A model generated the notes under the pieces. It searched no databases. It saw only the letters and a program-made list of their open reading frames with translations, and had not been told where the DNA came from. Below are positions 1 to 64,000 of a DNA stretch of 64,000 nucleotides, one piece after another. The stretch lies in contig OZ024747.1 of NCBI GenBank assembly GCA_964016885.1, positions 64,232,001 through 64,296,000 on the forward strand, read 5' to 3'. The translations under genes and the position numbers were made by a program. The number at the start of each line of letters is the position of its first letter. Position 1 is the first letter of the stretch. This stretch comes from Eledone cirrhosa. Its lineage: Eukaryota.

Positions 1-17
1 AATTTGGAACACCACAT

Positions 18-320
18 CTAACTATAGCAAGGCGTCGCTGTTGGCTGAAACATCTTTGGCTGTTGGTGATTTGTTTTATATACTAATGAGGGATATACGC
101 AGACACAATTTGAAGGATTTGGGACCAGACTTATCTTTTCGCACCAAGATCTATTCGAACAAGATTTGATGCGGTAAGGTTGTTGCGTTACAAAATGGGT
201 ATAAGCTGTGGGGTTGAATTTGATAAGGGTGTACATGACCCCAAGTGTAGATAGATTTGTAAACCTGATGATAACATGTTTTGGGCAACGTTGATTGCGT
301 GTTTCACAAATTGTACACAT
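18..320 (-). CDS. Candidate small Cys-rich orphan ORF (100 aa), function unknown
   Basis: Complete ATG-to-stop ORF in non-repetitive DNA that is less AT-rich than its flank. AAAAT-ATG context, and a TTTTTAG acceptor-like site at 339-338 just upstream. No recognisable family. Confidence 0.3.
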   Translation of the reverse strand: MCTICETRNQRCPKHVIIRFTNLSTLGVMYTLIKFNPTAYTHFVTQQPYRIKSCSNRSWCEKISLVPNPSNCVCVYPSLVYKTNHQQPKMFQPTATPCYS

Positions 321-1812
321 ATTTTAATTTAAGATTTCTAAAAATATGAACATATTTTTAGATCCTTTTTCCTTTAAAATTACGCAGAATTACGCATCGA
401 CCTTCTTTTTTACATTCTTTTAAGAATGCTTCTAAACAGTAAACCTTTGTCTACTTTATTCCCTTTCCAATGAAAACAATATCGTCTCTATTTCTAGCGT
501 TGAAGATCCCACTTTACATTCTTCTCCATTTGTCAAAATATTAACTCTATTATATCCTTGGGAATAGCCTAGAAGCAACGGTCATATATCATAATAGAAT
601 AGTTCAAGCACAAAAAAAAAAAAAAAAAAAAACTAACATCAAATAACAAATATAACGTTGATTATTCGTTAACAGACGACAAGAATATTCTGAACCGAGT
701 TATTATTTTGATGGATGATTGTAAAATTACCCTCGATAATCTAAGTACTGAAACATCTCAAATTTTCATTCATGCAATTTAAATGAAAGATATCTAATGA
801 ACATTTCCTTTCAATCTTGGATATTTTATTTTTGTATTTCTCGTTGCATACATAGTCCCCGAGGAATGTTCAAAGATGGCCATACAGTTAGTTTAACAGT
901 TACTACCTAACGCAACGTTATCAACTAATTTTTATTCATGAGAATCTAGGGACTAATCTTTTTATAAATATTATTTCTAGAAGGTCATATGCTAGTTTGT
1001 TATTCCCGGAATATTGTACATAAATTATTCAAATTGTCTTTCAAATGAAATGAAATATTTTAAAATTATTCATACAAAAACAAAAGATGTTGTTTGTTTT
1101 GTTGCGTTTCCGATCCTGCTGTGAAAGGAAAGCCGTTTGTATTAATAAATTAACCAGTCAGTGAAGGGACGTGTTTACTATACACATTTTCTACTGCTCT
1201 GTGGTATTCATACAGTTACTTTCCACCCCATCCTTCTTTGTACATTCATACAAGTGTCCCATGAATTAGGTTTGATACAAAACACTCATGCATTTAATTA
1301 GTTGGAGGAAATTAAGATGAGTTGAATCTCTTGGGTAAAGCCCACACAAAACGCAGCAAATAGGAATCTTTCTAATTACATATTGACAGAATAAAGGGAC
1401 TCATAATTACACTAGCTTTCTTATTTCAACAATAAGGGCAATGTAACTATCTCAATATAGTCATTATGATTAACAGCATCACGAGTATTTACCTTTCTTG
1501 GTTGTTTTAAATTCACTATCAATGGGAATGTATTGTGTAAGTCATAGAACTTGATCGCTTTAAGAGAACAGCACGATTTTATGTACATTGTTTCATATTC
1601 AAATATCAATTTAATACGTAGCGGTCGGCAATATTGAAAACATTGACTGTCAAAGAGAACATGGTGCTGTCACTCCTTTCAAGCAAAAGAGTTTGACATG
1701 GAACACGAAGCTATAGAAGAAAAATAATTAGTTTAAGAGATTAAAAATGCGAAACAACGTGGGAAACTCTATGCATTGGCTCAGACAACTAAGATATGAA
1801 TGCCACATTAGG

Positions 1813-1869
<57 letters not shown>

Positions 1870-2130
1870 GGGTTGACGGACCCAGCATATTTATCAATGC
1901 CAGTACCGGTTGTATCTCAGCGCACTCAATGTGCAATGTAAGATACATTACCAGAGTATACACAGTTATTTGCCTCAACACAACACACGTAAAACGGGTG
2001 CCTATAAGGTTCCCGGACTCGAGTTTCTGCCGCACTAATGCAGCAGTAAGGTGCACTGCACCATCTGTCTGCATATATTATACAACAATGCACAATCGGC
2101 TTATGCAGCTTCATCAGCGGGTTTCACCTA
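1870..2130 (-). mobile_element. PLE pseudo-LTR-type mini-insertion (family J) with hammerhead, between (TAA)n and (TA)n
   Basis: Contains the hammerhead at 2012-2121 and a 3' tail with TTGAGTGCGC; microsatellite on both sides. Confidence 0.7.
2012..2121 (-). ncRNA. Type I hammerhead ribozyme with long stem II
   Basis: Minus strand reads cccg-CTGATGA-agctgcat...gtgcggca-GAAAC-tcga-GTC-cggg. Stem I cccg/cggg, palindromic stem III ACTCGAGT, GUC cleavage triplet. Confidence 0.85.
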
Positions 2131-2272
2131 TATATATATATATATATATGGGCGTTTGATTCCAGAGTCGGACTCGATCAATAGAGATCGAACCTTGAGC
2201 TGATCAATCGCGAAACGGGTATTAAACCTGTATAAACATAATGGAGACTACGCATCACGTGCTTAGTTTGCT

Positions 2273-2529
2273 TAACCAAACTACGCACTCGATGCGTAGT
2301 CTCCTCACACACATACACACATATATATAATGATTCAATCGCGAAACGCGAGTCACACCTCAATAAAGGTAATGAAAATGTAACACTTCGTCCATATATA
2401 TATGGACGAAGTGTTACATTTTCATTACCTTTATTGGGGTGTGACGCACGTTTCACGATTGAATCATTATATATATATATGTGTGTATGTGTGTGAGGAA
2501 ACTACGCATCGAGTGCGTAGTTTGGTTAA
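2273..2529. repeat. ~125 bp-arm inverted repeat centred on (TA)n
   Basis: ttaaccaaactacgcactcgatgcgtagt...cacttcgtccat mirrored by atggacgaagtg...actacgcatcgagtgcgtagtttggttaa. Arms include a (CA)/(TA) tract and a hammerhead 3' half (GAAAC-gcga-GTC). Confidence 0.9.
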
Positions 2530-2706
2530 CAGAACTATATATATATATATTCTGATGAAGTGTAACAAATTAAGTATTGCATATGATTGAACAATATATA
2601 TTGTAGTCAGCATATGTAGACAATTCATAATAGACACAGAAACATATGTCGAATAAATTCATAATCTCTCCACACCAACGTTTTATTTTTCTTGGTGCAA
2701 TACTTG

Positions 2707-2769
<63 letters not shown>

Positions 2770-2771
<2 letters not shown>

Positions 2772-3104
2772 AAGGCGGGTCAAATTCCCGAGATCCATGG
2801 ACGAGTTCTCTCCAGCGGTCTCTGTCCCTCATTATCGCTGCCATGTCCTGCGTCTCCAACAGACCAGTGTCTGTCCTTAGGGCATCAACATACGTTAACC
2901 TTGGTCTTCCTCTTCTAGTGTGTCCATGTAGTGGAGTCTGTGCTGATGTATGGGTCTGAGACTTGGACACTGACCAAGAAACTCACTCAAATGGTGGATG
3001 GGTGCTACACGAGAATGTTGAGGATGGCTCTGAACATTAATCAGTATACACTGAGGATGAAAAACTCAGAGGTGTATGGGAGCATCCCAAAAGTCAGCTC
3101 AAAA

Positions 3105-3106
<2 letters not shown>
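2770..3106. mobile_element. RTE-type LINE 3' fragment with internal inversion
   Basis: 2770-2920 (-) encodes RRGRPRLTYVDALRTDTGL...RDRDRWRELV; 2925-3106 (+) encodes ESVLMYGSETWTLTKKLTQMVDGCYTRMLRMALNI. Both are typical post-RT RTE/RTE-X segments, in opposite orientation, with (TA)n on both sides. Confidence 0.8.
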
Positions 3107-3138
<32 letters not shown>

Positions 3139-3149
3139 TATGTATATAT

Positions 3150-3530
3150 ATGCTGAGAGAAAGGAGTACTCAATACCGAAGTAGAATTTTAACATTCATT
3201 TTATTAAGGCTAAATAGTGAGTCTTGTTTCTTTGGAGTTTCGCAGGGTCATCAGACTAGATGTAACATTTCCATATCAGATAGTGTATAAATAAAAACTC
3301 GATATAGGGGAGGGGGGATTTCAAACAGCCCTATCCTCTCCCATTGCCACTAACACCCTGTCTACCATATCTTAATTACTCTTCCACAATTAAATCCTCC
3401 CCTCCCATCTCGTGTTTTCCTTTATTTATACTGTCTGCTATCGAAACGCTAGTTGCTGTCTGCCGTCACTGTGATAAACAGACAAAACTCCAGAGTAACA
3501 GGACTCAGTATTTTGCCGTAATTAAATGAA
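3150..3530. mobile_element. Fold-back PLE mini-insertion (family B), decayed hammerheads in both arms
   Basis: 3195-3295 is the reverse complement of 3420-3530. Minus strand CTGATGA-ccctg-c-GAAAC-tccaaa. The tail matches 27320-27370. Confidence 0.75.
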
Positions 3531-3558
3531 TATATATATATATATAAAATTAGAATTT

Positions 3559-3648
<90 letters not shown>

Positions 3649-3660
3649 CACACACACACT

Positions 3661-3716
<56 letters not shown>

Positions 3717-3839
3717 TTTTGATTAATACGTGAAATTAATATTGTCTGACAAATGCACAGGTAAACCAGAATGCTAAAAACACTTACTCTGTGTGCGTGT
3801 GTGTGTGTGTGTGTACGCGCGCACGCAGGTAAATAATTA

Positions 3840-4229
3840 CGAGGGCAATCCCAATATTGCAACTTCCGATATTACAACTGTTCTGTTAAAATCCTGTGGA
3901 TGGTGCTTTTGGAAACCTCAGGAACCAAAATGCAGAGAGCTTCCAGAGTGATCCGCCGAGCTTTACGCATGTTTTCATCGGAAAGAGACCTTACTTTTGG
4001 GATTGCCCTCGTTTATAATAACTGCGCGAAATTCGCACTTGGCGGTAGCGTTCAACGGGTGCTCCATTCTCAACGGCTGCCAAGCCCAGATTGAGCATCC
4101 CAGCGAAGCACGCGCATGCTTGTTTGGGAGTGAAGGAAGTACCAATCGCAACAGTGTTGCCAATAGCCGTACGAAGAGTTTCTCTGCGTCCCCATCGCTT
4201 TGGAGACCTTAATTTTGGGATTACCCTCG
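3840..4229. mobile_element. Tc1/mariner-type non-autonomous element (MITE)
   Basis: TIRs cgagggcaatcccaa / ttgggattaccctcg with TA on both sides; an extra right-end TIR copy at 3985-4011. Confidence 0.75.
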
Positions 4230-4794
4230 TACATAGCTAGATACATAGAGTTAGATATTCAGACAAAGTTAAAATTGTTTAAGCGTGTAAGAATACGTTG
4301 CTGTGAGAAGCGGATTAATAGGAACAAATTCTAGAGAGTGGAATTGACAACTTCGAAAGTAAGTTATCAAAGATAATAAACAGAAATATGCAATATATGT
4401 TTCTATTAACAAATAGTTTATAGATCACAATTTTACATGAAATATTATATGTTATGTTGACGTGGTAAATGACTTCCTTTTGAAAAATGTTGAGAAGACA
4501 CTCCAACACCCATAAAAAATGTTTCTCCTATCGTATGTATCTATCGTATGTGTGTGTTAGCAGTAATAGAACTGATAAAATGCATTCCATTAATGTCCAC
4601 AAGAATTTTGTGTCCATCAGGCATAGTGTACTATTTAATATGTCCTATTTCTATAGCTTAGGAACGTTTTTGCAAAGCCAGGATAATGCAAGTTAGAAAT
4701 AAAGAATGAAACTATAGTATAACACGTACAAAGGAAAATAGTTGTATCTTATCTTACCTGAAATATATCTTGCATTTTAGCAGCTTTCAACAAA

Positions 4795-5065
4795 TCGTAC
4801 CCATATATTCCACAATGCTTAATATAAAATCTATTACTTTATATACGTAGTTTCAAAATATACAGTACACCACACCACATCTTTATCTTTGTTATAAAGA
4901 ACAAAAAACGTTTATAATTTATCTTATATTCCCTTATAATAATTCATCTTTTATTAGCTTACTTTTTTGCGGCTTTTCCTAAACTCGTAGCCATATATTC
5001 CACAATGCTTAATATAAAAGATATTATTTTGTATGTGTTGTTTCAAAATATACAGTACACCACAT
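4795..5065. repeat. ~85 bp direct duplication (period ~191 bp)
   Basis: tcgta(c/g)ccatatattccacaatgcttaatataaaa...gtttcaaaatatacagtacaccaca at ~4795 and ~4986. Confidence 0.85.
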
Positions 5066-6789
5066 CCTTTTCAATGTCATCAAAATCTATTTTATAAAGG
5101 TAGGAATTCTATTTTGTAACTTCATAAATGTTTTGTATGTATACATTTAATTCAAGTTACTACAAAGTCATTTAATGAGTAAGAGAAAAATAATTGAGGA
5201 TAGCTTTATCATTCTAATTGGCTCTCAGCACAGCTTCCTGCCTTTTGTTCTACAATGGTCTTAAAATCATAATAGAAGATACAAAATGACAAATAATACT
5301 CAGTGTTTTCTCATTTTCCTTCTCTCTAAGTGTTTGTCAATATTTACTACATTATTACTACCGTCGATTGTTATTGTAGAGTTTTTAACATGATAACGAC
5401 AGCAACTTGATAACACTAATTATGTCTAGCAACATGCTTATATTTGTTTTTAGAATTTAATCTTAACGTCGTGGCATTGTTTTCAATTTTGAAATTAGTT
5501 ATCTCTTTCTTCTACAAAAACAACGAATGAAGAATAGAAAAATTCAATCTGTGAATGCCTGTCACATGTTTACAGATTACTGAATAAAACAAAGAATAAA
5601 CATTGTAAAATAATAAGAACGGGAACATAATCGTTTACCATAAGAAAATCTAATTCAATTTATATTTTCAATCAAGTAGAAGAGTTAATTGCTTTAAGAA
5701 TAGTTTTGTTTTGCTGAACAATAGACACAAACTATTCTGGATTCAATTTCAATACTGAAAATTTCTTAAAGAAACAATAAAACATAGAATGAGGAATAAT
5801 GACAATAAAATGAACATATTGGAAACATATTTTTATGATAGTATCTTTTGCTTTTGAAATGAATCAAAGAAATAAACGAAAAAAAAAAAAAAGAAAAAAC
5901 TTGCAAGTCATATATATTTTATTCTGTAATATATTCCTCATGAAATAGAATATAAACATTGACATTTAATTCTGTCTCCCCCCTAAAGCAGTTTTGTTGT
6001 ATTTGTTTTACCCTATGTGCGCTAAAATTTATATCGTATAGATGAGGATAATAACCTGAGCCATAGCATTCAGAAACCAGTCTGGTCGTTCTGCTTGAAC
6101 AGGCAAAAGCTGATAGCTACACGAAAAATTGTGAAAAGCAGCGGTGGAATATTTGACGCTAAAATTATGGGTATATTTATTAAAGATTTGGTAGTCACAA
6201 TATGAGAAACGGAAGTAAATATGTAGGCTCGCACTCAACGCTGGTAATATGCACAAACTACATGTGAAATGCATGCATTGACAATGTCGATCTGAAATGT
6301 CTGTTCCTTATGGTGCATATGTATATGATATAATTCATTTGATAAAAACAATCTATGTGTAATACTTGCCCAATGTATAATACTTGCTCATATCGCGACC
6401 TAATGATTGCAAAAGGAATTTCTTAACAATTAGTTCATACTGCGTTCAGTGTATATATGTATATATGTCTGTTTGTGAGGGATTTTGTGCTAGTGTACAC
6501 CATATAAATTTTCATAAGCACGTCTCACTACATCTCCATCACAATTGTTTATGCTTTTAAATCTATGTCCGAACAGTTACTATTTACGATCTGGACTAAC
6601 AGCTGTATTTCACAATTTTGAAATTATAAAGGAAAGATATTGAAATGATATACACTTTCTACCGATAAAAGTATAAAGTATGGCGCGAGATGGGGAGATT
6701 TCACTGCTCTTTCATGCACAGTCACTGTTAATGGTTTATATATTCATATAATTTCATTATCTCTTTCTATATATATATACATTCGCATG

Positions 6790-6856
<67 letters not shown>

Positions 6857-6857
6857 A

Positions 6858-7037
6858 ATAAAGAGGGTCTGGTAAGATACCAGATGGACCATAACGCACC
6901 AGAGTAGAGTACTCAATACTTACGGTGGTAGAGTGGGTCATAGGAAAAGAGTCAGGACCCCGACGGCAGAGCTCTGGCCGTTTCGACAGCTAAATCCGAA
7001 ACGGCCGGAGCTCAGCTGTCGGGGTCTTAACTATTTT

Positions 7038-7040
<3 letters not shown>
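6858..7040 (-). mobile_element. Fold-back PLE mini-insertion, family A
   Basis: Hairpin gacggcagagctctggccgtttcg / cgaaacggccggagctcagctgtc (hammerhead GAAAC...GTC half) plus ~95 bp tail with GAGTACTC; (TA)n both sides. Confidence 0.8.
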
Positions 7041-7100
<60 letters not shown>

Positions 7101-7535
7101 CATCAAAAATTCATTGCATCATTGATTGGAGAGATGGAAAAAACCAGTAGCCGGCGATGGTGGTTTTGAAGGAAGTGTGATATAAATCAGAGATATTTCT
7201 CCATAATGTGAAATTTCAATTATTCTAGTCTAACACAGTATATTTATACATACAACGACCATAGATGCTCTACTGTTCTAAATATGATAGCATTATCTGG
7301 ATAATATTCTACCTTCTCGACATTCAGACGAGCATAATGAACTGACTGCGCAGTTTTTAAATTTCTTAAGATCTCAATTAAATCATCGCTTTGATCTTGA
7401 TAGGAAAGAGTTTTATGCATGTGCAGTTATTTATATATGTATGTGTGTATGCGTCTATGTGCGTCGGTGTGTGTGTGTGTGTGTGTATGCATGTGTGAAT
7501 GTAAGTATGAGTGTATGTATACATGTATACATGTA

Positions 7536-7573
<38 letters not shown>

Positions 7574-7673
7574 AATATATGTATAGGAATATATATTTGT
7601 GGGTATAGGTATATTATAATATATAAACATATATACACTATATATGTATTTGTGATGGATGTGTGTATATAGT

Positions 7674-7736
<63 letters not shown>

Positions 7737-7739
<3 letters not shown>

Positions 7740-7920
7740 AAAAAGTTTAACCCCGACGGCAGAGCTCAAGCTGTTTCGACGGTAATTTCAGAAATAGCCG
7801 TCGAAACTGCTTGAGCTCTGCCGTCGGTTAAACCTTTTCCGATTACCCACTCTACTACCCTAAGTATTGAGTACTCTGGTGCGTTATGGTCCATCTGGTT
7901 CCTTACCACAATTCCTTCGT

Positions 7921-7921
<1 letters not shown>
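7737..7921 (+). mobile_element. Fold-back PLE mini-insertion, family A
   Basis: Same hairpin and tail (acccactctactaccctaagtattgagtactctggtgcgttatggtcc); (TA)n both sides. Confidence 0.8.
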
Positions 7922-7952
<31 letters not shown>

Positions 7953-8037
7953 CACACACAATACATAATATATATGCAAATAATAAATCTACACACGCAC
8001 CTAGCGCCACTCAGATATATGTATAGAATTATATATT

Positions 8038-8216
8038 TGGCAGTATTGGTAGAGGGTCGGACGCCATCTTTCGAGCATTAGTTACATCCCTTTACGGTCT
8101 GAGTTCAAATCCTGCCGAGGTTAACTTTGTCTTTCATCCTTACGGGGTCGATAAAATAAAGTACCAGTAATACACTGTGTAATTGCTGGCCTTGTGCCAA
8201 AAGTAGAAACAATTAT
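8038..8216 (+). mobile_element. tRNA-derived SINE (Meta-domain-like core)
   Basis: B box GAGTTCAAATCC, core gccgaggttaactttg(c/t)ctttcatccttacggggtcgataaaataaagtaccagt, tail gctggccttgtgccaaaagtagaaacaattat. Many copies in the window. Confidence 0.85.
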
Positions 8217-8489
8217 ATATCTACATAAACATATATATAATACATAATGGATATATTATAGAAATAATAATTCTGCATTCACATGTAGGTATGTGTGAAT
8301 GAGTGTATGGCAGTGTATGCAAGTGTGTGTGTGTTTGAGTGTGTGTGTGTGTATGATTGTGTGTGTGTGTGTGTTTCCATGACTGTTTGCGTGTGTATTG
8401 ATCACAAATGAATGTAAATGTACATGTATAATGAGCTTGTTGACATAGGTGCACGTAGAAGAATATCATATATTCGTGGAAATACATAG

Positions 8490-8665
8490 AAGAATTTGGC
8501 TGATTGTACAATTCGAAGCAGTCTGCAACCTAATATGGAAGCTTGTCTGGGTAATATCTTCAAGTTCCAGATTAAAAGATACATCAAAGAGACCTCTCAC
8601 AGACTTAATACTAATGGAGTAGACATATATGATGAAGAACTTGTATAGAATTGGTGGAGGAATAA
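8490..8665 (+). mobile_element. Highly decayed RTE-like LINE 3' remnant
   Basis: Broken translation resembles RTE C-terminal motifs (Q.KRY.., R..WR). Weak. Confidence 0.3.
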
Positions 8666-8861
8666 CGAGTGTCTGATTTTACTATCCTATAACGTATATA
8701 ATGTCCAACGAGTAAATTTTATAAATATTCCCCTACACACACACACATATATGTGTGTATTTATGTGTGTATAGTTATGATACAATATATATATATATGT
8801 GTGTGTATTATATCATAACTATATACAGATAAATACGCACACACATATATATATATAAGTG

Positions 8862-8928
<67 letters not shown>

Positions 8929-9298
8929 ATGTATATATATATATATATTATAACTATATACAGATGAATACACACACACACATATATATATATATATGTG
9001 TATTTATCTGTATATAGTTATAATATATATACATAGACACACACACTCAAACACACACACGTATATATATATATGTATATAATTATGATATAATACACAC
9101 AGACACTCACACACACACACATATATATATTTGTGTGTGTGTGTATGTGTGTGCATATATGTTATATCATAGCTATATACACATAAATACTTATATCTAT
9201 CCTTCCTCCTGTATGTTTGTATGTACAAGCAAACACACGCCCTGGTGTGTGTTTGCGTTTGTGCATGCGTGTAGATAAATATTTTCTCTCTCTCTCTC

Positions 9299-9341
<43 letters not shown>

Positions 9342-9973
9342 TGTGTGTATGTAAAAAGACGCATACACATACATTTGTATAACTGTGGTTGTTATTTGCA
9401 TGAACATATCCATTTATTAAATTAAAGCTGCCGTATATTCCGGGTATAATTTCGGTCACGCCGCAAAATGGATGGAAATGGGAGAGAGAGAAAGAGAGAG
9501 AGAGAAAGAGAGAGAGAGAAAGAGAGAGACAGAGAGAGAACGGGAGAGAAAGAAAGAGAGAAACAAAAGAGAGAGAGAGAGAGAGAGAGGGGGGAGATAG
9601 ATAGCGAGAGAGAGAATTATGTCGGGAGTTGATTTTTAATCCTTGGCTTTAAAAGTCTTGATGAAAATAATATGGTAAAATGTGGTTGCGAATTACGTTT
9701 TAATCCGCGCCGATTATATTTATTTTTATATATAAAACTTATAAATATAATATTTAAAATATGATGTTGAACTTTAACACATGGTCAGCTAATATACCAT
9801 GATTAGCCTATGATTTCATGTGACTATCTTGACACTAGTAGACATAGACAACAGCTTGTCCAAGTGCCCCATAATCCAGTCGAACAGCCAAAAACAGAGA
9901 GGGCTACAACAGCACTGAGCTGAACATTTTCATTAGTGATCTCGTAAATATTTAATGAAAAATGAGTTTCCGA

Positions 9974-10268
9974 CAGGGTTGGATTTAGACTTTAGGGGAC
10001 CCGGGGCACTTCAGGTTTGGCGAGCCTCTCATACAGACAAAAATAGAATACACCCCACCCCACTAATTTTACATATCAAAGTTAGCTGATGCAAGTAACT
10101 GGAATTGAAACGATATAGACACAGGTGAACAATTCAAAAATTTCCAACCATCTTAAAACTAACAAGCCCAGCTGAGGGAAAAAATAAATTGCTACGACCT
10201 TCGCTGGTGGGGGCCCCATTGCAGAGGGCCCGGGACAAATGCCCTCTTTGCCCTCCATTAAATCCAGC
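9974..10268. mobile_element. hAT-like MITE
   Basis: Termini cagggttggattta / taaatccagcc with gggcccc subterminal motifs. A related inverted fragment lies at ~37478-37568. Confidence 0.55.
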
Positions 10269-10527
10269 CAGGGGTGGCTAACGCGTGAGCCGCCATTTGC
10301 TTATGATAGTGAAAGAGGGAGAGAGCAAGAGAGACGGAGGCAGTGACTATGGGAGTACGTGTCATTTAATGTTTCATTCTACCTTTATTAACATTCGTTC
10401 CTAATGTGAATAAGCGGTCTAACCCTATCGAGCCATACGAGCAGTCACCACCATGACCGTCTTAGAAAGACCTAATAGCCACGTTCAACAAGTTATGACT
10501 TAAGATGACCGTAACCACAATCTGTCT

Positions 10528-10921
10528 AGCGGAGATTCGGTAGAGGGTTGGACGCCATGCTTTCCAGCATAGTTACGTCCCTTTACAGTCTGAGTTCAAA
10601 TCCCGTCGAGGTTAACTTTGCCTCTCATCCTTACGGGGTCGATAAAATAAAGTACCAGTAATGTACTGGGTAATTGCTGGCCTTGTGCCTAAAGTAGAAA
10701 CAATTATTTAGACATTTAGACAAGGGGGGGGGGGGGGGGGGGGGCAGTATCGATAGTGCATCAGACGCCATGCTTTGCAGCATAGAGTGATGACTATATA
10801 CGGTCTGCGTTCCCGCCGAGGTTAGCTTTGCCTTTCATCCTTACGGTGTCGATAAAATAAAGCAGCAGTAATATACTGAGGGTAATTGCTGGCCTTGTGC
10901 CAAATGTAAAAACAATTATTT
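10528..10921 (+). mobile_element. Two tandem SINE copies separated by a poly-G run
   Basis: SINE core and tail at 10528-10708 and 10742-10921. Confidence 0.85.
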
Positions 10922-11096
10922 AGACATCCATTTAGTCCTCCGTACACATCCAGACATTTCCACAAAATTAATGAAAAGTGTTTGCACTGTTGTAACTGTC
11001 AGGTGTCGGTTTTCATGTCTCTAAGCGTAATGCTATGGTTGCTAAGGTTTTGGATTAAAAATCTTTGTTACTTTTCCTATACATATATACACGCAA

Positions 11097-11164
<68 letters not shown>

Positions 11165-11165
<1 letters not shown>

Positions 11166-11375
11166 ATAAAGAATCGGGGCCTCGACGGCATAGGTCTTGC
11201 CGTTTCAACATCTAGTTCCAGAGACTGTCTGGAACTAATTGTTGAAACGGCAAGAGCTCAGCCGTCGGCATCTCGACTCTTTATAATATAATCATACTCT
11301 ACTACACCAATTATCGAGAACTCTGTTGAGTAATTTGTCTAACCAGTTTCAAACTGAATCCATCCTCATTAAAAT
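11165..11375 (+). mobile_element. Fold-back PLE mini-insertion, subfamily A2
   Basis: gacggcataggtcttgccgtttcaac...gttgaaacggcaagagctcagccgtc hairpin; tail with GAGAACTC at 11316-11323. Confidence 0.75.
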
Positions 11376-11383
11376 ACATACAT

Positions 11384-11433
<50 letters not shown>

Positions 11434-11438
<5 letters not shown>

Positions 11439-11704
11439 ATAATAATAAAATTGAAGACTAAAATCCAAAGAGGGCTCGATAAGGAAAATATATATCAAAT
11501 ATATAAGAACCGTAGAGCAAATATATATATATATATAGTAATAATAATACATTTGAAGACTAAAATCCAAAGAGGGCTCGATAAGGATAAATATATATCA
11601 AATATATAAGAACCGTAGAGCAAATATTTATTAAAATTAGTTAGTTTCAGAACATCCCGTTAAGGGTGAGAGCAGCGATACTTTGCTTAAACTTTAATCT
11701 GTTA

Positions 11705-11740
<36 letters not shown>

Positions 11741-11820
11741 TTTTTATATATCTGATATATATTTATCCTTATCAAGCCCTCTTTGGATTTTAGTCTTCAA
11801 ATTTATTATTATTACTATAT

Positions 11821-11895
<75 letters not shown>

Positions 11896-12084
11896 GATTT
11901 TTATATATCTGATATATATTTATCCTTATCGAGCCCTCTTTGGATTTTAGTCTTCAAATTTATTATTATTACTATATATATATATATATTAAACATTTGC
12001 TCTACGGTTCTTATATATCTGATATATATTTATCCTTATCGAGCCCTCTTTGGATTTTAGTCTTCAAATTTATTATTATTACTA
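11434..12084. mobile_element. Head-to-head cluster of five family C PLE tail copies in (TA)n
   Basis: Unit cttatcgagccctctttggattttagtcttcaaatttattattattac occurs twice on - (11434, 11536) and three times on + (~11740, ~11897, ~11990). Decayed hammerhead at 11643-11693. Confidence 0.8.
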
Positions 12085-12528
12085 TATATATATATATATA
12101 CCTCATACATAATCCTATGTATTATTATAATAAATATAAATGTCATGATATTAATTTTAGTCGGGTAAATCGAATATGAATGTGTCTCCAGTTTATAGAA
12201 ATTTATAAGCTATTCTATTCTCCATTTTGTTTATATTAAGTGCATTGTTGAAATTGTTTACATCCACTCAGTGCTTTGAATAAATATTTGTACATTCATT
12301 ATAATCAAAAGCCAAAAAAAAAAACAAGATTATAATGCCTTACATAAAATTATCTATTCATATGTTTTGTATTCGTTTCATTCGTTTGGATTATTTCATA
12401 ATATAGTCTCATATATGTATTCATATATATACACATACATATATACTAGATATATATATTTACACATACATACATACTATATATACATACATACTTACAT
12501 ACAAGATATATATCCAAATACATACATA

Positions 12529-12589
<61 letters not shown>

Positions 12590-12725
12590 CATACAAGATA
12601 TATATACACATCACATACGTACATACGAGATATATATATACATACACATACATACGAGATATATATACACATACATACTATATATATATACACATACATA
12701 CATACGAGATATATATACACATACA

Positions 12726-12777
<52 letters not shown>

Positions 12778-12829
12778 TACATACATACTACATACACACT
12801 ATATATATACATGATGGCTGCAAACTCGT

Positions 12830-13290
12830 GTTCGAACATTGCTATCGCCCGATAAAATGCTAAACATTGTGAGGTATGAATGTGGTTCTTTAAACCAGCC
12901 AAAGTCTTGCACACTCTGGTACATACATGGCGACTATAGGCTTTTCTGGGACTTTCCATTGCTTTGTTCTGGCTGTGTTTTCTCATGTCATTTAAGATCT
13001 CCCATGCTTGCACATTCCTTGCCACATTCCTTACACCTTTTCAGATCATAATCTACATGAGGTCTACTGATAGGACTTTGTTCATGTCTAGTCAAACCAC
13101 CTTTGCTCAGGCAGACTCGAGCTACAGTGCTGGCAAACCAAATGATGCTCAAAGGCAGGCAGTTCAGAACAGTCTCTTTTCCCCACCTTACTTTTCAGTG
13201 TTAGGTGTTCTCTTCGACGAATTTCAAACTGTTCACTATCTGACTTAATCATACATCTCCCCTTCACAAGTTCCTCAGCCATTTTCTCCC
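12830..13290 (-). mobile_element. RTE LINE 3' fragment with C-terminal Zn-finger remnant
   Basis: Fragments ..AEELVKGR.. and HVCTRVCKTLAGLKNHI (decayed C2H2 motif of RTE ORF ends). Confidence 0.65.
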
Positions 13291-13309
13291 ATATACATAT
13301 ATACGTACA

Positions 13310-13390
<81 letters not shown>

Positions 13391-13398
13391 TATACATG

Positions 13399-13469
<71 letters not shown>

Positions 13470-13524
13470 CATACATAATATATATACATACACAATACAT
13501 ATATGAACATATATACATAATACA

Positions 13525-13614
13525 ACAACCACGTCTCGAGCTACCTGCCTGAGAAACAATTGTAACACTCAATAAATTAAGTCCAGATGCATCACTGATT
13601 TTTCGTTTTCTTTA
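13525..13614 (+). mobile_element. Family E PLE tail fragment (hammerhead 3' half)
   Basis: gaGAAAC-aatt-GTA-acactcaataaattaagtccagatgcatcactgatt resembles 24243-24305. Confidence 0.6.
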
Positions 13615-13699
13615 TAATATATATATATATATAGATTTGACTGCTATTTCTAGCAGTTCAAGTTTATACATATATATATATATATATATATAAATATAT

Positions 13700-13838
13700 A
13701 TTTATTAAAATAACAGATTAAAGTTTAAGCAAAGAATCGCTGTTAATAAATATTTGCTCTACGGTTCTTATATATTTGATATATATTTTCCTTATCGAGC
13801 CCTCTTTGGATTTTAGTCTTCAATTTTATTATTATTAC

Positions 13839-13840
<2 letters not shown>
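13700..13840 (+). mobile_element. Family C PLE mini-insertion with inverted 5' part
   Basis: Inverted hammerhead 3' piece joined to the tail with GAGCCCTC (13797-13804); (TA)n both sides. Confidence 0.75.
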
Positions 13841-13914
<74 letters not shown>

Positions 13915-14135
13915 TGAACTGCTAGAAATAGCAGTCAAATCTCAGCAAAATAATTCAATGCAATTTTATATAAAGTAGGATACATTAAAGTTGGATAAAA
14001 GACACCGTATCACGTATTCTCGATCGGGGATGAAAATAACATTTTTGTTCAGCTTTCTAAATTTATTAGTAATATTATAAAATGGTTTCTTTCTTACTTA
14101 TATTCATAATTTCATTTCTCATTGTAAATTTATAT

Positions 14136-14324
14136 AATTGTTTCTACTTTAGGCACAAGGCCAGCACATTACCCAGTGTATTACTGGTACTTTATCTTAT
14201 CGACCCCGTAAGGATGAAAGGCAAAGTCAACCTCGGCGGGATTTGAAGTCAGATCGTAAAGGGACGTAACTATGCTGGAAAGCATGGCGTCCGACCCTCT
14301 ACCGATACTGCCAATCCACCGCCT
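14136..14324 (-). mobile_element. tRNA-derived SINE
   Basis: Reverse complement of the SINE core and tail. Confidence 0.85.
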
Positions 14325-14721
14325 ATTGTAAATTTATATAATAGTATTAAATATTATACTCATTTTTCAACAATGCCAGGCTTAAACATTAAATCTATAA
14401 CAATTACAAACGATTATATATTACTATGCTCTTTTAAATCCAATATTCCTTACACAAAACTTCACAGAAACAGATACACAAACATTCACACACACACACA
14501 TACATACGTGTGTGTGTGTGTGTTGCATCATCTTAATTTTACGAGTCAAAATCACTATACTGTAAATGTGGAAATTTTACAATATAGAAAATTCTAATGC
14601 TTACAATGTTTGGTAAACAAACGACTTATCTTTTTACTACCCCACTGTCTATCTCTATCTCTCTTTCTCTCACTCTCTCTCTCTCACACTCTCTCCCTCT
14701 ACATACATTAATATATATATA

Positions 14722-14898
14722 TAACGGAGGAAATGTGGTAAGGAACCAGGTGGACCATAACGCACTAAAATACTCAATACTTAGGGTAGTAGAGTGGGTA
14801 ATAGGAACGAGTAGGAACCCGACGGCTGAGCTCAAGCCGTTTCGACGGCTAATTCTCGTCGAAACGGCTTGAACTCAGCCGTCGGGGTCCTACTCGTT

Positions 14899-14901
<3 letters not shown>
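14722..14901 (-). mobile_element. Fold-back PLE mini-insertion, family A
   Basis: gacggctgagctcaagccgtttcgacg / cgtcgaaacggcttgaactcagccgtc hairpin plus tail; (TA)n flanks. Confidence 0.85.
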
Positions 14902-14963
<62 letters not shown>

Positions 14964-15896
14964 TATGTATGTTTATTTATATATCTGTCACTCTAACATC
15001 TATTTTATTCGACGTGTTTCGTGTTTTGTCTTGACCTATTTCCAAACATTCCTTATTTAAGACAATAAATCAGTTGTTTGGCAGATGTCTTAGATATGCT
15101 TTACAATATTTGCTTCGAATATACTTAAGAAAATTGCCTCGGAATATAGGTAATATAATTATAGAAAACAACCGTTATTAGAGTAGACAGGTATAGCAGA
15201 ATTATATAAGCTAATCATTTCTTTCTAAATTATACAGTGAAAACGGTATAAACCACTACCATTCCTTCAAAAGGAGTTAAGTCAGTTATGTTAACACATG
15301 TCTAACATCTCCTGAAAAAACTAATGGGGAAGATGTACTTCAAAATAAAATATTAAATTACACATAAATAAATTAATAAATAGTTAAATAGACAAATACA
15401 AACAAGTGATATTATGATAAAAAACAATTTCTGTCTGACGAAATGCAACATAATTTGTTTTAGGAAAAGCGAATGTCTAAGACGTAGCCAAAGTTTTCTA
15501 ATAAGAAAATAAGACATGCCAGTATTAATTTATGTTCTGAGTTATTCTGTTTCTATAGTGATTACCGTCGAGTTGATAGGGTGTCTGATTAGAACTTTTC
15601 AATTTAATACATGTATCTATAAATTTTCAATTCCAATTACTTGCGCCAATCTAACTTTTATATGTAAAATTGGAGTGGCGCGGTTGCAGCGTATTCTATA
15701 TATTTGTTGTTTTTTGTTGTTGCGCATGTGGACCTTTCCCCCATGCCTGAAGTGCTCCGGGCACTACAAGGTCTAAATCAAGCCCTGGTTCCATAGTTAA
15801 TGTTCTGAAAAGTACCATTTCTATAAATTAGATATAGGTATGAAGTTAACAATAAGATATTATTCTTAATTATATGAATTAAATGATAAATTCTTT

Positions 15897-16125
15897 GACA
15901 TGTGGTTCGAATGTCTCAGGAAAGAATCGCTGGACAGATTTTGCGGGTAAAACCATCCATTAGAAGACCCTTGGGTAGACCTTGGTTAGAAAACATCCAT
16001 GAGCTTAGCTGGTCTCGCTTGGCGATCCAGCCAGATCAGTTGGAGACAGTTGCTTCTGACAGGACCCGCTGGAAGGAGTGTTTGAGGATTCTGCCCCCAC
16101 AGCACTCTCAGGAATAAGTGGGCGA
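15897..16125 (+). mobile_element. RTE-type LINE 3' end fragment
   Basis: HVVRMSQERI...RRPLGRP.WLENI...ASDRTRWKE motifs. Confidence 0.7.
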
Positions 16126-16617
16126 AGGCGACGACAAAGACGAAGAAATGATAAATGCTTCCCGAAATGGGATAAAAGATATTCTGGCAGTACGTTTAAT
16201 AACATTTAATGAGGAATTATTAAATGTTTAATTCGTGCTTAATATGAATACATATTCTCCCTATAGCAATTTTTGTTTTATTAATATTAAAATTTGTCTC
16301 ATCAAAATTATAGTGATGTGAATTATCCTTACATTTTACGCCATGTGACCAGATAAATTTTGAATCCACGCTCTTTTATTTTTTAATCAGAGGGACAGCA
16401 CCCATTAACTTGCTCAGGGTCTCCGAGACTGGAGGAAATAACTATGCCTGACTTGGAATGAAGGTGCATTCAAAGGAGCCTTTCCTCCAAATCTAAGTGG
16501 ACAATAGTTACCGGTAAGTTAAATATGTCACTAGCATGAACGTTCTAGTTGATGATTGCATAAACATACATAATATACATACATATTTATGTAAAATGGA
16601 CAATACACGCACGCACA

Positions 16618-16675
<58 letters not shown>

Positions 16676-16752
16676 CACAGTTCGGGTCTAGTTTTTGAAA
16701 CAGCAGGATCTCAAACGTCGGGGTCCCGACTTTTTCAAACACACACACACAC

Positions 16753-16820
<68 letters not shown>

Positions 16821-16829
16821 TAAAAATTA

Positions 16830-17276
16830 GAAACTATATTTATATAACCATATTTATTTTATTATATATATATTTCAAGGGTACAAAGACACATTGGTAC
16901 GCTTTCATCAGATAAAATATAAACTTTGTTTTATAAATAGAGAGATACCCAAGAAAATCATACCTTATAGGTTCATTATTTAGCAACCAGTTATAATTTA
17001 AAGTACTCAACATTAAAGGATCTATTTATAAGTAGAAGGGGTATTTGATTTGTTAGAAGTCCAACACATATAAATGTTTATAACTGATTTAGAGCACTCA
17101 ACAGTTTACTAGAGTAAATATTCAATGGTATTAAATAAATGGAAACTATATTTATAAAACCCTATTTATGTTATTATATATATTTTAAGGGTACCAAGAC
17201 ACATTGGTACGCTTTCATCAGATAAAATATAAAGTTTGTTTTATAAATACCCATGAAAATCATACCTTATCGGTTA

Positions 17277-17280
<4 letters not shown>
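16830..17280 (-). mobile_element. Tandem (direct) pLTR/retrozyme-like unit, family F, period ~312 bp, two hammerheads
   Basis: aaactatatttat...gtacgctttcatcagataaaatat...aaaatcataccttat repeated at ~16831 and ~17143; (TA)n flanks. Confidence 0.8.
16856..16918 (-). ncRNA. Type I hammerhead ribozyme with (AU)n stem III
   Basis: attttat-CTGATGA-aagcgtac...gtaccctt-GAAA-tatatat-ATA-ataaaat. The second copy (~17170-17230) has GAAA changed to AAAA. Confidence 0.8.
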
Positions 17281-17315
<35 letters not shown>

Positions 17316-17317
<2 letters not shown>

Positions 17318-17478
17318 AAATATTTTAGTATCGTGAGAGAGTAGAAGGTTTATAGGGAGAGGCGATACATATAGTCATTTGCCATAAGCTGGTGCGTTTC
17401 GGGCGAAACGTACGTAGGAGCTTATTTTATAAACGTTCTAACATTCTGTATTCTCTTTCGTAATATTTTCATTTATAT
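17316..17478. mobile_element. Degenerate fold-back mini-insertion (family G)
   Basis: Centre cgtttcgggcGAAAC-gtac-GTA (palindromic hammerhead stem III); weakly inverted arms; (TA)n flanks. Confidence 0.5.
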
Positions 17479-18034
17479 ATATAATATGCTTACTTATACA
17501 TACATACATACAGACAGACACATATATATATATATAATAGAGTTGTACGTTTCATTAATAACAGATTGTCTGGCAATAAAGTTACTGAGGAAATAAGAAG
17601 GTAAGAGAAAGAGAAAAAAAAACGTATACATGTTTCAGAAGATATGTCAAATAGATAACTGTACTACTGGGACTAAGTCTGTGACAAAGTAAAAGAATTC
17701 ACTGTTGCATGAAATTTCCTGCTTCAATTCTGATAAAGTATGTAATCTTCTTTGATGTTTTTAGATCTCCAAGGAAATTTAGTGTCAGACCTAAGTATAC
17801 TAAATGCAATGATATCCTATGAACAAATGAAAGATCTTTTCTGGAACTTGCTGGGTATGTTTTCTATGTAACAGATGAAATATCTATCAATATTTCTCAT
17901 ATCAGTTTTAGTAAAAATGTTTCATCAGCATAGAGAACAGAAGAGCTGTATGGCTGAGAGATGAATTATTGGGGCTCGACGTAGCATAGAAACTAACAGT
18001 AATAGAAGGTTTTTTTCTATCGCAGAGTGTGAAT

Positions 18035-18310
18035 GTTGGTTGTGGGAAATGCCGGGTACACTTGCCGGCTCTTTGCTCTCGGAGTTCAAATTCTACCGAG
18101 GTCAATTTTGTCTTTCATCCTTTCCAGGTCGATAAAACAAAGAACCAGTTTAGTACTGGGATTGATTCTTCCTCTCTCTCTGGAAAAAATCTGCTGGACT
18201 CAGGCCTGGAGAGAGATGGGCTCCGCCAGGCTTAAGATGGCCCGAAATCGCTGTATATCTATACAGCGCCTCTACATCTAACAGGAGTTACGAGACCATA
18301 CAATACAAAT
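18035..18310 (+). mobile_element. SINE variant with extended 3' tail
   Basis: SINE core followed by ctcaggcctggagag...caggcttaa...caggagttacg, shared in reverse with 44875-45213. Confidence 0.7.
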
Positions 18311-18559
18311 ATAAATATCAGCAATTATACGTAAACATCATTATTGTGCTGTTAACGACTAGGTTATAATTAGGATTTGACAGCTAGTTTGGTGTGAATA
18401 TTTACCAATCCTCACTCATTTCTTCAAGGTTTAAGTAGATTCATACAATAACCATATTACAGGATACTTTATTTGACAGTTTTAATTGATCCAATTTGAA
18501 ATATTTAGATCTTCCGGAGAAAGAAAGAAAAAGAGCGAGATAGAATCGAAAGACAGTAA

Positions 18560-18602
18560 ATAGGCACAGAGAGAGAGGAGAGAGAGAGAGAGAGAGAGAG
18601 AG

Positions 18603-18662
<60 letters not shown>

Positions 18663-19000
18663 GAGAGACAGACAGGGAGATAGAGAGATAGACATAGAGA
18701 AAGAGAGAGAGGGAGAGAAAGCGAGAGCGAGAAAGTGAGCGAGAGAGAGTGAGAGAAAGAGAACGAGAGAGAGTGAGAGAAAGAGAGTGAGAAAAGGCGG
18801 GAGCGAGAAAGAGCGAGAGCGAGAAAAAGCGAGAGCGAGAAAAAGCGGGAGCGAGAAAGAGCGAGAAAGAGCGAGAGCGAGAGAGAAAAAAGCGAGAGAG
18901 AGAGAGCGATAAAGAACGAGAGCGAAAAAGAGAGCGAGAAAGAACGAGGGCGAGAAAGAGAGCGCAAAAGAGAGAGAGAACGAGAGAGAGCGAGCGAAAG
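18560..19000. repeat. (GA)n microsatellite drifting into GAGCGA(GAAA) variants
   Basis: Directly visible purine tract. Confidence 0.95.
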
Positions 19001-19224
19001 GGAATTCCTTGAATTGTTGCTAATTGTATGAAATCTAATTAGAGAGAGCTATAAGTAATTTATATTCAATCAACGAATGCCCTAATAAACAACCTGAAAT
19101 AGAAATTAATTCCACATTCCATGTTAAATGTATGACACATGAAACCTGCAATAGAAACAGTATGTAGGAGGTTTGGAAATAGGGAAATAGAAGAAATAAA
19201 TTTTTAAATGTACAGTAACTATAA

Positions 19225-20262
19225 TGATGGTGGTGGTGGTGGTGGTGGTGGGTGAATGGTGTGGGTGTTGGTGGTGGTGGTGGTGGTGGCGGTGATGCGG
19301 GTGAGTGGTGGTGGTGGGTGTTGGTGGTAGTGGTGGTGGTGGTGGTGCCGGTGATGCGGGTGAGTGGTGGTGGTGGTGGTGGTGGTGGTGGTGGGTGAAT
19401 GGTGTGGGTGTTGGTGGTGGTGGTGGTGGCGGTGATGCGGGTGAGTGGTCGTGGTGGTGGTGGTGTGTGTGATGGTGCTGCGGTGGGGTGGAGTGGTGAT
19501 GATGGTGGTGGGTGAATGGTGGTTGTGGTGTTTGTGAGTGAATGGTGATGGTGTGGGTGAGTGGTGGGTGAGTGGTGGTAGTGGTGGAGGCGGTGGTGTG
19601 GGTGAGTGGTGGGTGCGTGGTGGTAGTGGTGTGGGTGATGGCGGTGGTGGTGATGGTGGTGGTGGTGGTGGAGGTGGTGGTGTGGGTGAGTGGTGGGTGC
19701 GTGATGGTAGTGGTGTGAGTGATGGTGGTGGTGGTGATGGTGGTGATGGTATGGGTGAGTGTTGTGATGGTGGTAGTGGTAGTGGTGATCGTGATGTTGG
19801 TGGCGATGTTGAGGATGATGATTGTGATTGTGATGATGATGGTAATGGCGATGATGTGTATGATGATTGTGATTGTAATGGCGATGTTGAGGATTGTGAT
19901 GGTGATGTGATGGTGACGGTAATGGTGATAGTGATGGTGACGGTAATGGTGATGGTAATGGTGATGGTGATGGTGATGGTAATGGTGATGGTGATGGTGA
20001 TGGTGATGGTAATGGTGATGGTGATGGTGACGGTAATGGTGATGGTAATGGTGATGGTGATGGTGATGGTAATGGTGATGGTGATGGTGATGGTGATGGT
20101 AATGGTGATGACGGTAATGGTGATGGTGATGGTAATGGTGATGTTGATTGTGATGGGTAATGATGATGGTGATGGTGATGGTGATGTTGAAAGCGATGTT
20201 GAAGGCATTGTTGAAGGCGATGCTGATGTTGAGAATGATAATGGTGATGATGATGATGATGA
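19225..20262. repeat. Compound (GGT)n / (GGTGAT)n / (GAT)n low-complexity array
   Basis: Directly visible; source of the His/Pro/Thr-rich pseudo-ORFs. Confidence 0.95.
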
Positions 20263-20937
20263 TAACATTGTTGATTTCTTGGCAATTCATGTTGGCTGTG
20301 GTTGTGATGGGGATAAGAGGAAGGTGGGGGCAGATTGAAACAATGTTATGACAAGCTGAGGAAACTTACACCAACATCTGTGATCGTTTTCTTTGCAATC
20401 TTAGAAACTGATTTATTTAAACGTTACTGAAGAGACTATATAATGTACAAGACACAAAGTGATAAAAGTGATTAATCTTTTAAGGGTATAATAGATTTAG
20501 TGACGTTAGAGATGGAGAAAGAAAACGAAATGAATCAGGTGTTGTTTATAATTGTAAACAAAGTTTATAAAATATGGCTATATATTGATAATAAATAATG
20601 ACAAGTGCCTAACATAACATTTAGTCATTGTAAAAGATAAATCCTTCTCAAAATATCTTTCTTTCGTTAATATATTAAAGTAGAATTTAAAGTGCCACGC
20701 AGCACAGCTCTGGTGCTGTATTCCTTTATTCTTTTAGTGATTAGAATCCGGTCATGCTGGCCACCTCCTTAAAATAATTTAGTTGATCGTATCACCCCAG
20801 TACTTATTTATCGACTTTTGTTTTATTCCGCCTCGTTAGGGGCTATAAACCCACCCATCCACACATAAAATATATAAATATATATATCTCTGTATATATA
20901 TATATATATATAGGAATATATATGAATATATATATAT

Positions 20938-21368
20938 ATGAGAGACGTAAAATAAGAAAATTAAAAAATTAACTTACTTACTTAAATTTCACTCCCAACT
21001 AATTAGTTTCTGAAAGGGATTAAACGTACTATCCGAAGAGAGCACAGAGAAGCCTTTCGTCATCAGGGAAGTCTATTCTCAGCTAAGTTTCCAGGCAATA
21101 CGTGGACACAGGGAACTTATACAAAAATAATTCAGTGGATGGAAAAAGCAAAGCGAGGACTAATTCCAAGCCATTGATAAAATCACTGCCTACTGTGTCG
21201 GTGGCAAATTCAAAAGAATCAATCACGTGACATCGAGGTTAATCAGTGGATAGTGGTTTGTTCGTAAGACAGCAGCCGTATTGTTACTATAGCAGCAGTT
21301 TTGGCCATTTTTGCTCGACAAATAATTTTGGAGATAATTATAAAGAATTAGTATATCTAGTAACATTA
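20938..21368 (-). mobile_element. PLE 3' region (family H) with hammerhead
   Basis: Hammerhead at 20991-21072. Tail gagtgaaattt(t/a)agtaagtaagttaattttt...ttttacgtct(t/c)tcata recurs at 51717-51775; (TA)n flanks. Confidence 0.7.
20991..21072 (-). ncRNA. Type I hammerhead ribozyme, extended stem II
   Basis: acttcc-CTGATGA-cgaaagg...cctttca-GAAAC-taatta-GTT-gggagt; palindromic stem III ACTAATTAGT. Confidence 0.85.
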
Positions 21369-21520
21369 TATATATATATATATATATATATAAAGAATGA
21401 ATAATAAAACAGGTAGACATCATATAAAGGTAATTTATTCCGAGTGCTTTAAAATGTTTCAACAGTAGTTACACAGCCTAGTCATGTTATGTGCAAATTG
21501 GTAGTTATTTATTTGCAGAT

Positions 21521-22794
21521 ATTCAATTAAATAACCAAAATCTTGAAAGGCTACGTAAAAACATTAAGACATTTTTTAGTGAACTGGGTCTAAAAATAAC
21601 ATACGAATGCAATCATAAAGTAGTAACGTTTCTAGACGTAACTCTTAATTTGAATACAGGACTGATACGACCATTCCACAAGATAAATGAGACCTTACCT
21701 ATATTAATTTTAACTCGAATCCCCCACTTTCCATGATCAAATCGGTTCCTCGTAGTATTTCTCTCATAATCTCTCGCCCATCGTCTAACTCTGAGATTTT
21801 CAGTGAACATGCTGAATACTATAATAACGCATTAAGGAATGCAGACCACCGGGATAAAATAGAATACATTGATAAGAATCTCCATAGCAAACATAGCTAC
21901 ATACGAAATCAAGGAATATATAACCGGGGTACAGAAATACAAGCCCACACACGCAGTACCACCAGACATACTAATAATAGAAAATCATCACCAAACTCAA
22001 CTAAATACGTTGTAGAAAGTATACCTGGTATAATCCCATTGTTAATGCTTCGATTAGTACAAAACTATCTCTTTCATTCTTTAAGTTAATTAACAAGCAT
22101 TTCCCTAATTCCCATAAATACAGTAACATTCTAAACTCTAAGACTGTTAAGCTATCATACTCCACTGCACCAAACCTTGAAGCATACATAAAAAAAACTT
22201 AACTTAAAGCAATTATTAAACAACACTACAAAACAAAATATTTTAGAAACAGATGGACATAACGTAATATCAGCCTCCCAACCACCAAATGGGAGACGGG
22301 TATTACACAACCCACCTGAACTGTTATCCCAACCTATCCATGGTACACCTGCTATCCACAACAAAAACTGCAACTGCCACCTACCCGAAATATGCCCATT
22401 GAAGAATAAATGCCTAGAGTCCAACATTGTTTATGAATGTACTGTCGAATCGAACGACCAGAAATGGTATTGCATCGGGTCTACCACTAGCTCCTTTAAA
22501 TATCGCTGGTATCGTCATCGATTTTCGATTAAACATCCTGAACACCGTCTTGAAACCACGCTCGCCAATGATACCTGGCAACTCCGTGAATGCAACCGGC
22601 AGTTCACTTTGAAATGGGATAAATTATGCAGCGCTAGTGCATATCGGAGTGGATTGAAGCACTGCAGATTATGCAACCTTGAACTCTTTTATATCTTGAA
22701 ATCCCAAAACAACATACTAAATGACAGAATCGAAGGATCGTTATACTGCAACCACAAACTGAAGGCTAAATTTTCTCACTATAAAATAACTTAA
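21521..22794 (+). pseudogene. Frameshifted PLE RT C-terminus plus GIY-YIG endonuclease
   Basis: VTFLDVTLNL...RPFHK, YYNNALRNA, KTVKLSYS, then CNC..CPLKNKCLESNIVYEC...YCIGST..FKYRWYRH...CRLCNLE...LNDRIE..CNH (Naiad-type Cys pattern). Confidence 0.9.
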
Positions 22795-23378
22795 CATTCG
22801 AACTTGAGACTAGAGCACCACTTTCTCGCTAACTAATTTCACTCAATAACTACTTCCTAACTATACCCCCCCCCCATCCCCCATACACACACTGCAAGCC
22901 AGTACCATGCTTATCATTATAAATTGATACTTGAGTGCGATCAGCAGACTACAACTATGAACTCGATGTATACCGCCTTTCCTTCCCCTTCTCGTAGCTT
23001 TTCTCTGTCCCCCTCTTTCTCTCTCTCTTTCTTTCTCTCTCTTCCTTCCTCTCTCTCTAGTCTTCTGTCTACCCCCCTCCCTCTCCACATCTATCAACCT
23101 GCTCTCTGTGGCAATAAATAATTCCAAACTTGACAATACAAACACAATGCCTCAGTTGTCACATTGAGAGTAAGTAGTATAATAAAACCACTTGTTGGAC
23201 CCCCATCACAACATTTAGTTTAAGCTATCTGTATTCTTCAAACCACTCTCTCCCATTTATCCGACCTCTACATCTCTCTCTCTCTCCCTCTCCCCTTCTT
23301 TCTCTCTTCATTTTTCTACTCTATCTTCCCCAATAACGTCCTTTAAGAAATACAAGCGAATTTACACTTTAACCATTC

Positions 23379-23498
23379 TGCTCTGAAGACACGGTAGGAG
23401 AAGCAGCATTTGACAATTCAATATCTGCAAATAAATAACTACCAATTTGCACATAGCATGATTAGGCTGTGTCACTACTGTTGAAACATTTGTAAGCA
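23379..23498 (+). ncRNA. Type I hammerhead ribozyme in PLE pLTR, ~90 nt stem II region
   Basis: tgct-CTGAAGA-cacggtag...ctactgtt-GAAAC-attt-GTA-agca. Stem I extends (attct/ggaat) across a 3-nt bulge. Confidence 0.85.
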
Positions 23499-23843
23499 CT
23501 CGGAATAAATTACCTTTTTATGATGTCTACCTGTTTTATTATTCATTCTTTATATACACTCCGGAATATAGAAGAATCAGAAACTGAGTTTCTTTAACTA
23601 TTCTTCCATAACTCGTTGAGTAACTCCTCACCGTACGCCGACTCTATCTAGTGTAGTAACTAACCATTACTGCATTCAGGATAATCCTAAGCATTTCTTG
23701 CATTATATATATATATATATATAATTGGTGTTGGATGCTTAAAGCGTCCGTTAGCGGTAGGCCGTTTGAGCACTCGCTGATCTTCACCTCAGTCTGAGTG
23801 AAGTTGTACGGAAAAGGAAAAACAACCGTACAACTTCAGTCAG

Positions 23844-23886
23844 ACCGAGCTGAAGATCCGTATAAGGTGAAACAATTGTTCTCGGT
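23844..23886 (+). ncRNA. Minimal type I hammerhead ribozyme (family D)
   Basis: accgag-CTGAAGA-tccgtataaggt-GAAAC-aatt-GTT-ctcggt; palindromic stem III ACAATTGT. Mirror copy at 24418-24460 (-). Confidence 0.9.
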
Positions 23887-24168
23887 ATGGTGAAGTAACT
23901 ATTGTGGAACTACTTCTACCAAACTCGTTCCATGGACAGAGTTCTCTACTACTACGGATATAACCCTCCAGTGTTCTACTATTATATATATATATATTAG
24001 AAAAAAAGAGAATCAGTGTTGCGACGAATGGAATTTATTGCACATATTGCAATCGTTTCTTTGGCGACCAGCTCGAGGCACGATCGATGTGATGATCGAA
24101 CCTGACTCTGAAAATCGCAAGGTCCTCAGATACGCTTTGATTCTACGAAGCAGATTTTCCTAATGAGA

Positions 24169-24260
24169 CGTATCTGAGGACCTTGCGATTTTCAGAGACA
24201 GATTCGATCATCACATCGATCGTGCCTCGAACTGGTCGCCAAAGAAACGATTGCAATATG
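24169..24260 (+). ncRNA. Type I hammerhead (family E) with non-canonical GCA triplet
   Basis: cgtat-CTGAGGA-ccttgcga...tcgccaaa-GAAAC-gatt-GCA-atatg. The same variant is in the mirror arm; the relative at ~13553 has GTA. Confidence 0.7.
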
Positions 24261-24588
24261 TCCAATAAATTCAATTCGTCGCAACACTGATTCTCCTTTT
24301 TTTCTGATATATATATATATAATAGTAGAACACTGGAGGGTTATATCCGTAGTAGTAGAGAACTCTGTCCATGGAACGAGTTTGGTAGAAGTAGTTCCAC
24401 AATAGTTACTTCACCATACCGAGAACAATTATTTCACCTTATACGGATCTTCAGCTCGGTCTGACTGAAGTTGTACGGTTGTGCTTTCCTTTTCTGTACA
24501 ACTTCACTCAGACTGAGGTGAAGATCAGTATATGGTGAAACATTTGTTCTCGATATGGTGAACTAACTGTTGTGGAACTACTGATATA

Positions 24589-24663
<75 letters not shown>

Positions 24664-24667
<4 letters not shown>

Positions 24668-24871
24668 CGAAACATAAGTCAATTGCATGAACTCATAATC
24701 CTTTATTTACTGCTATATATATTTCGTTGATAGCTATTGAATGGCTTCATGCAATTATGAGTTCATGCAATTGACTTATGTTTCGTCACTATTATAACTC
24801 CGGAACTTATAACTTCGATGAGTGCTCCCTATCCGCATACTGAAGTACTGGATGTTACCAACACTTTCTTA

Positions 24872-24875
<4 letters not shown>
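24664..24875 (+). mobile_element. Fold-back PLE mini-insertion (family I)
   Basis: gtgacgaaacataagtcaattgcatgaactcataat inverted at 24753-24790; hammerhead 3' half on -; tail GAGTGCTC at 24820-24827. Confidence 0.7.
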
Positions 24876-24928
<53 letters not shown>

Positions 24929-24931
<3 letters not shown>

Positions 24932-25100
24932 GAGGGATTCAGTTTGAAAATGATTGGGGTAGTAGAGAATTATTATATAAAGTATCGAGACCCAACGGCT
25001 GAGCTCTTGTCGTCCGTTTCAACAGCTAGTTGCAGACAGTCTGCAACTAGCTGTTGAAACGGTAAGAGCTCAACCCGTCGGATCCTGATAATTCATAATA
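24929..25100 (-). mobile_element. Fold-back PLE mini-insertion, subfamily A2
   Basis: gtttcaacagctagttgcagac / gtctgcaactagctgttgaaac hairpin; related to 11165-11375. Confidence 0.75.
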
Positions 25101-25111
25101 CATATATACGC

Positions 25112-25167
<56 letters not shown>

Positions 25168-25420
25168 AAAAATCTTGGTATAAATATCCAAGGGTTTAGA
25201 ACAAGAATTATTCCAAGTTTAGGACAAGTTAAGTATAATTAGTTACAATAGTGAAACATGTACAGGTCTTTAGGTTTCGTTGAGTTGTTTACACCAACTC
25301 ATTTAGTCTGTTATAATGTTGATTGTTTCAAATTTAGAAATCTGCGAGACCATGGCTCCTTTGTTAAAACATGAAGATTATAAATTATTATAATTAGTAC
25401 TATCAATAGTTGGAGTACCA

Positions 25421-25463
<43 letters not shown>

Positions 25464-25467
<4 letters not shown>

Positions 25468-25555
25468 TGTTTCTACTTTTGGCACAAGGCCAGCAATTAA
25501 CCAGTGCATTACTGGTACTTTATTCTATCGACCCCGGAAGGATGAAAGGCAAAGT

Positions 25556-25556
<1 letters not shown>
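25464..25556 (-). mobile_element. SINE 3' fragment within (TAA)n
   Basis: SINE tail and core in reverse. Confidence 0.8.
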
Positions 25557-25604
<48 letters not shown>

Positions 25605-25606
<2 letters not shown>

Positions 25607-25986
25607 TTCTTTATTGGCCACAAGGGCTGACATCAAGAAAACATTACATACAGCACAGGACGATACAGGACGGTACGATGTGGGTTTTGTGCGTCTAAAG
25701 ATTTTTATTATTTATATAAGAAACGAAAAAGTAAAAAAGACATAGAAACATATATATAAACAATAAAAATGAAAATTCAAACAATGAAAAATTCCTCAAT
25801 AGGGGGGAAACCTCCGAGGGTTACTCGTGGCGAAAACCACACAAAAGACTACGGCCACCCTAGCCACCAGGGCAAGCGCCCTCTCTCAATTTTTTTCCCA
25901 TTCCTCAAACAACAAGCGTATATTCACAGCGGTCACGTTCACTTGGACTACTCTCGCTACATTCACCCACCTTTCAACAAACTTGC

Positions 25987-25987
<1 letters not shown>
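25605..25987 (-). mobile_element. Probable Tx1/L1-type LINE 3' UTR fragment in (TAA)n
   Basis: Terminus ttctttattggccacaagggctgacatc resembles the end of the LINE at 35355-35400; flanked by (TAA)n. Confidence 0.5.
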
Positions 25988-26041
<54 letters not shown>

Positions 26042-26769
26042 TTGGTATTCCTAGAATGTGTAGAAGGTGTTGCTTGTGTTTCAGATATATTTCCCCAATG
26101 ACACACCTAAGTGGTATCACCAACCATCCATGTAAACTTCACTAATACATCATTATAAACACACACATACTCTCACACATTACTAAATTCAGTTCACTAC
26201 TCTTCTCTATTTTTTTTTTCGTTTCTATATTGGCTTGGAGAAGAAATCTCATCCTTGATTGATTGTGTAGCGTTTGAGATGTCTCACTGATCTTTGATTA
26301 AATTTGCTTTTATCTAAAAATTCTTCGTACACGTTTTTCGACTTTTCCACGCTTTTTGCCTTCATACTTTTCTTTTCTTATTTATATATTTTTTGGTTTC
26401 TTGTGCAAATATACTTAACTTAGTTTTGTCTGTCTTTTGCTCTTTGACGCGTTGAATCGAAATAAATATTATTGATTACAATAAAGATATCAAGCGAATT
26501 ATTATTAATCCCTGAATGTAGAATAGTGACTAAGATAGTAATTATATTCGTCTCGGTTTAAGGATTGCAAGGTTGATAGATCGTTTTTTGTCAGTGATAG
26601 TGCACTACGTTTGACTATGAAGCAATATTTAACTATTATTTACTTAGTTCACTCAACAGAAAATACTTTTGACATTTTTCATCGGCATATTTTCTTAATA
26701 ATTCACTCATGGAAACGGGCGGTATGGAGGAACTATAGGAACGGGATACTCAACATCTTTCAACAGATG

Positions 26770-26895
26770 AAACTATTTCGAGTTCAAATCTCGCCTTAAG
26801 TCAACAGTAATGAAAATATTATGAGTTCAAATTTCGCCGTAAACCAATACTAATGAAAATATTTCGAGTTCAAATCTCGCCGTAAGTCAATGGTA
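26770..26895 (+). repeat. Three tandem ~43 bp units each with a Pol III B box (SINE-derived)
   Basis: gagttcaaat(c/t)tcgcc(t/g)taa occurs three times. Confidence 0.8.
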
Positions 26896-27188
26896 GTTTT
26901 AGTAAGTTAGAAGAGATCGATAAAATTAGTCCTAGTTATGTATATATTTCAATATATTTCTCCAGACCACAGCAGACGTTTATAGAACTTCCTGGCAAAT
27001 ATATATGTTGCGTGGCTGGTTCCAATATAGAGATCGATAAATCATAGAACCGCTAATGACATAGTTCAGTAATGGTTGGACAGCTTGTTGGCAGTTAAAC
27101 AGTTTGTACATGATTCTTCTCTTGCACATTGTCTATAGCGAAGGACAAGTCTGTCGTTCTCTCTGTCTGTATATGATATATATATATA

Positions 27189-27386
27189 TTAAGGCTAAAA
27201 TGTGAGTCTTGTTATTCTGGGGTCTAGCCTGTTTCTCACAGGGTCATCAGACAAGGGTTCATGTCTGATGACCCTGTGTGATAAACAGGTGAAACTCCAG
27301 AGTAAAAAGATTCACTTTTTAGCCTTAATAATAATAGAACTCTACTTCGATATTGGGTACTCCTTTCTCTAAGACGTCAACCCCAT

Positions 27387-27390
<4 letters not shown>
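27189..27390 (+). mobile_element. Fold-back PLE mini-insertion (family B) with minimal hammerhead
   Basis: CTGATGA(27265)-ccctg..cagg-t-GAAAC-tccaga-GTA. The mirror arm preserves stem I cttgt/acaag; (TA)n flanks. Confidence 0.85.
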
Positions 27391-27479
<89 letters not shown>

Positions 27480-27501
27480 CTACAGTTTATATTTATTTAT
27501 A

Positions 27502-27533
<32 letters not shown>

Positions 27534-28335
27534 GGCTTCAGTTTTGAGAGTGTATTCGAGTAGCAGAGATGGTTAAACAAATAAAAGTATTTAACAATAC
27601 CCTAGTTCACTACTTCAAGGTCTGCGTAAAGATAGAACCATGGTTTGGTGGTGAATGAAAGACCTATGCTGCCGAAACATGGTTGGCTAAGAAGGTTCTA
27701 TCTAGTGAAGGTATTCCATGTGTAGCAAGGCTGCAGTGGATTTTAGCATTTTCAAATAACCAGAGACGTAAGTAATATGACCTTCCTTCAAAACCTCTAT
27801 ATGGTATCTATAATTGAAAACCACTATTAACGTTACAATATATAACATCGCGTTTGTTCTAAACATCTGCAAACCGACTCGTTGAAATATACACGACCTA
27901 TAAACTCTATTAAATAACATAAAATGAGTTGAACATTTTCCCTTTTTTTTCCTTTTACTGATTTCAGTCGTTGGATAGCTTCTATTCTGGAACAACCCTC
28001 TAAAGTGTTTAGTCGATGTTACTCCACACCAGAATACAATTTCCAGTCAGGAATGTTTTTCATGGTTTTGTATTTGTTAACCGACTATGTAACCGAGCAT
28101 AAACCTCAGCGTTTTAAACATAAGCACGGACAAGGATATATAAACACGCTCCCGGATATATATATAAATATACATACATATGATGGGTTTCTGTATAATA
28201 TATGCCCACCAAATTTCAGTCAGTAGGCCTTAGTCAACACATTTTCACAAGGGGTCACACAGTGGTATTGGACCCGAAGTTACATTTTTCTGAAATTATT
28301 AACCCCCGTGCCTATATATATATATATATATATAT

Positions 28336-28439
<104 letters not shown>

Positions 28440-28462
28440 GTGTGTGTGTATGTATATATAAA

Positions 28463-28823
28463 TATATTATTCAAAATGTTAATAAATGAAAAATATTCTC
28501 ATAATCAAAATATATATTTTATTATACATATTTCAAAGGTACAATGGTGTTTAAGTACGGTTTCATCAGACAAAATATATGATTTGATAGGTGACATACC
28601 GCTACGGTTTTGATTATTCAATTCCAGTATTGGCAGTACTGGAATTGAATAATCAAAACCGTAGTGGTATGTCACATATCACATCATATATTTTGTCTGA
28701 TGAAAACGTACTTAAATCAAATCATATATTTTGTCTGATGAAACGTACCTTTGAAATATGTATAATAAAATATATATTTTGATTATGATAATATTTTTCA
28801 TTTATTAATATTTTGAATAATAT
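28463..28823. mobile_element. ~360 bp fold-back (family F-like) with hammerheads in both arms
   Basis: Centre attccagtat-tggc-agtactggaat. Minus-strand hammerhead at 28514-28578: atattttgt-CTGATGA-aaccgtac..gtaccttt-GAAA-tatgt-ATA-ataaaatat. Confidence 0.85.
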
Positions 28824-28925
28824 TAAAATCTCCAGGAATATCTCCAGTTGACAGTTTCTAATCTATTGTAATATTGTATTCATTGAGCAATCAACGAACC
28901 ATATTAATCTTTGGTTATATATATA

Positions 28926-29067
28926 TATTTCATATATGTTAACATTTCTGGTAAGGACATCTCATTTAAAATATAATCTTTTAAAACGTGTGTGTGTGTG
29001 TGTGTGCTTTAAAAGATTATATTTTAAAAGAGTTGTCCTTACCAGAAATGTTAACATATATGAAATA
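28926..29067. repeat. 60 bp inverted duplication around (GT)n
   Basis: tttcatatatgttaacatttctggtaaggaca...ttttaaa mirrored across a (GT)n spacer. Confidence 0.9.
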
Positions 29068-29312
29068 CGTTAACTATAAAAAATATGTGTTAGAAAGATA
29101 ATCAAATCCAAACAACCGTAGGGATGCTTATATTGATTCCATATTCTATTTACATCCATATGTAACTTAAAATTAGAAAAAGTTTACAATTCTGTCTGGT
29201 TTTTCTAATTGGTATTCTAAATAGCTTATAGTCACAAAAGCATATGTTGTTAATATTTGAATGTTCGGAAGTTTAACAAAACATAGTTATTTCGATATCA
29301 ATACATGATAAT

Positions 29313-29450
29313 AATTGTTTCTACTTTAGGCACAAAGCCAGCAATTACCCAGTGCATTACTGGTACTTTATTTTATCGACCCTGTAAGGATGAAAGGCAA
29401 AGTCAACCTCGGCGGGATTTGAACTCAGATCATAAAGGGACGTAACTATG
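29313..29450 (-). mobile_element. tRNA-derived SINE (truncated)
   Basis: SINE core and tail in reverse. Confidence 0.85.
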
Positions 29451-30789
29451 ATAATAATAATGATTAAATTAGTCTGGAAAATATTGGAATACTAATTTGG
29501 TATTTATTGGTATTCCATTAGAGGTATTACTCTATGCTGTTCCTTTAGTTATATACATTTCATTTTCCTTTCTTCTGTGTATATACTATGTAGTTTTACT
29601 TTCCGTGTGTTTACAGGAAGGGGAAATATCACTGGCATTTCTAAACTCCAGAGACCTCAGGTATCCATGCCATTTTCATAACATATTTTGAATGAAAGAC
29701 TGCCTAATATTGTCAATTAATTTGGAAAATATTCAAGAATGTTGACAACGTTAGTAATATTACTTTCGCTTTTATTTTTAAGTTGGTTTTTGGAGCTTAA
29801 AGAAGCGATGACTCTTACATAAAACTATTGTGAAAAATTTACATTTGAATATAAACAGGTGGTTTTATATTATATAGCCATACAGATGAGGATGTGGTTT
29901 TGATGGTTTCCTATTAAAAGAGATATTGCTCCTTTTAAACTCTTGGATTTTCATTACTTCTGAAACGACATGGAAGGTGTTTGAAAAGGCAGTGGTTCCG
30001 GGCGGAATGATTAATACGGGTTCTGTGGTTCGGACTTTAGCACAATATGAATTGATGAGAGGAGAGGAGATAATGAAGACGGTAGTACCGTAATAGAGGT
30101 AGCATATGACCAACAATTTCTGTAAAGAAGAGACCATTTTAGAAGCGGTAAAAGTGTTTGTCTTAAGTTAGCGAACTACAGAGGGGATACTGTTTAGTTA
30201 AATCAATTTGTTAACTGCCAATGCTACGCTTAATTTAAATTTATCTATAGGAATTGAGCGTGTTATTCTCTGTACTATCAGGAACTCACACTTCTTCAGC
30301 TACGGTGTTTACTGATATAATTAATACTGAATCAATGGATAATATTACTAAATATGATTTATATTCAAAGCATATTATTATATCTCAGAAATAGATATTC
30401 AAATATCGTTACTATATCTTAGAAATAAATGTAGTTTCTATTGATTTCAGCACTGCAGAATGAAAAATCTAAATGTAATTTATTTTACACACATTAAGCA
30501 GATAATAATTATAGATATGCACTTTTTCATAGATATAGTATTGTGCTGGGCTGGTTGTGTAATTTTATATATAAAGTATATGATTAACGAAGATATCATT
30601 TTCATCTGTGTTATATACATACAGGCAGAGAAGCGGTCTAAAATGTACTGATATTTGTTAAAATCCATTAATCTTGAAGAAATTGAAGAGTATTAGAATG
30701 CCCGAATCGACATACCTAATGCATTAGTGTTTTTAGCGTTGAGCAAACTACATTGATATCCTAACCGTGTTGGCTTGATCTATCATTCC

Positions 30790-31040
30790 TCCTGACGTGT
30801 ATATTGTCTATCTGACCTTGATAAATTATTACCTATCATGCATAGGATATATCTGAACTTGATAAATAGTTACATATCATGTATATATTTGACCTTGATT
30901 AATAAATGCATATCATGTATATTGTATATTTGACTTGATAAATAGATACTGGTCTTGATTAATAATTATCTATCCGGTATCTAAATGACCTTAATAAATA
31001 ATTACGAGGCAAACTATTTCCGACCTTGTAATAATTAATG
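30790..31040. repeat. Degenerate ~40 bp minisatellite (about 7 units)
   Basis: Recurring tgaccttgataaata(a/g)ttac.tatcatg. Confidence 0.7.
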
Positions 31041-31553
31041 ATTTAAGATAGGATTTATGTATGGAATTACGAGATACTAGAATTAAAGGCATATTTACGT
31101 AGGTGGAGTAAAATACAATGTGCTTTCCTGTTTGATTCTTGCCTACTAGTTAATATGGTGGTATATATATTTGAATATATACCACCATATATAATGTCAC
31201 AGAGCAGGTATACGAGTAATCAGAACGTAATGGTTTAATATTCTATTAAAATTTAATCTAACAAATATAATATTGGTTGCGAGGATTATCTAATCTTTTA
31301 AGTATATATATTAATGCTTTTAAAAACATTAGTGGAAACATGCAGGATTTAAAGCTTTCTTCTTTTGACGATAACTAGTTATCTAATGAAGTTCTATATT
31401 TATGTACGAATTGATTGCATTTTGATATCGTATCTCATATACAGTAAAACCTTTCTTATAGACAGAATCATTGATATATGAATGTATTTAAATTGGTACT
31501 TTGTCATGACTATGCCTTTGGAAAGAAATAATATAGTTGGCTGAATCGTGTAG

Positions 31554-31596
<43 letters not shown>

Positions 31597-31609
31597 TCAT
31601 ACAGGAAGC

Positions 31610-32490
31610 CAAACGACACCCTTCACTACATCCATCGCCGCTCTATCCATCCTAGAGGCATCACCAATAACCTGGTTAAAAACAACTCCCTCCGCATATC
31701 TCGTTTGTCCGCTATTGAGCAGTTAATCGATAAACATGCGCCTTATTACAACCAAGCCCTCAAGCGAAGTGGCTTTCGGGAGGAAATCTCCTTTTATCCA
31801 GCTTACCTTAGCAGAACCACCAGGCGACGCCGCCGCTCACGCCACGTAACGTGGTTCAACCCTCCCTAAAATGCCGAGGTTGCAACACCAATCGGGAAAA
31901 TCTTTAGGCTGCTCGAAAATCACTTCCCACCACAACACTGCTACCACAACATAATCAACAAAAACACTATCAAACTCTCCTACAGCACCACACCCAACTT
32001 CGTACAAAACATCAAACAACAAGAAACTCAACTCTTACGGAAGAAACAACCTAGACATTAGTGGAGAGCTGACCAGGAGGTGTAACTGCCCTGATAGATC
32101 TACGTGCCCCCCTCAACAACAGATGCCGAGAACGTAACGTGATCTACCAATGCAACGTGAGGAAATTCCAACAAAGCCTATATAGAATTAACCGCTTGTG
32201 ACTTTAATACCCGGCTCTACCAACATCGACATACGTCCATAAACCCGGCCCGCCGACAAGCCACTATACTTTCGGGCCACATCTGGGACCTCCAAAATAA
32301 TAACAAAACATACCATTTTACTTGAAGCTTACTGTCCAGGGCTAACTCCTACACGGGAGGACGCTGTCCGAGTAACCTATGCTCGGAGGAAACAATACAA
32401 ATGCTGTTTACGAAGGACCAACTCCTAAACAAAAAAGACGAACTTGTAACTGCATGTAAACACCGATTGCATAGGACTTTCCTCGCCCTC
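31610..32490 (+). pseudogene. Decayed Naiad-type PLE RT thumb plus GIY-YIG
   Basis: YYNQALKRSGF, RRRRSRHVTWFNPP, INKNTIKLSYS, CNCPDRSTCP, NVIYQC, LSGHIWDLQ, NLCSEE, LNKKDELVTACKH; starts just after (TA)n. Confidence 0.85.
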
Positions 32491-33133
32491 AAATCCCCTC
32501 ATGACCCGGGTGGGTAAACAATGGCTGCAACAACCTTCTTTTCCCCATTTGCCGAACAAGATAGGCGAAACCCCAGCATACATAGGTAGATGTACTTCTT
32601 TCCGTTTTTTGTTTTCCTTTATCACTTCTTCTCATTTCCTTCCACTCCCTCTTCTCTTCCTTTTCCTTTTTCCTCATTCGCCTTCTCTGAGGCAGCCCAT
32701 AGGGCTTTTGTAGTCTCAGTACCACCACCCCAGTAAATTCTATATAGTATTGGCCGAAAACGCAATACCAGCTAAAAATATAACAGCTGCTTTAGACTCT
32801 AGTTTTTATTATTTTTTATTATTTCATTTTTAAATATTATTATTATTTTTATTTATTATTTTTTTTTTAATGTCAATTTATTAACCTTTTAATTTTATAA
32901 ATTCCCACTCTCAGATTCCTCCAGAATTCTTTTTTCGCTTTCAAGCTAGCCTAATTTCATACACACTCCTTAGAATTTGCTGTATAGAATTCACTTTCAA
33001 TGCTTGACCGGCTCCACACCTCTCTGTTCTACAGGCAAGTTCAGCCACCCCACCACAATGAAAGATTTAATTGTGTTTACAAGAAATTTGGGCAAATTCT
33101 TTTGACAACTACAATCTTTCCATATAAGGAATT

Positions 33134-33237
33134 ACCCCTTGAAAAGTTCAGCTATTTATAACCACGCTAAAAATTCTGATTTAGGCCAGAAATAGTCTTC
33201 GAAACGGCTTGAGCTCTGCCGTCTGGGTCTTGACCAT

Positions 33238-33241
<4 letters not shown>
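33134..33241 (+). ncRNA. Unfolded (non-mirrored) family A hammerhead, degenerate core
   Basis: acccc-TTGAAAA-gttcagctattt...agaaatagtcttc-GAAAC-ggcttgagctctgcc-GTC-tgggt. Shows what lies upstream of the family A half-motif. Confidence 0.6.
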
Positions 33242-33290
<49 letters not shown>

Positions 33291-33297
<7 letters not shown>

Positions 33298-33623
33298 ATA
33301 CTTGGAGAGGGTCATATTGTTGTAATACTATTGCCAGAAATACTATTATCATGTTTCTTCCTATTGTATTGTAATGGCGTAGACATTACAATACAATAGG
33401 AGGAAACATGATAATAGAACCACTGATGATGTTGCAGATGTGCAACGAAAGAACTTTGGAGATATAAAATATACCGAAGCGAAAACAATCCAAACAGTGA
33501 GTGTGTTCTGTTATTATTTCTGGCAATAGTATTAAAACAATATGACCCTCCCCAAGTATAACAATATCTGTTTCGACACACGATTTGATATAAAAAACCT
33601 CACAGAACAAATTTATCGCCGTT
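33291..33623 (+). mobile_element. Fold-back PLE mini-insertion with minimal hammerhead at 33420-33459
   Basis: cca-CTGATGA-t-gttgca-gatg-tgcaac-GAAAG-aa-CTT-tgg. The left arm mirrors the right arm but lacks the hammerhead segment. Confidence 0.8.
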
Positions 33624-33649
33624 ATATATATATATATATATATATATAC

Positions 33650-33763
<114 letters not shown>

Positions 33764-33764
33764 G

Positions 33765-33854
<90 letters not shown>

Positions 33855-33873
33855 TATAGATATATATATATAC

Positions 33874-33945
<72 letters not shown>

Positions 33946-35159
33946 CAGACCTTTCAACACTCCCTGCCCGACCGTGAGATATCTTCTCTTTTAAGAATTG
34001 GTACAGCTTTCATTATGTAAAATCTCCCCATTTTGCCTAATTTCTCCCCGTTTTGAGGCATTTTTTTTTTCATGATTAGGTTTTTAGAGATTTGCAATTC
34101 TGATATAATATCCTAACTGGATATGATTCCTGCGTTGTGTCGTGGGTTCACCACAGTCAATGGTACCCAATCCATTGTTAGATATAGGCATATTTATTAT
34201 ATACATATATATATAGAGAAATGAACTTTACATGTATAAAATCATCAGGAATGTCAGATAATGGAGAAGTCGTTGAAGGAGGGAAGAAAACAGGAAGAGA
34301 ATAAGCCGGGACAGAAGAGTGCTAGTGGCATGTCTGTGGGGAGGGGGATGCCAGGTGTTCCATGGGTAGGCAATGAAAGGGATTCAAATGAGAATACAGT
34401 GAAATTCCTTTATAAGGATATTCATGGTGGGTATAAAAGAATTAGTTGTTACGAAAAATTCTTTATAACGAGCTCGACCGAAACAAATCGAGCGTTTGTG
34501 TGTTAACTCGTAATTACAAATTAAACAATAAATGAATGAAAGCATACCTGCAATATGAATATCATTCAATAAAATATAAATTTATATTTGAAATATCTTC
34601 GAATATCGCAGCCCTTAGGCGCTTTCGTTGGGGGCTAAAATTTGCCTCTATAGATTTTTCTTTAACTTTAGGCTGATTCTTAACAATCGTGGACAATATC
34701 GACTGAGTTCAACTGTAACACAATGTCTTTCTTTTCCCAGAATCAACAGCTCTCAGTGAAACTAAAACTGTCACCTTTTTTTTCGCTTTGTATTCCATAA
34801 ATTATATAAAACCACAAATAGGTATCCTTTACATTGGGGTCCAAAATAGAATTTTTCGCAAAGCCAAAACAAAACTACAAATTACTTTGTTCTTTTTGTG
34901 CCCCAAATTATCCAAATTTCAATGGTAGGTCGATAAAGAATCAAATAAGTAAGAACGAATCAGCTTTTTTTTCAAATAGATATTTTATCCTAAATGTATA
35001 AATTTACTAGCTTATGGCAAAAATGTTATTTAGTAAATAATTGGGCAGAAAAATAAAATTCTTTGTGCTGAATTGTATGTGTTAGGCCACCCTCCTAGGA
35101 TTGACCCTGACATGATGATTAAAACTAAGATGTAAATCTAGTTGAAATTAATAACTATA

Positions 35160-35344
35160 TTTTTCTACTTTTGGGACAAGGCTAGCAATTTTGGTGGGTG
35201 GAAAAGTCGATTAAATCGACACCAGTACATTACTGGTGCTTATTGTATCGACCCCTTAAGGATGAAAGGCAAAGCTACCCTCAGTGGGATGTGAACTCAG
35301 ACCGTATAGGGCATGGAGTCCGACCCTTTACCGATAGTGCCAAA
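35160..35344 (-). mobile_element. tRNA-derived SINE
   Basis: SINE core and tail in reverse. Confidence 0.8.
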
Positions 35345-35354
35345 TAATAAGAAT

Positions 35355-36730
35355 ATTGTTTTCTATATTAGCTACAAAGGGCGCACATTAAGGAGACATT
35401 AAAGGCGGTACAGTACGATACAGTGCGGGTATGTTTGTGTAGAATAAGATTTATAACTGAGATTAAGAAAATAAACATTTTAAAAATAACAAATTGCCCA
35501 AAGGTGAGGAGACTCCAAGTGTTACTTGCAGAGAAAGACCACAAAAGCAACGGTCACAAGAGCAAGCGCTCTCTTCCAGTTGTCCTCCTTCAATACTACA
35601 GACACACGCTCAGGGCAGGCCCATTTACACAGGCCATTCTTGCCTCTCCCACCCCCCTGTCAACAAACTGGTTGGAAAGTAGCAATTCCCTCTCCACCAT
35701 GGTTTTCCTTTTCAGAGTAACGTGAAAAAGTTAATGAAAGCCTCACCGAAGAGGAAGTTGCCCGTCTTCAACCCTTTCAGACGCATTCACCACACGACCT
35801 CTTTCACCACGGCCACGAGGCAGATGAAACCTGCCTGCCATTCCTGGTTAAAGGAGGGCTGCGGGGCAATCTTCATGATGGACTCAGCTGATAGCCGGAT
35901 CCGTTCTACACGCCACAGCAGATATTCGACATAAACTCACAAGTCAGCGATACTGAACAAGTGCTTGAAGGACAGTCTCGTCGCCCTGCGCGCATCTCGA
36001 ACAGGCCCTGCTCTCGGCACTTCTATGCCTGTAAGTTTATCTCAAATGACAATGCTCCCGGTTAGCACTGCCAGGCTAGGGAGTTTTGGAAGTTATCCTC
36101 CGGAAAATGATAGCTAGTCGGCTTTCGTCGACATCCAGAATTTCCCTATGGACGTCATCGCTCTTGCCATCCACTAACTCTTTACAGTAAGCCAAGTTGG
36201 GGGTGCACCGATCGCAAAGCCTGATCGGCAAAAGGCAGCGAGCGCTTAGAGACCTTCCAGTTTCCAAGCGCTTGCTCCCGGTCGCCGCTTGACGCAGGAT
36301 TGAGGCTCCGTCAAGGAGACGAACTGAAGAAAAACATGCTTAATGAAAGGCATCCACACCTGTTCTCCGTCTAGTAACATCAGAAGATATCGTACACTCA
36401 GTGCATGTCTGCGCATCATCAGCCACGTCATTCCCAGTCTTCGACGTAGCGGGTGTTGAGAGCAGTTAGATCTCCTGGGCATTGGAATGCATCCCATCTA
36501 CAAGAAGCAAAAGAGCAAACGCTCCACTGTAGTTAGACGAGACTTAGGACAAGGCACGGCGGTCAGGCGTTAGTAGATGACGGACGCAATGTACGCATTC
36601 GCCACCTCGGCGAGACCTTTCAGGGATAGCTTTCTCTTGGCTCATTTCTGGGTGAGAGAGGCCAGCTTGCTCGTCCCCTCGTCCCAGTCTATGTCCACCT
36701 GGATGTCTAGACCAAACCAGACCCCTAACA
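35355..36730 (-). mobile_element. 5'-truncated Tx1/L1-clade LINE remnant
   Basis: LGVWFGLDIQVD.DWDE...RKLSLKGLAEVANAYIASV and QHPLRRRLGMTWL motifs of the post-RT region, with stops and frameshifts. Confidence 0.75.
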
Positions 36731-37749
36731 ATTTAATCATATATATATATATATGTAAAAGGTAAACAGAAATAACAACACAATATATGTGTGTGTGCGT
36801 GCGTGTGCGTGTGCGTGTGCGTGTGTGTGTGTCGATTTTTATTTACTTTAACAGTCCCAGAGAAAGAAGAGAAAGTACAGTTGAACAAATATAGTTAGAA
36901 AATTTCTAGTCCAAATTTGTGAAAATAAACTATTTTCTTCATGGTTCAGATTTTAATAATATAGTGGTACAGATTTAATCCGTCATGGGATAGATATATT
37001 TTTGTCATGCTTCTTTTTTATTCCTGTTGCTATCTGGAAGATTTTGTTACTATGATTCAACCTCTCCCTCAAAAAATAAATAAAAACACACCCAATCTTA
37101 GAAAACATTATTTCATATTCTACAAAACGAAGTCGAAATAATTATTTGCACAATGAATATTAGAAAATGTCTTCACAATAAATCATGGAATCAATTATGT
37201 GAAAATGTAATAGAAATATCTTGCGTTAAGAATGTTTGCCAGATTGAAATCTTTATTCAATCTAAAAGTTGTCGGCTATATTTTCCACAAGTTATTTAAT
37301 TAGCCTGAATTTTATATAATATTGTTGTTGATATAGAATAAAACAAAAAAGAATAATTAGGATATTGGATAGAGGGGACCACCAGAACAAAATATTATTT
37401 AATTGATATTACAGAAATGATGCTAAGATATTAATAGTTAACACTACAGTTCTCATGTTATATAGGTTGCTTGGATACAGAGTCAGATTTAATGGTGGTC
37501 AAAGAGGGCAATTGCCCAGGGTCACCTACAGTGGAGAGCCCACCAGAGATGGCTGTAGCAATTTATTTGTGACCTCATCTCGGTTTTTTAATTTATAATA
37601 TATAATTGATTATGCTATTTATAGCATAATCAATTATATATTTGCTACAATATTAAAATCTTAAATCCGTTACTGTTTAGATTAAAATAAACTGTGATCA
37701 ATCTTACAAATGATGAAAGGATTCCCATCCGTTAACTTTCTGCCATAAA

Positions 37750-37912
37750 GCCGGACGCCATGTTTTGCAACATAGAGTTACGCCTCTTTATGGTCTGAGT
37801 TCAAATCCCACCGAGGTTCACTTTGCCTTTCATCCTTACGGGTCGTTAAAATAAAGTACCAGTAATATGCTGGCATAATTGCTGGCCTTGTGCCAAAAGT
37901 AGAAACAATTAT
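37750..37912 (+). mobile_element. tRNA-derived SINE
   Basis: SINE B box, core and tail. Confidence 0.85.
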
Positions 37913-38204
37913 TTGTCTGATAATATCATAAACTCTATATTTCCCAAGATTACGGAGATAGGACATAATTTGTGAAAAAAATGGTGTTATTTCTACCAGA
38001 ACAGGTGAACATGCAGAGGCTCAAGAAACCAAGTAGTTTGTGACTTGGTGAACTCACGTGGTGATTGTTATATTCTCTCCATTATAGAAAGATCGTATAT
38101 GTCGGTGTATCAATATAAGAAATATCGATATTTCCCGTGATATTCAGACACATTATTGATTTTGCCAGCAGCAATTCTTTCCCTAAATAATGGCAATTTT
38201 TTAA

Positions 38205-39831
<1,627 letters not shown>

Positions 39832-40589
39832 GTGCCATTAAATAATATTGTTTTACAAATAAACAGTTGTCGATTACTGAAGCATTGTTCGTAACAACAA
39901 AAACAACAGTAATAATAACAACAATAAAATTGATAAAGAATATGCAAATAAAGGGTAAGAAAGCGAAGACGCTGAAAAGAAAAATGATCACATTATTAAC
40001 AGAAAGTTTTCTTACATTTGCATATACTAAAAATATTTTTTCTCTCTTTCACTCCGTTGCTCTTCGTTTCACGTTCTCTCTCTCTGACTCTCTCTCTCTC
40101 TCTCATTCCTTCTATAGCCCTCTTCGTTCTCTCTCTCTCAATCATTCTCTATCTCTCATTTGCACTTTCTCTTTCCAACTTCTCTATATCTTTTATCACT
40201 AGTTCCATTTCTCCTACTCTCATATTTCTCCAATTCCTTTTCTACCTCTCATAATTTTTTCCAATCTAGTATCCACCTCTCCCCACGAGACGACACTATA
40301 TCTAACAAAGTTTATTTAAGCTATATATTGCACAGAGACACGTCTGAATATAATGTATATTATTATACAATTTCTTCTTTAAATTGTTTTCATTTGAATG
40401 CAGCCTCTAAGCTAGATCACTTAGTATTCACAACGACCCTGACTCAGAACGGGAAATATATAGAAGGTAAGTGAAGAGGAAAGAACCGAACATAACAGTA
40501 AAAACTCTTCAAATAAATATATTGACATACAGATACATATTAATCAGTCGGAATTTCCAAACAATACTTCGAAAGTATTAAGTATTGAG

Positions 40590-41270
<681 letters not shown>

Positions 41271-42081
41271 ATATATATGTAGTGGGAGTGTATGTATATG
41301 TGTGTGTGTGTGAGAGAGTGCATCTGTGTATGCTTATATTGTTATTGATATCAAGCAAAAGAGGGTAAAGCTAAAAGTAAGATATATAAGTACATGAAAT
41401 AAAACAAAGAACATTTTTTTTCAAAAACTACAAAAATATATAAAAACCATATATGATTGCTGCAAAATTGCAGATTTCTCTGTTCTGATAAAATGATAAA
41501 AAATGTTTATAAAAGGGCGTTAACACTTTTAGTCTGAACTGTATGATATTTATTTTTTACTTAAGTATTTCTTTTATAGATTATATCATTACTTTCCTAT
41601 TTTGACAATATTTTACTCCTTTAGAAATCGCGTCTGGAATCTTGACTACCATTAATACATTAATGGTTGGTTCAGCGGGAAGCCGGATAAGATGTTTTGT
41701 ACAATTGTGTTGTGTTTCAGGGTGGTCCGAACTTAATTCTCGTATTTTTGTTGTTGACCTTTGTGTATATATATTATGCAAATAACTACTCAGTCACATG
41801 CAAATAACATTAAAATCCTTGTGTTTAACTCCATAAAAACTTTGAATTGTGTAAATCCTCAACCAAAGTTCGCCAATGAGCTCAATGCCTTTAAAACCCT
41901 GCTGATCAATTTAATATTTCTGGCAGCCGGAACGACTATATAGAGCTTATTTAATCATTATAATGACGTTCAGCCCAATAATCTGCTCCTTAAATGCCTT
42001 TGTGCCAAAGTACGTTCAACGTCCTTTTTTATAGAAAACAAAATAGCCCAATCGTTCGTTCTACATTACTGGTACTTCTCT

Positions 42082-42200
42082 CGCGTGGCTGAATGGTAAG
42101 GGAATTGGATTCACAATCATGAGGTTATAAATTCGATTCCCGGACGGGGTGATGCGTCAGCGTCATGTCCTTGAGCAAGATACTTTATTTCACGTTGCTG
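42082..42200 (+). mobile_element. Second tRNA-derived SINE family (5' part)
   Basis: A box gtggctgaatggtaa, B box ttcgattcc, then tgtccttgagcaagatactttatttcacgttgct. Related copy at ~58250-58605 (-). Confidence 0.75.
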
Positions 42201-42331
42201 CTTTTATCTGGAGTTGCAACCGTCAGACAGTATTAGCAATTGGAAAGACCAAAAGAAACGTCGTTTCCTCGGTCCGATTTGACGAAAGTTGATCGACTGT
42301 CGATATATATATGTATATATATATATATATA

Positions 42332-42536
42332 TAGGAACCAGTAAGACCCCGACGGCTGAGCTCAAGCCGTTTCGACGCCTAATTCTGGACTAAAAAAATC
42401 CAGAATTAGCCGTCGAAACGGCTTGAGCTCAGCCGTCGGGGGTCTTACTGGTTCCTATTACCCACTCTACTACCCTAAGTATTGAGTACTTTGGTGCGTT
42501 ATGGTCCACCTGATTCCTTACCATATTTCCTTCGTT
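42332..42536 (+). mobile_element. Fold-back PLE mini-insertion, family A
   Basis: Hairpin with ~57 bp arms around ctaaaaaaa, plus the family A tail; (TA)n flanks. Confidence 0.85.
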
Positions 42537-43044
42537 ATATATATATATTACACGTATGCATTTATTGTGAAATTGTTATGGCAGACTGGATTCTGTATCT
42601 AACGATAACCGGATTTTCTTTACTACTTGAACAGGGATTGATGTCATTGAAATCAACTTTATGTAACACCACATTCACGTTAACTTTTGATACAATAACT
42701 GCATATTATAGAGTATGAACAACCGCTTAATAGGCTCACATTAAGTAATACACGCTTCAGGTCTGGCTTATAGGTACCTTTTACTTGTATTGTTTCTATA
42801 ATTTCTACAACTGCATCGGATCCGTTCTAAACATATTATTCCTAGTGGCGGCGCTGCAATTAAGGTCAACTAAGCAGATACGCATGGCACACCACAGACA
42901 AGCAATTTATTGAATCTTAAAGGAACACGATTGCACACATGTCAACTCACCCCGTCCGATGGGGAGATTTCCCACCCACTTTGGAGTGGGTGAAAGATGT
43001 CTTCTCGTATGAAAATGGGTATAGTTTTCATTATGTAAAACGGA

Positions 43045-43263
43045 CGGTGGATTGGAAGTATTGGTCGAGAGTCGGACACCATGATTTGAAGCACAGAGTT
43101 ACGGCACTTTATGTTCTGAGTTATAATCGCGCCGAGGTTAACTTTGCCTTTCATCCTTACGGTATCGATAGAATACAGTACCTGTAATGCACGGAGATCG
43201 ATTTAATTGACTTTCCTCATCCCCCCAAAATTGCTGGCCTTGTGCCTATATAAGAAACCGTTA
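43045..43263 (+). mobile_element. tRNA-derived SINE
   Basis: SINE core and tail. Confidence 0.8.
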
Positions 43264-44646
43264 TGTAAAATCTCCCCATTTTGCCCCATTTTTCCCCGTT
43301 TGGGATTTTTAGAGGTTGGAAGATCTGTGATTGTATATAAGTTTGTATAATTAAATTAAAAACATGGTAATTCCTTGTGATCAATAAATAAATCAGTAAA
43401 CATCATTGCCGTATAGCAGCATTGCGGAAATATCCAAAGTAGAGGAGAGGTTAGTATATTTTTATGATGTCATATGGTCTGATGTAAGCGAGTGTCGACT
43501 GTGAAGTGTAAAATGCAGGGTCAGTACTTTTTGTTGTCTTATCAGATTAAGAAATGTCAACATAAATGTTCATTATATATATTCAAGATAAAGGGTCTAC
43601 ATTCTAATGCAATTCTACGACACTAAATATACAGGCGCAAGCTCTGTGTTCATAACATTTATTTTATTACTTCAGTGGATTTTCTACATTTCTGACAATA
43701 TCATTTAATATAATATATTTACTAACTAAAACTTATTCATTGATCTTTACTCTTTATTGGGTGAACATCATTAAAGTAGATTTTCAAAGGATTTGGACAC
43801 TTTCACACTTAGTTTCATTAAAATATATATCGTTAACAATTAAGAAGCGAAACTTTGACAAAAGGAAATACAACGCATACGTCCATACAATCGAAGTTTA
43901 TTTTGAACTCCATCCCTATAGGAATCGATAAGGTAAATATAAATATCCCATACGATCTCCTCATCATCTCTGCGCCATTGTTCTCATGAAAGAACATAAA
44001 ACATTTCTAAAGCAGAAACTGTTTACAGTAAGTGGAATGGAACCATCTAGGCACACAATTATGGTGTTATATTCATTCTTTAATCAATCATTCTCGCTTT
44101 TTCCATTAGCGTATATTATGTAATGCTACACAAACGTTTCTATGTGTGCTTGTACAGGAATGAAGGACATTATATTATTAATTTTTATATACTATAGTAA
44201 ATGTTGTCGGCGTGGCTGTGTTGCAAATTGTATTAACATTAATCAAATCAGTTAAATTATTTCATCAATGTTACTTGGTTGGACCTAGAAGGGATATTGA
44301 CCAGTAACCCCCTTCCCCCGAGACCAGAGAGAGAGAGAGAGAGAGAAGTAGAGGAGTACCATTAATGTACCACTTAAACTGTTCCAAATCTCCTTATTTT
44401 GGAAAAACAGGTGCATGAGGTGGGAAGATTACGAGGAAGGAGGTATATTTTGTACAAGAAGGACTTGGCATAGTAGTTCTTAGTGTGGAGAGTGACTGGT
44501 GTGAACAAAGCAAGAAGAATTTAAAATAAACTTTGGTGAAATATTTAACCTAGGACTAAGAAAGCCAGGGCTAAATATTCAAATGTGTTTAGCCTTGTGA
44601 TAGCTCGGATATTTTAAAACTCCGTTATATATATTATGGGAAACGA

Positions 44647-45213
44647 AAGGCGGTGGATCGGTAGTATCAATTGAGCTTTGGACAACACGCTTTGCTTCTT
44701 ATAATTACGGCCCGTCACGTTCTGATTTCAAGCCCACTAAGGTTAGCTTTGCTTTTTATCCTTACGGTGTCACTAAAACGTAATACCAGTAACACACTGG
44801 GTCGATTTAATCGACTTTTCCCCTTCCTTCCAATTGTTTGCCTTATGCCAAAATCAGAAGCCATTACATATATTATGCATATATGGTCCCGTAACTCCTG
44901 ATAGAGTTGTAGGGTCACCGTATTGACATACATCATTCCTTGGGCATTTTAAGCCTGAGGGAGATCATTCCTCTCCAGGCCTGAGTACAACTGATTTCTT
45001 GCACAGCAATATAGAGAGTGAGAGAGAGGAAATGAGAAAGAGATATCGAGAAAGAATCGTCCCCAGTACTAGACTGGTACTTTTTTATCGACCCCGAAAT
45101 GATGAAATGCAAAGTTGACCTTGGTGGGATTTGAACTCAGAGAGCAGAGAGCCGGTATGAATACCAGAAAGCATTCTATCCGACGTTCTAACGATTCTGA
45201 CAATTTGCCGCCT
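44647..45213. mobile_element. Two SINEs tail to tail (44647-44865 +; 44875-45213 -, extended-tail variant)
   Basis: SINE cores in opposite orientation. Confidence 0.75.
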
Positions 45214-45875
45214 TATATATTATATGAAATGTTATATATGGTACTTACTTACTTGGTGCTATCCCAGGAAACATCATGGCTGTAAGTCCATAGATCGTGC
45301 ATTGTAGAGAAAACTAGAAAATAAAAATTAAAGAGGATACGTTACAAAAGTTATAAACATCATCAAGTGACATACATATCTATCGCTAACAGTATCACTA
45401 GATCAAGTTCGGTGTAAGGTAAAGTACCTTCTCTATTCTGTGTGTCGGGCAGCAAGGCGGTCAGTGCGTGGGCTCCCATTTAGTGATATTAGTAAGAGAT
45501 GGGGAGAGCGGGAGAGATGGATGCAGTGGGAATGTGATTATATTGTGTTCAGTCCTTGTTAGGAATTTCCTGTAATCATATCTTATCCTTGGTTAATGGT
45601 TTGGAGGCAAAAAACAAATTGATTATTTTGAATTGTTACTATTTAATATGTTAAATGTTGTGATTAACCTACAGGTAGAGTGAGTAAAACTGTAGACAAA
45701 GTAACTGACATATTTTTCAATTACGTCCTTTTTTATGTTTGAAGCTGAAATGTTGATTTATGATGGTGGTCGAACGCCGTCAATTAGATTGACAGAAGAT
45801 ATAACATGTACACTTTTATATCAACAAAGGAAAAATGATAGAAAAGCTCGACCCCCAAAATAGACATGGCTAAAT

Positions 45876-46270
45876 ATTGGTTTCTGATTTAGGCGCAAGG
45901 TCGATTAAATCGACCTCAGTGCATTACAGGTACTATATTTTATCGAGTCTATAAAGATGAAAAGCAAAGCTAACCTCGGCAGGATTTGAACTCAGATGGT
46001 AAATGACATGTTGTCCGACGTTCCACCGACACTGCCAATTCACCACCTTAACATAACTAAATATTGATAGGCACAAGGCCATTAATTTGGTGGGAGGGGA
46101 AAGTCGATTAAATCGACACCAGTACGTTACTTGTGCTTTATTTTATCGATCCTGTAAGGATGAAAGGCAAAGTTCACCTCGGCGGAATTTGAACTCGGAC
46201 CCTAAGGGACATAACTCAATGATGCAAAGCATGTTGCCCGACTCTCCACCGATGCTGCCAATACCCTCCT
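45876..46270 (-). mobile_element. Two tandem SINE copies
   Basis: SINE cores at 45876-46049 and 46067-46270. Confidence 0.8.
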
Positions 46271-46561
46271 AAAATGACTAAATATTGAAAGACATAGTGT
46301 CTGTGACTGCACTGAGTTTGCCACCCTAACGGTCCTTGTAGTACTGATAATTATAATTAGCAAGGTGATATAGAATAATTATACGATACATTTTATAACA
46401 TGATACGAATAATTTACCTACTAATACACACGTACACATAGATACATATATATATATACATACACACACATATATATATATATACATACACACACATATA
46501 TATACATACATACATACACACACATACATACATATATATATATATATACACACATATATAT

Positions 46562-46616
<55 letters not shown>

Positions 46617-47649
46617 CACACATACACACATATATACGTATATATATCCAAAGTAAATACTTTGTTATATCTTTTGCTGCTTAACAACCTCATCAATCTT
46701 GATATCAGTTAATTGAAAAGTACATCAATAGATAATTGTGTGTTAGAGAGAATCACTTCTGTAGAAACAAACAACATATATTAATAAAAGGATATGACAA
46801 TAGGAGACACAATTTAAATAACCTTTGACAGAAATAAATAAATATATATAATCGCAAAATGGTGGAATGAACAAAATTCTACGGGGTAGATGTGATTTGA
46901 AATATATCTAGAATAAATAAGAGGTAGAGAAGGAATAGAATATTCTGCAAGGAAAAATATAAAGAAGCAAAAGGGAAAAGAAAAAAACATTTATTTTTTA
47001 TCTTCTAAGTAGATAAGTGGAAACTGTTATTGAGAGAGGAAATATAAATGTGACCTAATTGTATATAGTATTATATAATTTACCCATTCATTATTAAATA
47101 TAGTCTTTAGCACAATGAACAATAATGTACTAATTCATATATGCTAACGAATAAATGTAAACACGGCTGACCTGGGGCTAAATTAACACCTTTATGTTGA
47201 TAAAATACATTTATAGAGTAATCTAATAAACTTAGTTGATATTTTAAAGTCGATATACTATCTAAATGCATAGATTAGTTACCCATTTATTTGTTTCTAT
47301 TTTATTAATACAATCAAAAGTATACGTATATTTGGCGCGTAGAATTTATTTGTAAACTTCATCTGCGGGATTACTGGAATTGATATTGAAAAGTGTTTAG
47401 CCCACATTTTTGGTTATGTCCCGCTTTTCAGATGAGGATTCGTTTTCTAGAGAAAGGACAGGAGATAATCCGTTGGATATGAAACTAAAGATTATTTTAA
47501 CGTTTTGATAAAAGTATTTCGAATCACGTCAGTTGCTTATTGAAGGGATTTTGCTTTTCCTTTCTACCGGTTTTGTTTCATTTCCCGAAGCCTGGTGCAA
47601 GCACGATGCTTTGCTTGTTTATATAGATACACAAACACACACATACACG

Positions 47650-47686
<37 letters not shown>

Positions 47687-47687
<1 letters not shown>

Positions 47688-47808
47688 GTAATAATAATAA
47701 ATTTGAAGACAAAATCCAAAGAGGGCTCGATAAGGATTAGTTTCAGAAGATCCCGTTAAGGGTGAAAGCAGCGATTGTTTGCTTAAACTTTAATCTGTTA
47801 TTTTAATA
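47687..47808. mobile_element. Family C mini-insertion with hammerhead variant at 47739-47789 (+)
   Basis: agttt-CAGAAGA-tcccgttaagggt-GAAA-gca..tg-CTT-aaact, joined in inverted orientation to the GAGCCCTC tail. Confidence 0.75.
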
Positions 47809-47809
47809 A

Positions 47810-47844
<35 letters not shown>

Positions 47845-47893
47845 TATATAAACATACACATATATATATTATATATATACACACATATATATT

Positions 47894-47925
<32 letters not shown>

Positions 47926-49516
47926 CACACACATGTATATATATATATGTGTGTGTGTGTATATATATGTGTGTGTGTATATATATATATATAAATATGT
48001 GTGCGTGAGTCTGTATATATATATATATATATTCACACCCATATATATGTGTATACATTCACAATGAAATGCATGAAAACATACAGATGAATAAATGTAC
48101 GTATATGTCTATATATATATCTATGCCTCGTGTATAAAAGGTCAATGTACCAATAAATGATTATCTTATATTAATAAATGAATGTATTCTCAGATTTCAG
48201 GTAAATTGTTCCTGTGTTTAAGGACTCTAGTCATCTTAATACTGATCTCTCATAAACCACTCTATGATATCTTTGTCATGAATCTCGTTTTGTTTCCATC
48301 TAGTTTTCAATATCTCGTGTTCAATATTAATTTAATGTTCCGTCTTCACCAATTTAGTCGCATGTAATCTTAACATCGATCCATCCCGGTTCCCCCACTT
48401 CCTTCTTACACCAGCTTTCTCCTACATCTACGATATAGTGTTGAGCAAGCATCTTATTTATCTATAGGATCTCTGCGATTTAATTATAACGTACAAGCAG
48501 AGTGGATTTTATTAATGGACTACCAGTGAATACTTCTATATTCACAAATCTTATGCAGCAGGTGTTTTAGTGTGTACTTTCATTGATACTGTTTGACAAG
48601 ATGCGAAGTGGCAGGGTCATTGGAGCGTTTGTATTTCTTCCGACTATCTGCACTCCAAGATCACATTCACCTTTTATCCTTTCACTCATGTTAAATATAA
48701 TACAAGTCAAAGGGTAAAGGTAGATCAAGTGTTAAAAGTCGGTAAAGATGATGTGGGTTATCTGATTAGACACTGTGCCCTCTGAGTTCAAACTGTACCT
48801 CCTACTGCCACTGATTGCGACCAGGAGATAATATCAACAATGCAAACATATCTTCCCATGTCTAATCTGATGATTCACTTCTTTTCCCTCCTATTGACAC
48901 GACATTTAACAGGTGTTTGTATCGGGAGGGAGGTTCTTTTAATTTCTGCAGACTATTCCCATATATTTTATCCAACGCAAACACTGCAACGTGATCTCAT
49001 CTCCAAAGAAAGAAAACCTTTCCTTCAGAGGTTAATAGATAATTGCATCAAAGTCCATCCAATGACCTGTATTCTCCAAGCTTCACCAATTTTGTAACTC
49101 TCTGTCAACATTCAACTTAATATTCAACTTAATGTTCTCAACTTTCCCTCCTTAACAAAAGTTTAGTCACTGGAGTTCCCCAACACTCTGATTTCCATTA
49201 TAACAGTTCCATATCAACTGATAGAATCTCACCATCTTTGTATGTTCAGCAAAAAGTGACAGACAAGCTTTTTATATACTGATTACAGTCATGGAAATAA
49301 AAGAATGAATCGCACTAGTTATAATATTGAGACACACCTTATCTACCTTCCCTCCTCCCGAAAATAGGCAACAGTCAGTAGAAATGTAATAAAATAAAGG
49401 TATTTACTCACAACAGAAGGCTAATAAAACTTATATTTCATATGATTAACAGGCAATTTCTGTCGTGATTTTCGCACATAATTAGATCTTCTTTATTTTA
49501 ATATTATATTATATTA

Positions 49517-49627
49517 GAAATCCCGCCGAGGTTAACTTTGCCTTTCATCTTTACGGGGTCGATAAAATACAGTACCAGTAATGTACTGGAAAATTGCTGT
49601 CCTTGTGCCAGTAGTAGAAACAATTAT
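49517..49627 (+). mobile_element. SINE 3' part
   Basis: SINE core and tail. Confidence 0.8.
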
Positions 49628-51386
49628 ATTAGAATGGGAATGGCAATATCTGTGACATTTTTCTAGAGCTTGCTAGGCTCATGGAATGTAAGAGGAAAGG
49701 ATTTGTAAACTGGCGCCCCAACTCGAATGTTTGTAACAGTTTCAACACCAAGACAGGCACCTACCGGCCAGATTGTGGTAATTAAAAGGAAGACGATTTA
49801 AGTCTACCAGACAAGTAGTCCCCAATGGGATTTGAAATAAGAACGAATATGCCAGTGATGATGATGATGATGATGATAATAACGAGGGAATATATTAAGA
49901 ATATTTATTAGAATACGAGGACGAGAAGTAAAATAAAATAAAAACGAATATGACGCAAGCAAATATGAGAAATAAACACAATACATTGGAAAGTAGACTG
50001 AACATATTACTGCAGAAGTTGCAATAAACATTACATTTCACCATTAACTTGAGGAGGATTGGGAGAGAGAAAGTAAAAAAGAAAATAGAAATTGTTTAAT
50101 AAGATAAGGCAAAATGCCTAATAATCCCATAAGATGTTTGGCAACTATATTACTTTTAGGCGTTGAAATAAATGTACAAGGAAATATTAAAGAAATGCAT
50201 GTAATAATAAAATTATCAATACATGTTGTGTCCAAAATATTAATCATATTATCAATTTGTACTGAGAACTGGAAATATGAATGTAGAAACTATGGGAAAA
50301 GCTATTAAAAAGTTCGCAGTGCAAACTCCCTAGTGATTTATTCAATTCATCTGTACGACAAAACGTGTAAATTACTTCGATCGGAAACTCAGATGTGTTG
50401 ATTAATACCTTATGATTGAAATATAAATGACTGTGTTGAATCCTCGAATAGTAGGTATAATTCCCCCCTCACCTTTTAAATCATCAACTGAGCTTTGGGT
50501 ACCATTATTGAGGTTCATACTAATGTACATATCTATTCAGACTCAGAGGGCCTGAAAAAGGTTCTAAGCACTGTTCTATCCCTCAATAATTAAACATTAA
50601 ATCTTTCCTCTCCTTCTCTGTGACATATACCTGTAAATCTCAGTGTAGCGATGCCAATTCATGCCGCAGATTCTGTCTGAGAATTGCGTTATGCGTATAC
50701 ATATCGGTAAAACTTTCAGCCCCTTACACGTTAGTTTTATGATTATCAATCCAGTGTGTGGAGAAACAATATTATTTGTCAAGACTGACCAAAAAGCCAC
50801 CACAATTTATCATTTGTATAAACGTCTAGCTACTATGATAGGACAAATCTTTGGTGAGCTATTGTTCCATGACCTCGATTGCATCAAGATTATTTCAAAT
50901 TCGTCTACAATGCTACTGCAGGTGTATTTGGAATGAGCAAATCTTAAACGTTAGCACTTGATTTTAATTAAATGGGCAAACTTCCTTTTAAAACTACCTA
51001 ATCTTTCTAAAGTATAAATCATAGTAGCCAAGAATAGATCAATTGGTTGAGTATGGAATGCTTCCCTCGAATTGATCTAATAACAAACAATGTGACATTG
51101 TATTCATGTACATTGAGTTCTAACATTGTATTCTAACATTGAAATAATTAGTGGAAAAGTACCATGTTTTAAAAGATTTTATTTGTACATATGCCCATAT
51201 ATTTACATGTGTACGCCCAAATGTAAACATCTGTGAGTATGTTTGTGTCAGGAGGATATTTTTGTTGACTCGACTTATCTTTCCCCCCTCTCAATATATT
51301 TTTATTTATATAATTTCTTATATGTCATCCAAATATTAGCTACCTGTGTACACCACCAACACACACACACATACACACACACATAT

Positions 51387-51520
51387 ATGAGGATCCGCTA
51401 AGGGTAAACAATTGTTCTCGGTATGGTGAACTAACTGTTGTGTAACCACTTCTACCCAACTCGTCCCATGGACTGAGTGCTCTACCACTACGGATATTAC
51501 CTTCCACTGTTCTACCACTA
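51387..51520 (+). mobile_element. Family D PLE tail copy
   Basis: aaacaattgttctcggtatggtgaa...gagtgctctaccactacggatat matches 23870-23982. Confidence 0.8.
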
Positions 51521-52460
51521 TATTTATATATATATACATGAGCGTGTGTGTGTGTTTATGTATGTGAGTGGATATATATATAAAGAATTAGTATATCTAC
51601 CAACATATATATACATATGCATACCTATGCTAGCAAATATATAGGTTTTGTCTTAGTAACTCTGTGGTTCAATGCAAGGGGATGCAGAACAATTATATGA
51701 AAGACGTAAAGTAGTGGAGTGAAATTTTAGTAAGTAAGTTAATTTTTATAATTTTCTTATTTTACGTCTTTCATATATATATATAGTTTTGAAATAATCC
51801 CTTTTCTTTAAATCCATCAACTAATGACCTCCACCCATCTCAATCACCAACCTCTCCTACCACCAGAAAATGTATAAATACCACCATATTACACTGGCAG
51901 TCGGCTTTCGTGATGATTTCACCCGAATGAAAACACACACACCAACACTCCCAACAATTTCATTTAGGGAAAACAGTGGTGACTCGCTCGGCATCTCACT
52001 ATACGTCTGAGATATAAACAAAATAATAGTATATTGCGCTTGTACACACAAGCAAACACATAAGCAAAAACCTAGACTGCATATCACTATTTAGATGTAG
52101 AGGATATAGAACGTATATGAGTGTGTGTGTATATATATTCTTTTAGGTTTAATGGTTCAGCACTGGTTAGAACTGGTCATTCTGTATAGTTAACCATGAT
52201 TTAATAGTAGGAAAAGCACTCAGCGTTACACAGCTCATCCATCGTTGATGTTGAATCTTGTGGGTGGTGCGGGAACGAAGTTAAATATTAGTTTGGTGGT
52301 CCAGCCTCTTGTTATTTTCTAATCAAACTAAATATTTTAATTAAACTTATAAATATAAATTATATATGTATAAGTAAAATGATTAAATGGAGAAGTTGCA
52401 GTTCGTTTAAAACAAAATTTTACTTCTTACATGATCTTTCACCTTTGTTATTACTATATC

Positions 52461-52533
52461 TAGGAAAGGAGTCAGGATCCGACGGCTGAGCTCCGGCCGT
52501 TTCGACAGCTAGTTCTGAACTAGCTCTCGAAAG

Positions 52534-52534
<1 letters not shown>
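52461..52534 (-). mobile_element. Short family A fold-back fragment
   Basis: gacggctgagctccggccgtttcgacagctagttctgaactagct. Confidence 0.7.
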
Positions 52535-52579
<45 letters not shown>

Positions 52580-52974
52580 CTGTGTATGTAAGTGTGTATG
52601 TATGTATGTGTGTGTATATATATATATATATGGGTATAAGAGTGTGTGTATACGCATTATATATATATATATATATATATATGGGTATAAGAGTGTGTGA
52701 GAGTGAGGGCTTCATATGTGTGCATGTGGGAAAGTGGTTGTAGATACCTGACCAAAGGCATTGTTAACAGCTTAAGTGAACCTTAAAAATTAGGGGTGGC
52801 ACCCCCAGAATGAACCTATCTATAGAATTGTTTCTGCCCTTGGTATTCTAAATATAGTTTTTAAAGAATTCCCTTTTCTTTAAACCCATTAACAAATAAC
52901 CTCCACCCATCCCAATCACCACCCTCTGCTACCACCAGAAAATATATAAATACCACCATATTACTTGGACAGCC

Positions 52975-53025
52975 GGCTTCCCGATGATTTCTCCGGAAAG
53001 AAACACTTCTAGTCCTGTAGAAGCC
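52975..53025 (+). ncRNA. Type I hammerhead (family K), CCGAUGA core variant
   Basis: ggcttc-CCGATGA-tttc-tccg-gaaa-GAAAC-acttctagtcct-GTA-gaagcc. The upstream ~125 bp is duplicated at 51781-51935. Confidence 0.75.
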
Positions 53026-53105
53026 TTTCTACATTAAATATTTATAATCTGCTTTGTACTGAGTACCTTACTCACTGTGGCTACTCCCGATTGAACCCGG
53101 GATAA

Positions 53106-53155
<50 letters not shown>

Positions 53156-54372
53156 CGAGAATCGCATTTCGGCTATTGGAAATTAGCGAAAAACAACTTC
53201 CGAGATGTGTGGCAAGCGCTCCCTAGAAACTAGTGAACTAGAGCAACAACGTAAGTTAAAAGGCCAAACACACTGAGACGATGGTTAAACCATTATCCAC
53301 AAAGCCATAGAAACGACCAAGCTATACGGGTCAAACACATAATAATAATAAAATATGATTGATAATTATACCCGGACCTTTGGAAACGGTGGTAAGATCA
53401 AACATGGGGTTTCTGCAACTCCTAAATCTGGTACTGTCTGCTTAAACAAATAATGTTAAGCTTTTGGTATGATGATCGAATAAGGTAGTTACTTTTTCAC
53501 CGAGCATTTAGTTCTATGCAAAGCTAAGGACTGACCGTTATCAAAACCAACGCGGGGTGTTGTAAGGAAGACAACCCCTAGTCTTGGCGGCTAAATTCAG
53601 TATGTGTGGCTATTGAAAATTGCAAAATATCACAAAACGAATTAAGCTCTCAACAGATATATATATAAAATCCCATAGATAAAATATTTGTTATTTGTAC
53701 GGAATCGCTGCTTTCACCCTTTAACTGGATCTTAAATAGCGAGATCCAGGCTGCGCTTTTACTTATTTGTGCGCGGGTGTGTACACGTAGAATATAAAAG
53801 TACTAGTTATATCTCAGACGTATAGTGAGATGCCGAGTGATTCAACCACTGTTTTTCCCAAATGAAATCGTTTTTACTAAATTCAGACGTACAATATCAT
53901 TGTAAAGCAGGATTTTAATTTTCTTCTAAAAACATACAAATGAAAAAGGAATTAAAACTTCTTATTTTATTGCATTTTACTGAGGAAGTAAAATATATTT
54001 AATCTCAATTTTATTCTTAAACTTATTCCATTTCTTTAGTTTTATTATTTTAGATACATTTTTATCAGTCTCTTTGATCATTTTGTTTTGCTACTGAAAC
54101 ACAGGAAAATGACTCTTTAATGCATTGCAACACTTCGCTATCTTACATTGATTAGTTTTCATTAAATGAAACAGTTTTCTTAATTAGCTCTCAGTTTCTC
54201 AAGAAACACATATTATTACATACACATGCATGCACATACACATGCATGTATATACATACATATCCATACATGAATATGCATATATATATATATATATGTT
54301 TATATAATTCTGAGTACACCACACACACATATATATATATTTATACATGTATATATACACACATAGTCATAT

Positions 54373-54422
<50 letters not shown>

Positions 54423-57384
54423 CATATCCATTCACATTAATCACGAAATCGTTATTCTATTATGATATATTTTTTGGTACATTGAAATCAGCTGTATCCA
54501 GTTTTAAATTTAAATTGTTCAGCAGCTGAAAATAAATCAAATTAACTTTAATCCTAACTGTTTTGTGTTTTTAACGTAAAAGTATTTCTTTATTTTTTGT
54601 CTTGAACAAACCTCATATATTTTCATTTGATAAATTAAATTAAGTTTTTGCTTAAATTATCGTTTCTTTCTACGTTCATTAATTAATGTCTTCAACCATG
54701 TTTGGGTATTTTTGGCACCAGTGCAAAGTTTTATCTAGCGATTATCTACGAGAGCAACAGTTAGTCTTTTCCATATTGTGTTGATATTATGTATGCAAAT
54801 GTTCTATAACATTCCGTAATTAAGATAATTTTATATTTTATTTTCTCGTTCCTTAAATTCAAAATATGTAAACCTGTCATCATTATCATCAGCCTCATTT
54901 TTAGATTCATCATCATGATATTCAAAGTCATCATTAAATTTCCGAAGTCATCATCCTCACTTACACAATTATCATCCTAGTCTACACATAATTTTCACAT
55001 TCACCATCAACATTTTTACCAGTCATTGTTACGATTACCTATCACCGCCATTACGATTACCAATCATCATCAGCAGCAGCAGCACCATCCTCTCCTATAA
55101 TTATCTTTGTAGTCATCATTCCCGTTGACTTCCCCCTCTTCTCCCTCGCAACATTATCCACATCCACAAACAGCACTACCATTATCTTCAACATCATCTA
55201 CCGCAACATCACACTATTATGATCATCATCATCAGCATCAACATCAACTTCCACATCATCATCAGATGCAATATTTCCAGAAACAGCAACAACAGCTGTT
55301 GTTTATTTTGACAAGTATTTCATGCCTCCTTGAAAGACAGGAAATAAAAAAATTAAAAAATACTGAAGTCCTGCGGCAATCCTCTTTGCAAGATATAATT
55401 CCACAAAAGGCATTGAATAGAATGAAGAAATAAATCTATTTTTGTTTATTGCCTAGCTACAATATCACAGACGAACAAATATAAGGTGACGTTAGTGCAT
55501 AATATAAGACAAAGTAAAAAATAATCTAAAAATAAAATGGAAAAGAACAATACAACAAATAACTGAACAAGAATATTCTTTATTTTACGTATTCCAATCA
55601 TCAGAATGAGACCTAGATGGAGCATCATATTGATTTATTCAATCATAACAACCCAGCGTTTTACGTTTATAAACCTGCTACTTTATCCGTCTCCGTTTGT
55701 TCTGTCAAACTGCTATGTCACAAGACACATTCACACACATACACACATGCGTATATATGAAGGGCGTCTACAGTTTCCGTTTATCAGATTGCCCTTATAA
55801 GGCATTGGTCAAAACGTGCCTACACTAGAAGTCAATTTGTCAAGTTGTGACGCAGCCTGAAACGACGTACTTGTCCAGTGAAATCCTTACCTACACAACC
55901 ATGCCTGTGTGTAATATTAAGTTATTCTGAAATCTTACTTAAGTGTTACGGAATGTTAAGTACGTAGAATGGACTTTCATGTAATGATGGAAATGGTTAT
56001 TAGGATCTGGGGGTAAACTAAATTAAACGAGGCTGAGGATGGGAATCAGCGTAGTGAGAAACTGAATCAGCGACATTGAGAAACTGAAAACAAATTAGAG
56101 AAACGCCGTCCAGGTACCATTTCTTCCACTCTTTACATACATGATACAAGGGAGGATGGTGGAGTAGCAGAATTGTTAGAACATCGAACAAAATGCCTTG
56201 TGGTATTTGCTACGATCCTTTCCTCTCTTAGTCCAAACGCCACAAATATTGATTTTGACCTTCGTGCTTCCAGGGTTCAGAAAATAAACAACTTACCGTA
56301 TACCTGGGCCGATATAATCGACCGTTGTTTTCTCCTGAATTTGAGGCATTGTAAATAATCGATACAGTGAACATAGTGTATTTCGCAATTACAGGACTAA
56401 AAAGTATGTAAGAAACTAAATGAAGAGAACTTTATATATAGAATGCAGTGTGGAAGGGGTAAATATAACAAATGAAAGAAATATGGGAAATAGCTGTGCC
56501 ATATATTGAGTTAACCTTTACTAGAGTATTCTTCAGAGGATATTATGCAGAAGCAGCTCATATATCGTAGCCCGATTGTACAGGTATTGCATATAAATCA
56601 CATTCGCAACGTGGGAAGTATCAGCCGTGTAAAATATGAATGTGCAGCCAATGGGCTTCCACACAGTTTACATCTTCCAAACTTCCTTCCAAAGTCTAAG
56701 GTAGATTACAATCGATAATAATGGTGATGTTGCTCTACTTCCCCCATACATTCCTATTACTACTGATGAACACACAAAATATATAAAACATTTGACCTAT
56801 ATTATATATCAGAGACTAGATATAAAAATATTTAAGTGATTAAATACAAAACAAATGTAGATTATCATGGATTAAATTCAGTCAATAAACGAACATAATT
56901 ATCTCTTAATTACCTACTAGCAAATAAAATTAAATTAAAAGCAAAGTATTTTATACTTCGTGATTTTATTTTTGCCGCAGTCTTGTATATGGTTCTTCTC
57001 GGATGTACATTGTTATTTTTATAGATTGTTTGAATCGCTAGCAACTCATAATTAAGTATACGACTTTGGAAATATGTTATGGCGGATATGGCCTGAGGAA
57101 CTATTTCAATAGCATCACTATCATAGTCATACTCTCTACCAACAACATCAGTATCATCGTCATCATTATTATAATCATCAATATAGTCCATTTTGTCTCT
57201 ATTTTCGCTTTCCTACTCCCTCCTGTTTTCTCTTGTTTTCCTTTTATTCTACGCTTCAGCCCCCCCCCCCCCCCCCCCCACACACACACTCCTACTCTCT
57301 CCTCATCCAGAAATTCAACGTAGCAATTCTAGAAGTGGTAGTATAGCTTCACCTGCAATTGACTTGAGACTTACACATTCTGGA

Positions 57385-57709
57385 GAGAAAGGAGAGAGTG
57401 AAAACAAGAAAGAAGGAGAGAAAGAAAGAGAGAGAGAGAAAGAGAGAGAGAGAAAAAGAAAGAGAGAGAGAGATAGAGAGAAAGAGAGAGATAGAGAGAG
57501 AGAGAGCCACTGAGAGAGAGAGAGAGTGTGTGAAACACTGAAAGGGAGAGAGAGAGAGAGAGAGAGAGAGTGAAAGTGAAACACTGAAAGAGAGAGAGAG
57601 AGAGAGACAAAGCCACTGAGAGAGAGTGTGTAACACTGAAAAAGAGAGAGAGAAAGAGTAGAGAGAGAGAGTAGACAGAGACACTGAGAGACATAGAGAG
57701 AGAAACACT

Positions 57710-57779
<70 letters not shown>

Positions 57780-57792
57780 TAGAGAGAGAGAG
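57385..57792. repeat. (GA)n array punctuated by recurring CACTGA
   Basis: Directly visible. Confidence 0.9.
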
Positions 57793-58249
57793 CGGGATGG
57801 CCAGTAGGACTTGTTGCCAGGGGCAACTTTACAAGAGTAATTTGCATTCTGATTTTGAATATTTCCACGTCGAATGCAATGTTTCTTCATGGACATCATA
57901 TCCGCTAGAATTTTCTCGCAGCATTCACCACGCTCACTCCCCTTATTATACCCCGCCACCAGCATTAACATCCATTCTCATTGTCATTATTCTCGCTAAC
58001 ATCATTATTGTCATCTTCATTATTCTATCCAATCACAAGCAGTAGTAGACTAGAAATGTTATCCTATGTTTTGAACGAAAGCACAGATGGTATTTTAATG
58101 ACTTCGATATGCAGTATTTCTGCATTAATAAGCAGACAGCCAGAGATACACTGAAGCAGATTTACAGGTGTACATATACACAGAAATCAAGCTGTGGCCT
58201 TCGTTAGAGTCATATATTAGACACACACTCTCATACTTAAACTGACGCT

Positions 58250-58605
58250 CGATAATACGCCAATAAATATTGATTGATGGCACTCCGTCGGTTACGTCGA
58301 GGAGTGTTACAGTTGATACGATCAACGGAAAACCTGCTCCTGAAATTAACATGCAAGTGGCTGAGCATTCCTCAGACACGCGTACCCTTAATGTAGTTTT
58401 CAGGGAGATTCAGCGTGACACAGAATGTGACCAGGCTGGCCCTTCGAATTACAGGAATGAACTCATTTCTTTTTTTCAGCTGAGTGGACTGTAGCAACTT
58501 GAAATAAAGTGTCTTGCTTAAGGACACGACGCGCCGCCGGGAATCGAACTCACGACCTTACAATTGTGAGCCAAATACCCTAACTATCAAGCCATGCACC
58601 TTCAC
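58250..58605 (-). mobile_element. tRNA-derived SINE, second family
   Basis: gggaatcgaactc (B box, reverse) and gaaataaagtgtcttgcttaaggaca; matches 42082-42200. Confidence 0.7.
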
Positions 58606-58810
58606 CAATCAATATATATACATACATGCATACATACACATAACACATCTGCTTTAGATTATAGTCACAATTCCAATACGTACACACATATGCAGATATA
58701 TATATAAACATTTACAAACAGGCATACATACAGAGAGAAATCAAATTGTGTCTACATTATATTCAAGAAATGTGCGTGTAGTATCACTAAAAGCTTTCTC
58801 CGATAATGTA

Positions 58811-58889
<79 letters not shown>

Positions 58890-58890
<1 letters not shown>

Positions 58891-59175
58891 ATATTTATTC
58901 GAGTATGAGTTGGTTAATTACCGACACTTCAGTATGCAGGCTAGAGCACTCGGGGAAGTGTGGAGGTAGTGCTCCTTACTCCGGAGTATATTTAAAAACA
59001 AGAAGTGTAAGTCAACAGGTTAAAAGTAACATCGTTTATTCATATTCGCTGATATATATATTTCGGTGATAACCATTATGTAACACATGTTGCATTATGT
59101 AACACATGTTGCACCGAAATATATGTAACGTTAACTATGAATAAACGAAGTTAATATTAACCTGTTGACTCACAG
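58890..59175 (-). mobile_element. Fold-back PLE mini-insertion (family I-like)
   Basis: agtcaacaggttaa...tttcggtg mirrored by caccGAAAtatatGTA...ttaacctgttgact. Tail GAGTGCTC-tagcctgcatactgaagt resembles 24820. Confidence 0.7.
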
Positions 59176-59180
59176 AGGCT

Positions 59181-59231
<51 letters not shown>

Positions 59232-59888
59232 TCTTTATTAAGTTAAAGTATGAGGCTTGTTCCTTGGTTGAAGCTAACTTCACACAACACGTGTACACAA
59301 AAACAATTGTAGATAACATGACACAATCTTCAGTGGATCAGATACATGGAGGTTTTGGCTTAGTGCGAATAGAGCATTTGGGCTTTCTCATTCTTAGATT
59401 CCATTCCAAGTTCTGTGACTAACGCATGTATAGTGGAGTAGTTGACTGTTACTTTAATACTCTGGTGGATGGAGTTGGCCATATGCTTGATGCTCTCCAT
59501 TGTGTTAGTCTCTTATTGAGGTTCATAGTTACTCTCTTGTGCCTGGGAACAGAACCGACATCAACCAAGTATTAGTGGTAAAGTGTTCGGTCAATTAACA
59601 ACGCTGAGCACAACCGAACTGGTAAGTTGCCTTATGCTATCTGAACATGCACACCCACCCTACTATATATAGTTTTTTTTCTTTATATATATATATAATT
59701 TAATTACATAATAAAAAATACAATATAATTATTCCATTACCAAAGGTTTTAAGAAACTAGACCATCGTCCAGCCCGTTCATTGAAACATTTGGTAATGGA
59801 AAAATTATATTGTGTTGTTTATTATGTAATAGCTCTGTACTATACATAGAGCATTATTTTTTCCTCTACCTTTTCTACGGAAATACTT

Positions 59889-59947
<59 letters not shown>

Positions 59948-61319
59948 CGTAAATGACAATACTTCTTTTTCTTTCTCTTTTAGAATTCAACGAAAAGCGA
60001 AGGACATTGTCATTAAATATATAAAAGTAGATGCAACCAAATTTATGTAGTGGGTAGTTTGACATATATAGTAGAGTCACGAACGTCATATATCTATATA
60101 TAAATGTCACTGTGAAATATACACAGTTAATAATGTAATCTTAAAAAGTGACATACGGATCTATTGATGATTAAGCTTACATTTATCATATTATGTTGCT
60201 GTACTAGTGATTTCACTATTACTTCACGCAATTTACTTTAAGAGAAAGTCCCAGGATCGAGATGGATTTTTCTTTCACTGCCTACACCAGTTATGGAATG
60301 CACACACACACACATACTCTCTCTCGCATACAAACACACACACACACATATACACATATATATATATATATGAGTAAAATATTTGCGCATAAGTGTGCGT
60401 GGGTTTATGTGACTATATACAAATTGAGACTGAGAAAATAATCAAATTTATCGCTCGTACATGTAAATACATACATATATATATATATATAGATAGATAC
60501 ATATATATATATATATATGTATAAATAAATAAATAAATAAGTATATATATATATATAATTAGATAGAGAGGGGGAGAGAGAAAGAGAGCAACGAATACCT
60601 TTTGTGTGTAAATGTGTAGTATATTTCTAATTCATAAATCCATACACGAACACATACGTTAATTTAATACACCTACATAAATGCAATTGCACCCCCTTCT
60701 CTCATTTTATATATATATATATACATGTATGATTATATGGAATGCTTATGTGTAGCTACAGAGATCATTTAAAACTATTGTCAGTATTTATATAATGGAA
60801 ATATATTTTGATTAAATTAAGCTGATTAAATTAACTGAAAACATAGGAAAACTGAATAGTAGTAAATCCAAAATAATATAGCCTAATAGAATCAGCGAAA
60901 GAATTTGGAATTTCAAAAATAGTTTTTGAAAACATTTATTTCAGTAATACCTTGAGTAACGTTGCCTATGCTAATGCAATATTAAACAGAAAAAGAACAT
61001 ACTGTAAACTAAAAACAACTAAAAACAGAGAGAAATATAAGTGACGAATTGTTATTATTTCATTTTATTGTATAATAAATGTGGATAACAAATTCAAAAA
61101 CAATAACTTTCATGTCGGAAAAATAAGGTTTTTGAACAGAACTATTTCCATATATTTGTTTAATCAGCTAGAAATAGCAGCCATTTCTAAATATAGGGCG
61201 AGGAAGTCACAACCGGATCCCCTCTTAGTATATGCCAGACCAACGGGAGCTAAGTTAGCTGGGCGTAGACGCCAACGTGGGCAAAGGACGGAATATACAA
61301 CAGCAAACTATATTGGTAA

Positions 61320-61520
61320 ATTGGTTTCTGATTTAAGCAAAAGGCCACCGATTTGATGAAGGAGAAATTCAATTAAATCGACCCCATTACGTTACTGGTA
61401 CAATATTTTATCGAGCTCGTAAGTATGAAAGGCAAAGCAAACCCCGGAAGAATGAATTTAAACGCAGAAAAGGGGCCGTAAATCGTATATGTCGCAAAGC
61501 ATATTGTCTGACGCTCTACT
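61320..61520 (-). mobile_element. Diverged SINE
   Basis: SINE core in reverse. Confidence 0.65.
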
Positions 61521-61559
61521 GTTGTTATGTAGCTGTAATGGAGAGCTAGTTTTTGAGTA

Positions 61560-62345
61560 GGCCTGTCGATGACTAGGGAAAGCCTGTATGAGGTTACATA
61601 AAACGAATGCACAACAAGTGGAAGTAGAGACAACAGTTGAAAGTGACGGATCAAAGAATATATAACCAGATACGAATGATTTGAAAAAAAGGTTGGCTAA
61701 GAAAGGCCGACTTTAAAGAAATTAGTAGGAAAGATATGACTATAGGGGTCACAGTCGAGGATGAAGATTATGAGGCTTGTGAAATTCTGAAAGAGTCCAT
61801 GGAGAGTCTCCTAGAGAAGGGTGAAAGGATTGAAAAGAAAAAGATGTTTAATGGGTAATGTGAACCAAATATAGGAACTGAAGAATGTGGAGAGGACATC
61901 TTTGAAAAATTCGTCAAAAAGGGCAAACGAGGTACTGAAAGATATTAAAACAGAAAATATATTTCATACAAAATAATTCATTAGTGCTACAGTTTTGTTT
62001 GTTGCAATGAAAGTAGGAGTGCAAATCTATTGATTAGGAAATCAGATAAAGAACCATCGTAGAAGAGAAGAATTTGAAAATCAAGTAACGAATTCTGAAG
62101 GCATATTAACATTTTGTAACGTAAAAAAGCAAAAGGAAATAAAGAAGTATAAATGTCTTGAAATAGAAAAGGAGTATAATGTATAGAAGACAGGTATATA
62201 GTCATATTTGAGAAGTTGAAACTTATTGAAGGAGAGAAATATTTCTCTAAGCTTAATTTCGTTTTGAAAAGGAAAATGAAATGTCAATGAAGGCTTGATC
62301 GAAAAATAAAGTTTTTGGCTTCTCGGCTTTCAAGTGCTTTCCCGT
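61560..62345 (-). mobile_element. Possible old LINE remnant (RNase H-like)
   Basis: Strand-biased composition and an ILLFYDGS motif resembling RNase H YTDGS; heavily decayed. Confidence 0.3.
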
Positions 62346-63156
62346 TACCACAATTTTGTTCTAGGCTCCAGGCAGGAAATCTGCCAACAATAACACATTA
62401 CATGAGAGACTCATAGTTTTTCTGTGCAGTCTGGCATATCTAATAACAGCGATTAACACATCAAAAAGTAATAAAGGTTTGGAAGGATAACTGAGTTGGT
62501 AATGCTTGGGTAAATTATTAATTATTGCAGATACAATTGATGTATTATAAACGTCTATAGTAGTCGTTGTTATCATACCACGTTCAAACGAACAATAACA
62601 ACAATGGCTATATCAATAATAAACTGATTTTCGCCACCCATTATAGACTCCATCCTAGCCACTACACTCAATATAACGAAATATAGAATTAACATCAGAA
62701 CATACAATCTAAAGTTACTAACGATTGAATGTATACTTAGAATCTGATACAAAATATGGCGCATAAAAAACTCGACATAAAACTAGTAACTAGAATATAT
62801 ACCTATACTCGCCGAAAACGAGGACAATCGTAATAATAACAGTTTCGTATATCCAACTGAAAAGATATAAGTGAACATGAAACATGTTCCTAATGTATTT
62901 TTATATTTTACAATTATATTCTAGAAAGGAAACGAAACTAGGCTAATAAACAGGTATAAGGGCTGGTGGGAAAATAGCCCGGATCTAAATGTACCGCTTG
63001 ACTTTAAAGACGTGCTAACGTAAGAAAGGAAGGCGTGAAATGTCAAGCATAGAAAGAGATCAGGAAAAGGAAGGATACATCACGACATCATATGTAATGA
63101 AAGCAAAACACGAAAATATAAATCAAGAGTAATGAACGAAACCTAACAAATAATAT

Positions 63157-63185
<29 letters not shown>

Positions 63186-63189
<4 letters not shown>

Positions 63190-63412
63190 CAACTATGTCA
63201 GAGCCAAATTTCAGTTATATATATAAAATTGGAATTTGGCTCTGACATAGCTGTATACATACAAGTATGTGAATTTCATAATTTCATATGGTATTTTTTA
63301 TAAATAAAAATGTTGTTGAAAGCCGAGCTATGAATATTGAGAGGCTGACGGCTTGCGTCGTCTACCGATTTCCAGCAGAAGCTGACACCCGCTCAGCCAA
63401 TATTCATAGCTA
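63186..63412. mobile_element. Fold-back-rich mini-insertion with degenerate hammerhead-like fold
   Basis: Inverted repeat at 63186-63256 around (TA)n. Stem gctatgaatattg/caatattcatagc encloses GAAA-tcggt...agcc-GTC on -, but there is no CUGANGA. Confidence 0.45.
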
Positions 63413-63456
63413 AACATACCGTATATCTTTAGATATACGAGAGAGAGAGAGAAAGA

Positions 63457-63544
<88 letters not shown>

Positions 63545-64000
63545 TAAGTAGAGAGAGATCTAAAGGAGAACATCATTAAAACATTACGAAATTTAGATGA
63601 TACAATGTATTTTCTAAGGAAAAAGCTTTATCGATAAAATAGAACAAGAATGAAAATATACTTATTTATCAAAAGTACCTAAAGCAGCCAGAAATATCAA
63701 TATCACCAGGCTAAAGGAAATAATATATACAACAATCAGCATCTGTGTTTACAACACAATCTGTGTATTTACTCAGATTTTCTAATAAAAGAATATGAAA
63801 CATAAACAAACAACATTAAACATATACACAGTTAAACACAAATCAAAACCCAAAACTATAATGTTGGTTTAAATAGTTCGTTCTTCAGAAGGGTTTGTTT
63901 GGTTACTTTAATCTACTACTTCCCTCAATACAACGACTTTATAATATACCTGTTTGACCCATACTCCTAAAACACTACATGTAACGCAGCCGCTTTCAAT

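Follow-up and report, generated by a model that had tools for sequence, protein, structure and literature searches.

Hammerheads in the pseudo-LTRs (pLTRs) of PLEs, partial tandem insertions, a bias towards (TA)n and an origin of retrozymes from PLEs are already published. PLE insertions typically show partial tandems, inverted pLTRs and tails (PMC8557442; PMC3846280), and most PLE hammerheads occur singly and dispersed, have a palindromic stem III and are of low activity (PMC4209133). A PLE from a lizard was shown in vitro to nick AT-rich DNA and to begin reverse transcription internally, downstream of the hammerhead, on uncleaved RNA; hammerhead mutants of this element insert normally, and insertion in vitro does not require hammerhead cleavage (PMC11167929). 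PLEs of the Hydra clade lie nearly all in (TA)n, with a stem III that is not (AU)n (PMC8557442, supplement), and in Octopus vulgaris 190 families of PLEs account for 6.83% of the genome (PMC13282606). Non-LTR retrozymes, where expressed, are described as highly self-paired RNAs (PMC7229834). For an active retrozyme to be called, a preprint (bioRxiv 10.64898/2026.07.22.740005) demands two complete hammerhead units, and one out of nine predicted retrozyme dimers cleaved in vitro.

With this in mind, we analysed an insert of 464 nt that lies between two (TA)n tracts (16753-16814 and 17279-17314) in a window of 64,000 nucleotides from Eledone cirrhosa, the window being the whole stretch of DNA studied. 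We regard it as the probable explanation of the data that this locus is an old, one-off partial-tandem insertion of the pLTR end of a very abundant (TA)n-targeting PLE family, and the 312-nt unit delimited by its two hammerheads is probably not the propagating form. The features on which the argument builds are as follows.

16753-16814, no strand: (TA)n tract at the 3' end of the element, its likely target (tandem-repeat scan).
16815-16973, minus strand: copy B, the 3' pLTR-like piece (repeat alignment and hammerhead motif).
16855-16919, minus strand: type I hammerhead B, core intact (hammerhead descriptor scans).
16863-17174, minus strand: hypothetical 312-nt cleavage-to-cleavage monomer, 26% GC (circular fold).
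16974-16979, minus strand: joint between spacer and copy B, which defines the 312-nt unit and is rare in the family (read and contig depth).
16974-17128, minus strand: spacer, family sequence downstream of the hammerhead (contig depth).
17129-17278, minus strand: copy A, the 5' pLTR-like piece, whose 5' end abuts (TA)n (repeat alignment).
17167-17229, minus strand: type I hammerhead A, decayed (hammerhead descriptor scans).
17279-17314, no strand: (TA)18 tract at the 5' end of the element (tandem-repeat scan).
28464-28823, no strand: related hammerhead family as a head-to-head inverted pair, stem III UAUGUA (repeat and hammerhead scans).

Read along the minus strand, the insert consists of copy A (17278-17129), a spacer of 155 nt and copy B (16973-16815), which ends about 48 nt beyond its cleavage site in an AT-rich tract abutting (TA)n. 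The direct repeat (17129-17284 against 16818-16982) shows 85.5% identity over 166 nt (E 5e-50), and the two copies differ by 10 substitutions in 145 aligned nucleotides, that is a divergence of 7%, plus four short gaps. An earlier note on this DNA had described a tandem unit of 312 bp; the repeat is real, but it extends over 1.5 units, and no array of about 312 bp was called by TRF. That the unit lacks an ORF is borne out, the longest stop-free frame within the insert being 61 amino acids, with no Pfam match to the frames of the insert. The surroundings are AT-rich non-coding DNA, with 117 tandem-repeat rows that are mostly microsatellites, and the window is rich in dispersed and palindromic repeats. 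An insertion bias for microsatellites or (TA)n is visible as (TA)n at both ends of the insert and as (TA)n loose ends in other copies, in a window where tracts of (TA)5 or longer are common and lie within 100 nt of 15% of random positions.

Both copies carry a type I hammerhead on the minus strand, with predicted cleavage sites exactly 312 nt apart; the earlier note had placed the two hammerheads at a distance of about 312 bp. Hammerhead B has an intact core, with CUGAUGA at 16911-16905, GAAA at 16876-16873 and predicted cleavage at AUA after 16863; its stem I comprises 8 bp, its stem II 3+4 bp with a long loop, and its stem III is the 10-nt AU palindrome AUAUAUAUAU. In hammerhead A, with CUGAUGA at 17221-17215 and predicted cleavage at AUA after 17175, AAAA replaces GAAA at 17186-17183, which amounts to a change of G12 to A at 17186, and stem I has one mismatch at 17170; stem III is an 8-nt palindrome. 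G12 is the catalytic base of the hammerhead. The copy said to have lost GAAA is thus indeed copy A, second on the plus strand but the 5' copy in the RNA. Common to both stems III is AUAUAUAU(AU), and the (AU)n composition that had been pointed out is confirmed, as a palindrome in each copy. The description as minimal hammerheads is true of stem III only, since both motifs have an 8-bp stem I and a stem II of 7-10 bp.

The motifs are not of chance origin: a strict hammerhead descriptor gave a mean of 0.03 matches per shuffled window, and a relaxed descriptor with palindromic stem III found five real GAAA-type matches in the window against none in 30 shuffles. Rfam returned no match at the gathering score, and in its E-value scan there was no hammerhead family among the best 150 of 308 rows, just noise driven by microsatellites and hairpins. 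No two-sided compensatory change occurred among the four window copies, an uninformative result. The MFE folds of the isolated hammerheads do not contain the hammerhead form (z -1.3 to 1.0), as is expected of AU-rich, dimer-type motifs.

Public sequencing runs were used to see how the family is distributed. Five of eight listed runs cover the stretch in part, with no more than 31% of its sampled words, and four were aligned to the locus at 80% likeness. X1 and X2 are contigs from a single sample of organism A, X6 comprises raw RAD-seq reads of the same organism, hence reduced-representation data, and X4 consists of contigs from an organism B. As X1 has just 31% of the locus's sampled words, it stems from another individual or species. 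Because filtering can create dips and depth is not copy number, positive signs such as loose ends and strand switches were given more weight than depth. The family comprises 5,477 contigs in X1 and 27,731 of 12.5 million reads (0.22%) in X6. In X1, depth amounts to 442,000 and 176,000 on the two CUGAUGA bins and is still 142,000-336,000 on the spacer at 17066-17129, so that the spacer consists for the most part of what the family itself has downstream of the hammerhead, likely the 5' leader of the parent PLE. Past 17066 depth drops stepwise to 48,000, 33,000, 14,000, about 1,000 (16986-17017) and finally 315 (16970-16985). The joint bin, 16970-16985, thus has a depth of 315 in X1, 330 in X2, 0 in X4 and 15 reads in X6; X4 has a depth of 0 across 16954-17017, and X6 has 3-4 reads at 16986-17017 and 15 at the joint versus about 2,700 on the cores. 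As such, the hammerhead core exceeds the joint about 1,960-fold (~2,000) in X1 contigs and 177-fold (~180) in X6 reads, figures subject to the filter caveat and taken from another individual, and this rarity of the joint argues against the 312-nt unit as a common unit, be it as dimers or as dispersed copies. Part of the fall-off in depth reflects subfamily divergence rather than truncation, since the family diverges from the locus copy upstream of 17249 and in stem II; an abundant subfamily has UAUGUA as stem III.

Loose (TA)n ends occur at 17118 in 24 and 26 contigs of X1 and X2 (one sample) and at 17023 in three contigs of X4. Within the spacer just two 8-mers, at 17023 and 17068, agree with (TA)n in 7 of 8 positions, and both coincide with depth steps. 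Three plus-strand pieces (X1 #5, X1 #6 and X2 #11, two of them maybe the same copy) end at 16968 with 16-45 letters unmatched, and in two X1 contigs the strand switches at 16968, which is the pattern of inverted PLEs; 16974-16978 is bridged in none of the 24 pieces listed of 10,925. Joints in X6 that go back 313 were rejected as evidence of an array, as they link equivalent places of A and B. Taken as a whole, depth, loose ends and opposite-strand joints show a dispersed high-copy family with truncated, partial-tandem and inverted insertions, the pattern of PLEs. G12 is kept in 99% of the family depth in X1 and X2 and in 97% of X6 reads, hence its loss from copy A is local decay, and none of the 40 difference rows listed of 142 falls inside a CUGAUGA box. 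Copies A and B carry one minority letter at the equivalent sites 17230 and 16920, where about 99% of the family differs; this fits a single template, but a relative in the window has the letter too, and it may be ancestral.

That relative is the head-to-head pair at 28464-28823, which is 74% identical over about 100 nt to the locus family, with hammerheads at 28569 (minus) and 28735 (plus) and an inversion centre about 66 nt upstream of the core. In its right arm the half with CUGAUGA is duplicated in tandem over about 38 nt, and the loop of stem II has been lost. The window has further PLE-type hammerhead families; their stem III palindromes are different, and several form inverted pairs close to (TA)n. 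At 23777-24582, an inverted repeat of 750 bp (94.6%) contains two converging type I hammerheads (23850 and 24454) with stems III of CAAUUG and UAAUUG; a separate palindrome lies at its centre, and a third partial copy adjoins (TA)n. A third hammerhead family forms a head-to-head pair beside (TA)n at 27187-27330 (27250 and 27265) and a single copy at 3150-3530 (3254). It is close to Hydra-clade hammerheads, with a bulge after CUGAUGA, a U before GAA and a CUC/GAG stem III, and was read by eye, having been missed by the relaxed descriptor.

Several other repeats share this environment. Young units of 102-110 bp (92-100% identical), in tandem and inverted with (TA)n between them, lie at 11419-12099, 13706-13838 and 47688-47809; descriptor scans found no hammerhead core in them, and they could be a hammerhead-less (Naiad-like) PLE end. 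A SINE-like family of at least 15 copies (8029-8222, 10537-10927, 14131-14360, 18065-18300, 29307-29452 and about ten more) presumably resembles octopus SINEs. Short palindromic elements, MITE-like or inverted PLE-like and often flanked by (TA)n, are found at 2264-2537, 7738-7840, 11166-11284, 14804-14900, 24976-25097, 28926-29067, 42334-42455, 59006-59174 and 59703-59830.

No reverse transcriptase or GIY-YIG domain was found with Pfam in 192 of the 229 stop-to-stop frames of at least 55 amino acids in the window (the other 37, picked by eye, are mostly microsatellite overlaps); the four weak matches lie below cut-off and are neither. Membership of the family among PLEs is thus suggested by non-coding hallmarks. 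On the minus strand, 17013-17045 holds a pyrimidine tract and an AG ending at 17022, with an ATG 9 nt further, at 17013; these may be the end of an intron and the start codon of the parent element. Pattern scans for relatives gave no match in viral contigs, metagenomes or prokaryote genomes, and 25 loci found in metagenomes with a looser pattern were judged chance, with a stem I of at most 3 bp and no profile match. This particular hammerhead family is not described in the literature retrieved on octopus hammerheads, Penelope or retrozymes, nor did its motif match the look-ups made in the supplements of PMC8557442 and PMC13282606.

The locus nevertheless carries what marks a PLE pLTR: a type I hammerhead, a palindromic stem III, direct terminal repeats and a tail beyond the hammerhead. 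Copies A and B share nearly the same breakpoint with the inverted copies, 55-65 nt upstream of the core, and the 3' ends of the family fall in AT-rich tracts some 45-150 nt beyond the cleavage site. We thus propose a course of events that draws on PLE biology. A PLE reverse transcriptase with its GIY-YIG endonuclease, supplied from elsewhere, would nick a (TA)n tract, and an uncleaved RNA of the family would be copied from an internal AU-rich tract that lies some 45-150 nt downstream of the hammerhead; such an internal start would give the 3' end of copy B. Once at a favoured 5' boundary, about 55-65 nt upstream of the core of the hammerhead, the enzyme may jump to a more downstream position, either on that RNA or on a sister RNA, whereupon the spacer and the hammerhead would be copied once more up to the same boundary and the product would be joined to (TA)n via microhomology between AT-rich sequences. 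The same DNA would result if the coding body of the parent had been deleted internally, and the two origins cannot be told apart. Later, as the copies themselves show, the two halves drifted apart by that 7% and copy A lost G12.

The main rival to this partial-tandem insertion holds that a small, old, non-autonomous subfamily, either a gutted PLE or a true non-LTR retrozyme, uses the 312-nt unit, and that the locus is its decayed daughter. Tandem precursors would self-cleave as double hammerheads and circularise, and a PLE reverse transcriptase would copy the circle about 1.5 times into (TA)n. The locus is non-coding with a type I hammerhead, and its 312-nt spacing lies within the range of about 150-450 bp of retrozymes (PMC7229834); animal retrozymes are reported as sister groups of PLE pLTRs (bioRxiv 10.64898/2026.07.22.740005). 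A circle would explain without coincidence both the letters common to A and B and the fact that the homology of B stops at the cut of A, and the depth of about 1,000, from 12-13 contigs, at 16986-17021 in X1, with 315 at the joint, may also be counted in its favour, yet the joint is some 2,000-fold rarer than the hammerhead, and the listed copies that reach 16968 continue elsewhere or invert. Moreover, instead of the two complete hammerheads asked for by the preprint, there are 1.5 units with the dead core of copy A. Nor does the circle look like the highly self-paired monomer of non-LTR retrozymes: its MFE of -43.6 kcal/mol equals that of shuffled sequences (mean -43.7, z 0.01, 100 shuffles), in a comparison run without a known retrozyme as control. 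The monomer hammerhead fold of B lies 10.5 kcal/mol above the ensemble, and the stem III duplex between A and B contributes only -3.9 kcal/mol. In the double-hammerhead model stem III strands swap (PMC4209133), so that the core of B would serve the site of A, and the site of B would be left to the dead core of A. Such a predicted fold could cut at most at A's site, via B's core, and a 312-nt monomer would therefore be released poorly if at all. Altogether, we hold a retrozyme-like subfamily to be rather unlikely, and propagation as a 312-nt unit, which the earlier note had inferred, is not supported, given the scarcity of the joint (~1/2000 of the core in contigs, ~1/180 in reads), the single intact core and the ordinary fold. 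The note had named, as refuting its retrozyme reading, occurrence as nothing but a partial tandem at the ends of full PLEs together with the lack of a monomer RNA; as far as DNA goes, the partial tandem appears to be what is found. Likewise unlikely is a chain in which the locus is a retrozyme arising from a PLE end: AU-rich priming on (TA)n, a fixed 5' boundary and a template jump would have created a 312-nt unit, head to tail, from which a small subfamily arose that gives an RNA circle in trans to a PLE.

The arrangement may also owe nothing to an RNA unit, if copy B came to lie directly behind a long-tailed copy A because their subfamily inserted twice, independently and in short form, or through a later duplication or recombination of DNA. 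In so abundant a family neighbours are to be expected, AT-rich tracts are targets, and the joint adjoins an AT-rich stretch; however, no (TA)n separates the spacer from B, the starts of the two copies differ by no more than about 4 nt, one rare letter and the stem II loop are common to both, and a simple tandem duplication would leave two whole units. We thus consider this origin quite improbable. Another proposal concerns the (AU)n stem III, which the earlier note took to be complementary to the (TA)n target: annealed to nicked (TA)n, it would act as a guide, the hammerhead-cleaved RNA end driving targeting. Indeed, depth falls about 3-10-fold from the tail across stem III, although this drop is confounded by divergent subfamilies, and three X4 contigs join (TA)n at 16873, within stem III, showing that some copies have a junction there, yet the ends of the insert itself do not lie at stem III. 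Hydra-clade PLEs favour (TA)n with a non-(AU)n stem III (PMC8557442, File S1/S2), other families of the window, with stems of the CAAUUG or CUC/GAG type, are likewise found next to (TA)n or close by, and an abundant subfamily here has UAUGUA. Any (AU)n palindrome, moreover, matches (TA)n, which is itself self-complementary. A guiding role of stem III is hence highly improbable. Since published (TA)n-targeting PLEs carry other palindromes, it is likely the ordinary dimerising palindrome of an AT-rich family; it can serve as junction microhomology, as AT-rich tracts in general can, but targeting does not require it.

In summary, the locus is probably a partial-tandem insertion and, as such, a further decayed PLE end in a genome that has a great many, and the earlier note was right on the link to PLEs, on a stem III of dimer type and on (TA)n as the target context. 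The pattern of ends in the family is of modest value: 3' ends at TA-like tracts downstream of the hammerhead, together with a preferred 5' boundary upstream of it, fit internal initiation of reverse transcription and bear on microhomology priming by (TA)n-targeting PLEs. Were a 312-nt subfamily and its circle real, they would document how, in an invertebrate, a PLE pLTR turns into a retrozyme, a transition that the preprint (bioRxiv 10.64898/2026.07.22.740005) states it did not examine outside vertebrates.

Compared with known systems, the locus is close to EN+ PLEs (PMC4209133, PMC3846280, PMC11167929), with which it has in common pLTR hammerheads of type I with a long stem II and a palindromic stem III; both have terminal repeats in direct orientation, a tail past the hammerhead and an AT-rich target, and its family, like theirs, forms head-to-head inverted pairs and mostly dispersed short copies. 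It differs from them in having no ORF between the repeats and an A-U pair at 10.1-11.1, where G-C is usual. Hydra-clade PLEs (PMC8557442), among them Hydra-1_Obim from octopus, resemble it in their preference for (TA)n, a hammerhead near the element end, the U before GAA and the palindromic stem III; the hammerhead tabulated for Hydra-1_Obim is, however, a different sequence, and the clade is defined by protein motifs (RWK, DKT, a CxCX5C linker and no CCHH). With non-LTR retrozymes (PMC7229834; bioRxiv 10.64898/2026.07.22.740005), finally, the locus shares its non-coding nature, low GC content, type I hammerhead, a size of 312 nt within their range and a derivation from, or relation to, pLTRs, but unlike them it consists of 1.5 units with one dead core, a rare joint and a circle that is not unusually structured.

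Follow-up and report, generated by a model that had tools for sequence, protein, structure and literature searches.

How does one repetitive element come to stand between two inverted copies of its neighbour? The question is raised by a palindrome of about 750 bp in the window, the whole 64-kb stretch of DNA that was analysed, which is AT-rich and eukaryote-like and in which microsatellites are abundant. Each arm of the palindrome holds part of one element (D), seven TA repeats and part of a second element (E). A first-pass annotation proposed that fold-back synthesis during the insertion of E ran past the end of the element and copied the flanking DNA, an inverted transduction.

Structures of a related kind are known from Penelope-like elements (PLEs). 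Head-to-head palindromes, self-priming and the capture of host DNA between the terminal repeats (pLTRs) have been described (PMC3846280), and the helix III of the terminal-repeat hammerhead is short and palindromic (PMC4209133). Experiments in vitro show that a PLE protein cleaves both strands of AT-rich DNA and that it starts at two internal sites; insertion does not depend on hammerhead cleavage (PMC11167929). In the available portions of this literature, the completion of PLE insertion and the origin of complex inverted structures are named as an open question (PMC8557442), with steps that await validation (PMC11167929).

Inverted copies also arise when broken ends are repaired. In yeast, a break near natural inverted repeats leads to fold-back inverted duplications accompanied by flap trimming (PMC10622511, PMC7467729). 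Ends made by the L1 endonuclease give rise to local inversions and inverted duplications (PMC11702581).

Here we report an analysis of the palindrome and of the repeats around it. The explanation that we favour, and to which we give about half of our belief, is that a head-to-head pair of E arms was later extended by an inverted copy of (TA)7 and 206 nt of D through fold-back repair. The palindrome is most likely a repair scar without a function of its own.

Materials and methods

Of six public sequencing runs listed in a search for the locus, three shared any words with it, the best 0.21 of them; the locus is in none. With four of the six mapped at 85% likeness, we found no read or contig piece that spans the locus and no empty allele. 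These four runs come from related organisms that have X, F, D and E (see below) in high copy, and they served for the family comparison. The two deep contig sets among them derive from a single sample in which the alleles of the window are missing (at 23357, for instance, another base takes up all or nearly all of the depth); they bear on the repeat families, not on this locus. What we call the family consensus is accordingly a rough one, drawn from the reads of another organism, the relative, and not from the source genome. From these reads we examined 40 of 298 differences, 15 of 105 joints and 22 of 886 loose ends.

Results

Comparison of the window with itself by blastn gives an inverted match at 23777-24528 of 755 columns, 94.6% identity and 1156 bits; in 30 shuffles of the 2.5-kb stretch around the palindrome, the top inverted match reached 47 bits. 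The palindrome of D, (TA)n and E arms seen by the first-pass annotation is real, and its arms pair 23778-24135 with 24169-24527. On the top strand, a (TA)n tract (23705-23723) separates the tail of a larger element, X, from F, a 54-nt 3' piece of another high-copy family on the minus strand (23724-23777). F is joined in register to the left D copy (23778-23983, plus strand), which consists of 33 nt of the D short arm, the D loop and the D long arm with its hammerhead motif and tail, and which is likely the new copy. There follow (TA)7 (23984-23997), the left E arm in antisense (23998-24162, of which 23998-24135 is paired), the right E arm in sense (24163-24306), a second (TA)7 (24307-24321) equal in length to the first, the complete and older D fold-back (24322-24582) and a long (TA)n tract (24583-24663). 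In the complete D, a long arm (24322-24476) and a short arm (24496-24582) flank a loop; its mirror image in the left arm stops at 24527.

A motif scan finds the four type I hammerhead motifs and the decayed fifth that had been noted before. Two lie in D (plus strand, 23844-23886; minus strand, 24418-24460) and two in E (plus strand, 24167-24262; minus strand, 24042-24135); the E motifs have a long stem II and, as also noted before, both carry the triplet GCA. The fifth, at about 24513-24556 in the D short arm, reads GTGAAGA instead of CTGAAGA. Rfam at its gathering score returns no match in the whole window and unconstrained minimum-free-energy folding does not recover the hammerhead fold, so we treat these as motif matches: predicted hammerheads, not demonstrated ribozymes.

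What kind of elements are D and E? Their neighbour X (21387-23704, plus strand), which adjoins the palindrome about 1 kb to the left, offers a comparison. Its pLTR identity, reverse transcriptase (RT) motif and Atlas matches mark it as a 5'-truncated canonical PLE. An inverted pLTR (21387-21528) matches the pLTR at 23415-23556 in 135 of 142 positions, and a tail of about 147 nt follows. Coding remnants between them comprise a broken, frameshifted RT end with the motif FLDVTL and an open frame of 200 amino acids (22192-22794) for a GIY-YIG-type endonuclease. The nearest Atlas clusters to the endonuclease (0.95-0.97) are eukaryotic and, where named, GIY-YIG; Pfam gives no family for the two X ORF pieces. 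X also has a long pyrimidine-rich 3' region and a hammerhead-like motif with a stem II of about 100 nt.

D and E resemble the pLTRs of PLEs in their anatomy: a hammerhead motif whose helix III is short and palindromic, arms that stand head to head and, in D, a tail on one arm. The motif is present in both arms of each, both are high-copy, and both end at microsatellites. Neither has a linked ORF at this locus; X, of the same anatomy, retains the RT and GIY-YIG remnants. Between 21350 and 25165, at least six PLE-like pieces (X, F, E, D, 24664-24876 and 24930-25100) are chained through (TA)n tracts, the picture of an insertion hot spot.

The right D was thought to be an older fold-back, and the comparison of its arms bears this out: 24390-24476 and 24496-24582 differ at 10 of 87 positions, and a one-arm extension, or tail, of 68 nt (24322-24389) completes the element. 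The left arm is, as proposed, a truncated and nearly identical mirror of it: including the TA tract, left and right D differ at 4 of 220 positions, and 23874-23997 is identical. Bases that depart from the family consensus are shared by both long arms at mirrored positions, at least five among the differences examined (23895/24409, 23901/24403, 23929/24375, 23938/24366 and 23943/24361), and both short-arm copies share a broken hammerhead core. Since both copies carry mutations that the relative's family copies lack, D had already decayed before it was duplicated. At the first two of these mirrored sites the short arm still has the consensus base, which identifies the long-arm changes as old, private and prior to the duplication. 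These private changes, common to both D copies, make the duplicated DNA a copy of the adjacent genomic flank.

In the relative's contigs, D and E reach summed depths of 10^4-10^5, and loose ends in TA are seen for D. Two 3' ends recur across the D family there (run X4), one followed by TA behind 23918 (689 reads) and one by the tail behind 24582 (545 reads), and they correspond to the short and long arms at this locus. Its reads switch strand at different places (23779-23864, 23803-23841 and 23811-23828). A 24-nt D motif had no match in metagenome contigs or in viral contigs. Miniature inverted-repeat and fold-back DNA transposons have fixed terminal inverted repeats and a structure that is constant across copies. 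We rejected a fixed-structure element of this type, given the variable fold points and two 3' ends of D and the varying fold points of another family in the window, B.

The E arms are arranged head to head. At this locus E has no tail, and no E-family tail was seen among the 22 of 886 loose ends examined from the relative's reads. The apparent loop between the arms (24136-24162) is more antisense E, which extends the left arm: in the relative's reads, a loose-end consensus lies behind 24113 and contig pieces reach 24159 and 24165. At 24254, about 99% of the depth of the relative's E copies has T, giving the canonical GTA; with GCA in both arms here, the E hammerheads are probably dead. The arms also share non-consensus bases at 24061/24242. 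Each has derived bases of its own, the consensus base being kept by the left arm at 24101 and 24105 and by the right arm at 24135-24136, which argues against a simple chimera. Both arms end at the same base, unlike those of the 17 asymmetric fold-backs in a hand-picked set of 19 from the window. In these 17, a microsatellite marks the end of one arm and a tail extends the other (16 found by script, one by eye); the two exceptions in the set are the E pair and a second palindrome, at 2264-2537.

At the outer left junction, the summed depth of F in the relative's contigs is about 18,000 over 23717-23759; no second copy was found in the window at E<1. Its presumed 3' end, putatively that of a PLE, sits at the TA tract. 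F reads have A at 23777, 7-8 letters from their end, and run about eight letters further, into the D hammerhead core. Depth, about 8,300 at 23777, is down to about 590 at 23787. The left end of the palindrome joins F in register at an 8-nt match (23778-23785) within the decayed D hammerhead core. The base at 23777, one position outside the match, is the C of D and not the A of F. With the match read from the relative's reads, the junction would be a microhomology join.

The three pairs of arms have diverged to different degrees: 10 of 87 positions within D (11.5%), 7 of 137 between the E arms and 4 of 220 between the D and TA arms (1.8%). With the relative's consensus as a guide to counting, near-loop changes bring the E arms to 11 of 146, for a range of 5-7.5%. 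Divergence within D exceeds that of the duplication with p=0.0008, and D is clearly older than its duplication by this measure. The E arms compared with D and TA give Fisher p values of 0.11 by sites, 0.049 by events and 0.013-0.016 with the near-loop changes. Differences continue to the last base of E and cease at the TA tract. The E arms thus appear older than the D duplication, on 11-15 differences and with p=0.11 in the plainest count; mutation at the hairpin tip or gene conversion could also produce such a gap. The three values suggest the order D, then E, then the duplication.

The second palindrome lies about 21 kb from the first. It matches itself at 91.4% over 278 columns, is arranged tail to tail and has only (TA)4 at its centre, an example in this window of a flank folded back with no new element in the middle. 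Besides a CA/TA tract, its arms contain a 3' piece of hammerhead-like sequence and a portion of the fold-back next to it (2243-2304). In all, 133 nt of flank is copied, and the right arm ends in TA just beyond the neighbour's hairpin loop; the D copy of the first palindrome likewise stops a short way past a loop. Both inner pieces have the same upstream flank, which makes genomic DNA the likely template. Among self-palindromic matches in the window of at least 85% identity and less than 3 kb, these two palindromes are the ones with unique blocks on both sides of a microsatellite inside the arm.

Discussion

Which history would produce this arrangement? In the explanation that we favour, a single (TA)n hot spot would have received first D and then E, each as a PLE fold-back of the usual asymmetric form. 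Later the tract to the left of E would have been cut, probably by the endonuclease that was inserting F, whose cDNA would have lengthened the left end and stopped after about 60 nt. The right-hand broken end would have been resected and folded back through the inverted repeat of E, and any unpaired E tail trimmed. From there the 3' end would have copied (TA)7, the D long arm, the loop and 33 nt of the short arm, before the new strand joined the F end in register through the 8-nt match in the hammerhead core. With 17 other fold-backs asymmetric, flap trimming would turn an asymmetric E into the symmetric one seen. A single event of this kind would account for the point at which F is truncated, the junction in register, the TA tracts of equal length, the symmetry of the E ends and the greater age of the E arms. 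The anatomy of D, the content that was copied and the junction can be seen in the sequence, whereas the break, the resection, the trimming and the involvement of F are proposed steps.

The core of the first-pass proposal, fold-back synthesis that copies the flank, fits these observations: the D copies share mutations, and the inverted copy crosses the (TA)n tract as synthesis primed from E would have it. A local, already decayed D was copied in inverted form; what we would change is the timing. The word transduction overstates the case, as we see no sign that the flank moved through RNA.

An RNA route would begin with a read-through transcript of E, TA and D, from this locus or another, that was inserted as one composite and folded back through E. 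Reverse transcription could have started from the short 3' end of D, or could have reached D when the template switched away from F RNA within the hammerhead core that both share. The right arm ends exactly at the family-wide short end of D and is followed by TA, and the whole resembles a normal asymmetric fold-back whose arms are 55 nt apart. In the available text of PMC3846280, host DNA between PLE pLTRs is mobilised by them in trans, and self-priming on read-through transcripts with template jumps has been proposed. A donor that already held an E fold-back would also explain the older E arms. Against this, a decayed D would have to be transcribed and recognised, and the same fold-back and joining steps would still be needed. 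Neither of the two other related copies in the window, a D copy at 51388-51533 and an E-related copy at 13523-13610, is a D+E composite; each ends in TA and then unrelated DNA. No D-E joint appears among the 15 of 105 joints examined, a weak test in reads that come from another organism and are cut at TA tracts. We consider an RNA route unlikely.

Could the copying have occurred when E inserted? In a one-step overshoot, the E cDNA snapped back and synthesis continued beyond the end of E into the flank. With the loop as it is, first-strand cDNA would be represented by the left arm and its copy by the right side (E, TA and the whole of D as far as the long TA tract); a later clipping of 55 nt from the left D would be due to F. 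Both E arms stop at the same base, which sets them apart from the 17 asymmetric fold-backs; they share the non-consensus GCA and 24061/24242 bases, and the right arm ends neatly in (TA)n. Snap-back of R2 cDNA before the 5' junction forms is documented (PMC11371274) and self-priming has been proposed for PLE palindromes (PMC3846280), as far as the accessible portions of these papers go. Such an overshoot predicts even divergence along the arms, yet E stands at 5.1-7.5% and D+TA at 1.8%, and the clipping by F must be a separate event. Its first-pass form, with the left arm as the overshoot copy, meets a further difficulty: the loop is E antisense on the top strand, and one-step snap-back gives the reverse polarity unless the loop was flipped later.

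How firmly does the loop speak? In two of three informative family-B copies judged by eye, the loop follows the tail-bearing arm, just as the E loop follows the left arm; in the copy at 42331 it fits the short arm better, and the remaining copies have no informative loop. Because of this two-of-three fit, and because spacers between long arms can flip, we demoted loop orientation from a firm polarity rule to weak evidence. With 7 of 137 differences between the E arms against 4 of 220 in D and TA (p 0.01-0.11), we do not favour copying during the E insertion and rate the one-step overshoot slightly below the RNA route. Other routes, such as template switching in replication or later gene conversion, seem improbable to us.

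Least probable of all is an artefact of the assembly or the library, either a fold-back chimera or a fusion of two haplotypes at the E hairpin. In its favour, no run contains the locus (best share 0.21) and no piece spans it, the 1.8% difference between D arms falls within the allelic range, and such structures trouble assemblers (PMC8557442, in its available part). On the other side, the two arms disagree at no fewer than 11 sites and each retains consensus bases of the relative that the other has lost; the left arm rejoins its flank in register with no onward mirror of the whole right flank, and a second such palindrome lies 21 kb away.

Like the inverted pLTRs of endonuclease-bearing (EN+) PLEs, of which X is a canonical example beside the palindrome, D and E combine a hammerhead in the terminal repeat with head-to-head arms, a one-arm tail and AT-rich or (TA)n targets (PMC3846280, PMC8557442, PMC11167929, PMC4209133). 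They differ in having no ORF at this locus and in the tails, 47-147 nt in this window and 30-40 nt in the descriptions available to us. The palindrome itself crosses the (TA)n target into an older neighbour, whereas those described invert element sequence, with host DNA between the pLTRs. A search that covered titles and the beginnings of abstracts, for the most part outside subscription literature (which includes older work on Drosophila Penelope) and supplements, found no description of PLE palindromes that run on past the target into neighbouring elements.

The fold-back inversions of yeast share with the locus a central inverted repeat, inverted duplication of adjacent DNA, a second junction made by homology and flap trimming (PMC10622511, PMC7467729). 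In the portions of these studies that are available, the yeast events come mostly from cells deficient in Mre11 or Sae2 and involve large rearrangements through dicentrics; here we see a local duplication of 220 nt, closed by an 8-nt match, with the order of the flanks kept. Also related are the snap-back products of R2/PRINT and the target-site inversions and fold-backs of L1, in which a broken end made by an endonuclease primes on itself or nearby before it is joined and leaves inverted copies (PMC11371274, PMC11702581). As far as their accessible text goes, those events took place in cultured human cells with non-LTR proteins. Here the setting is a genome assembly and the elements are PLEs; what served as the priming hairpin appears to be an older element and not the new cDNA.

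A broader reading, which we put forward tentatively and think doubtful, is that insertion cuts among PLEs piled up in (TA)n tracts are often healed by folding on older hairpins, with the ends splinted through the hammerhead core. If so, nested palindromes with duplicated flanks, of which there are two in 64 kb, would be produced routinely in this way, and they would form a natural record of the 5'-junction step of PLE insertion. The locus is one small scar in repeat-rich DNA, a minor natural trace of how such elements may duplicate nearby sequence. Where a palindrome crosses its target into neighbours that can be dated, it preserves the order and polarity of synthesis, and any good assembly allows such palindromes to be counted. 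If common, they would be a source of small inverted duplications, cruciform-prone sites and double-stranded RNA. The main use of the locus is as a pointer to such a genome-wide count, which would bear on how PLE insertions finish.

Other repeats in the window

The copies of family B (6861-7042, 7735-7920, 14700-14903, 42331-42565 and 33180-33241) fold back at different points. The short arm ends at an AT-rich site within the repeat, and one short arm stands alone. An array at 11418-12100, with relatives at 13657-13910 and 47667-47879, is partly tandem and partly inverted, with a unit of about 85-110 nt and (TA)n between units. More hammerhead motifs with intact CTGATGA cores occur at 28464-28823, 16855-16919 and 20991-21072; in the right arm of the first, the core is duplicated internally.

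An open frame at 2919-3290 resembles the end of a LINE reverse transcriptase; Pfam gives only an unrelated match below threshold for it. A SINE-like dispersed family is found at 8037-8222 and in at least 12 other places (among them 10537-10710, 14131-14314, 25453-25557 and 29300-29452), often beside (TAA)n.
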